Source: Flavobacteriales bacterium (GTDB lineage: Bacteria > Bacteroidota > Bacteroidia > NS11-12g > UBA955). Taken from it: a DNA stretch of 64,000 nt. Below, one piece after another: positions 1 to 64,000 of this stretch; position 1 is the stretch's first letter; each line of letters opens with the position of its first letter. The notes under the pieces are model-generated. The model did not search any database and had not been told where the DNA came from. It worked only from the letters and a program-made list of their open reading frames with translations. The position numbers were made by a program, and so were the translations under genes. The DNA is taken from the NCBI GenBank assembly GCA_947487055.1, contig CANKVN010000003.1:5222-69221 (forward strand), given 5' to 3'.

Positions 1-1144
1 CACTGCCGCAGTAAACATCATTACCGGAATTTCTGTTGTAGGATATGCGGTTGGAGCCTTTGCGCTGGTTGTTTTGCTCAGCGCCCTGAACGGGTTCGAA
101 AGGCTGATATTTAAATCCTACGAAAACTATTATCCGGACATCAAAATACAACCCGCAAGCGGGAAAGTACTGGCGTTTGATTCGGTGCAACTGGATAAAA
201 TAAAAAACATACAAGGGGTATTCTCTGCTGCACCCGTAATCGAAGAAAATGCCATTGTTCAATACAATGACAACCAGGTTGTTTGTTTAATCAAAGGGGT
301 AGGAAACGAGTGGCCAAAAACGGTAAGAACAGACTCTATGTTGGTGGCGGGAACCCCACTGCTTTTTAACAAAACCAACACCCCTTTTGCCTGGATGGCA
401 GAAGGGCTTGTTTATAAACTGGGATTAAACAGCACATCAAATGCCATAAACATCATGGTGCCCCGGCGTGATAATGTGGGCGTGGCCCAGCTGGACATGA
501 ACGAGGATCAGATTGGTGTTTCTGCTGTAATCAGGGCCGGAGAAGAGATGGACAACAAGCTTGTGGTTGTTCCGTTTTCCTGGGCTGAATCCATTTTTGA
601 GAGGGAAGGCTATGCAACTGCAGTTGAGGTGGCAACCAGGCTGGGAACAGACAACAAAGAGGTGGTTCAATCAATAAAAAACCTCATGGGCGATCAAGTG
701 GTGATTTACAACCGCTATGAACAAAACCGTGCGGTGTACAAAATGTTTAACACCGAAAAATGGGTGTCGTTTTCGCTAATGGCATTTGTTTTACTGCTCA
801 TCAGCTTCAACCTTGTTGGCTCTTTGAGCATGCTGGTGCTCGAAAAAAAGAAAGATATTGCATTGCTAAACCACATCGGAATGAGGCTTAGGGCCATTCA
901 GGGGATATTTTTTCGGGAAGGACTGATGGTTTCAATTGTTGGCACCGGTATAGGCTTGTCGCTGGGCGTTATGCTTGTTTTGTTACAACAAAAATTTGGC
1001 TTTATTACCACCCAAAGCACCATGGCTGCGGTTTACCCTGTTGCCCTAAAATCAGCAGATTTGCTGCTTATTACAGGTTTAAGCAGTGGGCTGGGGATAA
1101 GCAGTGCAATATATCCGGCATTAAAATCCGTTCATTCCATATAA
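1..1144 (+). CDS. ABC transporter permease, FtsX / LolC-E family (5' end lies outside the window)
   Basis: The frame is open from base 2 to the stop at 1142-1144. An N-terminal TM helix (ITGISVVGYAVGAFALVVLLSALNGF) is followed by a large soluble loop and a C-terminal multi-TM FtsX-type block (LVGSLSMLVLEKKKDIALLNHIGM...). The ORF-track start at 74 is an internal TTG. Confidence 0.8.
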   Translation, partial: TAAVNIITGISVVGYAVGAFALVVLLSALNGFERLIFKSYENYYPDIKIQPASGKVLAFDSVQLDKIKNIQGVFSAAPVIEENAIVQYNDNQVVCLIKGVGNEWPKTVRTDSMLVAGTPLLFNKTNTPFAWMAEGLVYKLGLNSTSNAINIMVPRRDNVGVAQLDMNEDQIGVSAVIRAGEEMDNKLVVVPFSWAESIFEREGYATAVEVATRLGTDNKEVVQSIKNLMGDQVVIYNRYEQNRAVYKMFNTEKWVSFSLMAFVLLLISFNLVGSLSMLVLEKKKDIALLNHIGMRLRAIQGIFFREGLMVSIVGTGIGLSLGVMLVLLQQKFGFITTQSTMAAVYPVALKSADLLLITGLSSGLGISSAIYPALKSVHSI

Positions 1145-1158
1145 ATTTGCAAATAATC

Positions 1159-1950
1159 ATGCGCGAAAAACTTATTGCCATTGGAGCTTTTCTTGTAACC
1201 CTTTGCAGCACAAACGCCCAATCCGTAGCAGAACAACAGCTCAATTTTGAACGGGTACGCATCGCCAAGGCCAGAACAGAGGCAAGAATCCGAAAAATGT
1301 TCCTCGACAGCGGCTTGTCTGAAACGCCCAAATACATCTACTGGAGAGCCTTCAAAATGGAAGACCAGCTCGAATTATGGGCAACCGACAGCAGTAACAA
1401 ACTGTACAAAAAAATAAAAACCTATTCCATCTGCCAAAGCAGCGGTGATTTAGGGCCAAAAAGAAAATTTGGAGATTTGCAGGTGCCGGAAGGGCTTTAT
1501 TACATCGAAAAATTTAACCCGCACAGCAACTATCGCCTCAGCATGAAGGTGGCTTACCCCAATGAGAGCGATCTTGTTTTTGCAGACAAATCCAATCCGG
1601 GAAACGAAATATACATTCATGGCGGCTGCGCCAGTGTTGGGTGCTTGCCCATGACAGACAGCCTTATTGATGAAATTTACTGGGTAACCATCTTGTCTCA
1701 AAACTACCAGGGCTCCAAAGCCAAAATCCCCATTGATATTTTTCCGTGCAACTTTACCGCTAAAAACTGGTCACACCTGAAAGCAACCTATGGGCACAAA
1801 CCCCAACTTTTAAAGTTTTGGGAAAACCTGGAAGAAGCTTGGGCGTTTTTTAAAGACAAGAAAATAGCCCCGGGTTACTGGGTAGATCAACAGGGTAAGT
1901 ACAATGTGGTATTTCCTCAGAACTACCACCTGAACGACCCAAACCACTAA
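1159..1950 (+). CDS. L,D-transpeptidase (YkuD-like) family protein, secreted
   Basis: The ATG at 1159 gives a signal peptide (MREKLIAIGAFLVTLCSTNAQ). A His...Cys catalytic block IYIHGGCASVGCLPM resembles the YkuD/YafK L,D-transpeptidase motif. Confidence 0.6.
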   Translation: MREKLIAIGAFLVTLCSTNAQSVAEQQLNFERVRIAKARTEARIRKMFLDSGLSETPKYIYWRAFKMEDQLELWATDSSNKLYKKIKTYSICQSSGDLGPKRKFGDLQVPEGLYYIEKFNPHSNYRLSMKVAYPNESDLVFADKSNPGNEIYIHGGCASVGCLPMTDSLIDEIYWVTILSQNYQGSKAKIPIDIFPCNFTAKNWSHLKATYGHKPQLLKFWENLEEAWAFFKDKKIAPGYWVDQQGKYNVVFPQNYHLNDPNH

Positions 1951-1955
1951 CATCC

Positions 1956-2522
1956 ATGAAGTTTTTGGTGGTTGGTTTGGGAAATCCCGGAGCGGAATAT
2001 CAAAACACCCGCCACAATATTGGATTTGAAATCCTGGATTACTGGGTTAGCCAGCAGGGCCTTAGTTGGTCGCAGGAGCGACATGGCTGGGTTTGCAAAA
2101 CCAGCATCAAGGGAAAGCAGCTTACCCTGCTAAAACCCAATACATACATGAACCTTAGTGGCAAAGCGGTATCCTATTGGATGCAGCAGGAAAAAACACA
2201 AAGAAACCAAATGCTGATTTTACTGGATGACCTTGCCTTGCCCCTGGGCAAGCTGCGCATGAGGCTAAATGGCAGTGATGGTGGACACAATGGCTTAAAA
2301 AGCATCAACGAAACCCTTGGAACCCCCGAATATCCAAGGCTTCGGTTTGGCATAGGAAGCGATTTTCCGCGCGGCCGACAGGCCGAATTTGTTTTGGGCA
2401 CCTGGACCGCTGAAGAAGAACCCCTGGTTAAACAGGCCATTGTAAAAGCTTCCGATGCCATTTCTATTTTTGTAACCATGTTGCCAGGAATGGCCATGAC
2501 CCGCATAAACGCAGCAGGATAA
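1956..2522 (+). CDS. pth: peptidyl-tRNA hydrolase
   Basis: Canonical Pth N-terminus MKFLVVGLGNPGAEYQNTRHNIGF, plus the DDLALPLGKLRMR and GGHNGLKSI motifs. Confidence 0.95.
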   Translation: MKFLVVGLGNPGAEYQNTRHNIGFEILDYWVSQQGLSWSQERHGWVCKTSIKGKQLTLLKPNTYMNLSGKAVSYWMQQEKTQRNQMLILLDDLALPLGKLRMRLNGSDGGHNGLKSINETLGTPEYPRLRFGIGSDFPRGRQAEFVLGTWTAEEEPLVKQAIVKASDAISIFVTMLPGMAMTRINAAG

Positions 2523-3238
2523 TGCCCAATATTGAAACCATCATCAGCCCAGCCTTGTTCCATTTGCACGAAGAGGACATTGAGCACAAAAATGTAGTGG
2601 TGATAGACATTCTGCGTGCCACAACCACCATATGCGTCGCATTTGCAAACGGAGCAAAAGAAATATTGCCCGTTTCAAAACCCGAAGATGCTGCCGCAAT
2701 GCAGCAATTGGGATGGATTGCTGCAGCAGAGCGCCACGGAGAAACAGTACCCGGATTCGATATGGGTAATTCACCGCAAGATTATTCAGCAGAGCGGGTT
2801 AATGGCAGAAAGATAGCCCTTACAACCACCAACGGAACCCGTGCGCTGCAAATGAGCAAATCGGCAAGAAATGTATGGGTAGGTTCGTTTTTGAACATGG
2901 ATGCAATCTGCAAAGCGCTCCTCTCAGACAACCACGACATTCTCCTTTTCTGTGCCGGCTGGAAAGACAAATTCAACCTCGAAGACACCATCTACGCCGG
3001 GGCACTGGCCAGGAAGTTGTCTGCACAATTTATCATAGAGGACGATGCCACACTTGCCGCAATCGACCTATACATGGCCGCAGAAAACAACATGGCAGGA
3101 TATTTACAAAAAGCCAGCCACGTCAACAGGTTCAAATCGTTGCATATAGAAAGCGACCTGGATATTTGCCTGAAAACCAACAGTACTGATATTTTGCCCG
3201 TATTTACCAATGGCAGTATTTATCCGCAGAACCCATGA
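2522..3238 (+). CDS. comB: 2-phosphosulfolactate phosphatase (ComB) family protein
   Basis: ComB-family signature VVVIDILRATTTI near the N-terminus, at the expected size of about 238 aa. The start overlaps the pth stop by 1 nt (TAATG). Confidence 0.75.
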   Translation: MPNIETIISPALFHLHEEDIEHKNVVVIDILRATTTICVAFANGAKEILPVSKPEDAAAMQQLGWIAAAERHGETVPGFDMGNSPQDYSAERVNGRKIALTTTNGTRALQMSKSARNVWVGSFLNMDAICKALLSDNHDILLFCAGWKDKFNLEDTIYAGALARKLSAQFIIEDDATLAAIDLYMAAENNMAGYLQKASHVNRFKSLHIESDLDICLKTNSTDILPVFTNGSIYPQNP

Positions 3239-3918
3239 CCGGCAGGGGCCTGAAAATATCATTTTTTGAGTTTTTCATCGCGTTGGCCGCAAACAACAGA
3301 AAATCCTGGTTTGATGAACACAGGGCGGAATACGAGAACAATGTAAAAAAACCATTCGAAAACCTGGTGGCAGAGCTCTTGCAGGTATTTGCCGAATTGG
3401 AGGGGGTTGGCATTGGTATAAAACCGGGTGATTGTATCTTTAGAATCAACAGGGATATACGCTTTGCCAAGGATAAAACACCATACAAACTTAACCGGAG
3501 TGCCATTATTTCTGCCGAGGGCAAGAAATCACTTGGTCCTGAAGGTTTTTATTTCGAGGTGGGCCCCGAAGAATGCGCCTTCTATGCAGGTTATTATATG
3601 CCCGACAAAACGCAGCTAGCCGCGATCAGGCAGGCTATTGCCTGGGAGCCGGAGCGGTGGCTTGCCATCACACAAAATCCTGGTTTTATGAAGACGTTTG
3701 GCGTGGTTTTGGGAAAGCAGCAGAAACGGCTACCGCTGGAGTTTAGGCAACACGCAGACCAATTGCCCATTTTATACAAGACGCAGTTTTACGTTGAACA
3801 TAAAATGGAGCCCGAGATTTTTATTGATGAAGACCCGGTAAAGCGGTTAATTTCCCTTTGGAATACCGCAAAACCATGGGTAAATTTTCTTTATGACGCA
3901 ACTTCTGCAAAGGTTTAA
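3235..3918 (+). CDS. DUF2461 (TIGR02453) family protein
   Basis: FFEFFIALAANNRKSWFDEHRAEYENNVKKPFENL plus RINRDIRFAKDKTPYK are typical of DUF2461. The start overlaps the comB stop (ATGA). Confidence 0.75.
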   Translation: MTGRGLKISFFEFFIALAANNRKSWFDEHRAEYENNVKKPFENLVAELLQVFAELEGVGIGIKPGDCIFRINRDIRFAKDKTPYKLNRSAIISAEGKKSLGPEGFYFEVGPEECAFYAGYYMPDKTQLAAIRQAIAWEPERWLAITQNPGFMKTFGVVLGKQQKRLPLEFRQHADQLPILYKTQFYVEHKMEPEIFIDEDPVKRLISLWNTAKPWVNFLYDATSAKV

Positions 3919-3945
3919 GATATATTCCCGAAATTTGTCCCGTTC

Positions 3946-4368
3946 ATGACAGCCATAAAAAGAAATCGCCCCATTCGCGTACTGGTTGCAAAGGTGGGTT
4001 TGGATGGGCACGACCGCGGCGCCAAAGTAATTGCGAGCGCCTTACGGGACGCCGGAATGGAAGTAATTTACACAGGGCTTCGCCAAACACCTGAAATGGT
4101 TGTTCAGGCTGCATTGCAGGAAGATGTTGATGCCATTGGAATCAGCATTTTGTCCGGAGCACACAACACCATTTTCCCCAAAGTAATTACCCTGATGAAA
4201 GACGCCGGAATGAACGATGTTCTGCTTACCGGCGGCGGAATTATTCCGGATAAAGACGCAGAAGAACTCAACAACCTGGGCGTTGCAAAGCTCTTTCCTC
4301 CGGGAACAGAGATGGCAGCAATTGTTCATTACATTCAAGACTGGGTTTCAACCAACAGGCCATTCTAA
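3946..4368 (+). CDS. cobalamin (B12)-binding domain protein, resembling the methylmalonyl-CoA mutase C-terminal domain
   Basis: [34 protein letters not shown] contains the DxHxxG B12-binding motif. At 140 aa it is a stand-alone domain. Confidence 0.85.
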
Positions 4369-4376
4369 GCAACACA

Positions 4377-5168
4377 ATGTCAACCAATACTGTATATGCC
4401 AACATCCTCACAGAACTTCAGGAGGGCATTCTTACCATTACCTTAAACAGAGAAACAAAACTCAATGCGCTAACCTTAGGCACCTTGCAGGAAATAAGGG
4501 CTGCTGTGCAATCGGCCCAGAGAGATCCACTGGTAAAAGGAATTATCCTTACCGGATCGGGGCAAAAGGCATTTGCTGCCGGCGCAGACATCAGTGAGTT
4601 TGCTCATTTTACCGAAGACCAGGCCACGCGCATGAGCGCCGATGGCCACGATGTGATGAACACCATCGAAAACAGTGAGAAACCTGTAATTGCCGCGGTA
4701 AACGGTTTTGCGCTTGGCGGTGGTTGTGAGCTTGCCATGTGTTGCCACATGCGTATTGCCAGCGAAAATGCCAAATTCGGACAACCTGAAGTGAATTTGG
4801 GCGTGCCTCCCGGATATGGCGGCACCCAGCGCCTTATCCAACTTATCGGAAAAGGGAAAGCCATAGAATTGTTGCTCACCGGAGATGCCATTGATGCCCA
4901 AACAGCCCTGAACCTGGGTTTGGTAAACCATGTGGTACCGCAGGAAGAACTTATTGCCAGGAGCAAAGAAATACTGCAAAAAATTTCCACCAAAAGCCCG
5001 GTTGCTGTTGGAAAGGTGATTAAGTGCGTAAATGACTTTTTCCGCCCAAACGTAAACGGCATGCAGCGCGAGATCTACGAATTTGGCGAGTCGTTTATCA
5101 CCGAAGACTTTAAAGAAGGAACAGACGCGTTTCTAAACAAAAGAAAACCCAATTTTCCAGGCAAGTAA
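4377..5168 (+). CDS. enoyl-CoA hydratase/isomerase (crotonase) family protein
   Basis: Crotonase-fold motifs FAAGADISEF and AAVNGFALGGGCELAMCCHMRIA are present, with a typical C-terminus EGTDAFLNKRKPNF. Confidence 0.9.
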   Translation: MSTNTVYANILTELQEGILTITLNRETKLNALTLGTLQEIRAAVQSAQRDPLVKGIILTGSGQKAFAAGADISEFAHFTEDQATRMSADGHDVMNTIENSEKPVIAAVNGFALGGGCELAMCCHMRIASENAKFGQPEVNLGVPPGYGGTQRLIQLIGKGKAIELLLTGDAIDAQTALNLGLVNHVVPQEELIARSKEILQKISTKSPVAVGKVIKCVNDFFRPNVNGMQREIYEFGESFITEDFKEGTDAFLNKRKPNFPGK

Positions 5169-5211
5169 TTTGGGGGTAAACCCATAAAAAACAGTATTAA
5201 TCAATTACCAT

Positions 5212-5751
5212 ATGAAAAACATCACAAAACTATTTTTAATTGGCGCTATGGCGCTCACAACAATTGCATCCTGCAAGAAAGAAAAAGAAGATAACCCCAC
5301 CACAACTCCGGCAGCTGCGGGTGTTACAACCTGTCAGGTGAATGGACAAACCTGGACCAGCGATGAGGCAGGAAAATACTCTGCAACTGACAGCTTACCC
5401 GGTTGTGAGGCGTTGCTCAATGGCGACACAATGACCTTTATTTCTACAAGGTTTTCAGACAATTCAGCCATTTTGGCCCAACTGGTGTTAACACCTGCCC
5501 GCGTTGGAACCTACAGCGGAACCACTTCTGCAGACGCTGGTATGTTTTACCTGAGCAAATTCGATGAAACAACCCTGTTTCAGAGCTTCCTTTTGTACAC
5601 CACGTCCTATAGCTTCACCATAAGCGACTGGAACGCAAGCGCCAAAAAGTTTTCAGGAACCTTCAACATTACCATGACCTCAAACACCGGCGGGTCCAAC
5701 ATTACAGTGACCAACGGAAAATGCACCAACGTTCCATACGTTCTGGAATAA
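5212..5751 (+). CDS. hypothetical lipoprotein
   Basis: Signal peptide with lipobox (LTTIASC) followed by a Lys/Glu/Thr-rich linker. No family recognised. Confidence 0.55.
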   Translation: MKNITKLFLIGAMALTTIASCKKEKEDNPTTTPAAAGVTTCQVNGQTWTSDEAGKYSATDSLPGCEALLNGDTMTFISTRFSDNSAILAQLVLTPARVGTYSGTTSADAGMFYLSKFDETTLFQSFLLYTTSYSFTISDWNASAKKFSGTFNITMTSNTGGSNITVTNGKCTNVPYVLE

Positions 5752-5765
5752 AACAACATTTTTCA

Positions 5766-5800
5766 TAAAAAAGGCCACCTAATTTTAGGTGGCCTTTTTT
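5766..5800. terminator. bidirectional Rho-independent terminator between convergent genes
   Basis: A perfect 10-bp stem, aaggccacct (5771-5780) with aggtggcctt (5787-5796), is flanked by an A-run upstream and a T-run downstream. It overlaps the coaE stop codon. Confidence 0.8.
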
Positions 5801-6410
5801 ATGAAAGAAAATTCGACGGTTGTTGCGCAAGCAGCAATAGCTGCTCATGAATGGCAAGCACCTGCTTTAATAGGCTCTGTTGGCCGTCGTTATTGATTAA
5901 ATAACCGCAACGCCTGGCCAGTTCTTCCTGCGACATTTGTTTTTCCATGCGTGCGCGCACCTCCGCTTCCGTGCTATTGTCCCGCACCACGCTTCGTGCA
6001 ACTCTTAAGGCTTCCGGAGCCAAAACCCCCACCACAGCATGTAGGTGCCGGTAGCTGCCACTTTCAAAGAGTATGGCGGCTTCCTTTACTGTGTAGGCAA
6101 AGGAATCATGCTCAACGCACCATTGTTCATAATGCGCAAACACAAAAGGATGCACAATGGCATTTAACGCAGCAGATGTTTCTTTACTGCCAAACGCAAG
6201 TTTTAAAAGGGTGGGTTTGTGCACCTCCCCGTTTTGGATAATGGTGTCACCAAAAGCAGTAACCAAATCAAACTGTAATTGCGTGTTTTCGGCATACAGT
6301 TTTTTGGCTTCGGCATCTGCGTAATAAACAGGCACTCCAAGGGATTCAAAAACCTTGCACACCGTGGTTTTACCACTGCCAATGCCGCCGGTAACACCAA
6401 CCCTTAACAA
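5799..6410 (-). CDS. coaE: dephospho-CoA kinase
   Basis: (M)LRVGVTGGIGSGKTTVCKVF P-loop N-terminus typical of CoaE. About 200 aa. Apparent TTG start. Confidence 0.9.
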   Translation of the reverse strand: MLRVGVTGGIGSGKTTVCKVFESLGVPVYYADAEAKKLYAENTQLQFDLVTAFGDTIIQNGEVHKPTLLKLAFGSKETSAALNAIVHPFVFAHYEQWCVEHDSFAYTVKEAAILFESGSYRHLHAVVGVLAPEALRVARSVVRDNSTEAEVRARMEKQMSQEELARRCGYLINNDGQQSLLKQVLAIHEQLLLLAQQPSNFLS

Positions 6411-6422
6411 AGCAAAAACAGT

Positions 6423-6746
6423 TTATTCTGCTTTCGCCTTGGGGTAGGCAACCATGGTCATTTCCATGCTCACAGCGGATTTCTCAACCTTCATTTTGCC
6501 TTCTTCCAAGTCCAGGATGAAATGGTTGTCGGCAAGCTGTGCAATTTTTGCGTGCACGCCGCCTGTTGTTACCACATGGTCTCCCTTTTTCAGTTCAGAC
6601 AAATAGGCCTTGGCTTTTTTCTGCTTGCGCATTTGTGGCCAAATCATAAAGAAGAAAAACACCACCATGATGAGCATCAGGGGTAAAAACTGTCCTAGTC
6701 CACCGGGTTGAGTGGGTGCGCCAGTTAGCAATGTATAAATAAACAT
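6423..6746 (-). CDS. yajC: preprotein translocase subunit YajC
   Basis: A single TM helix is followed by MIWPQMRKQKKAKAYLSELKKGDHVVTTGGVHAKI, the YajC signature. Confidence 0.9.
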   Translation of the reverse strand: MFIYTLLTGAPTQPGGLGQFLPLMLIMVVFFFFMIWPQMRKQKKAKAYLSELKKGDHVVTTGGVHAKIAQLADNHFILDLEEGKMKVEKSAVSMEMTMVAYPKAKAE

Positions 6747-6749
6747 ATT

Positions 6750-7253
6750 TTAGTGATTGTTTTGTTCGTATTCCTGGTCTTCTTCCGGTGTGGAAAATAC
6801 CGTTGCCTTAAATTTAAGCACCACCGATCCAATGGAGGAATTGTCAAACTCCACAGTAATGGTTTTTTCATTTTCCAAACCTTCCTTAGAACCACGTCCT
6901 GTAGAATTAAAGGTTGCATCTACATAACCTTCGCCACCTGGAGGAACAACATCTTTGGTCCACCCGGGGGTGGTGCATCCACAAGCTGCCTGAGCGTTTC
7001 GGATCAGCAAATCTCCTTTTCCGGTGTTTTTGAATTTGTAGCGATGCTGCACCTGCATGCCGGATGTTACCTTTTTAAAATTGAACACGGTATCATCAAA
7101 TACGGGATTGCCTTTTGGACCGCTGTTTTCCGGTTTTGGGTTTTCTGCAGTAGCAGGATTTTCAATATTATCGGCAGCAATTTTGCGACCGTCAGAACCG
7201 CAAGAAGCCAGGGCAATTACCCCGGAGAGCAAAAAAGCGAAACGCATTAGCAT
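6750..7253 (-). CDS. DUF1573 domain-containing lipoprotein
   Basis: The internal start MLMRFAFLLSGVIALASC gives a signal peptide and lipobox. The core FKFKNTGKGDLLIRNAQAACGCTTPGWTKDVVPPGGEGYV is typical DUF1573. The longer track ORF (to 7388) would overlap nusB. Confidence 0.8.
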   Translation of the reverse strand: MLMRFAFLLSGVIALASCGSDGRKIAADNIENPATAENPKPENSGPKGNPVFDDTVFNFKKVTSGMQVQHRYKFKNTGKGDLLIRNAQAACGCTTPGWTKDVVPPGGEGYVDATFNSTGRGSKEGLENEKTITVEFDNSSIGSVVLKFKATVFSTPEEDQEYEQNNH

Positions 7254-7305
7254 AACGCAAAGGTATAATCTCTTTGATAAAATAAAAATGAATATAGGTG
7301 TTACC

Positions 7306-8244
7306 TTATTTATCGCGCAATCCGCGGCCTGTTTTCTGGATGCTACCATCCTTTTCCAGCTTGATACGCAACTTATCGAGGACACCATTCAGGAATCGAC
7401 CGCTGTTGGGTGTGCTGTAGTCTTTCACCACTTCAAGGTATTCGTTGATGCTTACCTTAACCGGCACCTGTGGAAAGGATAAAAACTCGGCCAGGGCCAG
7501 CTTGATGCACAACAAGTCGATGATGGCAATCCTGCCTGGATCCCAGTTGTCTGTTACCCCTTGTATTTTGAGTTCATAATCTTCGTTGTTATCGGTAACG
7601 AGGTCAAACAATTGAAGCCCCATTTTCACTTCATCGTCCTGCAGGCCTGCAGCAGAAGCCAGCGCCACGAAATCCTCTCCCGATCCGGTGATGGTTTTTT
7701 CCAGTTCCCGCGCAATCCCATCTTCATCATCGTTCCATGCACCGTATTCTTCTTCCATGATGCCATGGAATGGCTCGCAAGCCATCAGTAACCAATGGTA
7801 AAAATCCTGCAGGAAAGACTGTTGCTGTGCATGGCTTGGCTTATCAAACACCAAATAATCGGTGGTGAAATCCTGTTCGAACAAAGGTCCGATAACCGTT
7901 TCAAATTGCTCGGCAAGATCTGTCCATGAATTGGTAAAAAGCCGGCGCTTGTAATTGAGTGTCTTGTTGTAAATGGCTGTTGCCAGGGCATTGTTGTCAA
8001 ACAACCCCAGTCTCCTGATTCTTCCCTTATCGGGATAAAACTTTTTGGCTTCAATTTCCTGCTCACTTAGCAGGTATTCATTCAGGTAATGCGGAAACTC
8101 CAGCAAGAACAGGTATACATCGTGTGTCCTCAATATGGAATCCTTAAGGGATGCCCTACCTTGTTTTGTGCTTTCTTCACCGCTTTGTTGCACAGCATAC
8201 AATGCCTGCAATGTCTTAATCCTTACCAACCGCCTTGAAATCAT
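7306..8244 (-). CDS. nusB: transcription antitermination factor NusB (long Bacteroidota form)
   Basis: The N-terminus after M17 (MISRRLVRIKTLQALYAVQQ) and the C-terminal block PGRIAIIDLLCIKLALAEFLSFPQVPVKVSINEYLEVVKDYSTPNSGRFLNGVLDKL are NusB hallmarks. The start could alternatively be at 8292. Confidence 0.85.
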   Translation of the reverse strand: MISRRLVRIKTLQALYAVQQSGEESTKQGRASLKDSILRTHDVYLFLLEFPHYLNEYLLSEQEIEAKKFYPDKGRIRRLGLFDNNALATAIYNKTLNYKRRLFTNSWTDLAEQFETVIGPLFEQDFTTDYLVFDKPSHAQQQSFLQDFYHWLLMACEPFHGIMEEEYGAWNDDEDGIARELEKTITGSGEDFVALASAAGLQDDEVKMGLQLFDLVTDNNEDYELKIQGVTDNWDPGRIAIIDLLCIKLALAEFLSFPQVPVKVSINEYLEVVKDYSTPNSGRFLNGVLDKLRIKLEKDGSIQKTGRGLRDK

Positions 8245-8325
8245 AGAACTATAGGCCACAAAGATAAGGCCTAATCCCATAAAAGGGAGCATTTTAGCAG
8301 GCTGAAAGCCTACATTTTAGTAAAA

Positions 8326-9210
8326 TTAATCAGCATCATACCCAAATTGTTTGAGCATGTTTTTGTTGTTGCGCCAATCTTCCCGAACTTTAACAAACAT
8401 TTCTATGTAAACCTGTTTGCCAAAAAAGGCTTCCAGCTCTTTTCTTGAGTTAATACCCAAACGCTTGATGGCATCTCCTTTGTTTCCGATCACAATGCGT
8501 TTTTGGCTATCCCGTTCTACTACTAGCTCGCAGCTAAGCCGAAGAATTTTATCTTCTTCTTTAAAAAGCAAGGTAGAAACCTCAATGCTGTAGGGAATTT
8601 CCTCTTCGTAAAGCCTAAGTGCGTTATTTCTTACAATTTCATTTACAAAAAACCGTTCTGAGCGATCGGTAATCTGGTCTTCCGGAAAATATGCGGGATG
8701 CTCGGGAAGGTAGGAAAGGGCCAGTTCTTCTAGTTTTTCGAGGTTGTAGTTGTTCAGCGCAGAAAGCAGGATAAAGGCGTCGGCAGCATAGCTTTCAGCA
8801 ACCTTTTGCATCACAGCTTCCAGCTGGTCCTGCTTTACCGTGTCTATTTTGTTGATAGCCACAATTTTTTTCGCCTTTGATTTGGTGTATCGCTGTTGAA
8901 TTTCCTCCGGAATTTCTGTGGCACGCACATCCAGCAGCAAAATCAGCACATCGCTGTCGTCCAGGGATTCATGCACGAAAGACATCATCTTTTCATGCAT
9001 TTTATAACTGGCTTTTTTTAGAATTCCGGGCGTATCCGAATAAATTATTTGTGCGTTTTCGCCGGTTTTAATTCCCAGAATGCGGTGGCGGGTGGTTTGG
9101 GCTTTGGGGTTGATAATGGATAATTTATCTCCCATCAGCCCGTTGTAGAGGGTGCTTTTGCCGGCATTGGGCATGCCGATAATACTTACGAATCCGGATT
9201 TAAAAGACAT
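8326..9210 (-). CDS. era: GTPase Era
   Basis: FKSGFVSIIGMPNAGKSTL (G1), DTPG (G3) and NKID (G4) are present, with a C-terminal KH domain (VVERDSQKRIVIGNKGDAIKRLG). Confidence 0.95.
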   Translation of the reverse strand: MSFKSGFVSIIGMPNAGKSTLYNGLMGDKLSIINPKAQTTRHRILGIKTGENAQIIYSDTPGILKKASYKMHEKMMSFVHESLDDSDVLILLLDVRATEIPEEIQQRYTKSKAKKIVAINKIDTVKQDQLEAVMQKVAESYAADAFILLSALNNYNLEKLEELALSYLPEHPAYFPEDQITDRSERFFVNEIVRNNALRLYEEEIPYSIEVSTLLFKEEDKILRLSCELVVERDSQKRIVIGNKGDAIKRLGINSRKELEAFFGKQVYIEMFVKVREDWRNNKNMLKQFGYDAD

Positions 9211-9256
9211 ATTACAGTGTCAGTTCAAAGATAGGCAATAACCGGGGCCTGTGGGC

Positions 9257-9264
9257 TATCTTTG
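9257..9264 (+). promoter_or_regulatory. Bacteroidota -7 promoter box (TAnnTTTG)
   Basis: Exact TATCTTTG, 6 nt upstream of the GH16 ATG at 9271. Confidence 0.45.
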
Positions 9265-9270
9265 CTACGG

Positions 9271-10218
9271 ATGCTTATGCGTTTTTTTTGTTTGAGTATG
9301 CTTTTGGCCTTTGTGTGCGCCTGCGCAGCACAGCATAGCCTCGATAGCACCAAAAAGGGCTACAGGTGGGGCAAAACAGGATTGCTCCTAAAACGCAGCT
9401 TTGATTGGGTAAACCTTCCGGGAAACGGTCATTTTACACAGGCCGACCGCTGCAGCAACCACCTGCATTTGCCAGCAGATGCATCTAAATACGCCTTGGT
9501 TTTTGCAGATGATTTTGATTCGCTGAATACCAATCTATGGCAGATTGGTCAACCCTGGGGCCGTTTTCATGGCCAGCAACCGCATCAATATTACGGCGAT
9601 AGCGAGGTGATTGTGAAAAACGGGAAACTATCGCTGCTTAACCGATATTCTCCCAAGGTTTTTGCCAATGGCGATACCAATTGCCAAATACCCTACGCCA
9701 CAGGGTTAATCAATACCGCAAACAGCAAAACGTTTCAATATGGATATTTTACCATTCGGTGCAAAAACCCTTCGGGACCGGCAACCTGGCCGGCATTCTG
9801 GCTTACCGGAAAAAACAACTGGCCTCCTGAAATTGATGTTTTTGAAATGTATGGCCGTTGCAAAGGAAAAAGCATACACCGGCAAACCATGACCGCGCAT
9901 TATGGCAAAATTGAAACCAGCACCAAAACGCATGTGATGAAAAGTGTGAAACTGCCTTCAAACACCGACACAGCATTTCATATATATGCTTGCTTGTGGC
10001 TACCCGGCAAAATACAATTCTATACCGATGGGGTTTTGGTGCGAACCATGCGCATGAACAAATGGATGAAGCAGTTTTATAATGAACCCATGTATCTTGT
10101 GGTGAACAATGCGGTAGACCACCGCTATCTGGAATGCATAGACAACAGCAAGTTACCGGTAAGCCTGGAGGTGGATTGGATTAAGGTTTATGGCCCATTA
10201 GCGGGAGTTAAACCCTGA
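9271..10218 (+). CDS. glycoside hydrolase family 16 (beta-glucanase-like), secreted
   Basis: Signal peptide MLMRFFCLSMLLAFVCACAAQ. The GH16-type catalytic strand WPPEIDVFEMYG (ExDxxE-like) sits in a jelly-roll sized protein. Confidence 0.75.
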   Translation: MLMRFFCLSMLLAFVCACAAQHSLDSTKKGYRWGKTGLLLKRSFDWVNLPGNGHFTQADRCSNHLHLPADASKYALVFADDFDSLNTNLWQIGQPWGRFHGQQPHQYYGDSEVIVKNGKLSLLNRYSPKVFANGDTNCQIPYATGLINTANSKTFQYGYFTIRCKNPSGPATWPAFWLTGKNNWPPEIDVFEMYGRCKGKSIHRQTMTAHYGKIETSTKTHVMKSVKLPSNTDTAFHIYACLWLPGKIQFYTDGVLVRTMRMNKWMKQFYNEPMYLVVNNAVDHRYLECIDNSKLPVSLEVDWIKVYGPLAGVKP

Positions 10219-10330
10219 CAAAGGGCGGCTGTTCACCGACCAACCGCATTATTATCGGGATAAACGACCGCTCTGTCCAATAATTGTGACAGTTCATGGA
10301 CAATTGGCTTAGCCATCTAACCACCCGGGG

Positions 10331-10338
10331 TATATTTG
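10331..10338 (+). promoter_or_regulatory. Bacteroidota -7 promoter box (TAnnTTTG)
   Basis: Exact TATATTTG, 10 nt upstream of the rfbA ATG at 10349. Confidence 0.45.
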
Positions 10339-10348
10339 CCTGATTTTC

Positions 10349-11209
10349 ATGAAAGGAATTATTTTAGCCGGAGGTTCCGGCACCCGATTGCACCCGCTTA
10401 CACTTGCTATGAGCAAGCAACTCATGCCTGTGTATGACAAGCCCATGGTGTATTATCCCCTGGCCACGCTTTTGATGGCGGGCATACGCGAGGTATTAAT
10501 CATATCTACCCCTCATGATCTACCCCATTTTGAAAAATTGCTGGGCGATGGCTCTCAAATGGGTTGCCGTTTTGAATATTGCGTGCAGCCTAAACCAGAA
10601 GGGTTGGCACAGGCCTTTATCCTCGGAGAAAAGTTCATTGGCAACGATGATGTTTGTTTGATCCTGGGAGACAATATTTTCTTTGGTTCTGACCTGATGG
10701 AAACCTTGCAAAAATGCCAGAAGCCGGAAGGGGGAATTGTTTTTGCCTATCACGTGAGCGATCCGGAGCGCTATGGGGTTGTGGAGTTTGATGATGCGAT
10801 GAATGCGCTATCTATTGAAGAAAAGCCGGCATCACCCAAAAGCAATTACGCCGTTCCGGGATTGTATTTCTATGATAATGATGTAGTGGAAATCAGCAAA
10901 AACCTGAAGCCTTCACCCAGGGGCGAATACGAAATTACGGATGTTAACCGCACTTATCTGGCAAATGGCCGCCTCAAGGTTCAGGTACTGGGCCGCGGCA
11001 CCGCCTGGCTGGATACCGGCACGTTTGCATCGCTTATGCAAGCCGGGCAGTTTGTTCAGGTAATCGAAGAACGTCAAGGACTAAAAATTGGCTGTATTGA
11101 AGAGATAGCGTGGAGAAACGGGTTTATAGACAACAAACAATTGGAAAAACTGGCAATCCCGCTCCAGAAAAGCGGTTACGGTAACTACTTAATCAATTTG
11201 TTGAAGTGA
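10349..11209 (+). CDS. rfbA: glucose-1-phosphate thymidylyltransferase
   Basis: [18 protein letters not shown]...[17 protein letters not shown] is the canonical RfbA/RmlA N-terminus. 286 aa. Confidence 0.95.
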
Positions 11210-14200
11210 TTAAATATAGATTTTTACTGATAACCATTTGCCTGCTGCTGGCTGGAACCGGCAACGCCCAGTTCATGTTTCCCGGAATGTATCCTGGAAT
11301 GATGCCTGGTTATGGTGCCATGACCGATTCGGGCAAGACCCAGATAAATATCCCCCAAAACAACCCTGGGGTAAAACCTGACCAACCAATCACGCCCCCA
11401 CAAGATCAAGAGGACGAAGAAAATGACGGTGAGGACAAAAAAAACGAGCTGGAACTTAAAAAAATGAACCTCAAGACGCAGCGCTTGAAGCTCGAACAGG
11501 AATTGTCCTACCTCAAATCCAAAGACCCGGATTTGTTGACCCCGGAAGAGAAAGAGGTTATCCGCATTCAAACAGAAAATTTGAAGATGATTGCCCTGCA
11601 GGAACGATCTATTATCGAGGAACAGCAGCGCGAACTGGAAAAACTTAAGAACAAAAAGAATTTACCTTCTTCTTCCACCTATGGCCACCAGTTTTTTAGG
11701 GATGGAGGGTTCAGGTTTTTTCAAAAAACGGATGAAACTGCCATAACAGATAATTATGTACTGGGTACCGGAGATCAGGTGCAATTGGAAGTATGGGGAT
11801 ATCGGTACTGGAGCAAAACCTATGTGGTAAGCCAAAGCGGAAGTATAGACATTGAAGGATACCAGAAGATTTTTGTAAAAGGAATGTCGCTGCAGCAAGC
11901 CCGGGCCATGATAGGTTCCCGTCTGGGATTGGGGGGGCAGGAATCTTCGTTTTCGGTTGCCGTTACCAAACCAAGAATGGTGAGCGTAAACGTGTTTGGC
12001 GAGGTTTTTACACCCGGAACTTACACCATTCCGGCCACCAACAGCGCATTCAATGTGCTGGTAAGCATGGGTGGTCCAACCGATATCGGTTCGTTGAGAA
12101 ATATTTACATCAAAAGAGACGGAAAAATCAGGGACTCCTTTGATTTGTATGAGTACTATGCCGATGTAAAACACCAGCGGGATGTTTTTCTGCAAAACAA
12201 CGATTACATTATTGTAGCACCTGCTGCTAATTTGGTAAACGTGGGTGGAGCTGTAAGAAGGCCTGGTCGTTACGAACTTAAGAATGGCGAAACCATGGCA
12301 GACCTGATAAGGTTTGCGGGTGGCTTGCAACCCAATGCATACTTGAAAGATGTTTTGCTGCGCCGCATTCGCAATAATGATTATGAAATTCAGTCGGTGA
12401 ATTACGACAGCCTGCTCAAAGCCAAAAAGAACATTATCCTGAATGGTGGCGAGGCAGTAGAATTTAAATTTATTGGGGTAGACAACCAGTTTATGGTTCA
12501 AATTTCCGGCGCTGTTTCGGTTCCTGGCCACTATAAAGTGAAAAAGGGCATGCGCATCAGCAGCATGATAAAAAATGCAAACGGCCTCACCTCAGATGCC
12601 TTCACAGAGCGTGGATTTTTGGTTAGAACCACTAAATCCCTGGAAAAAAAGTACCTCACATTTAATCCGGCAGAGGCAATGGCCAAACCCGGTACGTTTG
12701 CAGATTTGGAATTAGAAGACCGAGATACCATTGTTATTTATCGGCTAACCGACCTGCGCAAATTCAATGAAGTTCGTATTTCCGGCGCAGTAAGAAAACC
12801 ATTTCAGAAGCAATATATTGCCGGTTTGAAACTTGGTGAGATGCTCTTCATGGCCGGTGGATTAACCGAAGATGCCGATGAAAAAAGTGGTTTCATCATG
12901 CGCACCGATGCCAATTTCAACAAACGGTTGATTCCCTTTAAATCCGAAGAAATAAAACCCGGAACACCATGGTTCGATTTTGAAATTATGCCAAAGGATG
13001 AAATTACCATTTACTCCAAAACGGCATTCAAACGCAACTACACCCTCACGGTTACAGGCCCTGTGAAAGCGGGTGGAGAATTTGCATACAGCGAAAACAC
13101 CCGTGTTTCTGATTTGATTAACCTTGCCGGCGGCATAGAAACCAACACCTTCAAAACCAGGGCAATTGTGGTACACACCGATCTGGAATCAGGTTACCAG
13201 AGCTTAAATACCGTAAACCTTTCTGAAGTGCTTGAAAATCCGGATAGCAAAGAAAATATTGTGCTAAAGCAAAATGATGTTTTACAATTGTTTGACCTTA
13301 CGGAGTTGAAAAACGACTTCACCATTTCCATTTACGGACCGGTAAGGCGCGAGGGCCAATACAGCTATGCAGATAACATGTCCTTGCAAAACCTGATTGA
13401 TGCAGCCGGCGGGCTGGAGTTTATTACCGCAGGCACAACAGTAGAAGTGGTTAGAAACTTTTTCTTTAAAGACGGTAAATACCAGTTTTTAAAGCCCCAG
13501 GTACTTAACACCACCATCACCAGCAACCTAGGGTTTGATGACCGCCTCATTAACCTTCAGTTGCAGCCATTCGACAAAGTATTTGTGCGCAAAAACCCCA
13601 ATTTTATCCCCCTAAAACTGGTATACATCGATGGAGCTGTAAACTATCCGGGTTATTATGCCCTGCAAAGCGAAAACGACAAATTGGCTTCCATTATTAA
13701 AAGAGCAGGGGGCTACAAACCCAATGCAAACCCTAATGGCAGCAGGCTTAGACGGGTACAGCGCCCCGGCGACACCCTGGATATTGTTTTGAAAACACCC
13801 AAAGCCATGAGTGATCGCAAATCACGGTTTAACCATATCATGAAAGACGGTGACTATATTTCTATCCCGTACAGCGATAATTTGGTTTATATCACAGGTG
13901 ATTTAAACAAACAAACCCCCAACGACTTAGGTGCATATTACTTGCGCAACAAACGGGCAAAATTCTACATCAAGTTCTTTGGCGGGGGCTTTACCAATAC
14001 CTCCGACAAGAAAAAGGTGGTGGTGGTGTACCAGAACGGAAGGCGCACAGCCACCAGGAGTTATGTATTTTTCAAAGTATATCCCAAAGTGAAACCAGGC
14101 AGCACCATTGTGGTGAACAATAAGCTAAAACCAGAAGAACCCTACAAGCAGCGCAAACGCTTTAGCGTGGACAACTTCCTGAACCAAACCATTGCAAGGG

Positions 14201-14253
14201 CAACCACAATGCTATCAGTGGTTGGTATTTATCGAATAGCTACCGGAAAATAA
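11206..14253 (+). CDS. polysaccharide export protein, Wza-like with multiple SLBB domains (1015 aa)
   Basis: The GTG start overlaps the rfbA stop (GTGA). It has a signal peptide, a Poly_export-type block [15 protein letters not shown], and repeated SLBB-like units (V.V.G.V..PG.Y....G.....LI..AGG..). Confidence 0.8.
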
Positions 14254-15296
14254 TGAACGAAGCCGCCAAAAAACCGTTTAATCTATTTGCTTTTTTAAAG
14301 CAGATAAAACCCTACTGGCGCGTACTTATTCGCAGATGGTATGTTCCAGTATCCCTTGCGGCCTCCTTGGCTGTTTACAGCTGGTATAACGAAAACCAGA
14401 AACAACTCTTTTTCTCCGCCCAGATTACCTACATGTTGGAAGATGAGATTTTGAACGGGGCACCCACGGCTGCAAATCCACTGATGGCTGCAATCACAGG
14501 CCAGTCGCCAACCAGCAACAAGGCCATTATGAACGATCTGGCTTTTAGCAACTTGCTGATAGAATATACCCTGCTAAGAACAATTAATGCTAATGGTCGG
14601 CAAATTCCACTGATCAACCACCTGCTCAAGTTGCAAGGGGTGGACTCCACCAATCCTGCGTGGTTCCCGGTTGGATACAAAATAGGCCAGACGCCTGCAA
14701 AAGACGAATTGCTCAGGTCATACAGCAACGGCATAAAAACCACATTTAAGGCGACTTCCAAAGAATCGGGCTTGTTGGTAATGAACTTTTCTTATGGTGA
14801 TGCTTTTTTTACCAAGCGCTTTTTGGAAGAGCACCTGCATACCATATCCGACTTTTATATTGATAAGCGCATGGACCGGGCGAACATGCTGATCAAAGCC
14901 ACTACCCGCAGAAGGGATTCTTTGCTTGCGGTATTGCAAGGAAAGGAATATGGTGCAGCCGCCATACAAGACCAAGGATTTGGTACGGTTATGAAAAGGG
15001 CCAATGTGCCTCAAATTCAATTGCAGCGAGACATTAACATGCTCAACGCACAATATGCGGAAAGCCTTGCAGCCATGAATGCAGCCAAAATGGAGCTCGA
15101 AAAGAAAAGGCCCTTTATTGCCGTTGTAGACGACATACGCTTTCCTTTGGATGCAACCTATCCCGAGCCTTACAAAAAAGGTATCATATTTGGAATTCTT
15201 GGCCTATTCCTGGGAATCGCCCTCGTGGTTGGGGCTGTTTTGGGTAAAGAGGTTATTGTTAAGCAACAACAGGCCTTCCGGAAAGCTTCGGCATAG
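14253..15296 (+). CDS. polysaccharide chain-length determinant (Wzz/PCP-like) membrane protein, no kinase domain
   Basis: The ATG overlaps the upstream stop by 1 nt. PCP topology: an N-terminal TM helix (WYVPVSLAASLAVYSWY), a soluble coiled region, and a C-terminal TM helix (IIFGILGLFLGIALVVGAVLG). It lies directly after a Wza-like gene. Confidence 0.5.
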   Translation: MNEAAKKPFNLFAFLKQIKPYWRVLIRRWYVPVSLAASLAVYSWYNENQKQLFFSAQITYMLEDEILNGAPTAANPLMAAITGQSPTSNKAIMNDLAFSNLLIEYTLLRTINANGRQIPLINHLLKLQGVDSTNPAWFPVGYKIGQTPAKDELLRSYSNGIKTTFKATSKESGLLVMNFSYGDAFFTKRFLEEHLHTISDFYIDKRMDRANMLIKATTRRRDSLLAVLQGKEYGAAAIQDQGFGTVMKRANVPQIQLQRDINMLNAQYAESLAAMNAAKMELEKKRPFIAVVDDIRFPLDATYPEPYKKGIIFGILGLFLGIALVVGAVLGKEVIVKQQQAFRKASA

Positions 15297-15298
15297 CC

Positions 15299-16597
15299 TT
15301 ATTTCACATCCACAACGAAGTAGTTTTTCTTCCCTTTTTGCACCACCAGATAACGGTTGTGCAACAACATGCCTGCATCTACCAAGCCATTGATGTCTGT
15401 AAACTTCATTTTATTGATGGATACTGCCTGCGCCTGCATCATTTTTCTGGCTTCGCCTTTACTTGGAAAAATGGCGGTGTGCTGGGCCAAAAGGTCCAAA
15501 ACCGGAATACCACCTGACAGCTCTTCCCGGGATACAGAAAACTTTTCCATGCCTTCCAGGCTGCTGCTCAGCGACGGCTCATCCAAACCCATTAAATCCT
15601 CCTGCGTGCCCGCCCCGAAGAATACATGGGTTGCTTTAACGGCTTGTGCTAAATCTTCTTCAGAATGCACACGGATGGTCATTTCAGCTGCCAGCTCTTT
15701 CTGTATTGTCCGCAAATGCTCCTGCCCGGTGTGGGAGTGGATTAAGGCCTCAATATCAGCACGGCTTTTCAACGAATATATTTTGATAAACCGTATGGCA
15801 TCATCATCGGCAACATTTAACCAAAACTGATAAAAATGGTATGGTGAGGTTTTGTTTCTGTCTAACCAAATATTACCCCCTTCACTCTTGCCAAATTTGG
15901 TACCATCGCTTTTCGTAATCAAAGGCGCAGTGATGGCATAAGCCTCTCCACCAGCCTTGCGGCGTATGAGTTCTGTGCCTGTAGTAATATTGCCCCACTG
16001 ATCGCTGCCTCCCAATTGAAGTTTGCACCCCATGCTGGTGTATAAATGGTAAAAATCGTAGCCTTGTACCAGCTGGTAGGTGAATTCCGTAAACGACATG
16101 CCACCGCTCTCCAAACGGTTTTTGACGCTGTCCTTTCCCATCATATAGTTAACGGTGATATATTTTCCCACATCACGGATAAAATCCAAAAATCCAAACT
16201 GAGCAAACCAATCGTAATTATTAACCATTTCGGCGCGGTTATCGCCATGGTCAAAATCCAGGAATTGCTTCAATTGCTTTTTCTGCCCTTCCAGATTTTT
16301 TGTAAGCTGCTCCTGGCTCAGAAGTTTGCGTTCATCGCTTTTACCGCTTGGATCTCCAACCATTCCGGTGGCACCACCAACCAGTGCAACCGGCTTGTGG
16401 CCTGCCCGCTGAAGATGAATAAGCAGCGCGATAGGCACGAGGTTGCCTATGTGCAGGGAATCTGCGGTAGGATCAAAACCACAGTACCCCGAAACCTGCT
16501 CACTATTCAACAATTCCTGGGTGCCGGGCATGCTATCGTGCAGCAGGCCACGCCAACGCAGCTCTTCAACAAAATCAAATTTTGGGGTGAACGCCAT
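15299..16597 (-). CDS. tyrS: tyrosine--tRNA ligase
   Basis: Class I HIGH motif (DSLHIGNLV), KMSKS-equivalent KFGKSEG, and a C-terminal S4-like domain. Confidence 0.95.
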   Translation of the reverse strand: MAFTPKFDFVEELRWRGLLHDSMPGTQELLNSEQVSGYCGFDPTADSLHIGNLVPIALLIHLQRAGHKPVALVGGATGMVGDPSGKSDERKLLSQEQLTKNLEGQKKQLKQFLDFDHGDNRAEMVNNYDWFAQFGFLDFIRDVGKYITVNYMMGKDSVKNRLESGGMSFTEFTYQLVQGYDFYHLYTSMGCKLQLGGSDQWGNITTGTELIRRKAGGEAYAITAPLITKSDGTKFGKSEGGNIWLDRNKTSPYHFYQFWLNVADDDAIRFIKIYSLKSRADIEALIHSHTGQEHLRTIQKELAAEMTIRVHSEEDLAQAVKATHVFFGAGTQEDLMGLDEPSLSSSLEGMEKFSVSREELSGGIPVLDLLAQHTAIFPSKGEARKMMQAQAVSINKMKFTDINGLVDAGMLLHNRYLVVQKGKKNYFVVDVK

Positions 16598-16633
16598 GCC
16601 GCGAAATTACTGAATTTAACGGGTATAATGCCT

Positions 16634-17056
16634 TTAGGACAGTTTTAGGCGTTTAACGGTTTCGGAAATGTAGGCTTTTAAGGCATCGGCATCTTCTTCT
16701 TCCAGTCCGCTTGTGGCAAAACTCACCACTTGTCTGCTTTCCTTGATTTGGAAATTTATTTCGTAAACCAGATAATCTACCCGCATCATATAAGCCCAGG
16801 GAATATAAACATACCTGGAAACCACACTTTGGCGCCATCCGATACCATTTTCATCCGCCCGGACAAAATATTTGCCTCTTAGTTTTAGGTACAACAAACC
16901 CACAGCCGCCAAGGCAATGAATAGCGCTACAAAACCACCAATCCAACCAAAGATTGCATAGTGAATGGACCAAATGACAAAGCATAAAAAACCAGCAATG
17001 ATGAGTTGTGGTAACTCTGCCTTGTTGCGGGGAATGGAAATTTCCAGTGCTTCCAT
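16634..17056 (-). CDS. hypothetical membrane protein (two TM helices plus a small soluble domain)
   Basis: Two adjacent hydrophobic helices (LIIAGFLCFVIWSIHYAIFGWIGGFVALFIALAAVGLLYL). The start overlaps the stop of the upstream T9SS gene by 1 nt (TAATG on the minus strand). Confidence 0.5.
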   Translation of the reverse strand: MEALEISIPRNKAELPQLIIAGFLCFVIWSIHYAIFGWIGGFVALFIALAAVGLLYLKLRGKYFVRADENGIGWRQSVVSRYVYIPWAYMMRVDYLVYEINFQIKESRQVVSFATSGLEEEDADALKAYISETVKRLKLS

Positions 17057-17772
17057 TAACGTTGAATTACAAAACGGGCACTTCGGTTTCCATCGGTCGC
17101 GATGTATACACCTTGTGCCAGGGCAACGGTTTCAAAACAAATATGCTGGTTGCCTGAAACGTAAGGTTTTGCATTGATTTTTCTTCCGGAAAGGTCTGTG
17201 ATATACCAGTTTTCTGTTGGGTTTTGGTCCACAATGGTCAGCGTATTGTCCGCCGGATTGGGAAACAAAGAAAAACCTTTTCCCGTTACCTCAACCTTGC
17301 CGGAAGTGTTATCAACCACATCCAGGGTATAGGAGCTAATAGAATCGTTTTGGGTAATAGCGGTTGAACCAGCCAGTTTGGCAAATGCCTTCAGGTATAT
17401 TTTTAAGGGATAAGTACCCGTTTTGGTGGCAGTGCCGTAAATGCTGATGCAGCGAACGGTATCCCACAAATAAACACAACGCGGGTGCTGGCAGCGGTAA
17501 GAAAATCCGGAAGGCAATCCGGCAATTCCGGTAACCTTGATGGAGTCTACCTGTATCGGCACCTTAATTATTCCCACCATGCGATAGGTATCCCTGAACG
17601 TTAATACCGAAACCCCTTGGTTGTAAAAGTTATTGGCACTGGCAGCAGGCAGGACCGCAGGCAAAAAACCGGATTTTTTTAACGCAAAATCGGGCGTACA
17701 AGTCTGGGCGTTTAACGCGAAACCCAGGAATAAAAAGGAGGTGGTGAAAAAGAAGTTTCTAACCATTATCAT
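17056..17772 (-). CDS. T9SS C-terminal-target (Por_Secre_tail) domain protein
   Basis: The internal start MIMVRNFFFTTSFLFLGFALNAQ gives a signal peptide. The C-terminus FSLFPNPADNTLTIV...GVYIATDGNRSARFVIQR matches the T9SS sorting domain pattern. Confidence 0.7.
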   Translation of the reverse strand: MIMVRNFFFTTSFLFLGFALNAQTCTPDFALKKSGFLPAVLPAASANNFYNQGVSVLTFRDTYRMVGIIKVPIQVDSIKVTGIAGLPSGFSYRCQHPRCVYLWDTVRCISIYGTATKTGTYPLKIYLKAFAKLAGSTAITQNDSISSYTLDVVDNTSGKVEVTGKGFSLFPNPADNTLTIVDQNPTENWYITDLSGRKINAKPYVSGNQHICFETVALAQGVYIATDGNRSARFVIQR

Positions 17773-17782
17773 TGCAAGATTA

Positions 17783-20077
17783 ATGATACGAAAGTACATA
17801 AAAATTAGCATTTTACGCGGCAGTCTCTTGTGCTTGCTGTTTTCCTTTTTTTTCGGCTTAAATGGACAAATAAGGGTAAATTTGGTAAACACTGACGGCG
17901 CGGCCATAACGCCGGACTCCTTGCGGATATTCAGCAGTTTTGGGTTGATACGCACCTTTAAAATACAAAACGGCGGTATCGTCGTAGAGCAAGATTTCAG
18001 AAGGCTGATAGCCACCGAAAGGCATCATCAGGGGCTTGATACCATATTCCCTGCAGATATTTTGCCAGGAAGTACCATCACGCTGGTGTTGCAGCCTAAA
18101 AGTGTTTTTATGGAGGAATTTGTTATCAGCACAACCAAAGCACTGTCCCGCCTTAGCCGCAGCTCGGTCAGTGTTTCTTTGCTAAAACCATATTTAATCA
18201 ACAACAAAATCACTTCCGATATTGGCAATGTGCTGGAGCAAATACCCGGGGTAACCATCAGTGACGGGCAGGTTAACATAAGAAACGGAAGTGGCTGGAG
18301 TTATGGCGCCGGTAGCCGTGTGATGGTAACCCTGGACGAATTGCCCATGATAAGCCCGGATGCCGGAGCTGTTCAGTTCGGTTTTTTGCCGGTAGAGAAC
18401 CTGGCTTCTGTTGAGGTGGTAAAAAGTGCGGGCAGTGTGCTTTACGGGTCAAGTGCATTGAATGGTGTAATTAACCTGCGCAGCGCAGAGCCCGAAAGCA
18501 AGCCCAATGCGCGTGTTTCAGCATTTGCAGGTGTTTACGATTTTCCTGGCAGGGATAGTTTGCGCTGGAATTCCGGACGACGGGGCAACCATGGTGTTAA
18601 TGGTTATTGGTCACAAAAGATCAACAACACGGCGGTAACCCTTCAGTGGAATGCGCTGTATGATCAGGGATGGCGCAAACACGAGTACAACCATCGCGGG
18701 AGACTGGGCATGCGGCTTAGCCACCAATCGGCCAGATATTCGGGATTGCGGTATGGTTTAAATTTTGGTGCACAGCAAAGCAACAGCGGCTCTTTTTTGC
18801 TCTGGCAAAGCTATACACGCGGATATGAAACCCAGGGGGATGGATTTAATTACAACAAGGGTTTTCGTGTAAATGTGGACCCCTTCGTAGAACTAAAAAA
18901 AGGCAACAACACCCATAAAATCCTAACCCGATACCTGGCCCTGGAAAACAACGCCACATCAAACAACGCCGGATCGGACCAAAGCAACGGCAGCAGCCTG
19001 CTGTATACCGAGTATCGTTTCAATAAGCAATTCAAAAACACTGGCATTACCCTTGGTGCCACGGGTATGCTGGCCGAAACACATTCGCCCTTGTATGGTG
19101 GAAAACAAACCGCGGAAAACAGTGCGGTGTTTTTTCAGGCCGAACAAAAGGCCGGAAGGCTTACCCTTTCCGGAGGTGGCAGGTATGAATATTATGCGGT
19201 GAACAACAACACCTTTACCAAGCCTGTTTTTCGTGCAGGCATCAATTATGCTGCCGGAAGGGCCACCTTTTTGCGCGGCAGCGCCGGTCAGGGTTTTCGC
19301 TTTCCCAGTATGGCCGAACTTTTTGTAACCACATCGGTGGGGCAGGTTTCTGTGTTTGCCAACCCTGCATTGAAGCCGGAAACCGGTCAAAACGCGGAAC
19401 TGGGGCTTAAGCAGGGCTACCGCCTAGGCGGTTTCAAAGGATTTGCAGACCTCAGTGTTTTTCAAATGAACCTCAACAACATGATGGAATTTTCTTTTGG
19501 GCAATGGGACAACAGCGGCTTCCCGGGCTTTAAAAGCATCAACGTGGGAACCGGTAAAATTCGTGGATTTGAGTTGGAAACAGCCGGTGAGGGAAAACTG
19601 GGCAACACCCTTTGGCAACTCATGGGCGGCTATACCTACACTTCGCCCGTGGTGGCCAACCCCGGTTTTGTTTATGCCAGAGACAGCGCCGGTCAGCAAC
19701 TAAATTTTGTCAATACGCGAAGCGATACCAACAACTATATGAAGTATCGTTACCGCCACCTGTTTCGCCTGGATGCCCAGTGCAAATATAAAAAAGCAGA
19801 GCTGGGGGTGAGTTTGCGTTACAACAGCCGCTTGCTCAATATCGATGGTGCTTTTACCCAGGGAATTTTACCCTTGTTTATTCCCGGTATCAAAGAATCC
19901 ATGCAAAAAGCAGGTACTGCTTTTGTGGTAGACCTAAGGGCCGCCTGGTTGATAGGTAAGCAATGGAAACTGAATGCCCAAATCAATAATTTGTTTAACC
20001 GGGAGTATGTGGGCAGGCCCGCCGATATTCGGCCACCCAGAAGCTTTCAGTTGCAACTGGTTTGGAACTTGCGTTGA
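17783..20077 (+). CDS. TonB-dependent receptor
   Basis: The start [29 protein letters not shown] gives a signal peptide. The plug-domain block is [17 protein letters not shown]...[11 protein letters not shown], and the terminal beta-strand [10 protein letters not shown] ends in an aromatic/aliphatic residue. The track ORF start at 17633 overlaps the divergent gene. Confidence 0.85.
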
Positions 20078-20118
20078 GGCTAAACGCAGCAAGGTTTTCA
20101 AAACCCATAAAAAAAGGG

Positions 20119-20126
20119 TAATTTTG
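20119..20126 (+). promoter_or_regulatory. Bacteroidota -7 promoter box (TAnnTTTG)
   Basis: Exact TAATTTTG, 24 nt upstream of the gap ATG at 20151. Confidence 0.45.
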
Positions 20127-20150
20127 CCGCACAAAAATCAAATTAATACA

Positions 20151-21161
20151 ATGAGTACCGTAAAAGTTGCCATCAATGGCTTTGGCCGCATAGGCCGGTT
20201 GGTGTTCCGCGAGATCTATAACATGGAGGGCATAGACATTGTTGCAATCAACGACCTCACCAGCCCCCAAGTGCTGGCGCATTTGTTGAAATACGACAGT
20301 GCACAAGGCCGCTTCAATGCTACCGTATCGCACACCGAAAACAGCATTATCGTGAATGGCGATGAGGTGAAAATTTATGCCCAAAAAGATCCGGCACAAA
20401 TTCCATGGGGTGCACACAACGTAGATGTGGTTATTGAAAGCACAGGTTTCTTTGCAGACAAAGAAAAGGCACAAGCGCACATCACCGCTGGTGCAAAGCG
20501 TGTGGTTATTTCTGCACCTGCAACCGGCGATTTGAAAACGGTTGTTTACAATGTGAACCACCACATCCTCGATGGCTCTGAAACCATCATCAGCGGCGCA
20601 AGCTGCACCACCAACTGCCTTGCGCCCATGGCCAAGGTATTGAATGATAATTACACCATTTTGGCCGGTAGCATGACCACCATTCACGCTTACACCAACG
20701 ACCAAAACACCTTAGACGCTCCGCACCCAAAAGGAGATTTGCGCCGTGCAAGGGCTGCCGCACAAAACATTGTTCCCAACAGCACCGGTGCCGCCAAAGC
20801 CATTGGCCTGGTATTGCCAGAGCTTGCAGGCAAGCTGGATGGTGGCGCACAGCGTGTTCCCACCATTACCGGTTCTGTAACTGAACTTACGGTAATTTGT
20901 GCCAAGAAAACCACAGCTGCTGAAATCAATGCTGCCATGAAAGCCGCCGCCGACGAAAGCTTCGGCTATACCGAAGAAGAACTGGTGAGCACCGATATCA
21001 TCGGAATTTCATTCGGTTCGTTGTTCGATGCCACCCAAACCAAGGTGGTTACCGTTGGCGACAGCCAGTTGATTAAGGCGGTAAGCTGGTACGACAATGA
21101 AATGAGTTATGTGAGCCAGCTGGTGCGCACGGTAAAGCATTTTGCCGGTTTGATTTCATAA
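20151..21161 (+). CDS. gap: type I glyceraldehyde-3-phosphate dehydrogenase
   Basis: N-terminus [16 protein letters not shown] and active site [12 protein letters not shown]. The upstream part of the track ORF (19974-20150) overlaps the TonB receptor and is not Gap-like. Confidence 0.95.
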
Positions 21162-21180
21162 AAACCAATAAAACTTTTTA

Positions 21181-21207
21181 AAAACCCCGGATTTCCGGGG
21201 TTTTTTT
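21181..21207 (+). terminator. Rho-independent terminator after gap
   Basis: aaaaccccgg-attt-ccggggtttt hairpin followed by a T7 run. Confidence 0.85.
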
Positions 21208-21232
21208 ATGGAATAAAACGCAAATTTGAAGA

Positions 21233-21481
21233 TTGATGGACATCCCAACATTCCAGACAATACCTCCTGGTAAATACCGCCACTACAAGGGTAAAGAATA
21301 CGAAGTGCTCGGCATGGCTCTGCACAGCGAAACCCTGGAGAGCCTGGTGGTTTACAAGCCGCTCTATGAAACCCCGGATGTTCCTTCGGGAACGCTTTGG
21401 GTGCGCCCCTCAGGCATGTTTCTGGAGATGGTGGAAACAGAACACGGACCCGTGCAGCGCTTTGCGCCAATTACGCAGTAA
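21233..21481 (+). CDS. DUF1653 domain-containing protein
   Basis: GKYRHYKGKEYEVLGMALHSETLESLVVYKPLY is the DUF1653 core. Confidence 0.75.
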   Translation: MMDIPTFQTIPPGKYRHYKGKEYEVLGMALHSETLESLVVYKPLYETPDVPSGTLWVRPSGMFLEMVETEHGPVQRFAPITQ

Positions 21482-21508
21482 GTGTGAAATTCTTCGCTAC
21501 CTAGATAA

Positions 21509-24500
21509 TTATTGCCCTGCAGTTTTTACCCAAACAGTGCTTGCATTACCGCGGGCAAATTTCAGGTGAATCAGGTACATGCCCGGCGCCAGGCCGGAAG
21601 TGTTATAGCTGTTGCTGTCTATCCGAACAGGAAAAGCTTGTTTACCCGCCAAATCAGTGAATGTTGCTGATAAAACCGGTTCAGAAGCAGAAATGCGCAT
21701 ACTACCCATGCCCGGATTGGGATATACCGCAAACCGCAGGTTGGGAATGTTGCTCACCGCATTATATACCACCCTGAAATTTCCTTTTAACGTATCGTTC
21801 TCTGGGAATAAATCGGTGTAGCGCTCCAGGGTTGCTTCGATGCGAAACGCACCGGCAATAATAAAAGGAAACAACCTGCTGCTGCTGGCAATGCCACCTG
21901 CACCAGGAACAATGGCGCTGTAACTTCCCGTATCAACAAACAGGGACGTACCACTGATGCTGTCCAGCACCCTGAAAATGGCCTTGCCGGAAAACGGGGT
22001 GGTGTCTTCGCCAATTTGTTTTAAAGAGGCCCTCAGGTAGGCATTTCCAAAGGTGTTTACCAGCCATTGCCCATTTTGTGGCGTTTCAAAGCGGTTCCAC
22101 GCCATATCGTGCCTTCGGTATCCATAAATGACAGTCCGCAGGGTATCGTTGAGCGCGTTTTGGTCCTGAACGCTGTAGACCCGAATCCGCAACTCATATT
22201 TTCCGGAATCCAGCAGTTGCAACCCGTCAAAACGGATGGTTTTTTCCACCTGTGGTAAATTCAGGGTGTCGTTTCGGAATGCCAGGTAAACCAGTTCTTT
22301 TTTAGGATTGAATACTTCGACAAAGGTTTTCACCGCGCCAATGGCCTGTTTTCCCTGAGAGGCAATATTCGCGGTTACTGAAAATATAGATTCCATGGCA
22401 GCAAAGCGGCTGCCTGTATTTGGTGAGTCTATCAAGGTAACGGCAGCATCTTTGCCAATCGCTACATAAAAACTGCTCCAGGCGCTGTCGTTTTTGCGGT
22501 TTACGTCTGAAACATAGTTGGTATAGGCCAGCACCTTATAAACGCCGGCATTGATGGGGTTGAAGGTTTTAAGCATGTCGAATGCCAATACCTGTCCGGT
22601 ATCCAGAGTGGTGCTTTTGATGTCCTGGTAAACCCTTGTTTTACCATACCAGATTTGGCATATAAACGGCACCAGTTCGGTGGTTTTGATAAAGCCCTGG
22701 TTTGCAATGCGGATGTTTGGCGCATAAGGTCCGCCGCCAATGCTTAAGGTGTCTTTGGTTACAGGATAATTTACCGATAAGGTGGTGTAGTCGTAAGGCA
22801 TGCCTACGAAAAAATCGCGGACCATGCTGTCGTTGCTGCGCACATAATCTGCTGGATGGTAAACCTTGAATACCGCACGATACAAGCCTTTTTTAGTTGG
22901 TGTGAAGCTTTTTGGCATACTAACCACATAGCCGTCTTTTCCGGCCAGCGGATAAGTGAATGTATCCGTATAAACCTTTGGGCTATAGGCAGAGCTGATG
23001 CGCACTGATAAACGCGCAGCACCGATATTCAGCAAACCATCGTTGTATACCCGGGGCATCAATGCAATGGGTTTTCCGGGAGCATAAAAGAAGTTTTTTG
23101 CCGGAGAAGCAATGCTGTCTATGCCCAAATCATAGGATTTGATTACAAAAATAGAAATCTTCTGTGTATCGTTGGAGCGTTGTTTGTCACCAACCATTTC
23201 AGTGGTAAACACTACCTGCAACCTCCCGGTATCGGTGCATTTGTAGGTTGGCCAGGCCAGAATGCTGCTTTGGAATTTTGGAAGCGACAACGTTTTGGTT
23301 TGGTTATAAACTACGGTGCTTCCTTTCAGGATACGGCACCTTGCTGTGAACGAAATCGTATTGTCATATCCCGGATTTAATACCGTGGCAACCGGCATCA
23401 GGGTATCACGCTGATACTCGTAAATCGCATTGCTGTAGGGGTCAAACACCGATGACACCATAACATCTTTTTTCACGCCCACAAAGAATAGCCGTTTAAC
23501 CGTATCGTTATCGTTGATATTATCTCCTGTTTTGGAAACAATAATCCGGAGTTCATGTTCACCATAATTGGTGGGATAGAATTTTTTTGGGAAGCTATAA
23601 GTCCTGCGCAGTCCGGAAGTCATGGTGTCTTTCCTGGTTGCGCTGTAAACCTTTTTCCCGAAAACCAGTATTTCGCAAGTCACCAAAAAACTATCCTTAA
23701 GGCTTTTTGCACCAATATTGGCAATGGTTCCTTGGGGTGCCATGGTATCCATGGTAAAGCGGTCTATGGAATCTTTTGGAAAATCGGCAGAAACGGCCAG
23801 CAGGTCCGTGTCGCCCTGCAAGCGGGGCTCAATGATGAATTTATAAGGGGCATCAGGGGCAAAATCCACCCAATTGGTGTCGCCTGTGGGTGTTGCGTAA
23901 AAGAAAGTATTTGGCCGCACAGGGCTTTCGTCCTGGTAGCCGAAGGCCACATTGATGGTACCCGTTTGTTTCACACCCACATAGAAGGTTCCGTTTACTG
24001 ACACTGGCTTGGCCAGATCCAGTATATAATTGCCAGCTAAAGTGTTTAAGCTAGGGCTTTGGTACAGGAGTTTTCCTGGGCGGCCTTTACGGCCACTGTT
24101 GTCCCATATACCCACGCTGAAAGACCGTCCTGCTGCAGCAAAAGCCACGGTTACCTGGTTGATTGCCTTGCTTTTACCAGAATAAAAACGTGCCACGAAA
24201 TCACCTGACGCGCCGTTAAAACCAATGCCACCCGGTGCCGGAGGCAGTGTTACATCGCGGTAGCTGTATATGTTTTCGTTGTTAAACCGATAGCTGCGCG
24301 CTGTGTTGTTGCTGTTGTTTTTATCCTGTACATCTGCAAATGCGGTGTCCAGGCCTTTTTTTGATGGGTTTAGGCTGGGCATATTGATGAAGGCCATTTT
24401 GCCTTTCTGCAGGCTAAACGAGGTGCTATCCAATCCTGTATTTACGCCTTTAAGCCGGCTAAAAGCCTTGGTCGTGCTCAGGTCTTTTTTTCCCACGTTG

Positions 24501-25249
24501 CGCACCAGCAGCTTTACGCTGTCGGGGTTGCCCAAGGGAACGGGTAATTTACCCAGGGTATAAAACTTAACTGCTGCAGCGTCAAAGTCAATGCGGGGAT
24601 AGTTAAACACCACTGTAGGGTGGTATTCGGAAGTTGTCGCAAGGCTGTCTATCAATACTGCACCGGTGAAGCTTTTGGTTTGGTTTGCCGAATAACCGGG
24701 AACAGTGGCACTGCTTTCAAAATACCAGTTTACCACGCCCGGTTGGGTAACGGTTTGTTTAAACTCGATGAGCACAATCAGGTTGTCGCCCTTGGTGGTG
24801 TCGAATGCATATTTCTGCAGGGAAAATGGAAAAAGATGAAAACCTTCTGAGCCGCCCAGATCATTTGCCGGCGTGGTGTTGTATACGTTTACCGCGGAGC
24901 CGGTTTCGCTGGAAAAGGAGATTTTACCGGCCCCAAAATCGGTTTTTGAGGTGTTTTTAAGCCAGATGCTGAATTGTGTTGCTGAACCGAGCTGAACACC
25001 CGCGCTGCGCATAAATTCAATGCTTTCCAGCGTATCGCCATGCTTCATATTTCCCAAAACCGATCTGGGAAAAATGTAGGCAAACCTGCACCCATAGTTG
25101 CTGCTTGTTGTGGACGACGCCATGGGCCCCGCCAGGGTTCCCAGAAAATAGCCCTCGCCAATTTGTATATATTGCGCCAGCGCAGGAGATGCCAGCAGTC
25201 CGAATATTAGGGTAAAAAATAGCCTCACATAACAAATGTAATCAATCAC
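21509..25249 (-). CDS. large T9SS-secreted surface protein with tandem CARDB-like repeats (1246 aa)
   Basis: It has a signal peptide ending ALAQ. A C-terminal T9SS sorting domain is present (FAVYPNPGMGSMRI...GMYLIHLKFARGNASTVWVK). Repeat-ending motifs NDNDT, SNDT, SNDS, KNDS, LNDT and ENDT fall at aa 580, 692, 805, 919, 1033 and 1150. Confidence 0.8.
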   Translation of the reverse strand: MIDYICYVRLFFTLIFGLLASPALAQYIQIGEGYFLGTLAGPMASSTTSSNYGCRFAYIFPRSVLGNMKHGDTLESIEFMRSAGVQLGSATQFSIWLKNTSKTDFGAGKISFSSETGSAVNVYNTTPANDLGGSEGFHLFPFSLQKYAFDTTKGDNLIVLIEFKQTVTQPGVVNWYFESSATVPGYSANQTKSFTGAVLIDSLATTSEYHPTVVFNYPRIDFDAAAVKFYTLGKLPVPLGNPDSVKLLVRNVGKKDLSTTKAFSRLKGVNTGLDSTSFSLQKGKMAFINMPSLNPSKKGLDTAFADVQDKNNSNNTARSYRFNNENIYSYRDVTLPPAPGGIGFNGASGDFVARFYSGKSKAINQVTVAFAAAGRSFSVGIWDNSGRKGRPGKLLYQSPSLNTLAGNYILDLAKPVSVNGTFYVGVKQTGTINVAFGYQDESPVRPNTFFYATPTGDTNWVDFAPDAPYKFIIEPRLQGDTDLLAVSADFPKDSIDRFTMDTMAPQGTIANIGAKSLKDSFLVTCEILVFGKKVYSATRKDTMTSGLRRTYSFPKKFYPTNYGEHELRIIVSKTGDNINDNDTVKRLFFVGVKKDVMVSSVFDPYSNAIYEYQRDTLMPVATVLNPGYDNTISFTARCRILKGSTVVYNQTKTLSLPKFQSSILAWPTYKCTDTGRLQVVFTTEMVGDKQRSNDTQKISIFVIKSYDLGIDSIASPAKNFFYAPGKPIALMPRVYNDGLLNIGAARLSVRISSAYSPKVYTDTFTYPLAGKDGYVVSMPKSFTPTKKGLYRAVFKVYHPADYVRSNDSMVRDFFVGMPYDYTTLSVNYPVTKDTLSIGGGPYAPNIRIANQGFIKTTELVPFICQIWYGKTRVYQDIKSTTLDTGQVLAFDMLKTFNPINAGVYKVLAYTNYVSDVNRKNDSAWSSFYVAIGKDAAVTLIDSPNTGSRFAAMESIFSVTANIASQGKQAIGAVKTFVEVFNPKKELVYLAFRNDTLNLPQVEKTIRFDGLQLLDSGKYELRIRVYSVQDQNALNDTLRTVIYGYRRHDMAWNRFETPQNGQWLVNTFGNAYLRASLKQIGEDTTPFSGKAIFRVLDSISGTSLFVDTGSYSAIVPGAGGIASSSRLFPFIIAGAFRIEATLERYTDLFPENDTLKGNFRVVYNAVSNIPNLRFAVYPNPGMGSMRISASEPVLSATFTDLAGKQAFPVRIDSNSYNTSGLAPGMYLIHLKFARGNASTVWVKTAGQ

Positions 25250-25342
25250 AGGGAAATTTGATTACGCATGTGGTTTTTATGGAACAATACTGACAAATCA
25301 CCACGTGGATTGTTGAATTAAAATCATGCGTAACTTCGCCCC

Positions 25343-26158
25343 GTGACACGCGAAGAACTGGTTTATCAAATCTTATCCAAGCAAAGCTATTTGTGCACAG
25401 GCTTGGACACCGAAATAGGGAAACTGCCCGGCCATTTGCCCAAAAACGGCGATGCCATGGTGGAGTTTAACAGGCAAATCATCAATGCAACACTGCCTTC
25501 CAGTGTTGCCTACAAGATCAACACTGCCTTTTATGAACAATATGGTGCCGAAGGCTGGGACTGGATGGCGCAAACCCTGGATTACCTTCCGAAATCCGTG
25601 TTCCGCATAGCTGATGCCAAAAGGGGCGATATTGGAAACACCAGCACCATGTACGCCAGGGCGTTTTTCGAAACACTGAATTTTGATGCTGTTACCGTGG
25701 CACCTTACATGGGTGAGGACAGTTTGAGACCGTTTTTGGAATTCAAAAACAAATGGATTATTTGCCTTGCACTAACCAGCAATCCGGGCCATGCCGATTT
25801 TCAGGTGCTGGAATACGAAGGACAAAAACTATATGAACGTGTAATTGAAACCGTTTGCAAATGGGGTAATCCCGATAACCTGATGTTTGTGGTGGGAGCT
25901 ACCCGCGCCGAACATGTGGCAGCCATTCGCAGACAGATTCCGGAACATTTTCTGCTTGTTCCCGGAGTGGGCGCGCAAGGAGGAAGCCTCACCGATATCA
26001 GCCGTGCAGGGCTAAATGCCGATGCAGGATTGCTTATCAACAGTTCAAGGGGTATTTTGTACGCTTCTTCCGGTGAGGATTATGCCGAAGCGGCTGCAGG
26101 CGAAGCACATAAGCTGCAGCAGGAGATGGCCACACATTTAGCACAATTAAAGCACTGA
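25343..26158 (+). CDS. pyrF: orotidine-5'-phosphate decarboxylase (type 2)
   Basis: GTG start. The motifs LCTGLD, DAKRGDIGNT and PGVGAQGG are typical of long-form PyrF. Confidence 0.9.
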   Translation: MTREELVYQILSKQSYLCTGLDTEIGKLPGHLPKNGDAMVEFNRQIINATLPSSVAYKINTAFYEQYGAEGWDWMAQTLDYLPKSVFRIADAKRGDIGNTSTMYARAFFETLNFDAVTVAPYMGEDSLRPFLEFKNKWIICLALTSNPGHADFQVLEYEGQKLYERVIETVCKWGNPDNLMFVVGATRAEHVAAIRRQIPEHFLLVPGVGAQGGSLTDISRAGLNADAGLLINSSRGILYASSGEDYAEAAAGEAHKLQQEMATHLAQLKH

Positions 26159-26159
26159 T

Positions 26160-27101
26160 ATGGAAAACCCGATTACCCGGCTTTTGGGCATTGAATATCC
26201 CATCATACAGGGCGGCATGATATGGTGCAGCGGCTGGGAACTCGCAGCAGCGGTGAGCAATGCCGGCGGGCTTGGCCTGATTGGCAGCGGAAGCATGTAT
26301 CCTGCCGTGTTGCGCGAACATATTCAAAAATGCAAGCAGGCAACCCATAAACCTTTTGGAGTGAATGTGCCATTGCTTTACCCAAATATAGAAGAACACA
26401 TGAACATCATTGCTGAAGAAGGGGTAAAAATTGTGTTCACCAGTGCCGGCAATCCAGCTACCTGGACCGCTTGGCTTAAAGAGCGCGGTATTGCCGTGGT
26501 GCATGTGGTGTCCAACACCAAATTTGCCCAGAAATGCGAAGCTGTTGGTGTAGACGCCATTGTGGCGGAAGGTTTTGAAGCCGGTGGCCACAATGGCCGC
26601 GAAGAAACCACCACCATGTGCCTTATCCCGATGGTGCGCGAGGCTTGTAAACTACCACTGATTGCCGCCGGAGGCGTTGGTTCCGGAAAGGCCATGGCAG
26701 CAGCATTCTGCCTGGGTGCCGACGCTGTGCAGGTGGGAAGTCGTTTTGCGGCGACTGCCGAAAGCTCGGCCCACCACGCGTTTAAGCAAGCCATTGTGCA
26801 GGCCGGCGATGGCGACACCCAATTGACCTTGAAAGAGCTCACCCCAGTTCGTTTGCTTAAAAATAAGTTTTACCGCGATGTAATGGAAGCCTACAACAAA
26901 GATGCTTCGGCCGATGAACTGGCTGCCTTGCTGGGGCGCGGAAGGGCCAAAAAAGGCATGTTTGAGGGCGATATGGATGAGGGAGAACTGGAAATAGGAC
27001 AGGTGAGCGCAACCATTCACAATATCAAGCAGGCGGGCGATGTGGTGCACGAAATGTTGGAGGAATACAGACAAACCCTTGCAGGCCTGAAGCCATTGTA
27101 A
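26160..27101 (+). CDS. NAD(P)H-dependent flavin oxidoreductase (nitronate monooxygenase / FabK-like)
   Basis: N-terminus LLGIEYPIIQGGMIWCSGWELAAAVSNAGGLGLIG, plus GFEAGGH and AAGGVGSG, all typical of the NMO/2-nitropropane dioxygenase family. Confidence 0.85.
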   Translation: MENPITRLLGIEYPIIQGGMIWCSGWELAAAVSNAGGLGLIGSGSMYPAVLREHIQKCKQATHKPFGVNVPLLYPNIEEHMNIIAEEGVKIVFTSAGNPATWTAWLKERGIAVVHVVSNTKFAQKCEAVGVDAIVAEGFEAGGHNGREETTTMCLIPMVREACKLPLIAAGGVGSGKAMAAAFCLGADAVQVGSRFAATAESSAHHAFKQAIVQAGDGDTQLTLKELTPVRLLKNKFYRDVMEAYNKDASADELAALLGRGRAKKGMFEGDMDEGELEIGQVSATIHNIKQAGDVVHEMLEEYRQTLAGLKPL

Positions 27102-27125
27102 GCCATTTTCACTATTTTCGCAGAC

Positions 27126-28424
27126 ATGCAGTGGATTTCTCAAATCCTTTTTGCCCTTTGTTTGGGCACCGGAATATGGTTTTTCACCGGCCGGGTTAGG
27201 TTTATACGCCGAAACATCTTGCTGGGCCGTGATGTAGACTTGTCTGATAATCCTGCTGCCCGCTGGAAACAAATGCTGTGGGTAGCCATGGGGCAGAGCA
27301 AAATGGCCACAAGGCCTGTAGCGGCTGTGTTTCACCTCTTTGTTTACCTGGGTTTTGTACTCATCAACATCGAGGTGATGGAAATCCTCATTGATGGGAT
27401 TTTGGGCACACACAGAATTTTTTCTTTCATGGGAAACATTTACAACCTGGCCATAGGATTCTTTGAAATCCTTGCACTGCTTGTGATTATAGCCTGCGTG
27501 GTGTTTTTGGCTCGAAGGTTTCTGGTAAAGGTACCCCGCTTAAATTCCAGCGATTTAAAAGGGTGGCCGCTAAAAGATGCAACCATCATCCTGCTGGTGG
27601 AAATTGTGCTCATGGCAGCCTTGCTATACATGAATGCAGCCGATCAAATCCTGCAATCCCGCGGAGCAGCGCATTATACTGTTGGCGCAGGCAGTTGTCC
27701 GGTCAGCCAGTATTTGGTTCCTTTATGCGATGTTTGTAGCACAGGATTTATGATATTCGCCGAAAGGGCCGCCTGGTGGTTTCATTTTATCGGAATTTTA
27801 TTGTTCCTTAATTATGTGCCTTACAGCAAACACTGGCACATTATCATGAGCTTCCCCAATGTTTATTATACCCCACTGAAGCCAAAAGGTGCGTTTGCCA
27901 ACATGGAAAGCGTAACCACCGAGGTTAAGCTGATGATGGATCCCACAGCTGCGCCACCCGAAGGCTACCAGCCACCAGCCGGTTTTGGAGCCCGTGATGT
28001 GCAGGATTTATCCTGGAAAAACCTAATGGAAGCCTACACTTGCACAGAGTGCGGTCGCTGCAGCAGCGTTTGTCCGGCAAACCTAACCGGCAAAAAGCTC
28101 AGTCCACGGAAAATCATGATGGATACCCGCGACCGGCTTGATGAGGTGGGTAAAAACATAGATTCAGCCACCGAAGACAACAAAGACCTTCACAGCTACA
28201 TCAGTGCGGAAGAGCTTTGGGCATGTACCACCTGCAACGCCTGTGCAGAGGCCTGCCCGATAAACATAAATCCGGTAGACATCATTGTTCAAATGCGCCA
28301 ATATTTGGTGATGGAAAAGAGCGCAGCTCCGGCTGAACTCAACAACATGTTTACCAATCTTGAAAACAACGGCGCGCCATGGCAAATGAGCCAGATGGAC
28401 AAAGCCAAATGGACCCAATCATAA
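27126..28424 (+). CDS. membrane-anchored (Fe-S)-binding oxidoreductase subunit
   Basis: N-terminal multi-TM region, then two ferredoxin-type Cys clusters: CTECGRCSSVCP and CTTCNACAEACP. Confidence 0.75.
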   Translation: MQWISQILFALCLGTGIWFFTGRVRFIRRNILLGRDVDLSDNPAARWKQMLWVAMGQSKMATRPVAAVFHLFVYLGFVLINIEVMEILIDGILGTHRIFSFMGNIYNLAIGFFEILALLVIIACVVFLARRFLVKVPRLNSSDLKGWPLKDATIILLVEIVLMAALLYMNAADQILQSRGAAHYTVGAGSCPVSQYLVPLCDVCSTGFMIFAERAAWWFHFIGILLFLNYVPYSKHWHIIMSFPNVYYTPLKPKGAFANMESVTTEVKLMMDPTAAPPEGYQPPAGFGARDVQDLSWKNLMEAYTCTECGRCSSVCPANLTGKKLSPRKIMMDTRDRLDEVGKNIDSATEDNKDLHSYISAEELWACTTCNACAEACPININPVDIIVQMRQYLVMEKSAAPAELNNMFTNLENNGAPWQMSQMDKAKWTQS

Positions 28425-28430
28425 AAACCC

Positions 28431-29009
28431 ATGGAGCAATACACCGCACACCCAACCGCTGTGATAGACGAAGGCTGCAACATCGGTGAAGGCACTAAAA
28501 TTTGGCATTTTTCACACATCATGCCCGGCTGCAGTATTGGTAAAAACTGCAACATAGGCCAGAACGTAGTTATCAGTCCCGAAGTGGTGCTGGGCAATAA
28601 TGTCAAAATCCAGAATAACGTCAGCATTTACTCAGGTGTTACCTGCGACGATGATGTATTTTTGGGGCCCAGTTGTGTTTTTACCAATGTGGTAAACCCT
28701 CGCAGCGCTGTAAACCGCAGGGGTAGCTATGCCAAAACACATGTGGGGAAAGGCGCCAGTATTGGGGCCAATGCCACCATCGTATGCGGCCACGATATTG
28801 GCAAATTTGCATTTATTGGGGCAGGAGCAGTGGTTACTAAAAATATCCCTGATTACGCTTTGGTGGTTGGCAATCCGGCGCGTCAAACGGGCTGGATGAG
28901 CGAATATGGACACAAACTGCAGTTTGATGCAACAGGCAATGCGGTTTGCCCGGAAAGCGCCCAAACCTATCATCTTGAAAAAGGGGTTGTAACACGCACC
29001 GACGCATGA
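28431..29009 (+). CDS. hexapeptide-repeat (left-handed beta-helix) N-acyltransferase, WbpD-like
   Basis: Continuous hexapeptide periodicity (IDEGCNIGEGTKIWHFSHIMPGCSIGKNCNIGQNVVISPEVVLGNNVKIQNNVSIYSG). It lies next to galE. Confidence 0.75.
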   Translation: MEQYTAHPTAVIDEGCNIGEGTKIWHFSHIMPGCSIGKNCNIGQNVVISPEVVLGNNVKIQNNVSIYSGVTCDDDVFLGPSCVFTNVVNPRSAVNRRGSYAKTHVGKGASIGANATIVCGHDIGKFAFIGAGAVVTKNIPDYALVVGNPARQTGWMSEYGHKLQFDATGNAVCPESAQTYHLEKGVVTRTDA

Positions 29010-30010
29010 AGAATATCCTGGTAACCGGCGGCCTGGGTTTTATCGGTTCCCATACCGTGCTCAGCTTGCACGAAGCCGGTTTTAACCCCATCATCCTTGA
29101 TAACCTGAGCAACACAAATATTGGTGTGCTGGATGGTCTGGAAAAGCTCATGGGCAAGCGTCCTGTGTTTTTTCTGGGCGATGTTAATGATCCGGCCGTT
29201 TATGGGGAAATTGTATCCAAAACAGGATCAATTGCTGCGGTTATTCATTTTGCAGCATTCAAGGCTGTTGGCGAAAGTGTTCAACAGCCGCTTAAGTACT
29301 ATAGGAACAATGTGGGTGGCCTTATTAGCCTGCTGGAAGCCATGAAAAAAGAGGGCATTGCCAATGTTGTATTCAGCAGCAGCTGCACGGTGTACGGAGA
29401 GCCCGATGCTGTTCCTGTCAGCGAATCATCACCGGTGAAGCCGGCAGCGTCTCCCTATGGCGCTACCAAGCAAATGGGTGAAACCATTTTGCAGGATTGT
29501 GCGGATATTCACACGCAGTGCCTTCGGTACTTCAATCCCATTGGTGCGCATCCAAGCGGCCTTATTGGAGAATTGCCCCTGGGTGTTCCCAGCAACCTTA
29601 TTCCTTATTTAACCCAATCGGTCGCCGGATTGCGTCCGCCATTAACCGTTCATGGTGGCGATTATCCAACCCCGGACGGCACCTGTATTCGGGATTATAT
29701 CCATGTTTGCGATTTGGCAGAAGCCCATCTTGCAGCGCTTAACCGCTTGCTTGACGGTTCGCAGAATGGGCGTTTCGAAGTTTTCAATATCGGAACCGGA
29801 CATGGAAATTCTGTGCTGGAGGTGTTGCAAGCCTTTCAGGCAGTGACGGGCATGGTGCCTGCTTACGAGATTGGACCGCGCAGGGCAGGCGATGTGGTGG
29901 CTGTTTGGGCCGATGCCTCAAAAGCAACGAATCAATTAGGCTGGAAGGCTAAAAGAGGCTTGTCTGAAATGCTCCGAGATGCCTGGAACTGGCAGCAAAA
30001 ACAAGCCTAA
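29006..30010 (+). CDS. galE: UDP-glucose 4-epimerase
   Basis: ILVTGGLGFIGSH Rossmann motif and the catalytic Y-x3-K motif (SPYGATK) are present. 334 aa. The start overlaps the upstream stop (ATGA). Confidence 0.9.
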   Translation: MKNILVTGGLGFIGSHTVLSLHEAGFNPIILDNLSNTNIGVLDGLEKLMGKRPVFFLGDVNDPAVYGEIVSKTGSIAAVIHFAAFKAVGESVQQPLKYYRNNVGGLISLLEAMKKEGIANVVFSSSCTVYGEPDAVPVSESSPVKPAASPYGATKQMGETILQDCADIHTQCLRYFNPIGAHPSGLIGELPLGVPSNLIPYLTQSVAGLRPPLTVHGGDYPTPDGTCIRDYIHVCDLAEAHLAALNRLLDGSQNGRFEVFNIGTGHGNSVLEVLQAFQAVTGMVPAYEIGPRRAGDVVAVWADASKATNQLGWKAKRGLSEMLRDAWNWQQKQA

Positions 30011-30154
30011 AAACGTCCAGTATTTTAGAACAGTAAGCTGCGCGATTTGCACGGTTGTCAACATAATCCACATTTTCTTCCCGCAATAAAATGTTAAGAA
30101 CAGCCCAAAGGCATTGTTTTATAGGGATAGAGGGATGTTAACAAACCATATTTT

Positions 30155-30179
30155 TGTGGATTTTAAAACTTTTTCCACA
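30155..30179. promoter_or_regulatory. inverted repeat, candidate TetR operator
   Basis: TGTGGA (30155-30160) and TCCACA (30174-30179) are exact reverse complements separated by 13 AT-rich nt, about 30 nt upstream of the -7 box of the TetR gene. A third TCCACAT copy lies at 30067. Confidence 0.3.
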
Positions 30180-30208
30180 TTGTTATCAACAAAAAACATA
30201 CCGGTTGG

Positions 30209-30216
30209 TATATTTG
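30209..30216 (+). promoter_or_regulatory. Bacteroidota -7 promoter box (TAnnTTTG)
   Basis: Exact TATATTTG, 9 nt upstream of the TetR ATG at 30226. Confidence 0.45.
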
Positions 30217-30225
30217 CAGCCCCTT

Positions 30226-30867
30226 ATGACAAAAATCACCCGCGAAAAGATCCTTAATCGTTGTTTTGAAGCCATCTGTGAAGGAGGATTTATCAACCTG
30301 AGAACCGACAAAGAAATCAAGCGGTTGCGCATTACAAAAGGTGCGTTTTACCATTATTTTCCTGGCAAACTGGATTTGGGCTATGCTGTTGTAGACGAAA
30401 TATTGATGCCCAGTTATACCGGGCAGTGGTCTTCATTGGAACAGAAAACCCAGGGTGTAGCCAAAGCGCTCAATGACATCATAGAAGAGATAAAAGTAAG
30501 CAGCACGGACATATCCGTAAAACGCGGCGATGTTTTGTGCAACCTTATGGTGGAGATGAGCAATGAAGATGAGCCGTTTCGCGTGAAGCTGGAAGAAGTG
30601 CTAGAAGCGCAGGTAAAGATTATACAACGTGCCATTCTAACGGGCAAAGCTGCCGGTGAAATGAAACCACAGATTGATGCGCGCAGCATGGCATACAGCC
30701 TTGTGGGTCAGTTGCATGGTTGCTACGCGGTAGCCAAAACCCGCAACAGCCGGGATGTATTTACCCTGATGGTGAATGCGCTGCAGCGACAACTTAAGGA
30801 AGTCTTGTTTGTAAGTGCAGGTTCCGAAACTTCAAGCAGCGTTGGATTCCAGCGCATGACGGGCTAA
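30226..30867 (+). CDS. TetR/AcrR family transcriptional regulator
   Basis: MTKITREKILNRCFEAICEGGFINLRTDKEIKRLRITKGAFYHYF is a TetR-type N-terminal HTH. The ATG at 30226 is preferred over the track start at 30154. Confidence 0.8.
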   Translation: MTKITREKILNRCFEAICEGGFINLRTDKEIKRLRITKGAFYHYFPGKLDLGYAVVDEILMPSYTGQWSSLEQKTQGVAKALNDIIEEIKVSSTDISVKRGDVLCNLMVEMSNEDEPFRVKLEEVLEAQVKIIQRAILTGKAAGEMKPQIDARSMAYSLVGQLHGCYAVAKTRNSRDVFTLMVNALQRQLKEVLFVSAGSETSSSVGFQRMTG

Positions 30868-31044
30868 TTCGGGCGTAAAACGCGCGAATAAAAATAACCC
30901 AACCCTTGAATCAGGAAAAAGTACATTTATATAAAAATCTCAAAGTGAAACAACGAGATGATAAACCAGCTGAAAAGCCAATAACCTTATCAGCTGTTAA
31001 ATTCAGCTTTTGTTAAATATAGAAAAGGGTGCTGAAACCGGAAA

Positions 31045-31200
31045 TTATACCCAATCCATGGCCATCACCAAGCCACCAAAGAAGGTGGGCAATCCCAACC
31101 AGAAACCTTCGGGACGAAAAATGGTGAGCAGAATCAAGGCCACCGCAGAAATAGCGGTAATGGTCCAATACAAGCCGGTTTTGCGCTTAGCGTCTGTCAT
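31045..31200 (-). CDS. possible 51-aa two-helix membrane micro-protein
   Basis: Hand translation gives MTDAKRKTGLYWTITAISAVALILLTIFRPEGFWLGLPTFFGGLVMAMDWV. It has a positive N-terminus followed by two hydrophobic segments. It is below the 60-aa cutoff of the ORF track. Confidence 0.35.
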   Translation of the reverse strand: MTDAKRKTGLYWTITAISAVALILLTIFRPEGFWLGLPTFFGGLVMAMDWV

Positions 31201-31265
31201 GATGAGGCAAAATTACACATTCAATGTCAGAGTCACAAATACATAATTCAGCATTGGCTTCTTTC

Positions 31266-31370
31266 ATGGTTGCACCCTGCAGTTTGTGCCTGGGCGGTAA
31301 AAAGAAAAAATGCTGTAAGAAATATAAGACCGGCAAGCGCTGCAAAGACTGCCCAAAGAAAAAGGCATAG
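31266..31370 (+). CDS. possible 34-aa Cys/Lys-rich micro-protein
   Basis: Hand translation gives MVAPCSLCLGGKKKKCCKKYKTGKRCKDCPKKKA, with 6 Cys and 12 Lys in 34 residues. It lies about 100 nt upstream of the VIT transporter gene. Confidence 0.3.
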   Translation: MVAPCSLCLGGKKKKCCKKYKTGKRCKDCPKKKA

Positions 31371-31472
31371 GGTATATTTAACCTCGGCTACCCCCATAAT
31401 GCTGATCATGTTTGTTTAATGCGTCACACAAAAATGTGCTGAATTGTCTACCTTTGGTTAGCAGGCAGCATC

Positions 31473-32192
31473 ATGGAACAAGAAAAAGCAACCCTTACCA
31501 TAGACAATTACATGGATCCGCACTTCATGCACCGAAGCAACTGGTTGCGTGCCTCTGTGCTGGGCGCCAATGATGGCATTATTTCCATTTCCAGTTTGTG
31601 CATAGGCATTGCTGCAGCCAGCAGCACACGGGAACCCATTGCCCTTGCCGCTACTGCAGGTTTGGTAGCAGGCGCCTTGTCTATGGCCGCCGGTGAATAT
31701 GTTTCGGTGAGTTCGCAAACAGATACCGAAAAGGCAGATATTGAACGTGAAGCTGAGGAATTGCGTGCAAACCCCGACGAGGAGCAAAAAATTCTGGCTG
31801 AAATATATGTTCGAAGGGGTTTAACCCCCGAAACAGCGAATCAGGTAGCCAAAGAGCTAACGGCATCAGATGCACTGGCAGCGCATATCAGGGACGAATT
31901 GGGAATCAATGAAATCACCCAGGCTAAACCCATTCAAGCTGCAATGGCATCGGGAGCCTCTTTTATGGTTGGCGGCATTATGCCCTTGATGGTAACCTTG
32001 CTTGCCCCGGTAAAATCCATGGAGTATTGGTTATACGGCCTCACCATTGTGTTTTTGGTTATTCTGGGCATTATCGCAGCAAAAGCAGGCGGTTCAGTCA
32101 TTATTAAAGCCATTCTGCGCATCACCATATGGGGAAGCATTGCCATGGGTTTATCTGCTTTGGTGGGCTACTTGTTTGGTGTCAATGTTTAA
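31473..32192 (+). CDS. VIT1/CCC1 family iron/manganese transporter
   Basis: SNWLRASVLGANDGIISISSLCIGIAAAS and SMAAGEYVSVSSQ are VIT-family signatures, with three C-terminal TM helices. Confidence 0.85.
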   Translation: MEQEKATLTIDNYMDPHFMHRSNWLRASVLGANDGIISISSLCIGIAAASSTREPIALAATAGLVAGALSMAAGEYVSVSSQTDTEKADIEREAEELRANPDEEQKILAEIYVRRGLTPETANQVAKELTASDALAAHIRDELGINEITQAKPIQAAMASGASFMVGGIMPLMVTLLAPVKSMEYWLYGLTIVFLVILGIIAAKAGGSVIIKAILRITIWGSIAMGLSALVGYLFGVNV

Positions 32193-32276
32193 ATCATTAG
32201 CAGCAAATAAATTAATTTTGGACCAAAAGAAATCCAACAGAAAAGCAATTATTGGGTGTAAATAGGGATAACAATC

Positions 32277-32972
32277 ATGAAAAAAAGCTATTTAAACCAG
32301 CAAAAAATAACGGAAGATGAAGCAATTCTGGGAAAAGAAATTCGGGAAGGTGTTTTCACCTTAATCAAACAGGACCATCCCGGGTTTTCCGAAGAGGATT
32401 ATATTTCCATTGGTGAATTAAATAAATACAGGCGTTTATACCTTACCCTGCTGATATCGCAGGAAAGGGGCGATTTGGCAGCTGTTGACAGGGACGTCAT
32501 GGAAGCCATAAAAAACAATGCAATATTGTCGGAAATTATCCAGGATGAAATAGAAATAGAACTAACCCTTGGGCAGAAAATAGCCGACAAAGTAGCCTTA
32601 TTTGGCGGCAGCTGGACGTTCATTATATTCTTTTTTTCCTTCATGTTAATATGGATAGCGATCAACAGCTGGTTTATGATTCAAAAACCCTTTGATCCTT
32701 TTCCATTCATCCTGCTCAACCTCATCCTTTCATGCATTGCTGCTGTTCAGGCCCCCATAATCATGATGAGCCAAAACCGCCAGGAGCAAAAGGACAGGCA
32801 GCGGTCAGAACACGATTATAAAATAAACCTGAAGGCAGAACTTGAAATAAAATTGTTGAGCGAGAAAATAGACCACCTGCTGGTACATCAAAACAGGATA
32901 TTGTTGGAAATACAAGAAATACAAACCGATTACCTGGATGATTTGATGCGGGAAATAAGGAAAAACAAATAA
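32277..32972 (+). CDS. DUF1003 domain-containing membrane protein
   Basis: FGGSWTFIIFFFSFMLIWIAINS...PFDPFPFILLNLILSCIAAVQAPIIMMSQNRQ is the DUF1003 core. Confidence 0.75.
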   Translation: MKKSYLNQQKITEDEAILGKEIREGVFTLIKQDHPGFSEEDYISIGELNKYRRLYLTLLISQERGDLAAVDRDVMEAIKNNAILSEIIQDEIEIELTLGQKIADKVALFGGSWTFIIFFFSFMLIWIAINSWFMIQKPFDPFPFILLNLILSCIAAVQAPIIMMSQNRQEQKDRQRSEHDYKINLKAELEIKLLSEKIDHLLVHQNRILLEIQEIQTDYLDDLMREIRKNK

Positions 32973-33166
32973 ACGCAATAGGCCTGAAACCCAATAAGAA
33001 TATATTCATTGGGGGGATTAGATGATAAAAAGGACGGGTTGGTTTCTAGTTACACAAACGGTTAGCTATCAAGCTCAAAAAGTAATAGGTACAGAAAATA
33101 ACAGAGACCTTCAACAGAAGATATCGGTGTAATTTGCACTAACTTCGTTTAACAGTTTTTAAGCAG

Positions 33167-33634
33167 ATGAAATTATCACAAATAAAAATGCATTTAGGGG
33201 AAGTAAATGAAATCAATTTTATTTTACCCAATGGCGACGTTGTTCCAACGCATTTCCATATTACGGAAGTTGGGGTAATTACCAAGGATTTTATAGATTG
33301 TGGAGGAAAGCAAAGGCATGAAAAAGTGGCTAACTTCCAGTTGTGGAGTGCTAATGACTTAGACCACCATTTAAAACCACAAAAATTGAGGGACATTATT
33401 GACTTGTCTGAAAGGGTTCTGGGAATGGAAGATTTAGAAATTGAAGTAGAATATCAGTCAGAAACCATTGGCAAATATGCCTTGGATTTTAATGGCCGTG
33501 TTTTTTTACTAATGGCCAAACAAACAGCATGTCTTGCAGAGGACGCTTGTGGAATTTCGCCTGAAAAACAGAAGGTTGAGTTATCTGAAATTATGGCCTC
33601 TAACACCTGCAAACCAGGTGGTGGTTGCTGTTAA
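33167..33634 (+). CDS. DUF6428 family protein with a Cys-rich tail
   Basis: ILPNGDVVPTHFHITEVG resembles DUF6428, a family usually seen in ars loci. The C-terminus reads CKPGGGCC. Confidence 0.55.
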   Translation: MKLSQIKMHLGEVNEINFILPNGDVVPTHFHITEVGVITKDFIDCGGKQRHEKVANFQLWSANDLDHHLKPQKLRDIIDLSERVLGMEDLEIEVEYQSETIGKYALDFNGRVFLLMAKQTACLAEDACGISPEKQKVELSEIMASNTCKPGGGCC

Positions 33635-33706
33635 CGGGAATAAAACATCCATGTTTTTTTATTGAACAAAAGGCAGGTTAAACCATTTTATAATTGCATC
33701 ATCAAA

Positions 33707-34567
33707 ATGAACATGAAACCCATTTTATACACTTCCCTGCTGCTATCGGTATTGGTTTTTAGTACCTGTAAAAAGAAGCACACGGAATCAAATACCAAGG
33801 ATAGCGCCTACAGACGGGAATTGAACATTACGCACAATGGGATTGGTGTAACTGTGGTGGTTGATAAGCCCTTGAACTTCAGCGGAGATGTCCTGATGAT
33901 ATACCATGGTACTGTGGCATACGATAGCCTCATTCTGAAAGCTGCCCGCAATACGCTGGATAGTTTTAAAAAAATACTGACGAGGCAGGATATGATGCTT
34001 GTAAGCGTGGCATATCCGGAAGAAAACCTTTTGCTCGGCGATAACATTGCACATGCCGAGGCGGCCTTGCTCTGGGTTAAAAATACTGCAGCAGCAGAGC
34101 TTGGCATTAACATCCGCAAGATATTTCTTGCAGGGCATTCTCAAGGTGGATATTTGGTTACCAGGCTAAACACAATGCATGAAACCAATGGTGTTATAGC
34201 CAATGCACCTGGACCCTTGAATCTGGTGTTTCGTTGTCAATTGGAGGAAGATGGTAAAATATCTCAGGGTATAGCGTGTACGGCTCTTAAAAATAAATAT
34301 GGCACCACCAGGGACAATGCAGAAGCGTATCAAGCCAGGTCACTGCTGCGTTTTACAGATGGGTATAAATCGGATATTTTATTTGTACAAGGATTGGAAG
34401 ACAGCCCTATCCAAATGAATTCCTGGCCCACCTTTAAACAAAAAGCAACAGATTGCAGCACCTGCAAACAAAGGCTTTTTCATGAAGTGCCAAACGCAGG
34501 CCACGGCTCATTGTTTCAGAACAGCGACGCACAGGTGGTATTCAACAGGTTTATCGCCGACCGGTGA
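33707..34567 (+). CDS. alpha/beta hydrolase lipoprotein
   Basis: The start MNMKPILYTSLLLSVLVFSTC gives a lipobox. It has a GHSQGG nucleophile elbow and a C-terminal His (NAGHGSLF). Confidence 0.7.
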   Translation: MNMKPILYTSLLLSVLVFSTCKKKHTESNTKDSAYRRELNITHNGIGVTVVVDKPLNFSGDVLMIYHGTVAYDSLILKAARNTLDSFKKILTRQDMMLVSVAYPEENLLLGDNIAHAEAALLWVKNTAAAELGINIRKIFLAGHSQGGYLVTRLNTMHETNGVIANAPGPLNLVFRCQLEEDGKISQGIACTALKNKYGTTRDNAEAYQARSLLRFTDGYKSDILFVQGLEDSPIQMNSWPTFKQKATDCSTCKQRLFHEVPNAGHGSLFQNSDAQVVFNRFIADR

Positions 34568-34607
34568 TTGATAATATCCTGCTGTTTCCGCCCGGAACAC
34601 CAGTAAA

Positions 34608-36122
34608 TTAAGGCGTTAGCCTGCCGTACATCCGCGGGAATGGAATGCTTTCGCGAACGTGTTTAAGGCCGCAAATCCAGGTAACCATGCGCTCCAGGCC
34701 CAGCCCAAAGCCACTGTGTGGCACCGAACCAAAACGGCGTAAATCCAAGTACCATTCGAAGGCGCTCATGGGCAATTCGTGCTCTATTATTTTTGCTTTC
34801 AGCAGTTCTTCGTTGGTTTCGCGCTCGCCACCACCCACAATTTCGCCATAACCTTCCGGAGCCAGAACATCCACACCCCTTGCAAATGCAGGGTTTTCGG
34901 GGTTTCGTTTCAGGTAGAAGGCTTTTACGGCATGCGGCCAGTCATAAACCATAATGGGAGAATCAAACAGGCGGGTAATCACTGTTTCGTCGCTGCCGCC
35001 GAAGTCGTTTCCATATTCAAATTCTTTCGCACTTTTAATCCATTGGGGAATGTTGCGCGCATCTTCTTCCAAATCGGCTTTTTCCTGTTTCAGGCTGTCA
35101 ATTTTATTTTGGAAGAAGTTAATTTCACCTTTTTTGAGGCTGCCACCTGCAATTTTGGCTTCACGGTCTGCAATTTCTGCATCCACTTCCAGCAGGCGCG
35201 ATGATACCTTCTTCAGTTCTTCTTCCAAACTGCCAATACCGTTTTTTCCGTTCACATCCTGTTCGCCCTTGATGATGCGCACCGCCTCGTCATAGGTTAG
35301 GCGTGGAAAAGGTTTCATGCTGCTTTCCAGAATAGCCAAGTCCCTGCCAATGGTTTTCAGTTCCTGCTGGCAATTGGCCTTTACATCGGTGATGATGGCA
35401 TGGATCATGCCCTCAATGCAATCCATGTTTTGGAAAATATCGTAAAAAGCCATTTCAGGCTCAATCATCCAGAATTCGCTCAGGTGACGGCGTGTTTTGC
35501 TTTTTTCGGCCCTAAAGGTTGGTCCAAACGTATAAATACGCCCCATAGCCATGGCCATGGCTTCGCCATAAAGCTGTCCGCTTTGGCTTAAATATGCGGT
35601 TTCGCCATAAAAATCGGTTTCAAACAAGGTGCTGGTTCCCTCGCAGGCATTGCCTGTAAAGATGGGAGCGTCCATTTGCACAAATCCCTGATCCTGAAAA
35701 TAGCGGTGTATGCTGAAGATGATGCGGTTTCGGATGCGCATGATGGCCCACTGCCGCGTGCTGCGCAGCCACAAATGACGCTGATCCATCAGAAACTCTA
35801 CACCATGCTCTTTTTTGGCAATGGGGTAATTTTCGCTTTTTCCGATGGGCTCAACGGCAGTAACCTGCAGTTCATAACCACCCATTTGTTTCTCGTCTGT
35901 TACCACGGTTCCTGTGAGGGAAACGCTGCATTCCAAACTTAAATCCTGCCCGTTGGCAAGGCCTTCAGCCCCTGCTGTATCTTCTGTTACAACACACTGG
36001 CAATAGCCCGTGCCATCACGCAAAATGACAAATACAATGCCCTTTCCTTCGCGCTTATTGGCTACCCAGCCCTTCAGCGTAACCGTTTTACCAACGGCAC
36101 TGTGTAATTCCTCTATATACAT
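34608..36122 (-). CDS. asnS: asparagine--tRNA ligase (Thermus/archaeal-type) with an internal coiled-coil insertion
   Basis: Class II motifs FRAEKSKTRRHLSEFWMIEPE and GFGLGLERMVTWICGLKHVRESIPFPR are present. The N-terminal OB fold is TLKGWVANKREGKGIVFVILRDGTG. The start at MYIEEL (36122) is preferred over 36170. Confidence 0.9.
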   Translation of the reverse strand: MYIEELHSAVGKTVTLKGWVANKREGKGIVFVILRDGTGYCQCVVTEDTAGAEGLANGQDLSLECSVSLTGTVVTDEKQMGGYELQVTAVEPIGKSENYPIAKKEHGVEFLMDQRHLWLRSTRQWAIMRIRNRIIFSIHRYFQDQGFVQMDAPIFTGNACEGTSTLFETDFYGETAYLSQSGQLYGEAMAMAMGRIYTFGPTFRAEKSKTRRHLSEFWMIEPEMAFYDIFQNMDCIEGMIHAIITDVKANCQQELKTIGRDLAILESSMKPFPRLTYDEAVRIIKGEQDVNGKNGIGSLEEELKKVSSRLLEVDAEIADREAKIAGGSLKKGEINFFQNKIDSLKQEKADLEEDARNIPQWIKSAKEFEYGNDFGGSDETVITRLFDSPIMVYDWPHAVKAFYLKRNPENPAFARGVDVLAPEGYGEIVGGGERETNEELLKAKIIEHELPMSAFEWYLDLRRFGSVPHSGFGLGLERMVTWICGLKHVRESIPFPRMYGRLTP

Positions 36123-36189
36123 ACGATGCAAAAACGTTAATTTTGTACGGTATTTGCAAAGGTAGCGCAAAGCACACGAAGCAGAAAAA

Positions 36190-37647
36190 ATGAGTTCATT
36201 AAAGCAGAGTTTAAGTCAAAAAATGCTGCAGAAGCTGAGTCCGCAGCAAATCCAGTTTATCAAACTGCTGCAACTCAACACCCAGGATTTTGAGGAAAAA
36301 GTGGAACAAGAGCTGCTGGATAACCCCGCATTGGAAGACAATGGCGCCGAAACCACCGAGGAAGATCGCTATGATACTGAGGATGAATTCGGAGATGACT
36401 ACCTCAGCAACGACGTGGATGTGGATGAACTTCTCCGCGCCAATGGAAGCGATGATGATGGTGGTTTTCGCCTGAATGAGGATTACAGCGGCGACGAGCA
36501 AAAGGAAATGCCCCTTGCCAGCCTGGGAAGTTTTCAGGAATACCTGGTGGAGCAGGCGCGGGCCACTTTTTATGACGAAAAAGATTTAGAGCTTGCCGTT
36601 CACCTGAACAATTCCATAGAGGAAGACGGATACCTGCGCCGGGAACTGAGAAGCATTGTAAATGACCTGGCGTTTAATGAGAATATCATTACCACCGAGG
36701 ATCACCTGGAAAAACTGCTCATTAAAATTCAAAACTTTGATCCGGCGGGCATTGCTGCGCGAAACCTGCAAGAGTGCCTTCTGCTACAGTTATACAAAAA
36801 AGATTATGGCGACAGCCCGGCCATAACCCTTGCTGAAACCATTATTCTGGAGCAGATGGAAGCGTTTAGCAAAAAGCACTATGACAAGATAAAGCGCTCC
36901 CTTAAAATCGATGATGATCAGCTTAAGCTTGCCATTGCCGAAATAGTAAAGCTAAACCCAAAACCGGGCGAAACCGGTGCCAGCTCCAATAAAACCCAGT
37001 ACATTGTACCGGACTTTATAGTTACTTCATCCGATGGTATAATAGAGGTAAGGCTAAACTCACGCAACACACCCGAATTGCGTATTTCTCCGGCCTATGC
37101 GGAAACCCTGAGGGCCTATGAGCATTCAGGAAAGAACGACAGAAACCTGCGCGACGCTGTTCAATACATCAAGCAAAAACTGGATGGTGCAAAGTGGTTT
37201 ATAGACAGTGTAAAACAACGCCAAAACACGCTGCTAAGCACCATGCAAGCCATTGTGCAACGCCAGCACGGGTTTTTTCAGGAGGGTGATGACACAAATT
37301 TAAAACCCATGATCCTAAAGGATATTGCCAATCAGGTAAATCTGGATATAAGCACCATCAGCAGGGTGGCCAACAGCAAATATGTTGAAACCGATTTTGG
37401 TATTTTCCCCCTGAAATATTTTTTCAGCGAAGGCATTGTAACCGACGAAGGCGAAGAGGTAAGCAACAGGGAAATCAAGAAAATCCTCTCTGATGCCATC
37501 GGTGATGAAAACAAGAAAAAACCGCTTACCGACGAGGCATTGATGGAGCTGCTAAAGGAAAAAGGATATTCCATTGCACGCAGAACCGTGGCCAAATACC
37601 GCGAACAGCTCAATATCCCTGTAGCCCGCTTGCGCAAAGAGCTGTAA
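36190..37647 (+). CDS. rpoN: RNA polymerase sigma-54 factor
   Basis: The Gln/Leu-rich region I is LKQSLSQKMLQKLSPQQIQFIKLLQL. It is followed by an acidic region II. The C-terminal RpoN box is ARRTVAKYREQLNIP. Confidence 0.95.
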   Translation: MSSLKQSLSQKMLQKLSPQQIQFIKLLQLNTQDFEEKVEQELLDNPALEDNGAETTEEDRYDTEDEFGDDYLSNDVDVDELLRANGSDDDGGFRLNEDYSGDEQKEMPLASLGSFQEYLVEQARATFYDEKDLELAVHLNNSIEEDGYLRRELRSIVNDLAFNENIITTEDHLEKLLIKIQNFDPAGIAARNLQECLLLQLYKKDYGDSPAITLAETIILEQMEAFSKKHYDKIKRSLKIDDDQLKLAIAEIVKLNPKPGETGASSNKTQYIVPDFIVTSSDGIIEVRLNSRNTPELRISPAYAETLRAYEHSGKNDRNLRDAVQYIKQKLDGAKWFIDSVKQRQNTLLSTMQAIVQRQHGFFQEGDDTNLKPMILKDIANQVNLDISTISRVANSKYVETDFGIFPLKYFFSEGIVTDEGEEVSNREIKKILSDAIGDENKKKPLTDEALMELLKEKGYSIARRTVAKYREQLNIPVARLRKEL

Positions 37648-37710
37648 GCCAATGGCATTATATTACTGTTAATTCTGCTGTAATGCATTCCAGGAGTATC
37701 AGGGTCTGGA

Positions 37711-37718
37711 TACCTTTG
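37711..37718 (+). promoter_or_regulatory. Bacteroidota -7 promoter box (TAnnTTTG)
   Basis: Exact TACCTTTG, 4 nt upstream of the GTG at 37723. Confidence 0.4.
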
Positions 37719-37722
37719 ACCT

Positions 37723-38370
37723 GTGATTTCGGAAGCTTTAAAACAATTAATAACGCCCGGAGATGCAATATTCTTTCAGCTGTTCAACAACGGTGTGAAT
37801 ATGTTGAACCGGCAAACCGATTTGCTCAACACCATGTTGTCCGCCAAAGACGAGGAAGCCAAAAAAGCGTTATTTGATGAGCTTAAAACCTTGCATGCGC
37901 AACAACTGGAGAACTACCGCAACACGGTTCAGAAACTCTCAAAAGTTTTTATCACGCCCATTGACAGGGAATCTGTGCACCAAATCTCCATAGACATCCA
38001 CAACGCTGGCCGCAGTATTTATACAATTGCAAGAACGCTTTCCTGGCTGGATAAACACCCGGCAGATAGTCACATTTTGCTCATGGGCAACTTGTTGCTC
38101 AAATCCGCGGAAGAGATGCGCAGTATGGTTGAAGATATTGGCAATGCGCACCGGCTAATGGTGATGAAACACGCCCAGCAAATACACCGCCTCAGGCGGG
38201 AAATGGATGCCGCCTATGAACATGCGCTGCAGCATTTATTTGAAAGAGAGACTGCCCCGGACGCCTTTTTAAGGCGTTTTGAAAGTTACAACGCCATTCG
38301 GGATGCTTGTGAATATTGCCAGCAAGTTGCGTATACAGCAGAAAACATTGTGTTAACAAACGTTGGATAA
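37723..38370 (+). CDS. DUF47 (PhoU-like, TIGR00153) family protein, divergent copy
   Basis: Same 215-aa length and helical layout as the next gene. It shares FITPIDRESVHQIS with FITPFDREDIHYLA, and DAIFFQLF with RVFYSLF. GTG start. Confidence 0.65.
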   Translation: MISEALKQLITPGDAIFFQLFNNGVNMLNRQTDLLNTMLSAKDEEAKKALFDELKTLHAQQLENYRNTVQKLSKVFITPIDRESVHQISIDIHNAGRSIYTIARTLSWLDKHPADSHILLMGNLLLKSAEEMRSMVEDIGNAHRLMVMKHAQQIHRLRREMDAAYEHALQHLFERETAPDAFLRRFESYNAIRDACEYCQQVAYTAENIVLTNVG

Positions 38371-38435
38371 AACAGGCCAATGTTATCTTATTGTTAATTA
38401 TGTTTTAAGACACGTGTAATAAAACACAACCGAAA

Positions 38436-38443
38436 TAATTTTG
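38436..38443 (+). promoter_or_regulatory. Bacteroidota -7 promoter box (TAnnTTTG)
   Basis: Exact TAATTTTG, 19 nt upstream of the ATG at 38463. Confidence 0.4.
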
Positions 38444-38462
38444 TATCATCAATAAACTGACC

Positions 38463-39110
38463 ATGGTATTCAACAACATTATGAAAATTTTCCAGCCCAA
38501 AGACCGTGTTTTCTACAGTCTTTTTGAGCAGGTAGCAGAAAAGGTAACCCTGATGGGCAAGCTTTTGGAGGAATTCGTATATGAAACAGATGAGGACAAG
38601 CGTTTGGCCCTATCCAAAGAAATCGAGGACCTTGAGCACCAAAACGATGAACTAACCCACCAGGTTTTTACCGAGTTGGGCCGCAATTTTATTACCCCAT
38701 TTGACCGTGAAGACATCCATTACCTAGCCACTGCTTTGGATGATGTAGCTGATTATATCTATGCAAGCTGTAAGAAAATACAGTTTCATGGCGTCAATCC
38801 CAATGACCAAGGCATCCAGAAAATGGCCGAGGTGATAAACCAAAGCGCTACAGAAGTTGGCAAAGCGGTAATGCAGTTGCGTGAATTGAAGCGCCCTGAA
38901 AAAATAACGGAAAGCTTGGTAAGGGTTAATAGCCTGGAAAACCATGCCGATGATATTTTTGACATGAGCATCAAAAAGTTGTTTGAAACCGAAAATGATT
39001 TCAAAGAACTGATACGCCGCAGGGAAGTATATACGGTGATGGAAGTAGCTACCGACAAATGCGAAGATGTGGCCAATGTGATTGAAACCATCATCGTTAA
39101 ATACGCCTAA
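38463..39110 (+). CDS. DUF47 family protein (putative phosphate-transport regulator paired with PiT)
   Basis: IFQPKDRVFYSLFEQVAEKV, FITPFDREDIHYLATALDDVAD and LENHADDIF are typical DUF47/YkaA motifs. It lies immediately upstream of the PiT gene. Confidence 0.8.
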   Translation: MVFNNIMKIFQPKDRVFYSLFEQVAEKVTLMGKLLEEFVYETDEDKRLALSKEIEDLEHQNDELTHQVFTELGRNFITPFDREDIHYLATALDDVADYIYASCKKIQFHGVNPNDQGIQKMAEVINQSATEVGKAVMQLRELKRPEKITESLVRVNSLENHADDIFDMSIKKLFETENDFKELIRRREVYTVMEVATDKCEDVANVIETIIVKYA

Positions 39111-39128
39111 TCCCACCCCACAACTTTC

Positions 39129-40814
39129 ATGACACTTGTAATTGTCATCATTGCCCTCGCCCTGATATTTGACTATATCAATGGGTTTCATGATGCGGCT
39201 AACTCGATTGCCACCGTAGTAAGTACTAAAGTCCTTACACCCCTTCAGGCCGTATTGTGGGCTGCTTTATTCAATTTTGCAGCATTCTTTATTTTCAAAG
39301 ATCACGCCGTTGCCAACACCATTGGCAAAACCGTAATAGATACCTACATCACCTTGCCGGTAATCCTTTCGGGGCTAATTGCCGCTATTTTTTGGAACTT
39401 ACTTACATGGTGGTACGGAATACCTTCATCTTCCTCTCACACCCTCATTGGTGGGTTTGCCGGCGCTGCGGTGGCTCATGCATACATGACCAAAGGATTT
39501 GTGGCATTCAGCAGTGTTGTGGAAATGGAAAAAATTGTAAAAACCCTCTTGTTCATTTTCCTGGCTCCCATGATTGGCATGCTCATTTCCATGTTCATGG
39601 CGCTGGTAACCATTCACCGCAATCTTTGGATTAAACTGGGAATTATTGGTGCAACTACTGCGGCTACCTGGTTTATGTTTGCGCATTTTCAGCAAGGCAA
39701 AATGGAGGAAAACCTGCAAAAGTTTTTCCGGGTAGATAAATACAAAAAAGAGGTAGAAAAAAAGCCTGACAACGAAGAAGCCAAAGCCAAGCTGGAAAAG
39801 GCAACTGCCAATTATCAAAAGGCGCTACCCTACCTCAGCGATTATACCAAAATTGGCAGCAAAAAGGTTGCGGAAAATATCGCTGAAGCCGTGTCTTTCA
39901 AAGATCTGGAAGTAAGTAAATTGAAGGACATTGTAAGTAAAACTGCCAAACTTGACCGTTTGAAAAAAGAAGTTTTCTATGATGAATCCAAAAAACCACA
40001 ACTGGAAGCCCTCACAGCTAAGATAGATGGTCTCAAACCCCTGTTGAAGCAACATCAGGAATTGTTGGCCCAAAAGACAAAAACAGACAGCATAGCGGCC
40101 GACAGCATTACAGAAGTGGTTGCACATACCATGGCCTTCAGCGGTGCTGATGAAGACAAGCTGAAAAAGGCGTTTAACATTGATTTGACCAAAGATCTGA
40201 CCAAGGAAATAGGGAAAGCGGATAATTCATTTCTTAGATACGCTCTGTTGTGTGTCATATTGATATTTGTGTTGTCTTACATTTACATTGATAAGTTACG
40301 GAAACCGTCTGCAAACCGCACTGCCAATATGTTTAAAAAGCTGCAGTTGCTATCTTCAGCAGCATTTTCCCTTGGCCATGGCGGCAACGATGCTCAAAAA
40401 GTAATGGGTATTATCGGTGCCGCACTTATCGCCAACGGCAACATCAGCGACTTCAAAGATATTCCCAACTGGGTTCCATTGGCTTGCTATGGTGCCATTG
40501 GTTTGGGAACCTTGAGTGGTGGCTGGAAAATTGTAAAAACCATGGGAACACGCATTACCAAAGTAACACCTTTGGAAGGGGTGAGTGCTGAAACAGCTGG
40601 CGCCATTACGCTTTTCATGACCGAGCAAATGGGTATACCGGTTAGTACAACCCACACCATCACGGGTTCTATTATTGGTGTCGGTGCAACCAAACGTTTA
40701 AGCGCCGTGCGCTGGGGTGTTACCCGAAGCTTACTGGTTGCATGGTTGCTTACCATTCCCGTAAGCGCTGCCGTTGCCGGTATCGTATATTGGATTGTGC
40801 GTTTCTTCATGTAA
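39129..40814 (+). CDS. inorganic phosphate transporter, PiT family, with a large central hydrophilic insertion
   Basis: Both PiT signature repeats are present: FDYINGFHDAANSIAT at the N-terminus and FSLGHGGNDAQKVMG in the C-terminal half. They are separated by a Lys/Glu-rich segment of about 185 aa (aa 187-370). Confidence 0.9.
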   Translation: MTLVIVIIALALIFDYINGFHDAANSIATVVSTKVLTPLQAVLWAALFNFAAFFIFKDHAVANTIGKTVIDTYITLPVILSGLIAAIFWNLLTWWYGIPSSSSHTLIGGFAGAAVAHAYMTKGFVAFSSVVEMEKIVKTLLFIFLAPMIGMLISMFMALVTIHRNLWIKLGIIGATTAATWFMFAHFQQGKMEENLQKFFRVDKYKKEVEKKPDNEEAKAKLEKATANYQKALPYLSDYTKIGSKKVAENIAEAVSFKDLEVSKLKDIVSKTAKLDRLKKEVFYDESKKPQLEALTAKIDGLKPLLKQHQELLAQKTKTDSIAADSITEVVAHTMAFSGADEDKLKKAFNIDLTKDLTKEIGKADNSFLRYALLCVILIFVLSYIYIDKLRKPSANRTANMFKKLQLLSSAAFSLGHGGNDAQKVMGIIGAALIANGNISDFKDIPNWVPLACYGAIGLGTLSGGWKIVKTMGTRITKVTPLEGVSAETAGAITLFMTEQMGIPVSTTHTITGSIIGVGATKRLSAVRWGVTRSLLVAWLLTIPVSAAVAGIVYWIVRFFM

Positions 40815-40837
40815 GGACCATTATTTTTCATAAAACA

Positions 40838-40866
40838 AAAAAATCCGGCAACAGCCGGATTTTTTT
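40838..40866 (+). terminator. Rho-independent terminator after the PiT gene
   Basis: aaaaaatccggc-aaca-gccggattttttt hairpin with a T-run. Confidence 0.85.
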
Positions 40867-41160
40867 GTTACACCCTAAAACCACTTTTGGTCTAATAAAA
40901 ATGACCGCTCGTCTAAAAAGAGGCAAAATAATTATCCACAATTTAGAAACTATTCTTAACAGCCTAAAACAAGCTGAATTGGTGTGTTAAAAATGTGTTA
41001 AATTCAATGTGGCAAAATATATGGCCATTTGTAGATTTTCAAAATCTGTCTGTTCAGGCGATGCCATATTCACCGATTTACCCACGTTCATACTTATGGG
41101 TTTTAGTGATATCTGATAAATTTTCATTACGATTGTAAATCAAACAACCAATCACAACGT

Positions 41161-44100
41161 ATGAGATTTAAACATTTACTCATTGCCATTTCGGCTTCGT
41201 CCTTCGCCCCATCGGCGTTTGCACAGGCCAGTGGCCCTGGCGGAAGTCCAGGCAGCGACACCATTGATGTTGGAACAGTTACCGTAACCGCAATTGGTAC
41301 AACCAAAAATGTACGCAAAATCGGTTATGCTGTTTCACAAGTGCAAGGCAAAGGCCTTGTTTCATCCGGCGAAAGCGGGGTAATTCAAGCACTCACTGGT
41401 AAAGCGTCCAACGTGCAAATTACCCGTTCTACCGGCGATCCCGGTTCTGGTGCTTACATCCAGATTCGTGGTCAAAACACCATCACAGGCAGCAATCAGC
41501 CGCTGATTGTTGTGGATGGTATTCCCGTAAGCAACTCCAGCCTAGGCGGTGGCGTAGATGGTGTTGTACAGCAATCCCGCTTAAACGACTTAAACCCATC
41601 AGACATTGAGTCGGTAGAAGTGCTTAAAGGCGCTGCCGCTGCTGCTGTTTGGGGTACCCGCGCAGCAAATGGTGTAATCGTAATTACCACCAAAAAAGGC
41701 AAGCGTGGCATGAGCATTGAATTCTCATCTACTTATGCAATTGACCAAGTAAACCGCGAATACGAAAAGCAAGGCACTTTTGGCCAGGGTGCTGGTGGAC
41801 GTTGGGTAGCAAACAACGCTAACTCTTGGGGTGATCGTATCGCTTTACGCAGCGGTAGCGATAGCATTAACGCAGCAGGAGCTAGGTTTGTAGCCGATGA
41901 TGGAACCGTATATGGAACGATCGTTAGAAAAGGCGACAGAACTGTATACAACGATAAAAACCGCGAACAGGTTTTCCGCAACGGTATCACCTGGAACAAC
42001 AACCTGTCCATTTCCTCTGGCAATGATAAGAGCAACATGTTCTTCTCGCTGAGCGACTGGAACCAGCAAGGTATCATGAAGGGTCTTTCTGACTACAGAA
42101 GAACAACTGCCCGATTGAATTTTACCCAAAACATCAACGACAAGCTGACCGTAGGATTGAATGCCAGCATGGCAAAAATCATTTCCAACCGAGTGCAAAT
42201 GGGATCTAACCTGGATGGTCTTTATCTTGGATATCTCCGTACTGCACCCGATTTTGACAATTCCGACCATAAAGGTACTTACTACTCTGCTGCCGGTGTT
42301 CCAAAATTCAATGCACACCGCGGCTACCGCCGCTACCTGGGCGATGCAGCACCAACCTACAACAACCCAGGCTGGACCTTGAACGAGCAAACCAATACCT
42401 CTGATGTAAGCCGCTTCATCCTTACGCCTGAAGTGACCTACAAATGGCGCGAGAACCAAAAGCTGATTGCCCGCCTCGGTCATGACATGTCTACCGACCG
42501 TCGCATTACCTATTTTCCGGTAAACTCCGCAGCCAACCAGGCAAACGGTGCTTTCACCGACGACAATATTCAGGAAAGCGAATCCAGCCTGCACTTTATC
42601 AACCAGGGTAACCACAAGCTGTCCAGCGATATCAACCTGAACACCACATTTGGTTACCTGTATACCTACAAAAACTTTTACAACATTGGTGGAACAGCTT
42701 CTCAGTTCATCATTCGTGATCAGGACCGTTTTGCTTTCATCAACTCTACCACCGAAAACAAGGACCCATTCAACTCTTTCTCAGAGTTAATCAACAACCG
42801 GGTTTATGGTATTTTGGATTTTGACATAAAAGACAAAATATTCCTGCAGTTGACCGGTGCTTCCGAAGCATCTTCTACCTATGCAGATCGCTTCTTCTCG
42901 CCCAGCGCCAGCTTGGCCTACGAACTCACCAAAGACGTGAAACCAAGCAACCTGTTGAGCTATGCTAAATTACGTTTATCTGCCGGACGCGTGGGTGTTG
43001 CTCCCCCAGCATACATATGGAACACCAACTACGTTGCTGCAGGTTCTTCTTCAGGCTGGGGCGATTATCTGGATGGTTCTCTGTATGGTGGTTCTATCTA
43101 CAGAAGCTCTACCCAGGGTAACCCGGACATCAAGCCTGAAATGAAAACAGAAACCGAAATCGGTGCTGATTTGAAATTCTTCAAAAACAAATTGTCTTTG
43201 GGCTTCACCTATTACCAAAATAAAATTGAAGGTGCTGTTTTGGCAATTGCTGTGGCCAACTCTACAGGTTATGCCAACCAGTGGAAAAACGCTGCTGACT
43301 TGTCTAACAAAGGTTTCGAAGTTGATATGAACCTCAGCCTTATTAAGTCAGACAACTTTAACCTTAACCTATACGGAAACCTGGGTACCAACCGCAACAT
43401 GGTAGACAACCTGAATGGTGCGGCACCAATCTTCCTTGCCGGCTTCACCGGAACTTCATCTCGCGCTGTAGAAGGCCATGCAATGGGCGCTCTGTGGGGT
43501 GGTAAGTTTGCCAAAGATGAAAATGGTAAAATGATTCTTGATGCCGACGGTTTCCCTACTGCTTCTGCAGAAGAAGGTGTAATCGGCGATCCTAACCCAA
43601 GCTGGAGAGGTAGCGTAGGCTTGAACGGAAACTACAAAAACCTGAATTTTAACCTGCTTGTTGAGACTTGCCAGGGCAACCAAATGTGGGCTGGTACCTA
43701 TGGTGTATTGAACAACTTTGGTGTTACGCCTGAAACAGCTACTGAATTTACTGTATCTGCTGCAGATGCTGCCAATATCGTGGATTATCGGGGTGTTACC
43801 CTTGCAACAGCGGCCGCTGCCGGTGCCAATGGTTTGGCTTCCGTTAATGCTGACGGTAGCATTACTGCACGTGGTAGCTTGAAAGACTTTGGTAGTGGCA
43901 ACGTATGGTTAAATCAATACTGGTACACCAGCCTTGGTGGTGGTTTTGGTTCAGTTGCTGAACAATTCATTAAAGATGCTTCATGGACCCGTATCCGCGA
44001 ACTTAGCTTGTCTTATGCTTTGCCAAAATCATGGTCTGATGCTGTGCACATACCTGGCGGTATCAGCGTAGGCTTCACAGGAAGAAACCTGGCCCTGTGG

Positions 44101-44223
44101 ACCAAGTTTGAAGGATTGGATCCTGAAACCAACCTTACCGGTGTATCAAACGGACGCGGTCTGGATTATTTCAACAACCCAGGCACCAAGTCTTATTTGT
44201 TTAATATTAAGTTCAACCTCTAA
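41161..44223 (+). CDS. SusC/RagA family TonB-linked outer membrane protein
   Basis: Signal peptide, then a plug domain (IQIRGQNTITGSNQPLIVVDGIPV...GAAAAAVWGTRAANGVIVITTKKG). About 1020 aa, with the terminal strand YLFNIKFNL. It is followed by a SusD-like gene. Confidence 0.9.
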   Translation: MRFKHLLIAISASSFAPSAFAQASGPGGSPGSDTIDVGTVTVTAIGTTKNVRKIGYAVSQVQGKGLVSSGESGVIQALTGKASNVQITRSTGDPGSGAYIQIRGQNTITGSNQPLIVVDGIPVSNSSLGGGVDGVVQQSRLNDLNPSDIESVEVLKGAAAAAVWGTRAANGVIVITTKKGKRGMSIEFSSTYAIDQVNREYEKQGTFGQGAGGRWVANNANSWGDRIALRSGSDSINAAGARFVADDGTVYGTIVRKGDRTVYNDKNREQVFRNGITWNNNLSISSGNDKSNMFFSLSDWNQQGIMKGLSDYRRTTARLNFTQNINDKLTVGLNASMAKIISNRVQMGSNLDGLYLGYLRTAPDFDNSDHKGTYYSAAGVPKFNAHRGYRRYLGDAAPTYNNPGWTLNEQTNTSDVSRFILTPEVTYKWRENQKLIARLGHDMSTDRRITYFPVNSAANQANGAFTDDNIQESESSLHFINQGNHKLSSDINLNTTFGYLYTYKNFYNIGGTASQFIIRDQDRFAFINSTTENKDPFNSFSELINNRVYGILDFDIKDKIFLQLTGASEASSTYADRFFSPSASLAYELTKDVKPSNLLSYAKLRLSAGRVGVAPPAYIWNTNYVAAGSSSGWGDYLDGSLYGGSIYRSSTQGNPDIKPEMKTETEIGADLKFFKNKLSLGFTYYQNKIEGAVLAIAVANSTGYANQWKNAADLSNKGFEVDMNLSLIKSDNFNLNLYGNLGTNRNMVDNLNGAAPIFLAGFTGTSSRAVEGHAMGALWGGKFAKDENGKMILDADGFPTASAEEGVIGDPNPSWRGSVGLNGNYKNLNFNLLVETCQGNQMWAGTYGVLNNFGVTPETATEFTVSAADAANIVDYRGVTLATAAAAGANGLASVNADGSITARGSLKDFGSGNVWLNQYWYTSLGGGFGSVAEQFIKDASWTRIRELSLSYALPKSWSDAVHIPGGISVGFTGRNLALWTKFEGLDPETNLTGVSNGRGLDYFNNPGTKSYLFNIKFNL

Positions 44224-44245
44224 TTCAATTACAAGGAATAACAAC

Positions 44246-45598
44246 ATGAAAAAGATTTCATATATCCTTTCCTTTGCTTTGGCCCTGTCTGTAGGATTTA
44301 CCTCCTGCAAAAAGGACATCAAGGAAATAAACAAGAATAACCCAGGTCAGTTCAGCGATTCTGACCCTACCCTGATGATTTCAGGTGCACAATTGGCCAA
44401 CGTATTGGTTAATGAAGGCGAAGCTGCCCGCCTGGCAGGCATTTTCTCTGGCCATCACGTGGGCTGGGATCGTCAGTTTGTATCATACAATGATTATGTA
44501 ATGACTGCCGGTGATTTCAATACCCCCTGGGGCAATCTATACACCGAAGGTATTGCGCAGTGCCGCATTATTCGTGCAAAAGCAGCGAAGGCAAACAACA
44601 AGCAATTAAATGCTGTGGCTTGTATCACAGAGGCCAACTTGTTGCTTACTGCTTCAGCCTTGTGGGGCGATATTCCAGATAGCGAAGCTTGCACAGAAGG
44701 CATTAGCAGCCCTAAGTTCGATAAGATGTCCGACGTTCATATGCATGCCATTGCATTGTTGGATTCAGCATTGTCTTACGGTGCTAACCATGCAAATTTT
44801 AGCGGAGCTTATGTGGGTAACCACAACTGGGCTCAAGTGGCTAATACCCTGAAAGCGCGTGCATACCTGCGCATGAAGGACTACACCAAAGCCTCAGCTG
44901 CTGCCACAAGCGGTATTGCTGCAGGCAAGGATTTGCTGGCTGATCACAGCCAGGCCACCCCTGGTGCCTGGAATTTGTATTATGACTTTCTGGACTGGAA
45001 CCGTGCCGGCTATATCTCTGCCAGCGGCTCACACATGCAGAAACTTTTGGATTCGTCTTCGTTTTTCCGCAACAACGCAAAAACAGATGAGTCTGACCGC
45101 TATGCATACTACTTCCTGGAAGATTACTACACTCCCCTGGATCCCAACATTGACAATGGTATCTTCGCTGCAACAAACAACTTTGCCATTGTTTCCTATG
45201 TGGAAAATCAGCTGATTTTGGCTGAGTGCGCAATCCGTAATAGCGATTTCAACGCTGCGCTTACCCACCTGAACAATGTGCGCGCAGACAATGCAACCAA
45301 CATTGGTGGCCAGTACGATGCCTATGTTTCTGCTGATTTTGGTCCCGGCCAAATGGTTCCTGGTACCGATGCCAATGAGGCCATTAAAAAAGAAATTCTC
45401 GTGGAAAAATACACTTCTTTGTATGGACAAATTGAGCCTTGGTGTGACCTTCGCCGTACCAACAACCTTATTGGTGTTGTTCCAAACAAGGGCACCAAGT
45501 TGCCTCAGCGCTTCCTGGTTCCACAGGAAGAAATTAACGCAAACAAAAATGCACCCGCTGCAGGTGATTTGTTTGCACCGCTGGAATTGTTCCCCTAA
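44246..45598 (+). CDS. SusD/RagB family nutrient-binding outer membrane lipoprotein
   Basis: The start MKKISYILSFALALSVGFTSC gives a lipobox. It is TPR-like helical, lies immediately downstream of susC-like, and has a typical C-terminal RFLVPQEEINAN. The track extension (44108-44245) overlaps susC. Confidence 0.85.
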   Translation: MKKISYILSFALALSVGFTSCKKDIKEINKNNPGQFSDSDPTLMISGAQLANVLVNEGEAARLAGIFSGHHVGWDRQFVSYNDYVMTAGDFNTPWGNLYTEGIAQCRIIRAKAAKANNKQLNAVACITEANLLLTASALWGDIPDSEACTEGISSPKFDKMSDVHMHAIALLDSALSYGANHANFSGAYVGNHNWAQVANTLKARAYLRMKDYTKASAAATSGIAAGKDLLADHSQATPGAWNLYYDFLDWNRAGYISASGSHMQKLLDSSSFFRNNAKTDESDRYAYYFLEDYYTPLDPNIDNGIFAATNNFAIVSYVENQLILAECAIRNSDFNAALTHLNNVRADNATNIGGQYDAYVSADFGPGQMVPGTDANEAIKKEILVEKYTSLYGQIEPWCDLRRTNNLIGVVPNKGTKLPQRFLVPQEEINANKNAPAAGDLFAPLELFP

Positions 45599-45621
45599 GC
45601 GGAGTTTAACCAACGACATAT

Positions 45622-45652
45622 AAAAAGGGCCGTCGCAAGACGGCCCTTTTTA
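45622..45652. terminator. bidirectional Rho-independent terminator
   Basis: aaaaagggccgtc-gcaa-gacggcccttttt lies between the convergent susD-like and acyl-CoA dehydrogenase genes. Confidence 0.85.
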
Positions 45653-45689
45653 TATGCTATTGGTGCCACAACTGGTGTGGCCGTAATTT

Positions 45690-46832
45690 TTAGTCTTTCA
45701 ATACATCGCGGCTAATAACCACACGCTGAACCTCGCTGGTTCCTTCGTAAATCTGGGTAATCTTAGCATCGCGCATCAAACGTTCAACATGGTATTCTTT
45801 CACATAGCCATAGCCGCCATGTATTTGAACAGCTTCTACGGCAGTTTTCATGGCAGTTTCGCTGGAAAATAACTTAGCCATGGAACTTGCCCTGCCATAA
45901 TCCAGGTGCTGGTCTTTTAACCAGGCTGCTTTCAGGCATAACAAGCGGGAAGCTTCAATTTCTGTTGCCATATCGGCCAGTTTGAAAGCAATGGCCTGGT
46001 GGTTCATGATTTCGGTTCCGAAAGCTTTGCGCTCTTTCGAGTATTTCAGGGATAGTTCATACGCACCGCTGGCAATACCCAAGGCTTGTGCAGCAATACC
46101 AATCCTGCCGCCGGTAAGTGTTTTCATGGCAAACTTGAAGCCAAAACCATCTTCGCCAATGCGGTTTTCTTTGGGCACTTTCACATCCTGAAACATGATG
46201 GAATGCGTGTCGCTGCCGCGAATACCCAATTTATCCTCTTTTTTGCCTACGGTAACACCGGGGCTGTTTTTCTCTACAATCAGTGCATTGATGCCTTTGT
46301 GGCCTTTTGCAGCATCGGTTTGTGCCATTACCAGATAAACGCTGGCACTGTTGCCGTTGGTGATCCAGTTTTTGGTTCCGTTCAGCAGGTAGTGGTCACC
46401 TTTATCTTCTGCAATGGTGCGCTGGCTGGTTGCATCGCTGCCCGCTTCGGGCTCGCTCAGCAAAAAGGCACCAATGATTTCACCTTTCGCCAGTGGCACC
46501 AGGTATTTCATTTTTTGCTCTTCGTTTCCAAAGGTTTCAAGACCCCAGCAAACAAGGCTGTTGTTTACGCTCATCACCACCGAGCATGATGCATCGACCT
46601 TTGAAATTTCTTCCATGGCCAGTACATAACTGATGGTATCCATACCGCTTCCGCCGTATTTTGGATCTACCATCATACCCATAAAGCCCAGTTCTCCCAG
46701 TTTTTTTACTTGTTCTGCCGGGAATTTTTGATGTTCATCGCGTTCTATAACACCGGGCAACAATTCTGTTTGGGCGAAATCGCGGGCAGCCTGCTGCACG
46801 GCTAAATGTTCTTCGGTAAGCTGAAATTGCAT
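45690..46832 (-). CDS. acyl-CoA dehydrogenase (short/butyryl-CoA type)
   Basis: LSEPEAGSDA..., WITNG and QIHGGYGYVKEYHVERLMRDAKITQIYEGTSEVQR are ACAD hallmarks, including the catalytic Glu in YEGTSE. Confidence 0.9.
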   Translation of the reverse strand: MQFQLTEEHLAVQQAARDFAQTELLPGVIERDEHQKFPAEQVKKLGELGFMGMMVDPKYGGSGMDTISYVLAMEEISKVDASCSVVMSVNNSLVCWGLETFGNEEQKMKYLVPLAKGEIIGAFLLSEPEAGSDATSQRTIAEDKGDHYLLNGTKNWITNGNSASVYLVMAQTDAAKGHKGINALIVEKNSPGVTVGKKEDKLGIRGSDTHSIMFQDVKVPKENRIGEDGFGFKFAMKTLTGGRIGIAAQALGIASGAYELSLKYSKERKAFGTEIMNHQAIAFKLADMATEIEASRLLCLKAAWLKDQHLDYGRASSMAKLFSSETAMKTAVEAVQIHGGYGYVKEYHVERLMRDAKITQIYEGTSEVQRVVISRDVLKD

Positions 46833-46962
46833 AAGACTGCAAAAATAGTAAAGGAAGTGGAGATTTAACCAACTACTTGTTTGTTCATGCTTTTATTGAT
46901 GAATGAAAAACAAAACCAGCAGGTAAATATCCATAATTCAATCGGTAGTGCGTATCTATGGT

Positions 46963-46970
46963 TACCTTTG
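46963..46970 (+). promoter_or_regulatory. Bacteroidota -7 promoter box (TAnnTTTG)
   Basis: Exact TACCTTTG, 9 nt upstream of the ferredoxin ATG at 46980. Confidence 0.45.
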
Positions 46971-46979
46971 CATTTGTAT

Positions 46980-47309
46980 ATGGGAAACATCACGTTTCAA
47001 TTTGAAAACAAAACACAAGCACCAATCACCGTTGTTATTGAGGCTGGGGAGAGCGTGCTGGAGGTGGCACTGGACAATGACATCCAACTCAACCACAATT
47101 GTGGTGGCGTTTGCGGTTGCAGCACCTGTCATATTTATGTGAACAGCGGCGAAGAGCTGCTTCCGGAAATGAGCGACCGAGAAGAGGATTATGTAGACCG
47201 CGCCCGCAATCCCAAATTTAATTCACGCCTGGCCTGCCAGTGCAAATTGGCCCAGAATGGCGACATGGTGGTAACCATTCCAGACCAAAGCGGCATCATC
47301 GGCCACTAA
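46980..47309 (+). CDS. fdx: 2Fe-2S ferredoxin (adrenodoxin / ISC Fdx type)
   Basis: The Cys ligand pattern is CGGVCGCSTCH...LACQ. It is 109 aa when started at MGNITFQF. It is followed by iscX. Confidence 0.8.
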   Translation: MGNITFQFENKTQAPITVVIEAGESVLEVALDNDIQLNHNCGGVCGCSTCHIYVNSGEELLPEMSDREEDYVDRARNPKFNSRLACQCKLAQNGDMVVTIPDQSGIIGH

Positions 47310-47334
47310 CCACCTAACCTTTAACCTAAAAACA

Positions 47335-47568
47335 ATGTTCGAACTCCCAATATACTGGTCAGATTATGAAGACATTGCCATGAAGCTTTATGAGCGTTTT
47401 GGCTATGATTTCAACGAAAGCAAAATTTACCGCATCCGTTTTACCGAACTGCTGGAGTGGGTTTTGGAAATTCCCCATTTCAAAGGCACCCGCGAAGAAA
47501 GTAATGAGGGCCATCTGGAAATGATTCAGGCCCAGTGGGTCTATGAATGGCGGGATAACAACAGATAA
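47335..47568 (+). CDS. iscX: Fe-S cluster assembly protein IscX
   Basis: The pattern W.D.EDIA..LY......(I)RFTEL..WV.E...F......SNEG.LE.IQ..W..E matches IscX/YfhJ. Confidence 0.75.
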   Translation: MFELPIYWSDYEDIAMKLYERFGYDFNESKIYRIRFTELLEWVLEIPHFKGTREESNEGHLEMIQAQWVYEWRDNNR

Positions 47569-47723
47569 GATTTATCGCAATCATAACCATTCTGCGGAAT
47601 GGTCGTTATTATGTGATATAGCATAACTTAGCATTGATGTTCATCAGTGCATGACCAAACACGCATTTCAATTGTGTGAACAGCCGGTATCTTTACAAAA
47701 TGGTTGCTTTAAAAACAGAGGAG

Positions 47724-48101
47724 ATGAAACAAAATCCAGTAAGTGCGGAAAACAAAATAAAAATGGTCCGTGAAAGCATTAACCTCTCTCAGGAATATGT
47801 TGCGTCAAAACTGAATATCAGTCAGCAAGCGTATTCACAGTTGGAAAAAAACCCGGATAACATTACGGTGGGCCGCATGCGTGAGATTTCCAATGTTTTG
47901 GGTGTGCCATTCAATACCCTTGTTGGTGAAGATGATTTATACATACAGCAAAACTACAACCAGCAAGGCGGCAATGCCGGTACAGTAATGTATGTGCAGG
48001 GCATGGCAGATAACGAACGCAAGGTTTATGAAAGCCGTATACAAGACCTCAAGGACCAAATAGAACTCCTGCACCAAATGATATTGCAGCTGAAGGGTTG
48101 A
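47724..48101 (+). CDS. XRE-family helix-turn-helix transcriptional regulator
   Basis: IKMVRESINLSQEYVASKLNISQQAYSQLEKNPDNITVGRMREISNVLGV is a Cro/C1-type HTH, with a C-terminal coiled-coil tail. The start is ambiguous (47676 GTG, 47700 or 47724). Confidence 0.75.
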   Translation: MKQNPVSAENKIKMVRESINLSQEYVASKLNISQQAYSQLEKNPDNITVGRMREISNVLGVPFNTLVGEDDLYIQQNYNQQGGNAGTVMYVQGMADNERKVYESRIQDLKDQIELLHQMILQLKG

Positions 48102-48259
48102 GGTTATCAGCAAACCGCCTGAAAAATGCTTTTTGGTAATTACCGGTTAAGCAATCATTAGAAATACACAGTAAAAGTTTATTTGTCCGCTCTAGTTGCG
48201 ATTGTTTGGGTTTTTCACCAATTTTGCCGCCATTCTTTATGATACTTTAAATAAACGAC

Positions 48260-49678
48260 ATGGTCTTTGCCAGTTTGGTTTTCTTACTTTTCTTCTTTCC
48301 ATTGTCTTTACTGTTCAATTGGCTGCATGGAAACATCAATTACAAGAATATTGTACTGGTCCTGTTTTCTTTAATTTTCTATGCCTGGGGCGAACCTGTT
48401 TGGGTGTTCTTGTTGTTGTTTACTACGCTTGTAGATTTTACCATGGCCCGACTGATTGAAAAAAATGAAAATCACTGGCGGGCAAAAATGTATTTGGGGA
48501 TTTCAGTGTTTTTCAGCCTGGGTATACTAGTGGTATTCAAATATTCAGGTTTTTTATGCGGCATCTTTACGGATATAACCGGATATTCTGTAAAGGCGCC
48601 TAATCTGGCCCTTCCAATAGGCATATCCTTCTATACGTTTCAATCATTAAGTTATATATTGGATGTATATCGCGGCCAGGTTTCGGCACAGAAAAAATAC
48701 CTAAATTATTTACTGTTTATTTCGCTGTTTCACCAGCTTGTTGCCGGCCCTATTGTGCGCTATTCTGATATTGCGCAAGAAATAGAAAAAAGAAGTGCAA
48801 CCTGGGCTGATATTTCCTACGGCGTAAATAGGTTTGCCTGGGGCCTGTTTAAAAAAGTATTTTTTGCCAATACTGCCGGAACACTTGTTGCCAAATACCT
48901 GGAAGGAGATTTGGGAGCCTTGAGTATTTCGGAAGCAATTATGGGTATTTTTCTATTTGCCATACAGCTATACTATGACTTCAGCGGGTATTCAGACATG
49001 GCCATTGGGATGGGAAGAATGCTTGGATTTCATTATCTGGAGAATTTTAACTTTCCATATATAGCAAAATCAATAAAAGAATTTTGGACCCGCTGGCATA
49101 TCAGTTTGGGTTCTTTTTTACGTGATTATTTGTTCACGCCCATAGCATTTAACAAAAGGCATTGGGGTAAATGGGGTGTGATGTATGCATTGTTAATCAC
49201 CTTTGCTTTGAGTGGCCTTTGGCATGGTGCAAGTTGGAATTTTATTTTTTGGGGCTTGTATTTTGCTGTTTTAATCATACTTGAAGAGTGGTTTTTAAAT
49301 CGAATATTTAAATTCATGGGATCCTGGTTATCTCATGTGTATCTTATTTTGGCTGTTTTCTTTAGCTATCCGCTTTTTTATTTTACTGATTTTCAAAAAT
49401 TGAAACAGTATTTTTTTATTTTGTTTTCAGGGTCTCATCCGTGGCAAAAAACAGGATTTACCAGTGACCTTTTAGAGCATATTTATTGGATGATTGCAGC
49501 CATTATATTCCTTACGCCATTGGGTAAAAAAATGGGTGTTTATTTAATCCAAAAATTATCCAATAAGCCTGCTATCATTGGTCTTGCCAACACAATAGCA
49601 TCCATTACTTTCCTATTAATCGCAATTGCATTGCTGGTAGCAAAATCCTTTAACCCGTTTTTATATTTTAGATTTTAA
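48260..49678 (+). CDS. MBOAT family O-acyltransferase (AlgI/PatA/DltB-like)
   Basis: Multi-TM protein with the blocks PIGISFYTFQSLSYILDVYRG and FWTRWHISLGSFLRDYLF. It also contains the conserved His block GLWHGASWNFIFWG. Confidence 0.9.
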   Translation: MVFASLVFLLFFFPLSLLFNWLHGNINYKNIVLVLFSLIFYAWGEPVWVFLLLFTTLVDFTMARLIEKNENHWRAKMYLGISVFFSLGILVVFKYSGFLCGIFTDITGYSVKAPNLALPIGISFYTFQSLSYILDVYRGQVSAQKKYLNYLLFISLFHQLVAGPIVRYSDIAQEIEKRSATWADISYGVNRFAWGLFKKVFFANTAGTLVAKYLEGDLGALSISEAIMGIFLFAIQLYYDFSGYSDMAIGMGRMLGFHYLENFNFPYIAKSIKEFWTRWHISLGSFLRDYLFTPIAFNKRHWGKWGVMYALLITFALSGLWHGASWNFIFWGLYFAVLIILEEWFLNRIFKFMGSWLSHVYLILAVFFSYPLFYFTDFQKLKQYFFILFSGSHPWQKTGFTSDLLEHIYWMIAAIIFLTPLGKKMGVYLIQKLSNKPAIIGLANTIASITFLLIAIALLVAKSFNPFLYFRF

Positions 49679-49679
49679 T

Positions 49680-50966
49680 ATGCGGAAAAATTGGCACCAT
49701 ATATTAAACACGCTATTCCCAATTGGTTTATTGGCGTTTCTCGCTGTTCTTTTTTCTATGATGGGTAAAAAGGAGATTTCTACAAGTGAAAAAAGAAAAC
49801 TGACAGCTTTTCCAGCTTTAAATTGGCAAACCTGGACTGATGGGTCATTTACCAGAACACTGGAAGACTATATTGCTGATCACTTTGCATACAGAGAGGA
49901 TATTATTGCGGGTACCGATGGTATTAAAAATGCGTTTGGAATTGCCCGCAAGAGCAATGAGGGGAAGTTCATAGCGATAAAAAAGAAAAAAGCATCAATT
50001 AAAACCAAAAAAACAACACTGGTAATTGATTCAAATTACACCGTTGCGCTAGACACGGGGGCAGAGCTGTTGCTTACCAATGGTGTGTTTATTTACGACA
50101 GTTGTTCCTATCAGTTTTTTGGTGGAAACAGCTATTCCTCTGCGCGATATGCCAATATGTATAATGCGGTGGTAGAGCACCTTCCTAAGCACATCAAATA
50201 TTATGCTGTGCTGGTGCCCTCGTCTACGGAATTTAACCTTCCTCCCGCCACCTACCGCTATAAAGCAAATTCAGAAACAAAAGGGATCCATTATATTTAT
50301 TCCGGGTTGAATGAAAAAATCGGGAAGGCCGATGTTTATAACCATATGAAGGCCCATAGAAAAGAATATTTATTTTTTAAAACCGATCATCACTGGACTG
50401 CGCGCGGAGCTTACTATGCATACGAAGCTTTCTGCGAAATAGCTGATATCTCTCCGCTTACCCTCGGTCAGATGTCTTCGAAATTTGTTGGAGGTCCGTT
50501 TTTGGGCTCCCTTTACCAACTCACCCACGATCCAACCTTAAAAGCCAATCCGGACAGGCTGGAGATTTTTGATATCCCATTTAACGGAGCCAAGGCTTAT
50601 TATAAGTTTGATGCAAACCAAACGCAGTGGACTCCTACAAAAATAGTGTATAAAAATGGCGAGTTTGGCATTGGATATGGGGTTTTTCTTGGCCTTGATT
50701 ATCCGGTTATGCGGATTGACGGGCCCCAAAAGAATGGAAGAAGGTTGTTTATATTAAAGGAATCTTATGCCAACGCTTTTGTTCCTTTTCTTGTTCCGCA
50801 TTTTGAGCAAATATTTGTGGCAGATGTACGTTATTTCCCTTATAAAATCGATAAATTTATTGAAGAATATAATATTAATGAATTCCTAATGATGAACCAA
50901 TTGGTAATGGCTAACAATCCTTATACCCCCCAAAAAGTGCTGAATATGCTGAAGGGTAAGCAATGA
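49680..50966 (+). CDS. DHHW family protein (AlgJ/AlgX-like SGNH-type O-acetyltransferase)
   Basis: N-terminal TM anchor and the eponymous motif FFKTDHHWTARGAYYAY. It starts 2 nt after the MBOAT stop. Confidence 0.8.
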   Translation: MRKNWHHILNTLFPIGLLAFLAVLFSMMGKKEISTSEKRKLTAFPALNWQTWTDGSFTRTLEDYIADHFAYREDIIAGTDGIKNAFGIARKSNEGKFIAIKKKKASIKTKKTTLVIDSNYTVALDTGAELLLTNGVFIYDSCSYQFFGGNSYSSARYANMYNAVVEHLPKHIKYYAVLVPSSTEFNLPPATYRYKANSETKGIHYIYSGLNEKIGKADVYNHMKAHRKEYLFFKTDHHWTARGAYYAYEAFCEIADISPLTLGQMSSKFVGGPFLGSLYQLTHDPTLKANPDRLEIFDIPFNGAKAYYKFDANQTQWTPTKIVYKNGEFGIGYGVFLGLDYPVMRIDGPQKNGRRLFILKESYANAFVPFLVPHFEQIFVADVRYFPYKIDKFIEEYNINEFLMMNQLVMANNPYTPQKVLNMLKGKQ

Positions 50967-52558
50967 TGCGTGGGTTAATATTTATAATGGCATTGTTAAT
51001 CTTGGGCAATGTAAATGGCCAAAACAGGGATTCTGTTCAGGAATTTGTACTGAATCCAATTGTGGTGGCTGCAGAAAATAATTTTATTGAAAATGATGCA
51101 GCATTAAAGCCATTTTTTCTCATGTTGGATTCCTTAAAAAACAAGAATAAGAAAAAGTTAACCATTGTTCATATCGGAGATTCCCACCTTCAGGGCGATT
51201 ATTTAGCACGCACCATCCGATACCGCTTGCAACACGAGTTCGGGGAAGCCGGGCGTGGTATGGTTTTTCCGTACAGTCTGCTAAATATGTATGGACCGGT
51301 GGATTATAAATGTGTTAGCAATGTTGCCTGGCAGCATTCGCGTATGTTTCCAAGGGAGCGCAATGGTCCGGTTGGTTTGGTTGGATATGCTGTAATGAAT
51401 CAAAGCCCAAACATGAAGCTAACTATTCAGTTGCAGCGGCCAAATCCGCTTTATTATGGAGCATTAACCAATTTTAATGATTATCCCACCAATCAGTTCA
51501 ACAAGCTCAGTATTTTATATTCCAACGATAGCTTAGGGCTTCCATTAAATGTTTCAGGAATACGGGATGACAATAGCCTGGGTCGCCAAATAGAATTGCC
51601 TCAGTATAATTCCAATCAAGGGGGCTTCCAGCTGGGTGAAGTTAATTTGGAATCAACATTTACTTCCCTGCAGATTCAGGCAGATACCCACCGGCATTTC
51701 ACCAAGCCTGTACGTTTGTATGGGCTTAGCTTTGAAAACACCAATGCACATGGAATATTATACCATATGGCCGGGGTGGGTGCATGTCAATTGTCCGATT
51801 TCATGGGAACAACCTATTTTTTTAAACATTTGGTTTCCCTAAAACCAGATTTGGTTATCATTTCTTTAGGGGCTAATGAGTCCTGTACACCTGGTTTTGA
51901 CACGGTAGGTTATTCCAGTAAATTAAAACAGGTAATAGCGGATTTGCGCAATTCCTTACCTGGCGTTCAGGTATTAATTACTACACCTCCAGATATATTG
52001 TTTAGGCGCACCAGACCACCTTCTATGGATGCAATATGCAGAACCCTTGAGCGCACAGCCTTTGCTGCGAACACAGGATTTTGGAATCTCAATAAAAATA
52101 TGGGAGGCGCCTGGTCAAATGCATATTGGTTTCAAAATAAACTTGCCGGACCCGACAGGATTCATTTCGCGCCCCGGGGTTATGATTTTCTTGGCTTGTT
52201 GTTAACGGAAGCCCTCTATAACAGCTATTACCGCTATGCTTTAACCCCTATAGATACCCAATCGGTAAGAAACAGTACCCTGGCTTACCGCAAATTATTT
52301 ACAGCGCTTCAGGTTAATAAAATTAAATCCTCAAACCTTCCACAGCAGACAGTAACTTCTGTGCGAAACAATCCGCAAATACCGGTAAACCACCGTCAAA
52401 TCAGCCATCATGGAGCCAAATACCATAGGGTGGTGAAAGGCGAATCGGTATATTCGATATCAAGAAAATACGGGGTAAACCATAAAGAGGTTTTGAGGCT
52501 GAATGGATTCACCGCAAAAACAATTATCAGACCTGGTCAGACAATCCGTATTCGTTAA
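50963..52558 (+). CDS. secreted SGNH/GDSL hydrolase-fold protein with a C-terminal LysM domain
   Basis: It has a signal peptide. SGNH block I is IVHIGDSHLQGDY, block III is SLGANES and block V is DRIHF. The C-terminal LysM (aa 487-530) is YHRVVKGESVYSISRKYGVNHKEVLRLNGFTAKTIIRPGQTIRI. The start overlaps the upstream stop (ATGA). Confidence 0.8.
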   Translation: MMRGLIFIMALLILGNVNGQNRDSVQEFVLNPIVVAAENNFIENDAALKPFFLMLDSLKNKNKKKLTIVHIGDSHLQGDYLARTIRYRLQHEFGEAGRGMVFPYSLLNMYGPVDYKCVSNVAWQHSRMFPRERNGPVGLVGYAVMNQSPNMKLTIQLQRPNPLYYGALTNFNDYPTNQFNKLSILYSNDSLGLPLNVSGIRDDNSLGRQIELPQYNSNQGGFQLGEVNLESTFTSLQIQADTHRHFTKPVRLYGLSFENTNAHGILYHMAGVGACQLSDFMGTTYFFKHLVSLKPDLVIISLGANESCTPGFDTVGYSSKLKQVIADLRNSLPGVQVLITTPPDILFRRTRPPSMDAICRTLERTAFAANTGFWNLNKNMGGAWSNAYWFQNKLAGPDRIHFAPRGYDFLGLLLTEALYNSYYRYALTPIDTQSVRNSTLAYRKLFTALQVNKIKSSNLPQQTVTSVRNNPQIPVNHRQISHHGAKYHRVVKGESVYSISRKYGVNHKEVLRLNGFTAKTIIRPGQTIRIR

Positions 52559-52581
52559 ATGGGCATAGACCTTGGTTAGGA

Positions 52582-55461
52582 CTACCTCACCTCTACCTCA
52601 TCTACAAAAATAAACGTTTCGCCACCAGCTCCGGGATGCCACTCGGGAAGGGTGCCGTATTGCGCAGCCCGCATCATAATGTAGCGCGCTTTAACCGGTT
52701 TCATGTAGGTGTGGATGGTTTGTTTCTGCGAACCCAGGCTGTCTGCAGGAATCCTGTTCATCGTGCCTGTAGCATTGGCCCATTGTTTTCCGTCCAGCGA
52801 AAACGAATAACTCACACTTCTGGGATACACAATCCAGCTGCGGGTGTCCTGCAAAAATCCGGCATGCAGGGAATGGATGATTTGGGTATCACCCAGATCA
52901 ATAATGGCTTCGTAGGCTTGACCTTGTAGGCCTTGCCAGTTGCCCTTTTGCCATTCGGAATCGCCACGCACGCCATCGCTCAGTGCCTGGGCTCCACCGC
53001 CCGTGTATTGCGGGTGCAGGGGGTTTAAAACGGTTATTTTCCATTTATTTGGCCGCTTAAAGAAACAGGCTTTTGCAATGGCTCCACCGGGATGGAAGGC
53101 TTCCAGGCAAACACTCTCTTTCAAAATCAGGGTTGTATCGGCTGCTTTGTAGGGGTCTTTTCCATAAACCATCATTCGGTTTTTTTCTTTGCCGTCCTGG
53201 TTCAGCCGGATGGTAAAACCCTTTCCGAAACAGGCATTGATATTTACCGCCATGCTGTCGTCAAAGGCAATATCCTTGAACGTGAATAAGGGAGCTGCAA
53301 TGCTGCTTTCCCGCTCAGCGGTAAAAAATCCGTATTTATCGCCACATCCCCATTCGGTAGGCTTTTCAGCCATGGTAAATATTAGTTTTCCGCCACCGGT
53401 CAATGCTTTGTGGGATATGAAATTATCCATCACCGCTTTGCCGTTTAGCATTACCGACTGGATATAATTTCCCTTGCCTTTTTTCAAAATCTGTAATCGC
53501 TTGCCACTTTCAAAGTTTAAAACAGTTTTTTGAAACAACGGATACCCAATGCTGTAGCGTTCATCACCGGGACAAACAGGATAAAAACCCATGCTGCTGA
53601 GCACGTACCAGGCACTCATTTGTCCGCAGTCTTCGTTGCCACTGAGGCCATCGGGTTGGTTGTGATACATGGTTTCCAGTATTTGCTTCACCTTTTCCTG
53701 GGTTTTGTGCGGTTTTCCGGCGGTGTTGTATAAATAGGCAATGTGGTGGCTGGGTTCGTTGCCATGGGCATACTGCCCAATTAAACCGGTAATATCGGCT
53801 TGTTCGCGGCCGATGGTTTTGCTGTTGGTGGTAAACAGGCTGTCCAGCATGGATTCCAGTGTGTGCGGCCCATGGCTTATCATGGTTCCCAGCCAGGTTT
53901 GCAAATCGTGGGGAACCGAAAAGGTATATTGCCAGCTGTTGGCTTCGGTGTAATGGTTGTTTACTTCCCTGGGCTCAAAAGAACTAAGCCAGCGCCCGTA
54001 GCTCCGGGGCCGCATGTGGCCGGTAGTGGGGTCAAAAACATTGTTCCATGATCCACTGCGGCGGTAAAACATCTTGGCAAGGCTGTCTTTCCCCAACATC
54101 TCTGCCATGCGGGCTATGCACCAGTCGTCGTAGGCATATTCCAGGGTTTTGCTCACGGATTCGCTTTCGTTCTCCATGCTCAGAAAACCATATTTCATGT
54201 AATCATCCAGCCCAAAAACGGGCTTCTCTGCTGTTTTTACAGCAGCTTCAAGCAGGGCTGCGGCGCTATCCGGCATGATGCCTTTGGACATGGCATCGGC
54301 AATTACGGAAACCGCGTGGTAGCCAATCATGCAGTTGGTTTCGTTGGAGGCGAGTTCCCACACCGGCAGCCTTCCGCTTTCGCGATACATGCGTAAGAAG
54401 GTTTTCATGAAATCGCGGGTGCGCTGTTGCTCTATGAGTGTGTAAAGCGGATGGGTGGCCCTGTAGGTGTCCCACAGCGAAAAAACCGAATAATGATCGC
54501 CCTTTCCGTCGTGTTGTTCTTTGTCCATTCCCCGGTAACTGCCGCTCGCATCGCTTACCAGGTTGGGTACAATCATGGTGTGGTACAGGGCAGTGTAGAA
54601 AATACTTTCTTGTTCGGGGGTGCCTTTTACCACAACCTTACCCAGTTGCTTTTCCCATTCGGTTTCGGTTTGTTTTTTCAACGTTTCAAATGCCTCGGGT
54701 CCTGCGTTGTTAAAGCTATTGGTGGAATTTAACCACCCGGAAAATGAAATACCTGTGGCAATGTAAATATCGGCGGTGCCGGCAGGGAAATAAATGGCAA
54801 CAGCGCGCTGTTGTTTGCCCTTTTGCTTAAGGGTGACCACCGAATCAGCCGCAGCGGAAAACCACAAATCAAAAAAGAACTGCTGGTCTTCTGCCCAGGC
54901 TTTGCTAAAGCGGTGCCCGTAGGCATGCATCGTTTGCTTGTGTTCAGAAAGTGGTGTATTCAGTGCGTCGAAGTGTCCGTCGGTTACAAAATCGCGGTGC
55001 TCCAGATCCAGCACAACGATGGCTTTGCTGCCGGCCGGAAAGCGATAGTGGTGGATGGCACTGCGTTTGCCTGCTGTAACTTCTGCAAAAATTCCATTGT
55101 TAAACCTTACGGCATAGTAGCCGGGATGTGCTTTTTCACTGCTGTGGCTGAAGGAAAGGGGTTTCAATCCGGGCCTTATGAGCAAATCGCCGTAATCCGA
55201 AACACCGGTGCCGCTGAGGTGTGTGTGGGAAAAGCCATAGCAAATGCTGTCATCATAATGGTATCCGCCGCAGCCATCCCAACCATCCAGGCGGGTATCG
55301 GGGCTCAGCTGCACCATGCCGAAAGGGGCGGTAGCGCCGGGATAGGTGTGGCCGTGCCCGCCGGTGCCGATAAAGGGATTTACTTTATGAATGAGCGGCT
55401 GGGCCTGCAGTGGGGCAAACATCAGCATAATCAAACCGGAGAGGAGTTTCATGTATTGCAA
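52582..55461 (-). CDS. GH92 family alpha-mannosidase with a C-terminal discoidin (F5/8 type C)-like domain
   Basis: VNPFIGTGGHGHTYPGATAPFGMVQLSPDT, GFSHTHLSGTG and SGNEDCGQMSAWYV are GH92 signatures. An extra C-terminal domain of about 150 aa ends FIFVDEVEV. Confidence 0.9.
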   Translation of the reverse strand: MQYMKLLSGLIMLMFAPLQAQPLIHKVNPFIGTGGHGHTYPGATAPFGMVQLSPDTRLDGWDGCGGYHYDDSICYGFSHTHLSGTGVSDYGDLLIRPGLKPLSFSHSSEKAHPGYYAVRFNNGIFAEVTAGKRSAIHHYRFPAGSKAIVVLDLEHRDFVTDGHFDALNTPLSEHKQTMHAYGHRFSKAWAEDQQFFFDLWFSAAADSVVTLKQKGKQQRAVAIYFPAGTADIYIATGISFSGWLNSTNSFNNAGPEAFETLKKQTETEWEKQLGKVVVKGTPEQESIFYTALYHTMIVPNLVSDASGSYRGMDKEQHDGKGDHYSVFSLWDTYRATHPLYTLIEQQRTRDFMKTFLRMYRESGRLPVWELASNETNCMIGYHAVSVIADAMSKGIMPDSAAALLEAAVKTAEKPVFGLDDYMKYGFLSMENESESVSKTLEYAYDDWCIARMAEMLGKDSLAKMFYRRSGSWNNVFDPTTGHMRPRSYGRWLSSFEPREVNNHYTEANSWQYTFSVPHDLQTWLGTMISHGPHTLESMLDSLFTTNSKTIGREQADITGLIGQYAHGNEPSHHIAYLYNTAGKPHKTQEKVKQILETMYHNQPDGLSGNEDCGQMSAWYVLSSMGFYPVCPGDERYSIGYPLFQKTVLNFESGKRLQILKKGKGNYIQSVMLNGKAVMDNFISHKALTGGGKLIFTMAEKPTEWGCGDKYGFFTAERESSIAAPLFTFKDIAFDDSMAVNINACFGKGFTIRLNQDGKEKNRMMVYGKDPYKAADTTLILKESVCLEAFHPGGAIAKACFFKRPNKWKITVLNPLHPQYTGGGAQALSDGVRGDSEWQKGNWQGLQGQAYEAIIDLGDTQIIHSLHAGFLQDTRSWIVYPRSVSYSFSLDGKQWANATGTMNRIPADSLGSQKQTIHTYMKPVKARYIMMRAAQYGTLPEWHPGAGGETFIFVDEVEVR

Positions 55462-55677
55462 AGATGGGAATGAAAGGGTAAAATGTGATTAAAATATCGA
55501 TCTTGTTGGTTTAGCCATACTTTCACCGTTGGGATTTTTGGATAGTTTCTAAGGTCAAATTAAAGCTAAAGAATAAAAATACTGACCCCCAAAAACCATT
55601 ATTATAAAATAAACAAGAAACCCCAAACGTTAATATGGTAATAATTACAGCCTATATAAATATAAAATAATTATAAC

Positions 55678-55685
55678 TATATTTG
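55678..55685 (+). promoter_or_regulatory. Bacteroidota -7 promoter box (TAnnTTTG) for the low-GC operon
   Basis: Exact TATATTTG, 4 nt upstream of the ATG at 55690. It sits at the end of a 228-nt very AT-rich intergenic region. Confidence 0.45.
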
Positions 55686-55689
55686 ACGA

Positions 55690-56601
55690 ATGATGCTTAT
55701 TAAAAACAAAAAGTACAGGGAGATATTTGCGAGTCAGCCAGAAAACAAATCTGATGTAAGCGCACAGATTACAGCTATATCAAGAAAGGAAGACAAGGAT
55801 TTTCTTTGTCATTATCCCTACATTGGAATGGGAAACCCGGATGCGAAAATATTGTTTGTTGGCAGCGAAAAAGGATTTAACCCATCCACATCAGCAACAA
55901 TAGATTTACATGAGCGAAAATTAAATTTTATACATTGGAATAATATAGTGAATAATTATAATCATTTAAAGGATTATTTTCATCCCATATTAAAGTTGCG
56001 TAATGGCTTGGAGGGTTTTAATCCGTTTTCTCCCCTTACATTAAATGAAACAGCCGAAAAGGTCTATGGCAAGGGAAATCACACCTATAAAAAAATGGAG
56101 AAAATTATTCAGGCACAATTTCTTAATTATGCTACAGCTGCAGAAGCAATCAACCTATTTGAAATTACCCCCGGTTCGTTTCATAAATCACTCTTTAAAC
56201 ATTGTTTTGTAACAGAAATTTCCGATTTGCCAAAAAGCAACCAAAGTCAAGGGAGTGAATTTAATTTTAAAAAATTCAAAAAATCATGCCGCTATAGTCA
56301 TATGCAGACCGGTAGAATAGGAGATTTTTACCGCAGTTTTAAAACCGTTATTATATATGCGGGTAGCAGATATGCAGGTGTACACAATTCCATTCAAAGA
56401 GCTGAAATAATAGCATTATTTAATCCGTTAATAGATATGAAAAAGGATTTCAGGCGAGGTTATGTTTCTGATATTTACGAAACGAAAAAAGGAGGTGCAA
56501 GGATTATTGTATGTCCTCACTTAACCAGCTATGGTATTTTTAGGAATGACTATATACTTTCACATGAGTTTTCGGTAATGGATCTTGGGCAATGTGTATA
56601 G
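55690..56601 (+). CDS. uncharacterised protein with divergent uracil-DNA-glycosylase-superfamily motifs (island gene 1)
   Basis: A 303-codon ORF in AT-rich DNA. GMGNPDAKILFVGSEKG (aa 46-62) parallels family-4 UDG motif A (GEGNPxAxxMFVGEAPG). HCFVTEISDLP parallels the (V)YITN(V)VKCRP strand. KTVIIYAGSRYAG parallels PKxIVxLGxxA. RIIVCPHLTSYG (His277) parallels the xxPTYHPS motif B. All four occur in the canonical order. Confidence 0.6.
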   Translation: MMLIKNKKYREIFASQPENKSDVSAQITAISRKEDKDFLCHYPYIGMGNPDAKILFVGSEKGFNPSTSATIDLHERKLNFIHWNNIVNNYNHLKDYFHPILKLRNGLEGFNPFSPLTLNETAEKVYGKGNHTYKKMEKIIQAQFLNYATAAEAINLFEITPGSFHKSLFKHCFVTEISDLPKSNQSQGSEFNFKKFKKSCRYSHMQTGRIGDFYRSFKTVIIYAGSRYAGVHNSIQRAEIIALFNPLIDMKKDFRRGYVSDIYETKKGGARIIVCPHLTSYGIFRNDYILSHEFSVMDLGQCV

Positions 56602-56608
56602 TTTGGTT

Positions 56609-57409
56609 ATGAAATCACTATATAATAAATTAAACACATATAAGTATATTTGTTGGTACCCCTCGGCCGGTAATGATTTTATGGCATACAGACATTGGTA
56701 TTCAGGAAGGGGTAATTTCATAAAGCCGGATTGTTTTGTTTACACGGACCTATTATACAGGAATATTTATAACCTGAATCAATATGAGAATGAGGGCCTT
56801 ATTATAGATTTACCTATTGATATTTTTAAGGAGTATCCTTCTGATGAAACAGGATATTCTGCGCTATTAAATGAGGATGAAGACACATGGGTAGAAAAAT
56901 ACATTACCGACAATATTGACCTTATATGCAAAGAACCCGATCGAATAGAATTATTAAAAATGGGATTTTATGATGAGGAATTAATAAAAGAATTTCATAA
57001 CTATATAGTTCATAATATAGATTATTTAGTGAGTAATGAGCAGATAAAAACACAATATAAAAATGGGGACATCCCTATTAATATGCTATATCCTTATTTA
57101 AATAAAAACAATGGTAATTACCGTCTTTTTAAGACGGATAAAGCTGATATCTTTATTATTTCTGCAAAAAATCAGCACTTTGCAGCGTATTGCTTAGTCA
57201 ATAATATTGCCATTAATGGAATCATGATAAACCGGCCTATGGATGAATATATCCTTGATGATGATTTTCGTAATGAAGTATTACCAGGTTTGGGGGTAAA
57301 AGAATGTATCGTTAATACAAATTATTTTCCTGGTTATTCTGATTTTGAGGAGTTTTCCTGGTATGAAGACGACAAAATTACAGATCAAGGCAAGTTATTG
57401 TTCTTGTAA
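56609..57409 (+). CDS. hypothetical protein (island gene 2)
   Basis: A 266-aa ORF that starts 7 nt after gene 1. No family recognised. The N-terminal YICWYPSAGNDF...DCFVYTD is faintly Rossmann-like (strand, Gly-rich loop, strand ending in Asp). Confidence 0.55.
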   Translation: MKSLYNKLNTYKYICWYPSAGNDFMAYRHWYSGRGNFIKPDCFVYTDLLYRNIYNLNQYENEGLIIDLPIDIFKEYPSDETGYSALLNEDEDTWVEKYITDNIDLICKEPDRIELLKMGFYDEELIKEFHNYIVHNIDYLVSNEQIKTQYKNGDIPINMLYPYLNKNNGNYRLFKTDKADIFIISAKNQHFAAYCLVNNIAINGIMINRPMDEYILDDDFRNEVLPGLGVKECIVNTNYFPGYSDFEEFSWYEDDKITDQGKLLFL

Positions 57410-57485
57410 ATAATGTTCTTGAATCGTTTTTGATTTATCTTCACAGTGTAGTTACATATAAATTAGTTATAAATTCAATCATAAC

Positions 57486-58391
57486 ATGTCTTATAGTTTT
57501 TCCCAATATCTAAACGCACTTAGAACCAATGAAAATGAAATTCCACTAGTAGATTTAAAAACTGATATCTTCGAAAGCCGGAACGAGGCAGAAAAGGATG
57601 CATTTTTAAAAGCCTTGTGTGGTTATATACGATTAAATCTGATGGGGCCGGAAGAAATACCTGGTTTTTTATTAAAAGACAGGGACGTATTGATTGCCCT
57701 CGGATATGAGGTATGGTCAAAAAAGGATGAGCAAATTGATGCGATAAAAGAACATATCAGGGCATCAGAATTTACTTCTGATTGGTCTTTTATCGAAGCA
57801 CTATTTGACGCTGATGACGGATCTCTGGCAATTTCTGTTGCTGATGAATCGGTGCAGGAATTACCTGAATTTTGGATAGAGGGTTTTAAAAAATGGTATA
57901 ATCAACCACGTGAATATTTTCTAGATTCAAACGATATAGAAAGTATTTATTCTCCACTACCGGATAAATTAAAAAAAGATTTAAATTTTAACAAGCAGCT
58001 GGTTTCCAAAATGCCTGAATTTTTTAGTGCGCTCGACGAATCTTTAAGGGCGAATGAAGCAATTTTAGACATTGCACATGAACAATATTTTTATTTGTTG
58101 TTAAATCGGCCCCAACTATATACTACCTTACCGTCTGAGCTAAAAAGTGACCCTATTTTGTGTGCCGGTGTGTTGGAAAATGATGGAATGATGCTGGTGG
58201 TAATGCCAGAATCCTGCCGGTCCAATGCTGAACTGGCCTATATTGCCATAAAACAAACCCCCAAAGCCATGGAGTGCATACATGATAATTTAACTTATGA
58301 TGTAGCGTTTATCAAACGAACCCTTGATGAATGTCCAGATGCACTAGCCTATTGTATTCCACGTATTAAATATTTATACAACAACGGCTAA
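57486..58391 (+). CDS. hypothetical protein with DUF4116-like repeats (island gene 3)
   Basis: A 301-aa ORF. The C-terminal half has repeated units of the form LP.ELK.D..........ENDGMML..MPE..RSN.ELAYIAIKQTPKAM..I...L..D..FI...L...PDALAY, resembling DUF4116 repeats. Confidence 0.55.
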   Translation: MSYSFSQYLNALRTNENEIPLVDLKTDIFESRNEAEKDAFLKALCGYIRLNLMGPEEIPGFLLKDRDVLIALGYEVWSKKDEQIDAIKEHIRASEFTSDWSFIEALFDADDGSLAISVADESVQELPEFWIEGFKKWYNQPREYFLDSNDIESIYSPLPDKLKKDLNFNKQLVSKMPEFFSALDESLRANEAILDIAHEQYFYLLLNRPQLYTTLPSELKSDPILCAGVLENDGMMLVVMPESCRSNAELAYIAIKQTPKAMECIHDNLTYDVAFIKRTLDECPDALAYCIPRIKYLYNNG

Positions 58392-58424
58392 AATATTTGG
58401 TAACCCTTTTCCGTTAAGGTTTTA

Positions 58425-59051
58425 ATGGATATTAACTTATTTGGTAAATCACCGCAAAATCCTGTAAAAACAAAAGGTATTGAAGAATCAATATTGTATT
58501 TGAATAGCCTATTAACTGAGGACTTAAGGCCTATATTATATCATAGAATACGCTCTGGTATTCGGAAAGATTCAAAACCTATAGACTGTTATGAAGTGAT
58601 GAAAAACGGAGAATTAATAGATTATATTTTCATAGATACCTATGCCTCAGAAAATTCTGTACAAGTTCCCGATGGATACATTTTTTATACCGGCAACAGG
58701 AGATCGATGAACATTAAAGGAATTGAAGTCACCAGTAGTATTGGGGTTAATTATCGAGTGAAAGCATTTCCGGAAGCTTTGCTGGAAAACCAAGAGGAAA
58801 AGCCCTTTTTAAGTCCTCAAAGTGAGGCCTTGCTGTCACTGGTTGTTCTGCGGCAGAGGGAGGATAAAACGGAGTATATGAATCAGATGTACGAAGTGGT
58901 CACCGGGGTAATGCGCGTAGGCCTTGTCCAGCATAAACCTAATGTAGCACAAAGTGCTATAAAGGCATTAATTCAGTATTTTCAGCAGAATGAAGAGTAT
59001 GAAAAATGTGCATCATTGCAAAAATTATTAATGGATATTAATGAGGTCTAA
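58425..59051 (+). CDS. hypothetical protein (island gene 4)
   Basis: A 208-aa ORF that starts 33 nt after gene 3. No family recognised. The C-terminal third is helical. Its stop lies 9 nt from the stop of the convergent ydeI-like gene. Confidence 0.55.
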   Translation: MDINLFGKSPQNPVKTKGIEESILYLNSLLTEDLRPILYHRIRSGIRKDSKPIDCYEVMKNGELIDYIFIDTYASENSVQVPDGYIFYTGNRRSMNIKGIEVTSSIGVNYRVKAFPEALLENQEEKPFLSPQSEALLSLVVLRQREDKTEYMNQMYEVVTGVMRVGLVQHKPNVAQSAIKALIQYFQQNEEYEKCASLQKLLMDINEV

Positions 59052-59060
59052 AAAATGTTA

Positions 59061-59699
59061 TCAATCCTGCATGCCTTTGCCCTGCAAGATCTTCTCCCTG
59101 TATTTAGAAATGCGCTCTAACCGTGTTTTGGGCTGTTTTGCGGCACCGAAAAACAAAATATAACCCCTACGCCTCCCAGGGGTGAGTTTGTGGAATGCAG
59201 CGGCTAAATCGGGGTCGTTGTTTAGCACATTGGTGAGCTCTTCCGGCATGACCTGCTCCTGCGGTGGCTTGAATGAAACTTTTTGTCCTGCCTCTTCTAT
59301 TCCTACAGCCTCCATTAAGTAAGCGTTGATATGTAAGCGCTGATCATTGACCTGCCCGGGGCTTGTAAACCTCAAGTAACGCATCGCCTGGCTGTTTTCA
59401 CCGGGTTTTTGGAGGAGTTTTTCAGGGTCCGTCATCAATGCCCCTTTGAAGAAACTGAGGGTGGCACAATGCTTCAGCGCACCCAGCAAAACCACATTGT
59501 TAGCACCATGCATGTAACAAGCCACTCCCCATTTTCGGGTTTCGGTGAGGCCGCTCTGCAACAGTATTTGTCTTAATAATGCCAGTTCTTCTTTCCAGGT
59601 ATTCACCTTGCAGGCTGGTGTTGCACCAAGTGCGCAACGGCCACAACCATCCACAAAGAAGACATCTACGTCAGGGTTTTGGGATGATGGGCTCTTCAT
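59061..59699 (-). CDS. YdeI/OmpD-associated (DUF1801-type) family protein
   Basis: The N-terminal Cys cluster is FFVDGCGRCALGATPACKV. The C-terminus is LTPGRRRGYILFFGAAKQPKTRLERISKYREKI. Both are typical of YdeI-like proteins. Confidence 0.7.
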   Translation of the reverse strand: MKSPSSQNPDVDVFFVDGCGRCALGATPACKVNTWKEELALLRQILLQSGLTETRKWGVACYMHGANNVVLLGALKHCATLSFFKGALMTDPEKLLQKPGENSQAMRYLRFTSPGQVNDQRLHINAYLMEAVGIEEAGQKVSFKPPQEQVMPEELTNVLNNDPDLAAAFHKLTPGRRRGYILFFGAAKQPKTRLERISKYREKILQGKGMQD

Positions 59700-59754
59700 G
59701 TTTTTCTCGATACGCTTGCAAAAGTAGGAAAAAGGGCAAACTTCCCTATTAGTG

Positions 59755-61704
59755 CTATATCCGAACCGTTAGCCCTGCCCGCAGCCATCGCCCGGGAAGC
59801 TGTACGTTGCCCAAATCCATCATGCGGTTCCCGAACAAGTTGGTGGCTTCCGCAAAAACCTGCAGTTGCTTGTGGCTGTAGCGCAAGCGGGCGTCCAATG
59901 CAATATTGGCCGGGTAAGCCTGCTCTACCGGGTTTCCCGGAGCCATATAGCCTCCCCTTCTTTGCTGCAGGTAGCCAATGGTAGTGAGGGAAATAGTTTT
60001 ATACAACATCCAATCCCCTTGCAGCGTGAACTTCTGCCGGATAAAATCCAGTGCGTAATTGCTTTCAAAACCCTCGCTGTTGTTGTTGGCATCCATAATG
60101 AAAAATCCGGCTGTTATCTTTTGCAAGACTCCACCAACGGGCTGCTGGGGCTGAAACTCCCAGTAACCATCTGCACCATAATAATGCACATCGGTGAGGT
60201 TGGTGGCTTTGGTGATGCTGCTTCCTGTGAGCCGAACCCAGTCAATCATGTTTTGGCCGTAACGGCTGAAGGCTGCTATGCGGAAACGGTGCGACTTATG
60301 GCGTATCTGGCTGCCGAGTTCAAAACACAGGGCCTGCTCGGGTTTAAGGTCTTTGCTTCCCTGAGCTCCGCCACGGTTGTAGTACAAATCGGTATAGGTG
60401 GGAAAGCGAAAGGCTTTGTTTGCTGATGCAAACCAGCGCGTATTTCTGTGGTTTTTGGCGATTTCTATGCCCGGAAACATGCCGTTGCCAAAGGCTGAAT
60501 TTTTGTTCAGCAATACCCCGCCGGAAACCATCCATTTTCTCCATGTCATGCGGTCTTCGGCATACAAACTCCAGTTTTCCCTTCCCGCACTGCGTGTAAA
60601 AACGGTTCCTTCGGGGCCAAAAGGCACCGCAAGGGTATCGCCGGGCTCGCCGAGCACATTGCTTCGCACAAACTCCTTGCGGTATTCCACACCGATGGAA
60701 AGGGCGTGTGCGCCAAACTTGCGCGAAATATCGGCCATACCGCCACGGTTGACGGTTTGGTGATAGTTGTGGCCGGTATACCAGGTTGGGGTGGTGTCGG
60801 TTCCGCGAACATAGCGTTTTCCGCTGCGTTGGTACCAGCCGTCTCCTTCCCGGTATAGCTCGAACCTGTCGTGGTTGTAGCGGTAATAGGAATTTCCGTT
60901 TAGCTGCCATTTTCCCCATTGGTATTCCCACATCACAGATAGCAGGCGGGTTTGGGTATATTCCTGCTGGTAAGGAAAGCTGCTGCTGTAAAAGTTTTGA
61001 GCCCCAAAGCGTTTGCTTGTTGTGGCCGCATTCATCCATATTTTGCCGGCCTTCTCCTTGCGGTAAATCTGCCCAAAAAGGCTGTTCTGGTTCATGTCCG
61101 TATTGGCTATATAGCCATTATGGGCAAGGCTCTGTCCGGAAACCCCGGCACCCCAGCCTTTGTGGAAGCCGGAAACCCCGGCTGCCAAGCGGTGAAAACC
61201 ATTTTGACCGCCGAAGGCGGATGCAAAAGCGCCATTTTTTGAGGGCAACAGGGTATTAAAGTTTACAGCACCGGCCATGGCTTTCGGACCATAAATTCTG
61301 GAGGTACCGGAAGCGCTGACTTCCACGCTGCTATACATTTCCTGGGGCAAGGGGAGGTTTAGGTTGTGGTGTCCGGTTTGTGCGTCGGTCATGGGCACAC
61401 CATCGAGCATGATGAGGGTTTGCTCGTAATTGCCGCCGCGAATGCTTAAATCGCCCTGTACCCCGAGTCCTCCACGGCTTCTCAAATCAAGCCATGGCAG
61501 GTAATCCAGGTAATCTTCCACACTATGCACTGGAGTTGCCTGCAGGGCCTTGCCATCAATGCGGGTAAGCATTCTCGCAGACTGTGATAATGTGCTGCGG
61601 GTTCTTCCGTCGAAAACAGTTAAGGTATCAAACCTAAGGGTGTCCTGGGCATATGCTCCAACAATGGTTAAGCACATGAACCCTAAAAGGATGTTTTTAC
61701 GCAT
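59755..61704 (-). CDS. TonB-dependent receptor (649 aa)
   Basis: It has a signal peptide ending AYAQ. The plug block is VEDYLDYLPWLDLRSRGGLGVQGDLSIRGGNYEQTLIMLDGVPM. The terminal strand is WLRAGLTVRI. Confidence 0.85.
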   Translation of the reverse strand: MRKNILLGFMCLTIVGAYAQDTLRFDTLTVFDGRTRSTLSQSARMLTRIDGKALQATPVHSVEDYLDYLPWLDLRSRGGLGVQGDLSIRGGNYEQTLIMLDGVPMTDAQTGHHNLNLPLPQEMYSSVEVSASGTSRIYGPKAMAGAVNFNTLLPSKNGAFASAFGGQNGFHRLAAGVSGFHKGWGAGVSGQSLAHNGYIANTDMNQNSLFGQIYRKEKAGKIWMNAATTSKRFGAQNFYSSSFPYQQEYTQTRLLSVMWEYQWGKWQLNGNSYYRYNHDRFELYREGDGWYQRSGKRYVRGTDTTPTWYTGHNYHQTVNRGGMADISRKFGAHALSIGVEYRKEFVRSNVLGEPGDTLAVPFGPEGTVFTRSAGRENWSLYAEDRMTWRKWMVSGGVLLNKNSAFGNGMFPGIEIAKNHRNTRWFASANKAFRFPTYTDLYYNRGGAQGSKDLKPEQALCFELGSQIRHKSHRFRIAAFSRYGQNMIDWVRLTGSSITKATNLTDVHYYGADGYWEFQPQQPVGGVLQKITAGFFIMDANNNSEGFESNYALDFIRQKFTLQGDWMLYKTISLTTIGYLQQRRGGYMAPGNPVEQAYPANIALDARLRYSHKQLQVFAEATNLFGNRMMDLGNVQLPGRWLRAGLTVRI

Positions 61705-61765
61705 GTTTAATTGTTGCGAAAATAGGGCTATGACTTAAGTGTTTTTTTATTTGCATCGATATAAT

Positions 61766-61800
61766 AAAAAAGGGAGACCAATTGGCTCCCTTTCTTTTTT
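61766..61800 (-). terminator. Rho-independent terminator downstream of katG
   Basis: aaaaaagggag(a)cc-aatt-ggctcccttt hairpin, flanked by A/T runs on both sides. It lies 15 nt after the katG stop. Confidence 0.7.
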
Positions 61801-61814
61801 TAAACGTATTTTTA

Positions 61815-64000
<2,186 letters not shown>

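Follow-up and report, generated by a model that had tools for sequence, protein, structure and literature searches.

DNA glycosylases with the uracil-DNA-glycosylase (UDG) fold have precedents as defense enzymes, some of them with genes in small operons and in recently acquired, A/T-rich DNA (PMC11078745; bioRxiv 10.1101/2025.10.29.685425; bioRxiv 10.64898/2026.02.25.707755). Brig1 is an alpha-glucosyl-5hmC DNA glycosylase with an anti-T-even defense function (PMC11078745); Brig2 and other integron-borne UDG-like proteins are divergent and were found by structure only (bioRxiv 10.1101/2025.10.29.685425); and in the Brig3-BapA operon the glucosyl hydrolase BapA is an accessory enzyme that broadens the substrate range of Brig3 (bioRxiv 10.64898/2026.02.25.707755). 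The locus described here lies in a 64,000-nt window, the whole stretch of DNA that was analyzed, from a freshwater Bacteroidota species in which a ∼3.6-kb low-GC block is carried by some strains and is missing from another. We are highly confident of the descriptive part, namely that the block is an island that varies between strains and that its four genes form an operon beginning with one for a UDG-fold protein. That it encodes a Brig-like DNA-glycosylase defense operon of a new family is our preferred reading, offered tentatively as a prediction from fold and genomic context.

The limits of the island proper (55496..59062, no strand assigned; 3,567 bp) are defined by an empty site in L030, a metagenome contig from the same species (96% nucleotide identity), where ∼79 nt take the place of the block and its neighbors ydeI and GH92 are ∼111 nt apart. 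By blastn, L030 is 96.4% identical to the window over 61575-59063 and 89.8% over 55495-55114, and the amino acid identities are 98.5% for TonB, 97.6% for ydeI, and 94% for GH92. A 22+22-nt palindrome lies inside the ∼79-nt replacement and is not found in the window. The flanking genes are as the first-pass annotation had named them: a GH92 glycoside hydrolase with a host-like GC content of 0.51 on the left (52582..55452, minus strand) and a YdeI/OmdA + DUF1801 gene on the right (59061..59699, minus strand), which is convergent with the last island gene, g4, and 9 nt from it. In a sliding window, GC content falls from 0.50-0.55 to 0.29-0.39 in the block (0.338 for 55462-59060, with flanks at about 0.50), and the five 60-nt hand counts that had first indicated this drop (21, 13, 28, 40, and 35) were reproduced exactly. 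Codon usage likewise sets the block apart, with GC3 of 0.29-0.35 in the four island genes, about 4 SD lower than in the 44 other ORFs of the window (0.502 ± 0.049). Against the sibling species L020 and L012, dS is 0.15-0.80 for the island and at least 1.4 or saturated for the flanks; AT-biased codon usage could partly cause the lower island values. At a more divergent locus, L055, the flanks are 70-91% identical to those of the window and the island proteins 40-55%, and the history of the island is therefore decoupled from that of its host. With the empty site, the low GC3, and this decoupled divergence, the block is a horizontally exchanged accessory island and a true presence/absence polymorphism, in agreement with its initial interpretation as acquired cargo.

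Four plus-strand ORFs, g1 to g4, fill the island (55690-56601, 56609-57409, 57486-58391, and 58425-59051); their lengths (303, 266, 301, and 208 aa) and the gaps between them (7, 76, and 33 nt) are those originally reported. The length of g2 is counted from its ATG, and an alternative TTG start at 56585 gives 274 aa. Coding density is 97%, and stop-free runs extend to 309 codons, compared with a mean longest run of 91 and a maximum of 163 in shuffles of the same region (n = 1000), as expected from the earlier remark that ORFs this long are unlikely by chance. Each of the four genes shows purifying selection, with dN/dS values of 0.14-0.28. The plus strand of the block contains no terminator-like site, and the order g1-g2-g3-g4 is conserved in siblings L012 and L020 and, together with the tight spacing, in L055 in spite of its 40-55% protein identity. 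This layout and conserved order support a single operon, the one transcription unit that had been proposed. Upstream of g1 is an AT-rich leader (55496..55689, plus strand), the island-specific part of a 228-nt intergenic region, in which we found no Rfam match. The exact box that had been noticed 4 nt before the first ATG is TATATTTG (55678..55685, plus strand), a candidate promoter fitting the Bacteroidota -7 consensus TAnnTTTG. With only 4 nt between this box and the ATG at 55690 (a second ATG of g1 is at 55693), the mRNA would have little or no 5' untranslated leader. In L020 and L012 the box is likewise close before the start codon. It is not enriched in the window (57 found, 64.5 expected), and it also precedes several other genes there at a short distance from their starts, as would be expected of a Bacteroidota -7 element.

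The first gene, g1 (55690..56601, plus strand), encodes a basic 303-aa protein (pI 9.3) of a rare Bacteroidota family, for which a UDG fold had been suggested. Its AF2 model (pLDDT 87.2, pTM 0.90) shows the same fold: in Foldseek searches each of the top 33 PDB matches is a UDG, UdgX, or TDG, and family-4 S. tokodaii UDG 4zby ranks first (prob 0.99), with moderate scores (TM 0.33-0.37 per query and 0.48-0.56 per target; E ∼1e-3), and the top matches among viral structures (BFVD) include annotated UDG and UDG-like domains. There is no sequence-level match to Pfam UDG, PDB UDGs, or Brig1, and the modeled structure places g1 as a divergent member of the UDG structural superfamily. The best-conserved block of the family, YIGMGNPDAKILFVGSEK (residues 44-61; 55819..55872, plus strand), comprises a GxNP-type loop, a strand at residues 54-58, and then G-S-E-K; Y44, G46, G48, P50, L55, V57, G58, and E60 are invariant, N49, D51, and K61 are nearly so, and for UDG motif A the block offers two candidate counterparts. 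The second core strand, CFVTE (residues 172-176; 56203..56217, plus strand), ends in an acidic residue (E or D at 176 in 24/24 family sequences) that probably occupies the position filled in family-4 UDGs by the base-contacting Asn and in Brig1 by E147; the functions of E147 in Brig1 and of N82 in S. tokodaii UDG have been described (PMC11078745). RIIVCPHLTS (residues 271-280; 56500..56529, plus strand) comprises the final core strand and then [HQ]-h-x-S, and would correspond to motif B. Conserved polar residues at the presumed motif places are thus N49/D51, E60, E/D176, and H/Q277, with these equivalences drawn from the order of secondary-structure elements rather than from superposition.

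The rarity of g1 bears on what the island might be. Its family amounts to 24 clusters among 5.8 billion, with members in 5/185,579 species genomes. It occurs in none of 50,697 phage and 72,556 plasmid records, which argues against the island being cargo left behind by a decayed prophage, satellite, or integrative element. Foreign composition is consistent with such an origin, as is a remote g1-like gene (25% identity) on an IMG/VR contig, which adjoins two integrases, a primase-helicase, and an excisionase. However, no integrase, tRNA, flanking or att-like repeat, or phage gene is found in the island or next to it, IMG/VR contains no relative of g2, and purifying selection acts on all four genes; we consider decay of an element very improbable. 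Ordinary repair also makes use of the UDG fold, which counts against a defense role, and g1 could instead clear host DNA of a damaged or misincorporated base with the assistance of its partners. Apart from its fold, WYL regulators adjoin g1 homologs elsewhere (directly upstream in L025), and the L017 array includes a DprA-like gene (phrog_768); on this view the modules of other genomes would be controlled by damage-responsive regulators of the WYL type, such as PafBC and DriD. Nonetheless, absence from a conspecific strain, extreme rarity, foreign composition, and the fast divergence of the island proteins relative to their flanks in L055 are not traits of housekeeping repair, and a repair or damage-tolerance module seems unlikely to us.

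Genes 2 and 4 had both been called orphans, which stands for g4, whereas g2 (56609..57409, plus strand; 266 aa, acidic) belongs to a small family of 38 representatives among 1.84 billion that is distantly related to DUF7663. Eighteen of 29 family members match DUF7663, with scores under the Pfam gathering threshold, and the sequence suggests an otherwise orphan protein with an enzyme-like look. Residues C15, W16, Y17, N36, D47, and N188 are invariant, and in the family alignment the signature CWYPSAGxDF...W..GN..P..FxYTD (residues 15-47; 56651..56749, plus strand) may resemble a nucleotide-binding strand-loop motif; the AF2 model of g2 is unusable (pLDDT 34.5). The acidic 301-aa product of g3 (57486..58391, plus strand; pI 4.5, as for g2) has C-terminal DUF4116 helical repeats, as previously proposed, matching PF13475 in two stretches (E 1.4e-9; 37.8 bits, cutoff 24.9), with the top-scoring repeat at residues 230-269 (58173..58292, plus strand). 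The 208-aa g4 (58425..59051, plus strand), with only 3 clusters among 5.8 billion, is a two-part protein whose N-terminal ∼110 residues are found only in the four-gene operons. The remainder, which we call F2 (residues about 113-208, core 137-205; 58761..59048, plus strand), is helical, ends in an invariant E-x-Y-E-x-C motif, and has no match in Pfam or the PDB. No transmembrane segments or signal peptides are predicted, and all four products appear to be cytoplasmic.

Distant g1 homologs lie in variable arrays, where g1, F2, and other families appear in differing orders and subsets among further orphans, and the same rare families recur together. F2 is present in 8/15 g1 loci, as a stand-alone ORF of 83-122 aa in L017, L021, L024, L025, L027, and L029 and fused in L055, and g3 homologs are downstream of g1 in L017 and L055. 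WYL regulators occur in 7/15 of the loci and AAA ATPases in 5/15; the former match PADLOC WYL models and the latter IetA and TRIP13 models in the AAA part. PemK and PIN toxins, NADAR, and a Cas4-like DUF2779 protein are also present. The PemK and PIN toxin-antitoxin genes, the persistence of F2 alongside g1, and the pairing of a basic g1 with acidic g2 and g3 would suit an addiction module of toxin-antidote or abortive-infection type, in which a g1 glycosylase toxin is restrained by an acidic partner (g2, g3, or the F2 of g4) and the island is thereby stabilized. We think this improbable, as F2 and g1 are mostly not neighbors at the distant loci (3-8 kb apart in L017, L021, and L024), g1 stands alone in L014, and we found no precedent for such a module.

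A stronger competitor, though still doubtful, is that these are independent accessory cassettes, immunity-like or niche-specific orphans drawn from a shared Bacteroidota pool and cotranscribed by accident of insertion. The solitary g1 of L014, and a g3 homolog in L033 that sits in a low-GC patch near ydeI and lacks g1, g2, and g4, show that the four genes are not obligately linked, and the mixing of families in the distant arrays fits as well. So does the result that no known defense model in PADLOC matches any of the four proteins. Weighing against the defense reading, the island proteins have no meaningful match in PADLOC, NCBIfam, or PHROGs, there are no WYL or AAA genes in the window's island, and no classical defense system lies beside it within the 64-kb window. 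Against independent cassettes are the order and tight spacing kept in L055, the size of the proteins (208-303 aa), their cytoplasmic prediction, and the enzyme-like invariant polar residues of g1 and g2; nor are there toxin, Rhs, T6SS, or recombinase genes near the island or Pfam immunity families in it. The conserved order, the cytoplasmic location of the products, the basic and enzyme-like character of g1, and the WYL, AAA, and toxin-antitoxin neighbors of distant g1 genes lead us to favor the defense reading, and the evidence leans toward a defense operon over a set of unconnected accessory or immunity genes.

If the island is a base-excision defense operon, then g1 would flip a non-canonical, phage-type modified base out of invading DNA and excise it, and the resulting abasic sites would block replication or be cleaved by host AP endonucleases. 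The enzyme-like g2, the helical-repeat scaffold g3, and the F2 carrier g4 may interact with g1 as accessory, specificity, or regulatory partners, and g2 could play a BapA-like role in widening the glycosylase range, for which Brig3-BapA is the precedent.

Orphan immunity-gene arrays of Bacteroidales (AID systems) are similarly composed of low-GC, same-strand, unrecognizable genes that vary between strains, but the island has no recombinase, cognate toxin, or known immunity family, and its proteins are larger and enzyme-like. WYL-regulated defense islands of the BrxR/CapW type resemble the distant g1 loci, which are same-strand arrays headed by WYL proteins matching PADLOC WYL models; in contrast, those arrays hold no recognized defense system, and the window's island has neither WYL nor AAA genes. 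With family-4 UDG, UdgX, and TDG/MUG, g1 has in common the core fold, strand order, and conserved residues where motif A, strand 2, and motif B lie; it differs from these repair glycosylases in lacking a Pfam UDG match and the canonical GEAPG, GQDPYH, and HPS motifs, and in being strain-variable and of foreign composition. Compared by description, Brig2-type proteins likewise combine a divergent UDG fold, A/T-rich recently acquired regions, and Bacteroidota homologs, although Brig2 is a single gene in integron cassettes and here there is a conserved four-gene operon with no integron. Brig3-BapA, also compared by description, pairs a defense glycosylase with a co-encoded accessory enzyme, the role proposed for g2, but the chemistry of BapA is defined as that of a glucosyl hydrolase and g2 only looks enzyme-like. 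From Brig1, g1 is set apart by the lack of a detectable sequence relationship (hhalign prob 0.04), ∼40 additional residues with helical insertions, restriction to Bacteroidota (Brig1 is mainly in Actinobacteria), and its partner genes (DUF7663-like, DUF4116, and F2, rather than an ADP-ribosyl glycohydrolase). Even so, both adopt the UDG-superfamily fold, find their best structural match in S. tokodaii family-4 UDG, escape standard UDG sequence models, reside in small operons, are rare (42 homologs reported for Brig1, 24 clusters for g1), and have an acidic residue where UDGs usually have Asn (Brig1 E147 and, in the likely register, g1 E/D176) (PMC11078745), and it is plausible that g1 is a new relative of the base-excising anti-phage enzymes.

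The low-G+C block between a GH92 hydrolase gene and a YdeI/OmdA+DUF1801 gene (ydeI) carries four plus-strand genes, g1 (55690-56601, 303 aa), g2 (56609-57409, 266 aa counted from the ATG), g3 (57486-58391, 301 aa) and g4 (58425-59051, 208 aa). ORF calling recovered all four reading frames of the first-pass annotation, with its intergenic gaps of 7, 76, and 33 nt, and the g2 family alignment favors the ATG over an upstream TTG. The five 60-nt G+C counts made by hand in that annotation are reproduced exactly, and the sharp fall that they implied is evident in a sliding window, where GC goes from 0.50-0.55 to 0.29-0.39 inside the block; the GC3 of g1 to g4 is 0.29-0.35, compared with 0.502 +/- 0.049 for the other window ORFs (n=44). 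The reading frames are indeed longer than chance would give, with a longest stop-free run within the block of 309 codons and a maximum of 163 over 1000 shuffles, and the promoter-like box TATATTTG sits at 55678-55685, 4 nt upstream of the g1 ATG. We found no terminator-like sites on the plus strand within the block, no Rfam match, and no tRNA in the 64-kb window. The flanks are ordinary chromosomal genes, as had been proposed, with GH92 on one side and ydeI on the other, followed by genes for a TonB-dependent receptor and KatG. Two other spots in the window have low GC. A three-gene MBOAT / DHHW / GDSL-lipase+LysM cluster (48260-52558; GC 0.37-0.42, GC3 0.38-0.41 versus a norm of 0.50) does not adjoin GH92 in the sibling species locus L012 and was probably acquired as a further variable module, of the O-acyltransferase type; a 155-aa ORF at 33167-33634 (GC3 0.335) is the sole other window ORF with island-like composition.

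A metagenome scan with ydeI orthologues recovered a conspecific contig, L030, that lacks the four genes (amino acid identities of 98.5% for the TonB receptor, 97.6% for ydeI, and 94% for the GH92 N-terminus). Its ydeI and GH92 genes are adjacent, about 111 nt apart, which is the arrangement expected if the block is an acquired module. Because L030 DNA aligns to the window in two pieces (61575-59063 at 96.4% and 55495-55114 at 89.8%), the island can be placed at 55496-59062 (3,567 bp); homology stops exactly at the ydeI stop codon, and about 79 nt, including a perfect 22+22-nt palindrome, occupy the island's place in L030. The block therefore combines atypical composition, seen in its GC3 shift, with a presence/absence polymorphism at a fixed chromosomal site. 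The palindrome (L030:2531-2574, CCGCCACCATAGCCGCGGGTTT/AAACCCGCGGCTATGGTGGCGG) fills the ydeI-GH92 spacer, at the place of the window's 55495/59063 junction. A search of the window with 3 mismatches allowed found no copy of the palindrome, which may be a terminator or REP-like element that was replaced by the island.

Foreign composition could also mark a mobile-element remnant, but the hallmarks of such elements (an integrase or recombinase, a tRNA/att target, flanking direct repeats) are missing at the island. No integrase or recombinase ORF and no target-site duplication were found there, and direct or inverted repeats in the flanks are only chance-sized matches. We regard a mobile-element remnant as very improbable, and the simplest inference is gain and loss by homologous recombination through the flanks. 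Even if a role in defense should prove wrong, the locus is a sharply bounded case of an island gained and lost with no mobility genes present.

Exact copies of the island with the same flanks are present in six metagenome contigs, and the order GH92, g1-g2-g3-g4, ydeI is kept in two sibling species (L012, on a 583-kb contig from JGI, and L020, a 'Bacteroidia bacterium' MAG from Lake Mendota) at 76-91% amino acid identity, with dN/dS values of 0.14-0.28 for all four genes. In a fourth, more diverged lineage (L055), the same genes lie in the same order beside a TonB receptor (70% identity) and KatG (91%), although identity to the window's island proteins falls to 52, 40, 45, and 55%, and no ydeI is present; synteny elsewhere, on which the idea of a module depended, is thus found in three lineages. 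In comparisons with L012 and L020, dS is 0.15-0.80 for the island versus 1.4 or saturation for the flanks, a difference to which AT-biased codon usage in the island may contribute in part. The g2-g3 segment (window 56609-58391 versus L020:10917-12699) has dS of 0.15-0.31 and amino acid identity of 86-91%, whereas g1 and g4 have dS of 0.66-0.75 and identity of 79-80% to L020; that g2 and g3 are much closer to L020 than are g1 and g4 indicates mosaic exchange by recombination inside the island. The sibling and L055 comparisons therefore show an island history that is decoupled from that of the chromosome, and a gene order that outlasts deep divergence. Low GC is retained in every version of the island.

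The product of g1 has no match in Pfam (E<=1, including the uracil-DNA glycosylase [UDG] family PF03167), NCBIfam, PHROGs, or PADLOC, and neither phmmer nor family-profile searches of PDB sequences found a UDG. The family is small, comprising 24 clusters at 90% identity among 5.8 billion, and is present in 5 of 185,579 species genomes, every one a Bacteroidota MAG. The UDG likeness suggested in the first-pass annotation is nonetheless supported by the fold: an AlphaFold2 model built from a 24-sequence alignment (pLDDT 87.2, pTM 0.90) retrieves from the PDB with Foldseek only UDG-superfamily structures (UDG, UdgX, TDG) at ranks 1-33. These include the Sulfolobus tokodaii family-4 UDG (probability 0.99, E 2.4e-3), UdgX, the T. 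maritima and T. thermophilus UDGs, and human TDG, at TM scores per target of 0.48-0.56; top matches in the viral structure library BFVD include COG1573, an annotated UDG, and UDG-like domains. The model and its matches have the three-layer alpha/beta/alpha fold of the superfamily with a four-stranded parallel core sheet, the predicted strands (54-58, 172-176, 219-222, 271-274) following in the same order as in UDG. In UDGs, the water-activating loop that follows strand 1 is called motif A, and the His/Asn loop behind the last strand motif B. An invariant block in g1, Y44-I-G-M-G-N-P-D51, directly precedes strand 1 and G58-S-E60-K follows it, such that GMGNPD (46-51) and GSEK (58-61) flank the strand; T175-[E/D]176 closes strand 2, and C-x-[H/Q]277-h-x-S follows the last strand. 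From strand order in the model, rather than superposition, we infer that these conserved residues lie at the loops expected of a UDG, those around strand 1 and after the last strand being candidates for motifs A and B. The protein is basic (pI 9.3). A UDG fold would also suit a DNA-repair module; set beside so rare a family and an island that a conspecific contig lacks, we consider this improbable.

NCBIfam and PHROGs scans of g1 to g4 gave no useful match, and Pfam gave only DUF4116 for g3 and a weak DUF7663 match for g2. A word-indexed search places g2 in two clusters only, and its family numbers 38 representatives at E<=1e-3 among 1.84 billion. With invariant C15, W16, Y17, N36, D47, and N188 and near-invariant P18, S19, G21, W30, G35, P40, F43, and E232, g2 looks like an enzyme from its conservation. 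It scores 17.7 bits against DUF7663 (PF24699; Pfam gathering threshold 27), and 18 of 29 family members match the N-terminal region of that profile below threshold (best E 2.6e-5), which points to a distant DUF7663 relative rather than a member. An AlphaFold2 model of g2 from three near-identical sequences reached a pLDDT of 34.5 and was left out of the fold search. The first-pass annotation's DUF4116-like repeats in g3 are borne out by two repeats of PF13475 (37.8 bits versus a threshold of 24.9, E 1.4e-9) in an acidic protein. The same annotation had called both g2 and g4 orphans, and this holds for g4, found in three clusters only, but not fully for g2 given its distant DUF7663 likeness. 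The C-terminal ~95 residues of g4 form a domain, F2 (signature hF...E-E-Y-E-K-C-A), that also occurs as stand-alone ORFs of 83-122 aa at g1-containing loci and has no match in Pfam or the PDB; nothing relevant emerged when PDB sequences were searched with single sequences or with profiles of g1, g2, and F2. The F2 C-terminus (EEYEKCA) may resemble the UVR motif, a likeness that Pfam did not support at E<=1. The end motif E[EA]YE[KSR]C[AHS]x[LI], at window 58992-59018 (g4 residues 190-198), has >600 matching stretches in IMG/VR, with 13 weak relatives (L056-L068), and is a short, widespread helical motif. No signal peptide or hydrophobic segment was detected in g1 to g4.

We collected 15 g1-containing loci and clustered all of their ORFs into families. 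F2 is present at 8 of these, a WYL-domain regulator at 7, a PF00004 AAA ATPase of 551-587 aa at 5, g2 at 4, and g3 at 3, with a fourth g3 locus (L033) lacking g1; at least 10 more orphan families recur, always on a single strand but in varying order. Other cargo includes PemK and PIN toxins, NADAR, a Cas4-like DUF2779 protein, a DprA-like protein, and CAP, WG-repeat, YkuD, and M15-like genes. The WYL proteins match PADLOC WYL models, and the AAA proteins match IetA and TRIP13 models through the AAA module only; Ietis (IetAS) was rejected for these genes because the protease partner is absent, and eCIS or prophage was rejected for the distant arrays because no structural genes match. A search for the WYL and AAA families and 14 further island families elsewhere in the window and in the siblings found none.

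These variable assortments, and the presence of g1 alone at one locus (L014), are what a string of independent accessory cassettes might produce; set against the conserved order of all four genes in L012, L020, and L055, we think such a string rather unlikely. The island shows none of the features of an AID-like immunity array (known immunity families, an adjacent toxin, an associated recombinase): its Pfam matches are DUF4116 and the weak DUF7663, and its neighbors are GH92, YdeI, the TonB receptor, and KatG. A toxin-antidote module, which the PemK and PIN toxins at distant loci could suggest, would be a long shot.

Several of the distant loci merit separate description. Recurrent same-strand arrays extend over ~10-12 kb round the g1 homologue in L017, L021, L025, L027, L029, and L052, comprising a WYL regulator, a small F2 protein, the UDG-fold protein, shared orphan families, the 551-587-aa AAA ATPase, and more orphans; synteny between L021 and L027 extends across about 12 genes. 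No recognized defense or mobility genes are present in these six arrays, which are an undescribed island type of freshwater Bacteroidota. At L053:2909-10623, an ~8-kb island of orphan genes, among them a g1 homologue and a PIN-toxin pair, separates nuoI from nuoH, splitting the NADH dehydrogenase (nuo) gene cluster. A family of 195-198 aa (L017:11939-12526, L022:3830-4426, L024:417-1013) matches PHROG 768, a DprA-like recombination mediator (E 4.7e-15); it follows the DUF4116 gene in L017, is found close to g1 in two MAGs of Chryseobacterium, and by this match would add another nucleic-acid-related family to the gene pool. A more distant relative, with 68% identity in ydeI (L033:9880-11584 and L031:3910-5614), has a g3 homologue of 45% identity and GC 0.40, in surroundings of 0.47-0.52, at a distance of 1.3 kb from ydeI. 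None of g1, g2, and g4 accompanies it, and the ORF that comes next belongs to f7, another orphan family associated with the islands; the region near ydeI may have served repeatedly as a landing site. Phage and plasmid collections, in which g1 itself was not found, were searched together with IMG/VR for g1, g2, and g3 and gave a single remote g1-like gene (25% identity), in L051:1-7539 (IMG/VR UViG_2871817902_000001). It is located at the border of an integrative element that encodes two tyrosine integrases, a primase-helicase, and an excisionase.

What is firm is that the locus is an exchanged, strain-variable four-gene operon encoding cytoplasmic proteins, the first of which has a UDG fold and belongs to a rare family. 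Our tentative reading, by analogy, is a Brig-like mechanism, in which g1 would act on foreign DNA by excising a non-canonical base, and g2, g3, and g4 would modulate its range or activity. It draws on g1 itself (a UDG fold, a positive charge, and conservation like that of an enzyme), on the island's foreign composition, gain/loss polymorphism, and fast, host-decoupled evolution, and on the WYL regulators and toxin-antitoxin genes that accompany g1 homologues. Published precedents also favor it, with UDG-fold defense enzymes in A/T-rich acquired DNA (bioRxiv 10.1101/2025.10.29.685425), in some cases alongside an accessory enzyme encoded in the same operon (bioRxiv 10.64898/2026.02.25.707755). 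Against it are the lack of matches to known defense systems, the moderate structural scores, the lack of defense neighbors in the window, and the ability of g1 and g3 to occur alone elsewhere. A broader proposal, possible but doubtful, is an undescribed Bacteroidota-specific conflict system that would join a new UDG-fold glycosylase family to a DUF7663-like enzyme, a DUF4116 repeat protein, and the F2 domain, within a wider orphan network (the WYL regulator, the AAA ATPase, F2, and at least 10 other families) that would recur in varied combinations and sites without a recognizable mobility gene. If it were true, g1 would recognize a DNA base modification that no defense enzyme is yet known to target, and its partners would define multi-component glycosylase-based immunity. 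The locus would offer functional handles on the DUF4116, DUF7663-like, and F2 domains, and the mix-and-match orphan families near g1 homologues are a candidate list for new Bacteroidota immunity genes.

Base-excision defense was recognized in 2024-2026 with the Brig1, Brig2, Brig3, and Dag families, most known examples being from Proteobacteria, Actinobacteria, or soil DNA and all of them, to our knowledge, single genes or gene pairs. A search of g1 to g4 against PADLOC-DB 2.0 gave a sole match, g4 to PDC-M18A (E 0.0044), which we attribute to chance because the g4 homologues P0047 and P0048 do not repeat it. Brig1, the first defense glycosylase, was recognized by structure only, with 4ZBY as its best PDB match, and has Glu at the position of the UDG Asn (PMC11078745). 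Like Brig1, g1 is found through structure only and has the identical best PDB match. However, hhalign comparison of the g1 family profile with the Brig1 sequence (supplement 1, PMC11078745) shows no relationship (probability 0.04, E 0.9), and g1 therefore represents a separate family. A UDG-fold family that is invisible to sequence models, confined to freshwater Bacteroidota, and fixed in a conserved operon of four genes which strains gain and lose would widen both the phylogenetic and the architectural range of defense glycosylases. UDG-fold defense glycosylases have been known since 2024; what would be new here is the sequence family, its phylum-specific context, a conserved multi-gene architecture, and three uncharacterized partner domains.

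What the first reader, a model, noticed from the sequence alone, without database searches (positions are those of the whole stretch)
55690..56601. UDG-superfamily fold with non-canonical catalytic positions
The protein carries, in the canonical order, counterparts of the four conserved blocks of family-4/5 uracil-DNA glycosylases.
- GMGNPDAKILFVGSEKG (nt 55825-55875) corresponds to GEGNPxAxxMFVGEAPG.
- HCFVTEISDLPKSN corresponds to the VYITNxVKCRPPxN strand.
- KTVIIYAGSRYAG corresponds to PKxIVxLGxxA.
- RIIVCPHLTSYG (His at nt 56518-56520) corresponds to motif B, PTYHPS.
The residues differ at the pocket and catalytic positions: GSEKG instead of GEAPG, TE instead of TN, and HLTS instead of HPS. 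The family-4 Fe-S cysteines are not evident. That pattern suggests a glycosylase-fold protein retargeted to another base or modified base, or a non-catalytic DNA-lesion binder. Glycosylase-fold proteins that attack modified phage DNA are a known defence principle, so this gene is the best functional handle on the island.
Basis: partly seen in the sequence, partly recalled or inferred. Interest (0 to 1): 0.65.

Follow-up and report, generated by a model that had tools for sequence, protein, structure and literature searches.

The report
Divergent uracil-DNA-glycosylase-fold gene, retooled pocket
This gene encodes an unannotated, highly divergent member of the uracil-DNA-glycosylase fold whose active-site residues are conserved but changed, much as in the anti-phage glycosylase Brig1, so it is probably a DNA base-excision enzyme aimed at something other than uracil.

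Summary
No Pfam, NCBIfam, PADLOC, PHROG or PDB-sequence search names the protein.

Three lines place it in the UDG superfamily:
- **Window protein model:** AlphaFold pLDDT 86.6. The best PDB matches are UDGs but not significant (E 0.2).
- **Short relative model:** pLDDT 94.2. It hits S. tokodaii family-4 UDG and human TDG at E 1-2e-3, probability 1.0.

Blocks 2-4 are supported only by strand order. The changed positions are the most conserved in the family:
- motif-1 Glu60, 141/142;
- β2 Thr-Glu176, 137/142;
- motif-2 Gln/His/Asn277-Leu-Ser.

His277 is Gln in 80% of members. There is no Fe-S cysteine set. Glu replacing the uracil-reading Asn is also what Brig1 has. By sequence this is not a Brig1 homologue.

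The gene is rare, low in GC and under purifying selection. In relatives it often follows a WYL regulator in variable gene arrays.

Verdict: a real new UDG-fold family. Glycosylase activity and a role in defence are inferred, not shown.

The parts
55690..56601 (+). UDG-fold gene, 303 aa (start at ATG 55690 or 55693)
   Evidence: ORF. 24 close homologues and 396 representatives at E<1e-3. dN/dS 0.15-0.22. AF2 pLDDT 86.6. Foldseek top hits are UDGs.
55819..55875 (+). Pre-β1 loop, β1 and motif 1: Y44-G62, YIGMGNPDAKILFVGSEKG. The invariant Glu60 (nt 55867-55869) sits at the third motif-1 position.
   Evidence: hhalign places it on 1ui0 residues 22-44, P 6.5e-5. Column counts: G46 139, G48 140, N49 131, P50 136, G58 139, E60 141 of 142. 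Strand E54-58.
55876..56199 (+). Helical insertion of about 108 residues between β1 and β2, carrying the conserved E75, N79, W83, FNPxxP (110-115) and H-T-[W/Y] (131-133). About three times longer than the equivalent segment of family-4 UDGs.
   Evidence: Secondary structure. Conservation. Shorter in distant relatives.
56200..56241 (+). β2 block HCFVTEISDLPKSN. Thr175-Glu176 (Glu at nt 56215-56217) sits where UDGs have the uracil-reading Asn.
   Evidence: Strand E173-176. F173 142/142; T175 T118/S24; E176 E137/D4. The Asn equivalence is inferred from strand order. The Brig1 E147 precedent is in PMC11078745.
56341..56379 (+). β3 block KTVIIYAGSRYAG
   Evidence: Strand E219-222. F217 142/142 and Y228 119/142.
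56500..56535 (+). β4 plus motif-2-like RIIVCPHLTSYG, with His277 at nt 56518-56520. The family consensus is T-x-Q-L-S.
   Evidence: Strand E271-274, preceded by a hairpin E254-263. Column 277: Q114/H17/N7. Column 279: S118/T10.
55462..55689 (+). AT-rich intergenic region upstream. TATATTTG at 55678-55685 resembles the Bacteroidetes -7 box TAnnTTTG.
   Evidence: Sequence read by eye. The sigma-70-type scan is uninformative. Inference only.
56585..57409 (+). Islet gene 2 (fam4, 264-274 aa). Motifs CWYPSAGxD, YTD and RPxD. Function unknown.
   Evidence: Weak DUF7663 hits. Co-occurs with the UDG-like gene in 5 of 28 locus groups. No PDB hit.
57486..58391 (+). Islet gene 3, a DUF4116-repeat protein (301 aa)
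   Evidence: PF13475, E 1.4e-9. Co-occurs in 4 of 28 locus groups.
58425..59051 (+). Islet gene 4 (fam1, 208 aa). Its C-terminal ~70 residues recur as separate 86-124-aa proteins in related arrays.
   Evidence: Weak PADLOC PDC-M18A hit, E 0.0044.
55474..59060 (.). Low-GC four-gene islet (32-42% GC against about 46% for the window), between a GH92 gene and a YdeI/DUF1801 gene
   Evidence: Composition. Flanking genes. Same islet in L003, L007 and L023. No flanking repeats, tRNA or integrase.

Best explanation
The gene encodes a member of a previously unannotated, deeply divergent branch of the uracil-DNA-glycosylase (UDG) superfamily. It has the four-stranded parallel-sheet α/β core, plus a helical insertion of about 100 residues between β1 and β2.

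Its N-terminal signature (GxGNPxAxhhhVG) ties it to the family-4/5/UdgX lineage. The active-site residues have been exchanged and then fixed:
- Thr-Glu on β2, where all uracil-specific families have Asn;
- Gln, His or Asn followed by Leu-Ser, where they have His-Pro-Ser.

The most likely mechanism has four steps. (1) The enzyme flips a nucleotide out of DNA into this pocket. (2) It reads the base's Watson-Crick face with the β2 glutamate; like Brig1's Glu147, this suits a base that offers hydrogen-bond donors, such as cytosine-type or otherwise modified bases, rather than uracil. (3) It stabilises the leaving base with Gln/His277. (4) It hydrolyses the N-glycosidic bond, leaving abasic sites.

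The gene sits in a horizontally acquired, fast-evolving, recombining islet. In relatives it lies directly behind BrxR/CapW-type WYL regulators. The target is therefore more probably foreign DNA, such as phage DNA with modified bases, than endogenous damage.

Shown: the ORF, purifying selection, the family and its conservation pattern, the motif-1 homology, the predicted fold, and the context statistics. Inferred: the residue equivalences for β2 and motif 2, catalysis, the substrate class and the biological role.
For: **Fold.**
- Foldseek of the window protein's model (pLDDT 86.6, pTM 0.89) ranks 4zbx and 4zby first, with TDG and UdgX next. None is significant (E 0.2-1.6).
- The model of the 232-aa distant relative P0151 (pLDDT 94.2) hits 4zby at E 1.4e-3 (probability 1.0, TM 0.53), TDG 4z3a at 1.9e-3 (probability 1.0) and 4zbx at 2.1e-3. 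D. radiodurans MUG, UdgX and the poxvirus UDG follow.
- In the viral structure library, phage UDG-like proteins are among the top hits.

**Sequence.**
- hhalign hits motif 1 of family 4 at P 6.5e-5; shuffles reach at most 20.5 against 38.9.
- 1 of 31 distant members touches PF03167 at E 0.056.

**Active site.**
- Column counts: E60 141/142; E176 137 plus 4 Asp; T175 118 Thr and 24 Ser; column 277 Q114/H17/N7; S279 118.
- All these residues lie at the C-terminal ends of predicted β1, β2 and β4.

**Precedent.**
- Brig1 is a proven UDG-fold anti-phage glycosylase. Its best structural match is also 4ZBY. It has Glu147 at the Asn position, and E147A and E147Q abolish defence (PMC11078745).
- The Brig1 family is likewise invisible to Pfam and to profile comparison with family 4.
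- In family 1 the third motif-1 residue, Asp, activates water. It is absent in families 4-6 (PMC5387724).

**Functional gene.** dN/dS is 0.15-0.22.

**Context.**
- Islet GC is 32-42% against about 46% for the window. The target gene has lower GC than its surroundings in 10 of 14 loci.
- The pattern scan found 5 loci in 185,579 species genomes.
- A WYL(-WCX) regulator lies upstream and co-directional in 9 of 28 non-redundant loci. It is directly adjacent in L013, L022 and L038.
- An IetA-like AAA ATPase (PADLOC 6e-26) occurs in 5 of them.
- Islet proteins are 40-55% identical to those of L023, while the flanking TonB receptor and KatG are 70% and 91% identical.
Against: - No Pfam, NCBIfam, PADLOC or PHROG model and no PDB sequence matches the protein.
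- Foldseek E-values are only 1e-3 at best, and 0.2 for the window protein itself. TM-scores are about 0.5.
- Only motif 1 is supported by sequence statistics. The C-terminal half gives nothing. The Glu176/Asn and residue-277/His equivalences therefore rest on predicted strand order, and I could not inspect coordinates.
- Motif 1 lacks the Pro found in every characterised UDG family.
- The family is not detectably homologous to Brig1 (P 0.086).
- The window's islet has no WYL gene, no AAA gene and no known defence gene.
- Its three partner genes are of unknown function.
- Some relatives are solitary among housekeeping genes (L001, L028).
- WYL regulators also control DNA-damage responses.
- No biochemical data exist.
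Confidence: 0.5

Rival explanations
1. It is a genome-maintenance glycosylase. On this reading it is a lineage-specific DNA-repair enzyme of the UDG fold that removes an endogenous lesion. Where a WYL gene precedes it, expression would be induced by DNA damage through a PafBC/DriD-type WYL regulator.
For: - Most characterised UDG-fold proteins are repair enzymes (established knowledge).
- WYL-WCX regulators sit directly upstream in several loci, and this class includes damage-response regulators (own knowledge).
- Purifying selection: dN/dS about 0.17.
- Some loci are solitary among housekeeping genes (L001, L028).
Against: - Extremely patchy distribution: 5 of 185,579 species genomes in the pattern scan.
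- GC is 12 points below the host's.
- Islet proteins diverge much faster than the flanking genes.
- Gene-by-gene recombination within the islet.
- Residence in shuffled arrays with IetA-like ATPases and PADLOC candidate hits.
- The uracil-reading Asn has been replaced.
Confidence: 0.18
2. It is a non-catalytic UDG-fold protein. It could be a DNA or lesion binder, or an immunity or decoy protein kept in polymorphic 'conflict' gene arrays. One example would be protection against DNA-modifying toxins by binding rather than by cutting.
For: - Motif 1 lacks the canonical Pro and the motif-2 His is not conserved.
- The arrays in relatives contain families typical of immunity or accessory gene pools: LprI lysozyme inhibitor, WG repeats, DUF4116 repeats, CAP and peptidases.
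- UdgX and the poxvirus D4 protein show that the fold can serve non-turnover roles (PMC4787834 title and abstract; own knowledge).
Against: - The most conserved columns are polar, catalytic-type residues at the strand ends: E60 141/142, E176 137/142 and Q/H/N277-L-S. That pattern fits an enzyme.
- Gln, His and Asn at position 277 are chemically equivalent hydrogen-bond donors.
- Brig1, with similar substitutions, is an active glycosylase.
Confidence: 0.14
3. It is a mobile-element gene that serves the element rather than the host. It might act as an anti-defence or establishment function of a conjugative or integrative element, for example by processing incoming DNA.
For: - PcfJ-like proteins, typical of conjugative elements, neighbour the gene in four locus groups: L009, L010, L011 and L033.
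- The gene lies in long co-directional arrays of small genes (L008, L015, L027).
- Low GC.
- One hit on a contig classed as viral (L046).
Against: - No integrase, relaxase or transfer genes lie near the window's islet. The rest of the 64-kb window was not annotated.
- The islet is stably placed between the same chromosomal genes in four diverged genomes.
- WYL-WCX regulators are best known next to defence systems (PMC9122601; title and abstract).
Confidence: 0.1
4. The resemblance is coincidental. On this reading the protein has a generic three-layer α/β fold unrelated to UDGs, and the motif match is chance.
For: - There is no significant sequence-database hit.
- Foldseek gives E 0.2 for the window protein.
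- The C-terminal half shows no profile signal.
Against: - The pre-specified profile comparison hits exactly the predicted motif at P 6.5e-5, far above the shuffles.
- Two independent models, searched in two libraries, put UDG-superfamily members first. Three matches (4zby, 4z3a, 4zbx) reach probability 1.0.
- The order of secondary-structure elements from β2 onward, including the hairpin before β4, matches family 4 as I recall the 1ui0 structure (for the models).
Confidence: 0.06

Closest known systems
Family-4 UDG (UDGa; T. thermophilus 1UI0, S. tokodaii 4ZBX/4ZBY) and its relatives family 5 and UdgX
   Same: - Best structural matches.
- Shared GxGNPxAxhhhVG segment leading into β1 and motif 1: 10 of 19 residues identical to 1UI0, hhalign P 6.5e-5.
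- Same strand order, with a hairpin before β4.
   Different: - No 4Fe-4S cysteines.
- Motif 1 is G-[S/K]-E-[K/L]-[G/A], not GE(A/G)PG.
- Glu replaces Asn80 and Gln/His-Leu-Ser replaces His155-Pro-Ser.
- A helical insertion of about 100 residues lies after motif 1.
- No PF03167 hit.
- Rare and islet-borne rather than a core repair gene.
Brig1 (anti-phage α-glucosyl-hmC DNA glycosylase; PMC11078745)
   Same: - UDG fold undetectable by Pfam.
- Same best structural neighbour, 4ZBY.
- Glu at the β2 position where UDGs have Asn; in Brig1 this residue is essential.
- Gln in the segment after β4: Brig1 has VVSSQPG (read from the sequence) and the family consensus here is TxQLS.
- Single small protein, low-GC and mobile context.
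   Different: - No detectable sequence homology: phmmer and hhalign give P 0.086.
- Brig1's motif 1 is GLNPG, with Asn third and Pro kept. Here it is GSEKG, with Glu third and no Pro.
- Brig1 is mainly actinobacterial; this family is mainly found in Bacteroidota.
- Substrate unknown here.
Brig2 and the other integron UDG-like clusters (Getz et al., bioRxiv 10.1101/2025.10.29.685425)
   Same: UDG-like fold found by structure rather than sequence. Homologues include Bacteroidota. They lie in A/T-rich, mobile contexts. Brig2 targets modified thymidines.
   Different: The relation could not be tested. The Brig2 sequence and accession numbers are not in the held text or tables. Identity with one of those 11 clusters cannot be excluded.
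Family-1 UNG
   Same: [quoted passage not shown] In UNG this residue is the water-activating residue (PMC5387724).
   Different: Everything else differs. There is no QD doublet, no Pro-Tyr, no Asn on β2 and no HPSPLS. There is no sequence similarity.

Membership tests
UDG superfamily (fold level) | Three-layer α/β fold with a four-stranded parallel sheet; structural similarity to solved UDGs | tested here: met
   Top Foldseek PDB hits for two models are UDGs. 4zby scores E 1.4e-3 (probability 1.0, TM 0.53) and TDG 4z3a scores 1.9e-3. Phage UDG-like proteins rank high in BFVD. The significance is moderate, not overwhelming.
UDG superfamily (fold level) | Motif 1 (A) at the end of β1 and motif 2 (B) after β4 lining one pocket | tested here: inconclusive
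   Conserved G-x-E-x-[GA] follows β1 and [Q/H/N]-L-S follows β4. Motif 1 was located by hhalign. The motif-2 equivalence rests on strand order only. Model coordinates could not be inspected.
UDG superfamily (fold level) | Match to Pfam PF03167 | tested here: not met
   No hit for the window protein. One of 31 distant members reaches E 0.056. The proven UDG-fold enzyme Brig1 and its 54 homologues also lack the hit, so this test has low power.
UDG superfamily (fold level) | N-glycosidic bond hydrolysis on DNA | not testable with these tools
   Needs enzyme assays.
Family-4 UDG | Four cysteines ligating a 4Fe-4S cluster | tested here: not met
   The four family-4 cysteines (C13, C16, C84 and C100 of 1UI0; one search lists three of them as invariant) have no counterparts. 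Only Cys172 exceeds 50% conservation.
Family-4 UDG | Motif 1 GE(A/G)PG with the E-G/A doublet | tested here: not met
   The protein has GSEKG, and the family has G-[K/Q/S]-E-[K/L/C]-[A/G]. Under the hhalign register, Glu is shifted to the third position.
Family-4 UDG | Pre-β1 GEGxPxAxhMhVG signature | tested here: met
   hhalign P 6.5e-5; shuffle and reversed-profile controls.
Family-4 UDG | Asn on β2 (N80) and His in motif 2 (H155) contacting uracil | tested here: not met
   Glu176 (137/142) sits at the positionally equivalent site. Column 277 is Gln in 114 of 142 members and His in 17. The residue roles come from PMC5387724.
Family-5 UDG (UDGb) | Motif 1 GLAPA without a polar catalytic residue, plus an Fe-S cluster | tested here: not met
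   An invariant Glu lies in motif 1 and there is no cysteine set. The family-5 motif is quoted from my own knowledge.
Brig1 family | Detectable sequence homology to Brig1 | tested here: not met
   hhalign of family against family gives P 0.086. The single Brig1 sequence gives P 0.13.
Brig1 family | Glu replacing the base-reading Asn; 4ZBY as nearest solved structure | tested here: met
   Glu176 by position. 4zby ranks first. Brig1 data come from PMC11078745. This is a functional analogy, not family membership.
Brig1 family | Protection against T-even phages by excision of α-glucosyl-hmC | not testable with these tools
   Needs plaque assays and oligonucleotide assays.
Brig2 / integron UDG-like clusters | Sequence or structural match to Brig2 | not testable with these tools
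   The sequence is not obtainable from the held paper or its truncated tables.
Anti-phage defence gene (generic) | Enrichment next to known defence genes or regulators | tested here: inconclusive
   A WYL(-WCX) regulator lies upstream in 9 of 28 non-redundant loci, and an IetA-like AAA ATPase occurs in 5. PADLOC candidate hits occur within the arrays. None of these is present in the window's own islet. No background rate was computed.

The most novel reading that the evidence does not exclude
The UDG-fold protein is the effector of an undescribed, WYL-regulated anti-mobile-element module. It would recognise a modified base that no known Brig or Dag glycosylase targets, reading it with a Glu/Glu/Gln pocket not seen in any characterised UDG family. 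It would act together with one or more of the genes that repeatedly travel with it: the CWYPSAG-motif protein, the DUF4116 repeat protein, the small fam1 protein, or the IetA-like AAA ATPase.
Probability: 0.2. Interest if true: 0.8.

Novelty: new variant of a known kind. Interest (0 to 1): 0.58.

Why it matters
**Expanding list of defence glycosylases.** Glycosylases that destroy modified phage DNA were recognised only in 2024-2026 (Brig1, Brig2, Brig3 and the Dag families). Each new one has been found by function or by structure, because sequence methods miss them.

**What this family adds.**
- It has 396 representatives at 50% identity, and every source name seen is 'hypothetical protein'.
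- It would be another independent retooling of the UDG pocket.
- Its residue combination has no characterised counterpart: a family-1-like carboxylate in motif 1, a Brig1-like Glu on β2, and Gln in motif 2.

**What it makes testable.**
- It offers a direct test of how pocket chemistry sets base specificity.
- It may yield a new reagent for mapping a modified base.
- It gives a functional entry point into the WYL-to-AAA variable arrays of Bacteroidota. None of their other genes has a known role.

Tried and rejected
**Direct searches, all negative for the window protein**
- Pfam, NCBIfam, PADLOC and PHROGs gave no family.
- phmmer and two profile hmmsearches against PDB sequences returned only noise.

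**hhalign variants**
- Global mode, and a low-mact extension, added only junk beyond motif 1.
- The C-terminal half alone against family 4 gave no signal.

**Brig1**
- I recovered the sequence from the paper's supplement. Neither the single sequence nor a 44-sequence profile matches this family.
- Brig1-family membership is therefore rejected.

**Brig2**
- Four look-ups failed to recover a sequence or accession.

**Other rejected readings**
- Conventional family-4/5 orthologue: rejected on the missing Fe-S cysteines, the changed motifs and the rarity of the gene.
- Domain fusions as functional clues: in L044 the gene reads through into a degraded ftsK duplicate, and in L039 it has an N-terminal TPR-like extension. 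Neither is informative.
- Islet boundaries: no flanking direct or inverted repeats, tRNA or integrase.
- The sigma-70-type promoter and terminator scan was uninformative in this AT-rich stretch.
- The profile of partner gene fam4 against the PDB gave nothing.
- Literature searches for DUF4116, and for UDG together with WYL, found nothing relevant.
The locus sample is therefore biased towards close relatives.
Full report
**1. The observation**

The window has an ORF at 55690..56601 on the + strand (303 aa, starting ATGATG).
- G46-G62 at nt 55825-55875;
- H171-N184;
- K218-G230;
- R271-G282, with His277 at nt 56518-56520.

The gene opens a four-gene, co-directional islet of 32-42% GC in a window of about 46% GC. 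The islet lies between a GH92 glycosidase gene and a YdeI/DUF1801 gene, in what is clearly a Bacteroidota chromosome: TonB receptors, GH92 and KatG surround it. Close relatives come from freshwater Bacteroidia MAGs.

**2. Direct searches are blank**

- Pfam, NCBIfam, PADLOC and PHROGs give nothing for the protein.
- phmmer against PDB sequences gives nothing, and neither do profile searches built from 23 or 142 family members.
- Every homologue that carries a source name is called 'hypothetical protein'.

**3. The family**

- A word-indexed search found 24 homologues with 33-89% identity.
- An exhaustive profile search of 1.84 billion cluster representatives found 396 at E<1e-3 and 123 at E<1e-10. 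Most are 230-310 aa.
- In a 142-sequence alignment the near-invariant columns are these:

| Column | Count of 142 |
|---|---|
| G46 | 139 |
| G48 | 140 |
| N49 | 131 |
| P50 | 136 |
| L55 | 135 |
| G58 | 139 |
| E60 | 141 |
| E75 | 128 |
| N79 | 133 |
| W83 | 140 |
| P112 | 128 |
| T132 | 132 |
| aromatic 133 | W118 / Y21 |
| F173 | 142 |
| T175 | T118 / S24 |
| E176 | E137 / D4 |
| R201 | 137 |
| F213 | 131 |
| F217 | 142 |
| F244 | 130 |
| 277 | Q114 / H17 / N7 |
| 279 | S118 / T10 |

- The family consensus is YIGxGNPxSxILxxGKExAF … ESxxNxxxW … FNPxxP … HTW … CFxTExNxxPS … R … FFxxFxxVI … TxQLS.
- The only cysteine conserved above 50% is Cys172, so there is no Fe-S ligand set.

**4. Is it a UDG? 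Sequence evidence**

I verified a recalled T. thermophilus UDGA sequence as 100% identical to 1UI0. I then collected 120 family-4 UDGs and compared profiles with hhalign.
Residues 40-62 (CHYPYIGMGNPDAKILFVGSEKG) align to 1UI0 residues 22-44 (RTRVVFGEGNPDAKLMIVGEGPG). Probability is 64%, P 6.5e-5, score 38.9.
- The reversed target profile scores 13.9. Sixty column-shuffled targets score at most 20.5.
- Because the comparison was pre-specified by the finding, this P-value is meaningful.
- Nothing beyond motif 1 aligns. The C-terminal half compared alone gives no signal. Blocks 2-4 are therefore not supported by sequence statistics.
- As a calibrator, the experimentally proven UDG-fold enzyme Brig1 and its 54 homologues also have no Pfam hit, and show no profile similarity to family 4 at all (P 0.63). 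Absence of sequence signal is therefore normal for divergent members of this fold.

**5. Structural evidence**

- AlphaFold2 on the 23-sequence alignment gives a confident model of the window protein: pLDDT 86.6, pTM 0.89.
- Its elements run in this order: β1 54-58, a long helical region 69-147, β2 173-176, helices, β3 219-222, a helix, a hairpin at 254-263, β4 271-274, and a C-terminal helix.
- From β2 onward this is the element order of family-4 UDGs as I recall the 1UI0 structure.
- Foldseek against the PDB ranks S. tokodaii family-4 UDG (4zbx, 4zby) first, followed by TDG and UdgX. These matches are not significant: E 0.2-1.6, TM 0.44-0.52 on the target. The 108-residue insertion evidently costs score.
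- I therefore modelled a 232-aa distant relative (P0151, about 24% identical) from the 142-sequence alignment: pLDDT 94.2, pTM 0.91.
- Its top PDB matches are 4zby (E 1.4e-3, probability 1.0, TM 0.53), human TDG 4z3a (1.9e-3, probability 1.0) and 4zbx (2.1e-3). D. radiodurans MUG, UdgX and the monkeypox UDG come lower.
- In the viral structure library, phage UDG-like proteins are again among the best hits, with probability 0.87-0.89.
- The two models and two libraries agree with each other and with the motif-1 profile hit. I take the UDG-superfamily fold as established at roughly 0.8-0.85 confidence.

**6. The active site**

By strand position, and for motif 1 by the hhalign register:
- G58-S-E60-K-G62 occupies motif 1.
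- T175-E176 occupies the end of β2, where Tth UDGA has N80 (hydrogen bonds to N3 and O4 of uracil).
- H277-L-T-S occupies motif 2, where UDGA has H155 (hydrogen bond to O2, leaving-group stabilisation). The UDGA roles come from PMC5387724.

Three points follow.
- **(a) Conservation.** These are the best-conserved polar columns of the family. That argues for a working active site rather than a relic.
- **(b) Motif 1.** Under the hhalign register, Glu60 falls on the third motif-1 position. Family 1 has the water-activating Asp there and family 2 has Asn. Families 4-6 have no such residue.
- **(c) β2.** Glu in place of the base-reading Asn is exactly the substitution in Brig1 (E147). There E147A and E147Q abolish immunity, and the authors assign E147 to hydrogen bonding with the Watson-Crick face of α-glucosyl-hmC (PMC11078745).

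Brig1's nearest solved structure is also 4ZBY. Its segment after the last strand reads VVSSQPG, with Gln where UDGs have His (sequence recovered, numbering checked). Position 133 co-varies with it (W-Q 106, Y-H 12, Y-Q 6, W-H 5), although relatedness of the sequences is not controlled for.

The equivalences for β2 and motif 2 remain inferences. I could not inspect coordinates.

**7. Relation to known defence glycosylases**

- The family is not a sequence homologue of Brig1. hhalign of family against family gives P 0.086. The best local alignment happens to be hairpin-β4-Gln-C-terminal helix, but it is not significant.
- Brig2, a UDG-like integron protein acting on modified thymidines with more than 500 homologues including Bacteroidota, could not be compared. 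Neither its sequence nor its accessions are in the held text.
- Brig3 is AAG-like, not UDG-like.

**8. Genomic context**

**The window's islet**
- The four-gene islet recurs in L003/L004, L007 and L023 (UDG-like protein 89%, 80% and 53% identical) at the same chromosomal site, next to GH92 or a remnant of it.
- Against L023 the islet proteins are 40-55% identical, while the flanking TonB receptor and KatG are 70% and 91% identical.
- All four genes are under purifying selection, with dN/dS 0.13-0.27. Their pairwise dS values are mutually incongruent, which indicates gene-by-gene recombination.

**Rarity and GC**
- The pattern scan of 185,579 species genomes found only 5 loci, all Bacteroidota MAGs.
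- One locus was found on a contig classed as viral.
- The gene has lower GC than its surroundings in 10 of 14 loci with enough flank.

**Relatives' loci**
- I pooled 46 fetched loci and the window into 28 non-redundant groups.
- A WYL or WYL-WCX regulator lies upstream and co-directional in 9 groups. It is immediately adjacent in L013, L022 and L038, including relatives about 23% identical to the window protein.
- A 551-577-aa AAA ATPase lies downstream in 5 groups. It matches PADLOC IetA at 6e-26 and TRIP13 at 7e-14.
- Between these two anchors the arrays shuffle about 15 small gene families. These include the window's three partner genes: fam4 in 5 groups, DUF4116 in 4 and fam1 in 7.
- The arrays also hold proteins matching LprI, WG-repeat, CAP, PP2C, peptidase and DUF2779 models, and PADLOC candidate families (PDC-M21C at 1.8e-13).
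- WYL-WCX regulators of the BrxR type are known to co-localise with diverse defence systems (PMC9122601; title and abstract).
- Four groups instead carry PcfJ-like proteins typical of conjugative elements.
- Several loci are solitary (L001, L012, L021, L028).

**Limits**
- The window itself has no WYL or AAA gene.
- The context is conflict- or mobile-element-like, but it is not a classical, annotated defence island. I computed no background rate.

**9. Mechanism and verdict**

The best-supported reading is a monofunctional DNA glycosylase of the UDG fold. Its pocket has been rebuilt (Glu60 / Glu176 / Gln-or-His277, plus conserved aromatics Trp83, Trp/Tyr133 and Phe173) to take a base other than uracil. 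The base is most plausibly one that presents hydrogen-bond donors to Glu176, as in Brig1. The enzyme would be carried on horizontally exchanged DNA and used against foreign DNA.

My confidence is about 0.8 for the fold, about 0.55 for catalysis and about 0.4 for a defence role, giving 0.5 for the combined statement.

The rivals are:
- a damage-inducible repair enzyme;
- a non-catalytic binder or immunity-type protein;
- a function that serves a mobile element;
- a coincidental resemblance.

A UDG-clan signal exists, and the protein is not a conventional, syntenic, universal family-4/5 orthologue.

**10. Novelty**

This is a new, unannotated family within a known fold and a recently recognised functional class, with an active-site residue combination not described for any UDG family. 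I rate it a new variant of a known kind. Its interest is moderate to high, tempered by the lack of any functional data and by the untested possibility that it coincides with one of the UDG-like clusters already reported from integrons.

Noticed in passing
window 55690-59051, compared with L003:3348-6711 and L007:9992-13359: The four islet genes give incongruent divergences. For the UDG-like gene, the window is closer to L003 (dS 0.33) than to L007 (0.66). For gene 2, the window is closer to L007 (0.15) than to L003 (0.63). For gene 4, L003 and L007 are nearly identical (0.08) while the window is distant (0.75). This indicates gene-by-gene recombination inside the islet. All dN/dS values are 0.13-0.27.
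   Followed up: partly
L005, L008, L013, L015, L027, L029 (whole loci): Co-directional arrays start with a WYL(-WCX) regulator and contain a 551-577-aa IetA-like AAA ATPase. Between these two anchors about 15 small gene families are shuffled from locus to locus, including the window's genes 2-4. The arrays resemble a variable-cargo island type in Bacteroidota that I could not match to a described system.
   Followed up: partly
window 58422-58435 and 59028-59041: An exact 14-nt direct repeat, TTAATGGATATTAA, brackets islet gene 4. The protein starts MDIN and ends LMDINEV. This may be a cassette-boundary or recombination scar, or chance in AT-rich DNA.
   Followed up: no
window 56585-57409 (islet gene 2): This protein family has strictly conserved motifs: CWYPSAGxD…A..HW…GN…P….YTD, N..F…C and RPxD. 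They look catalytic. The only database matches are weak DUF7663 hits (E 0.0026 and 1.5e-4), and there is no PDB hit.
   Followed up: partly
L044:9953-11995: A UDG-like domain (residues 1-235) runs in frame into a degraded second copy of the neighbouring ftsK/spoIIIE gene (L044:5899-8310). This is probably an insertion into a duplicated gene or an assembly chimera, not a functional fusion.
   Followed up: partly
L009, L010, L011, L033: In the Flavobacteriales and 'Chryseobacterium' MAG loci, the UDG-like gene neighbours one to three PcfJ-like proteins of about 750 aa (PF14284, E 8e-13). In L011 it directly follows a DUF2779 nuclease-family protein. L009 and L011 have about 62% GC, which is odd for their taxonomic labels.
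   Followed up: no
window 48260-52558: A second low-GC stretch (35-41% GC) encodes an MBOAT acyltransferase, a DHHW/AlgX-like protein and a GDSL-LysM protein. This looks like a polysaccharide or cell-wall O-acylation cassette.
   Followed up: no
window 55678-55685: TATATTTG matches the Bacteroidetes -7 promoter box TAnnTTTG, only 4 nt before the ATG. That would imply a leaderless or near-leaderless transcript. Read by eye.
   Followed up: no
alignment A3, columns of residues 133 and 277: The aromatic residue of the H-T-[W/Y] motif co-varies with the motif-2 residue: W with Q 106, Y with H 12, Y with Q 6, W with H 5. This hints that the two lie together in the pocket. Relatedness of the sequences was not controlled for.
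   Followed up: no
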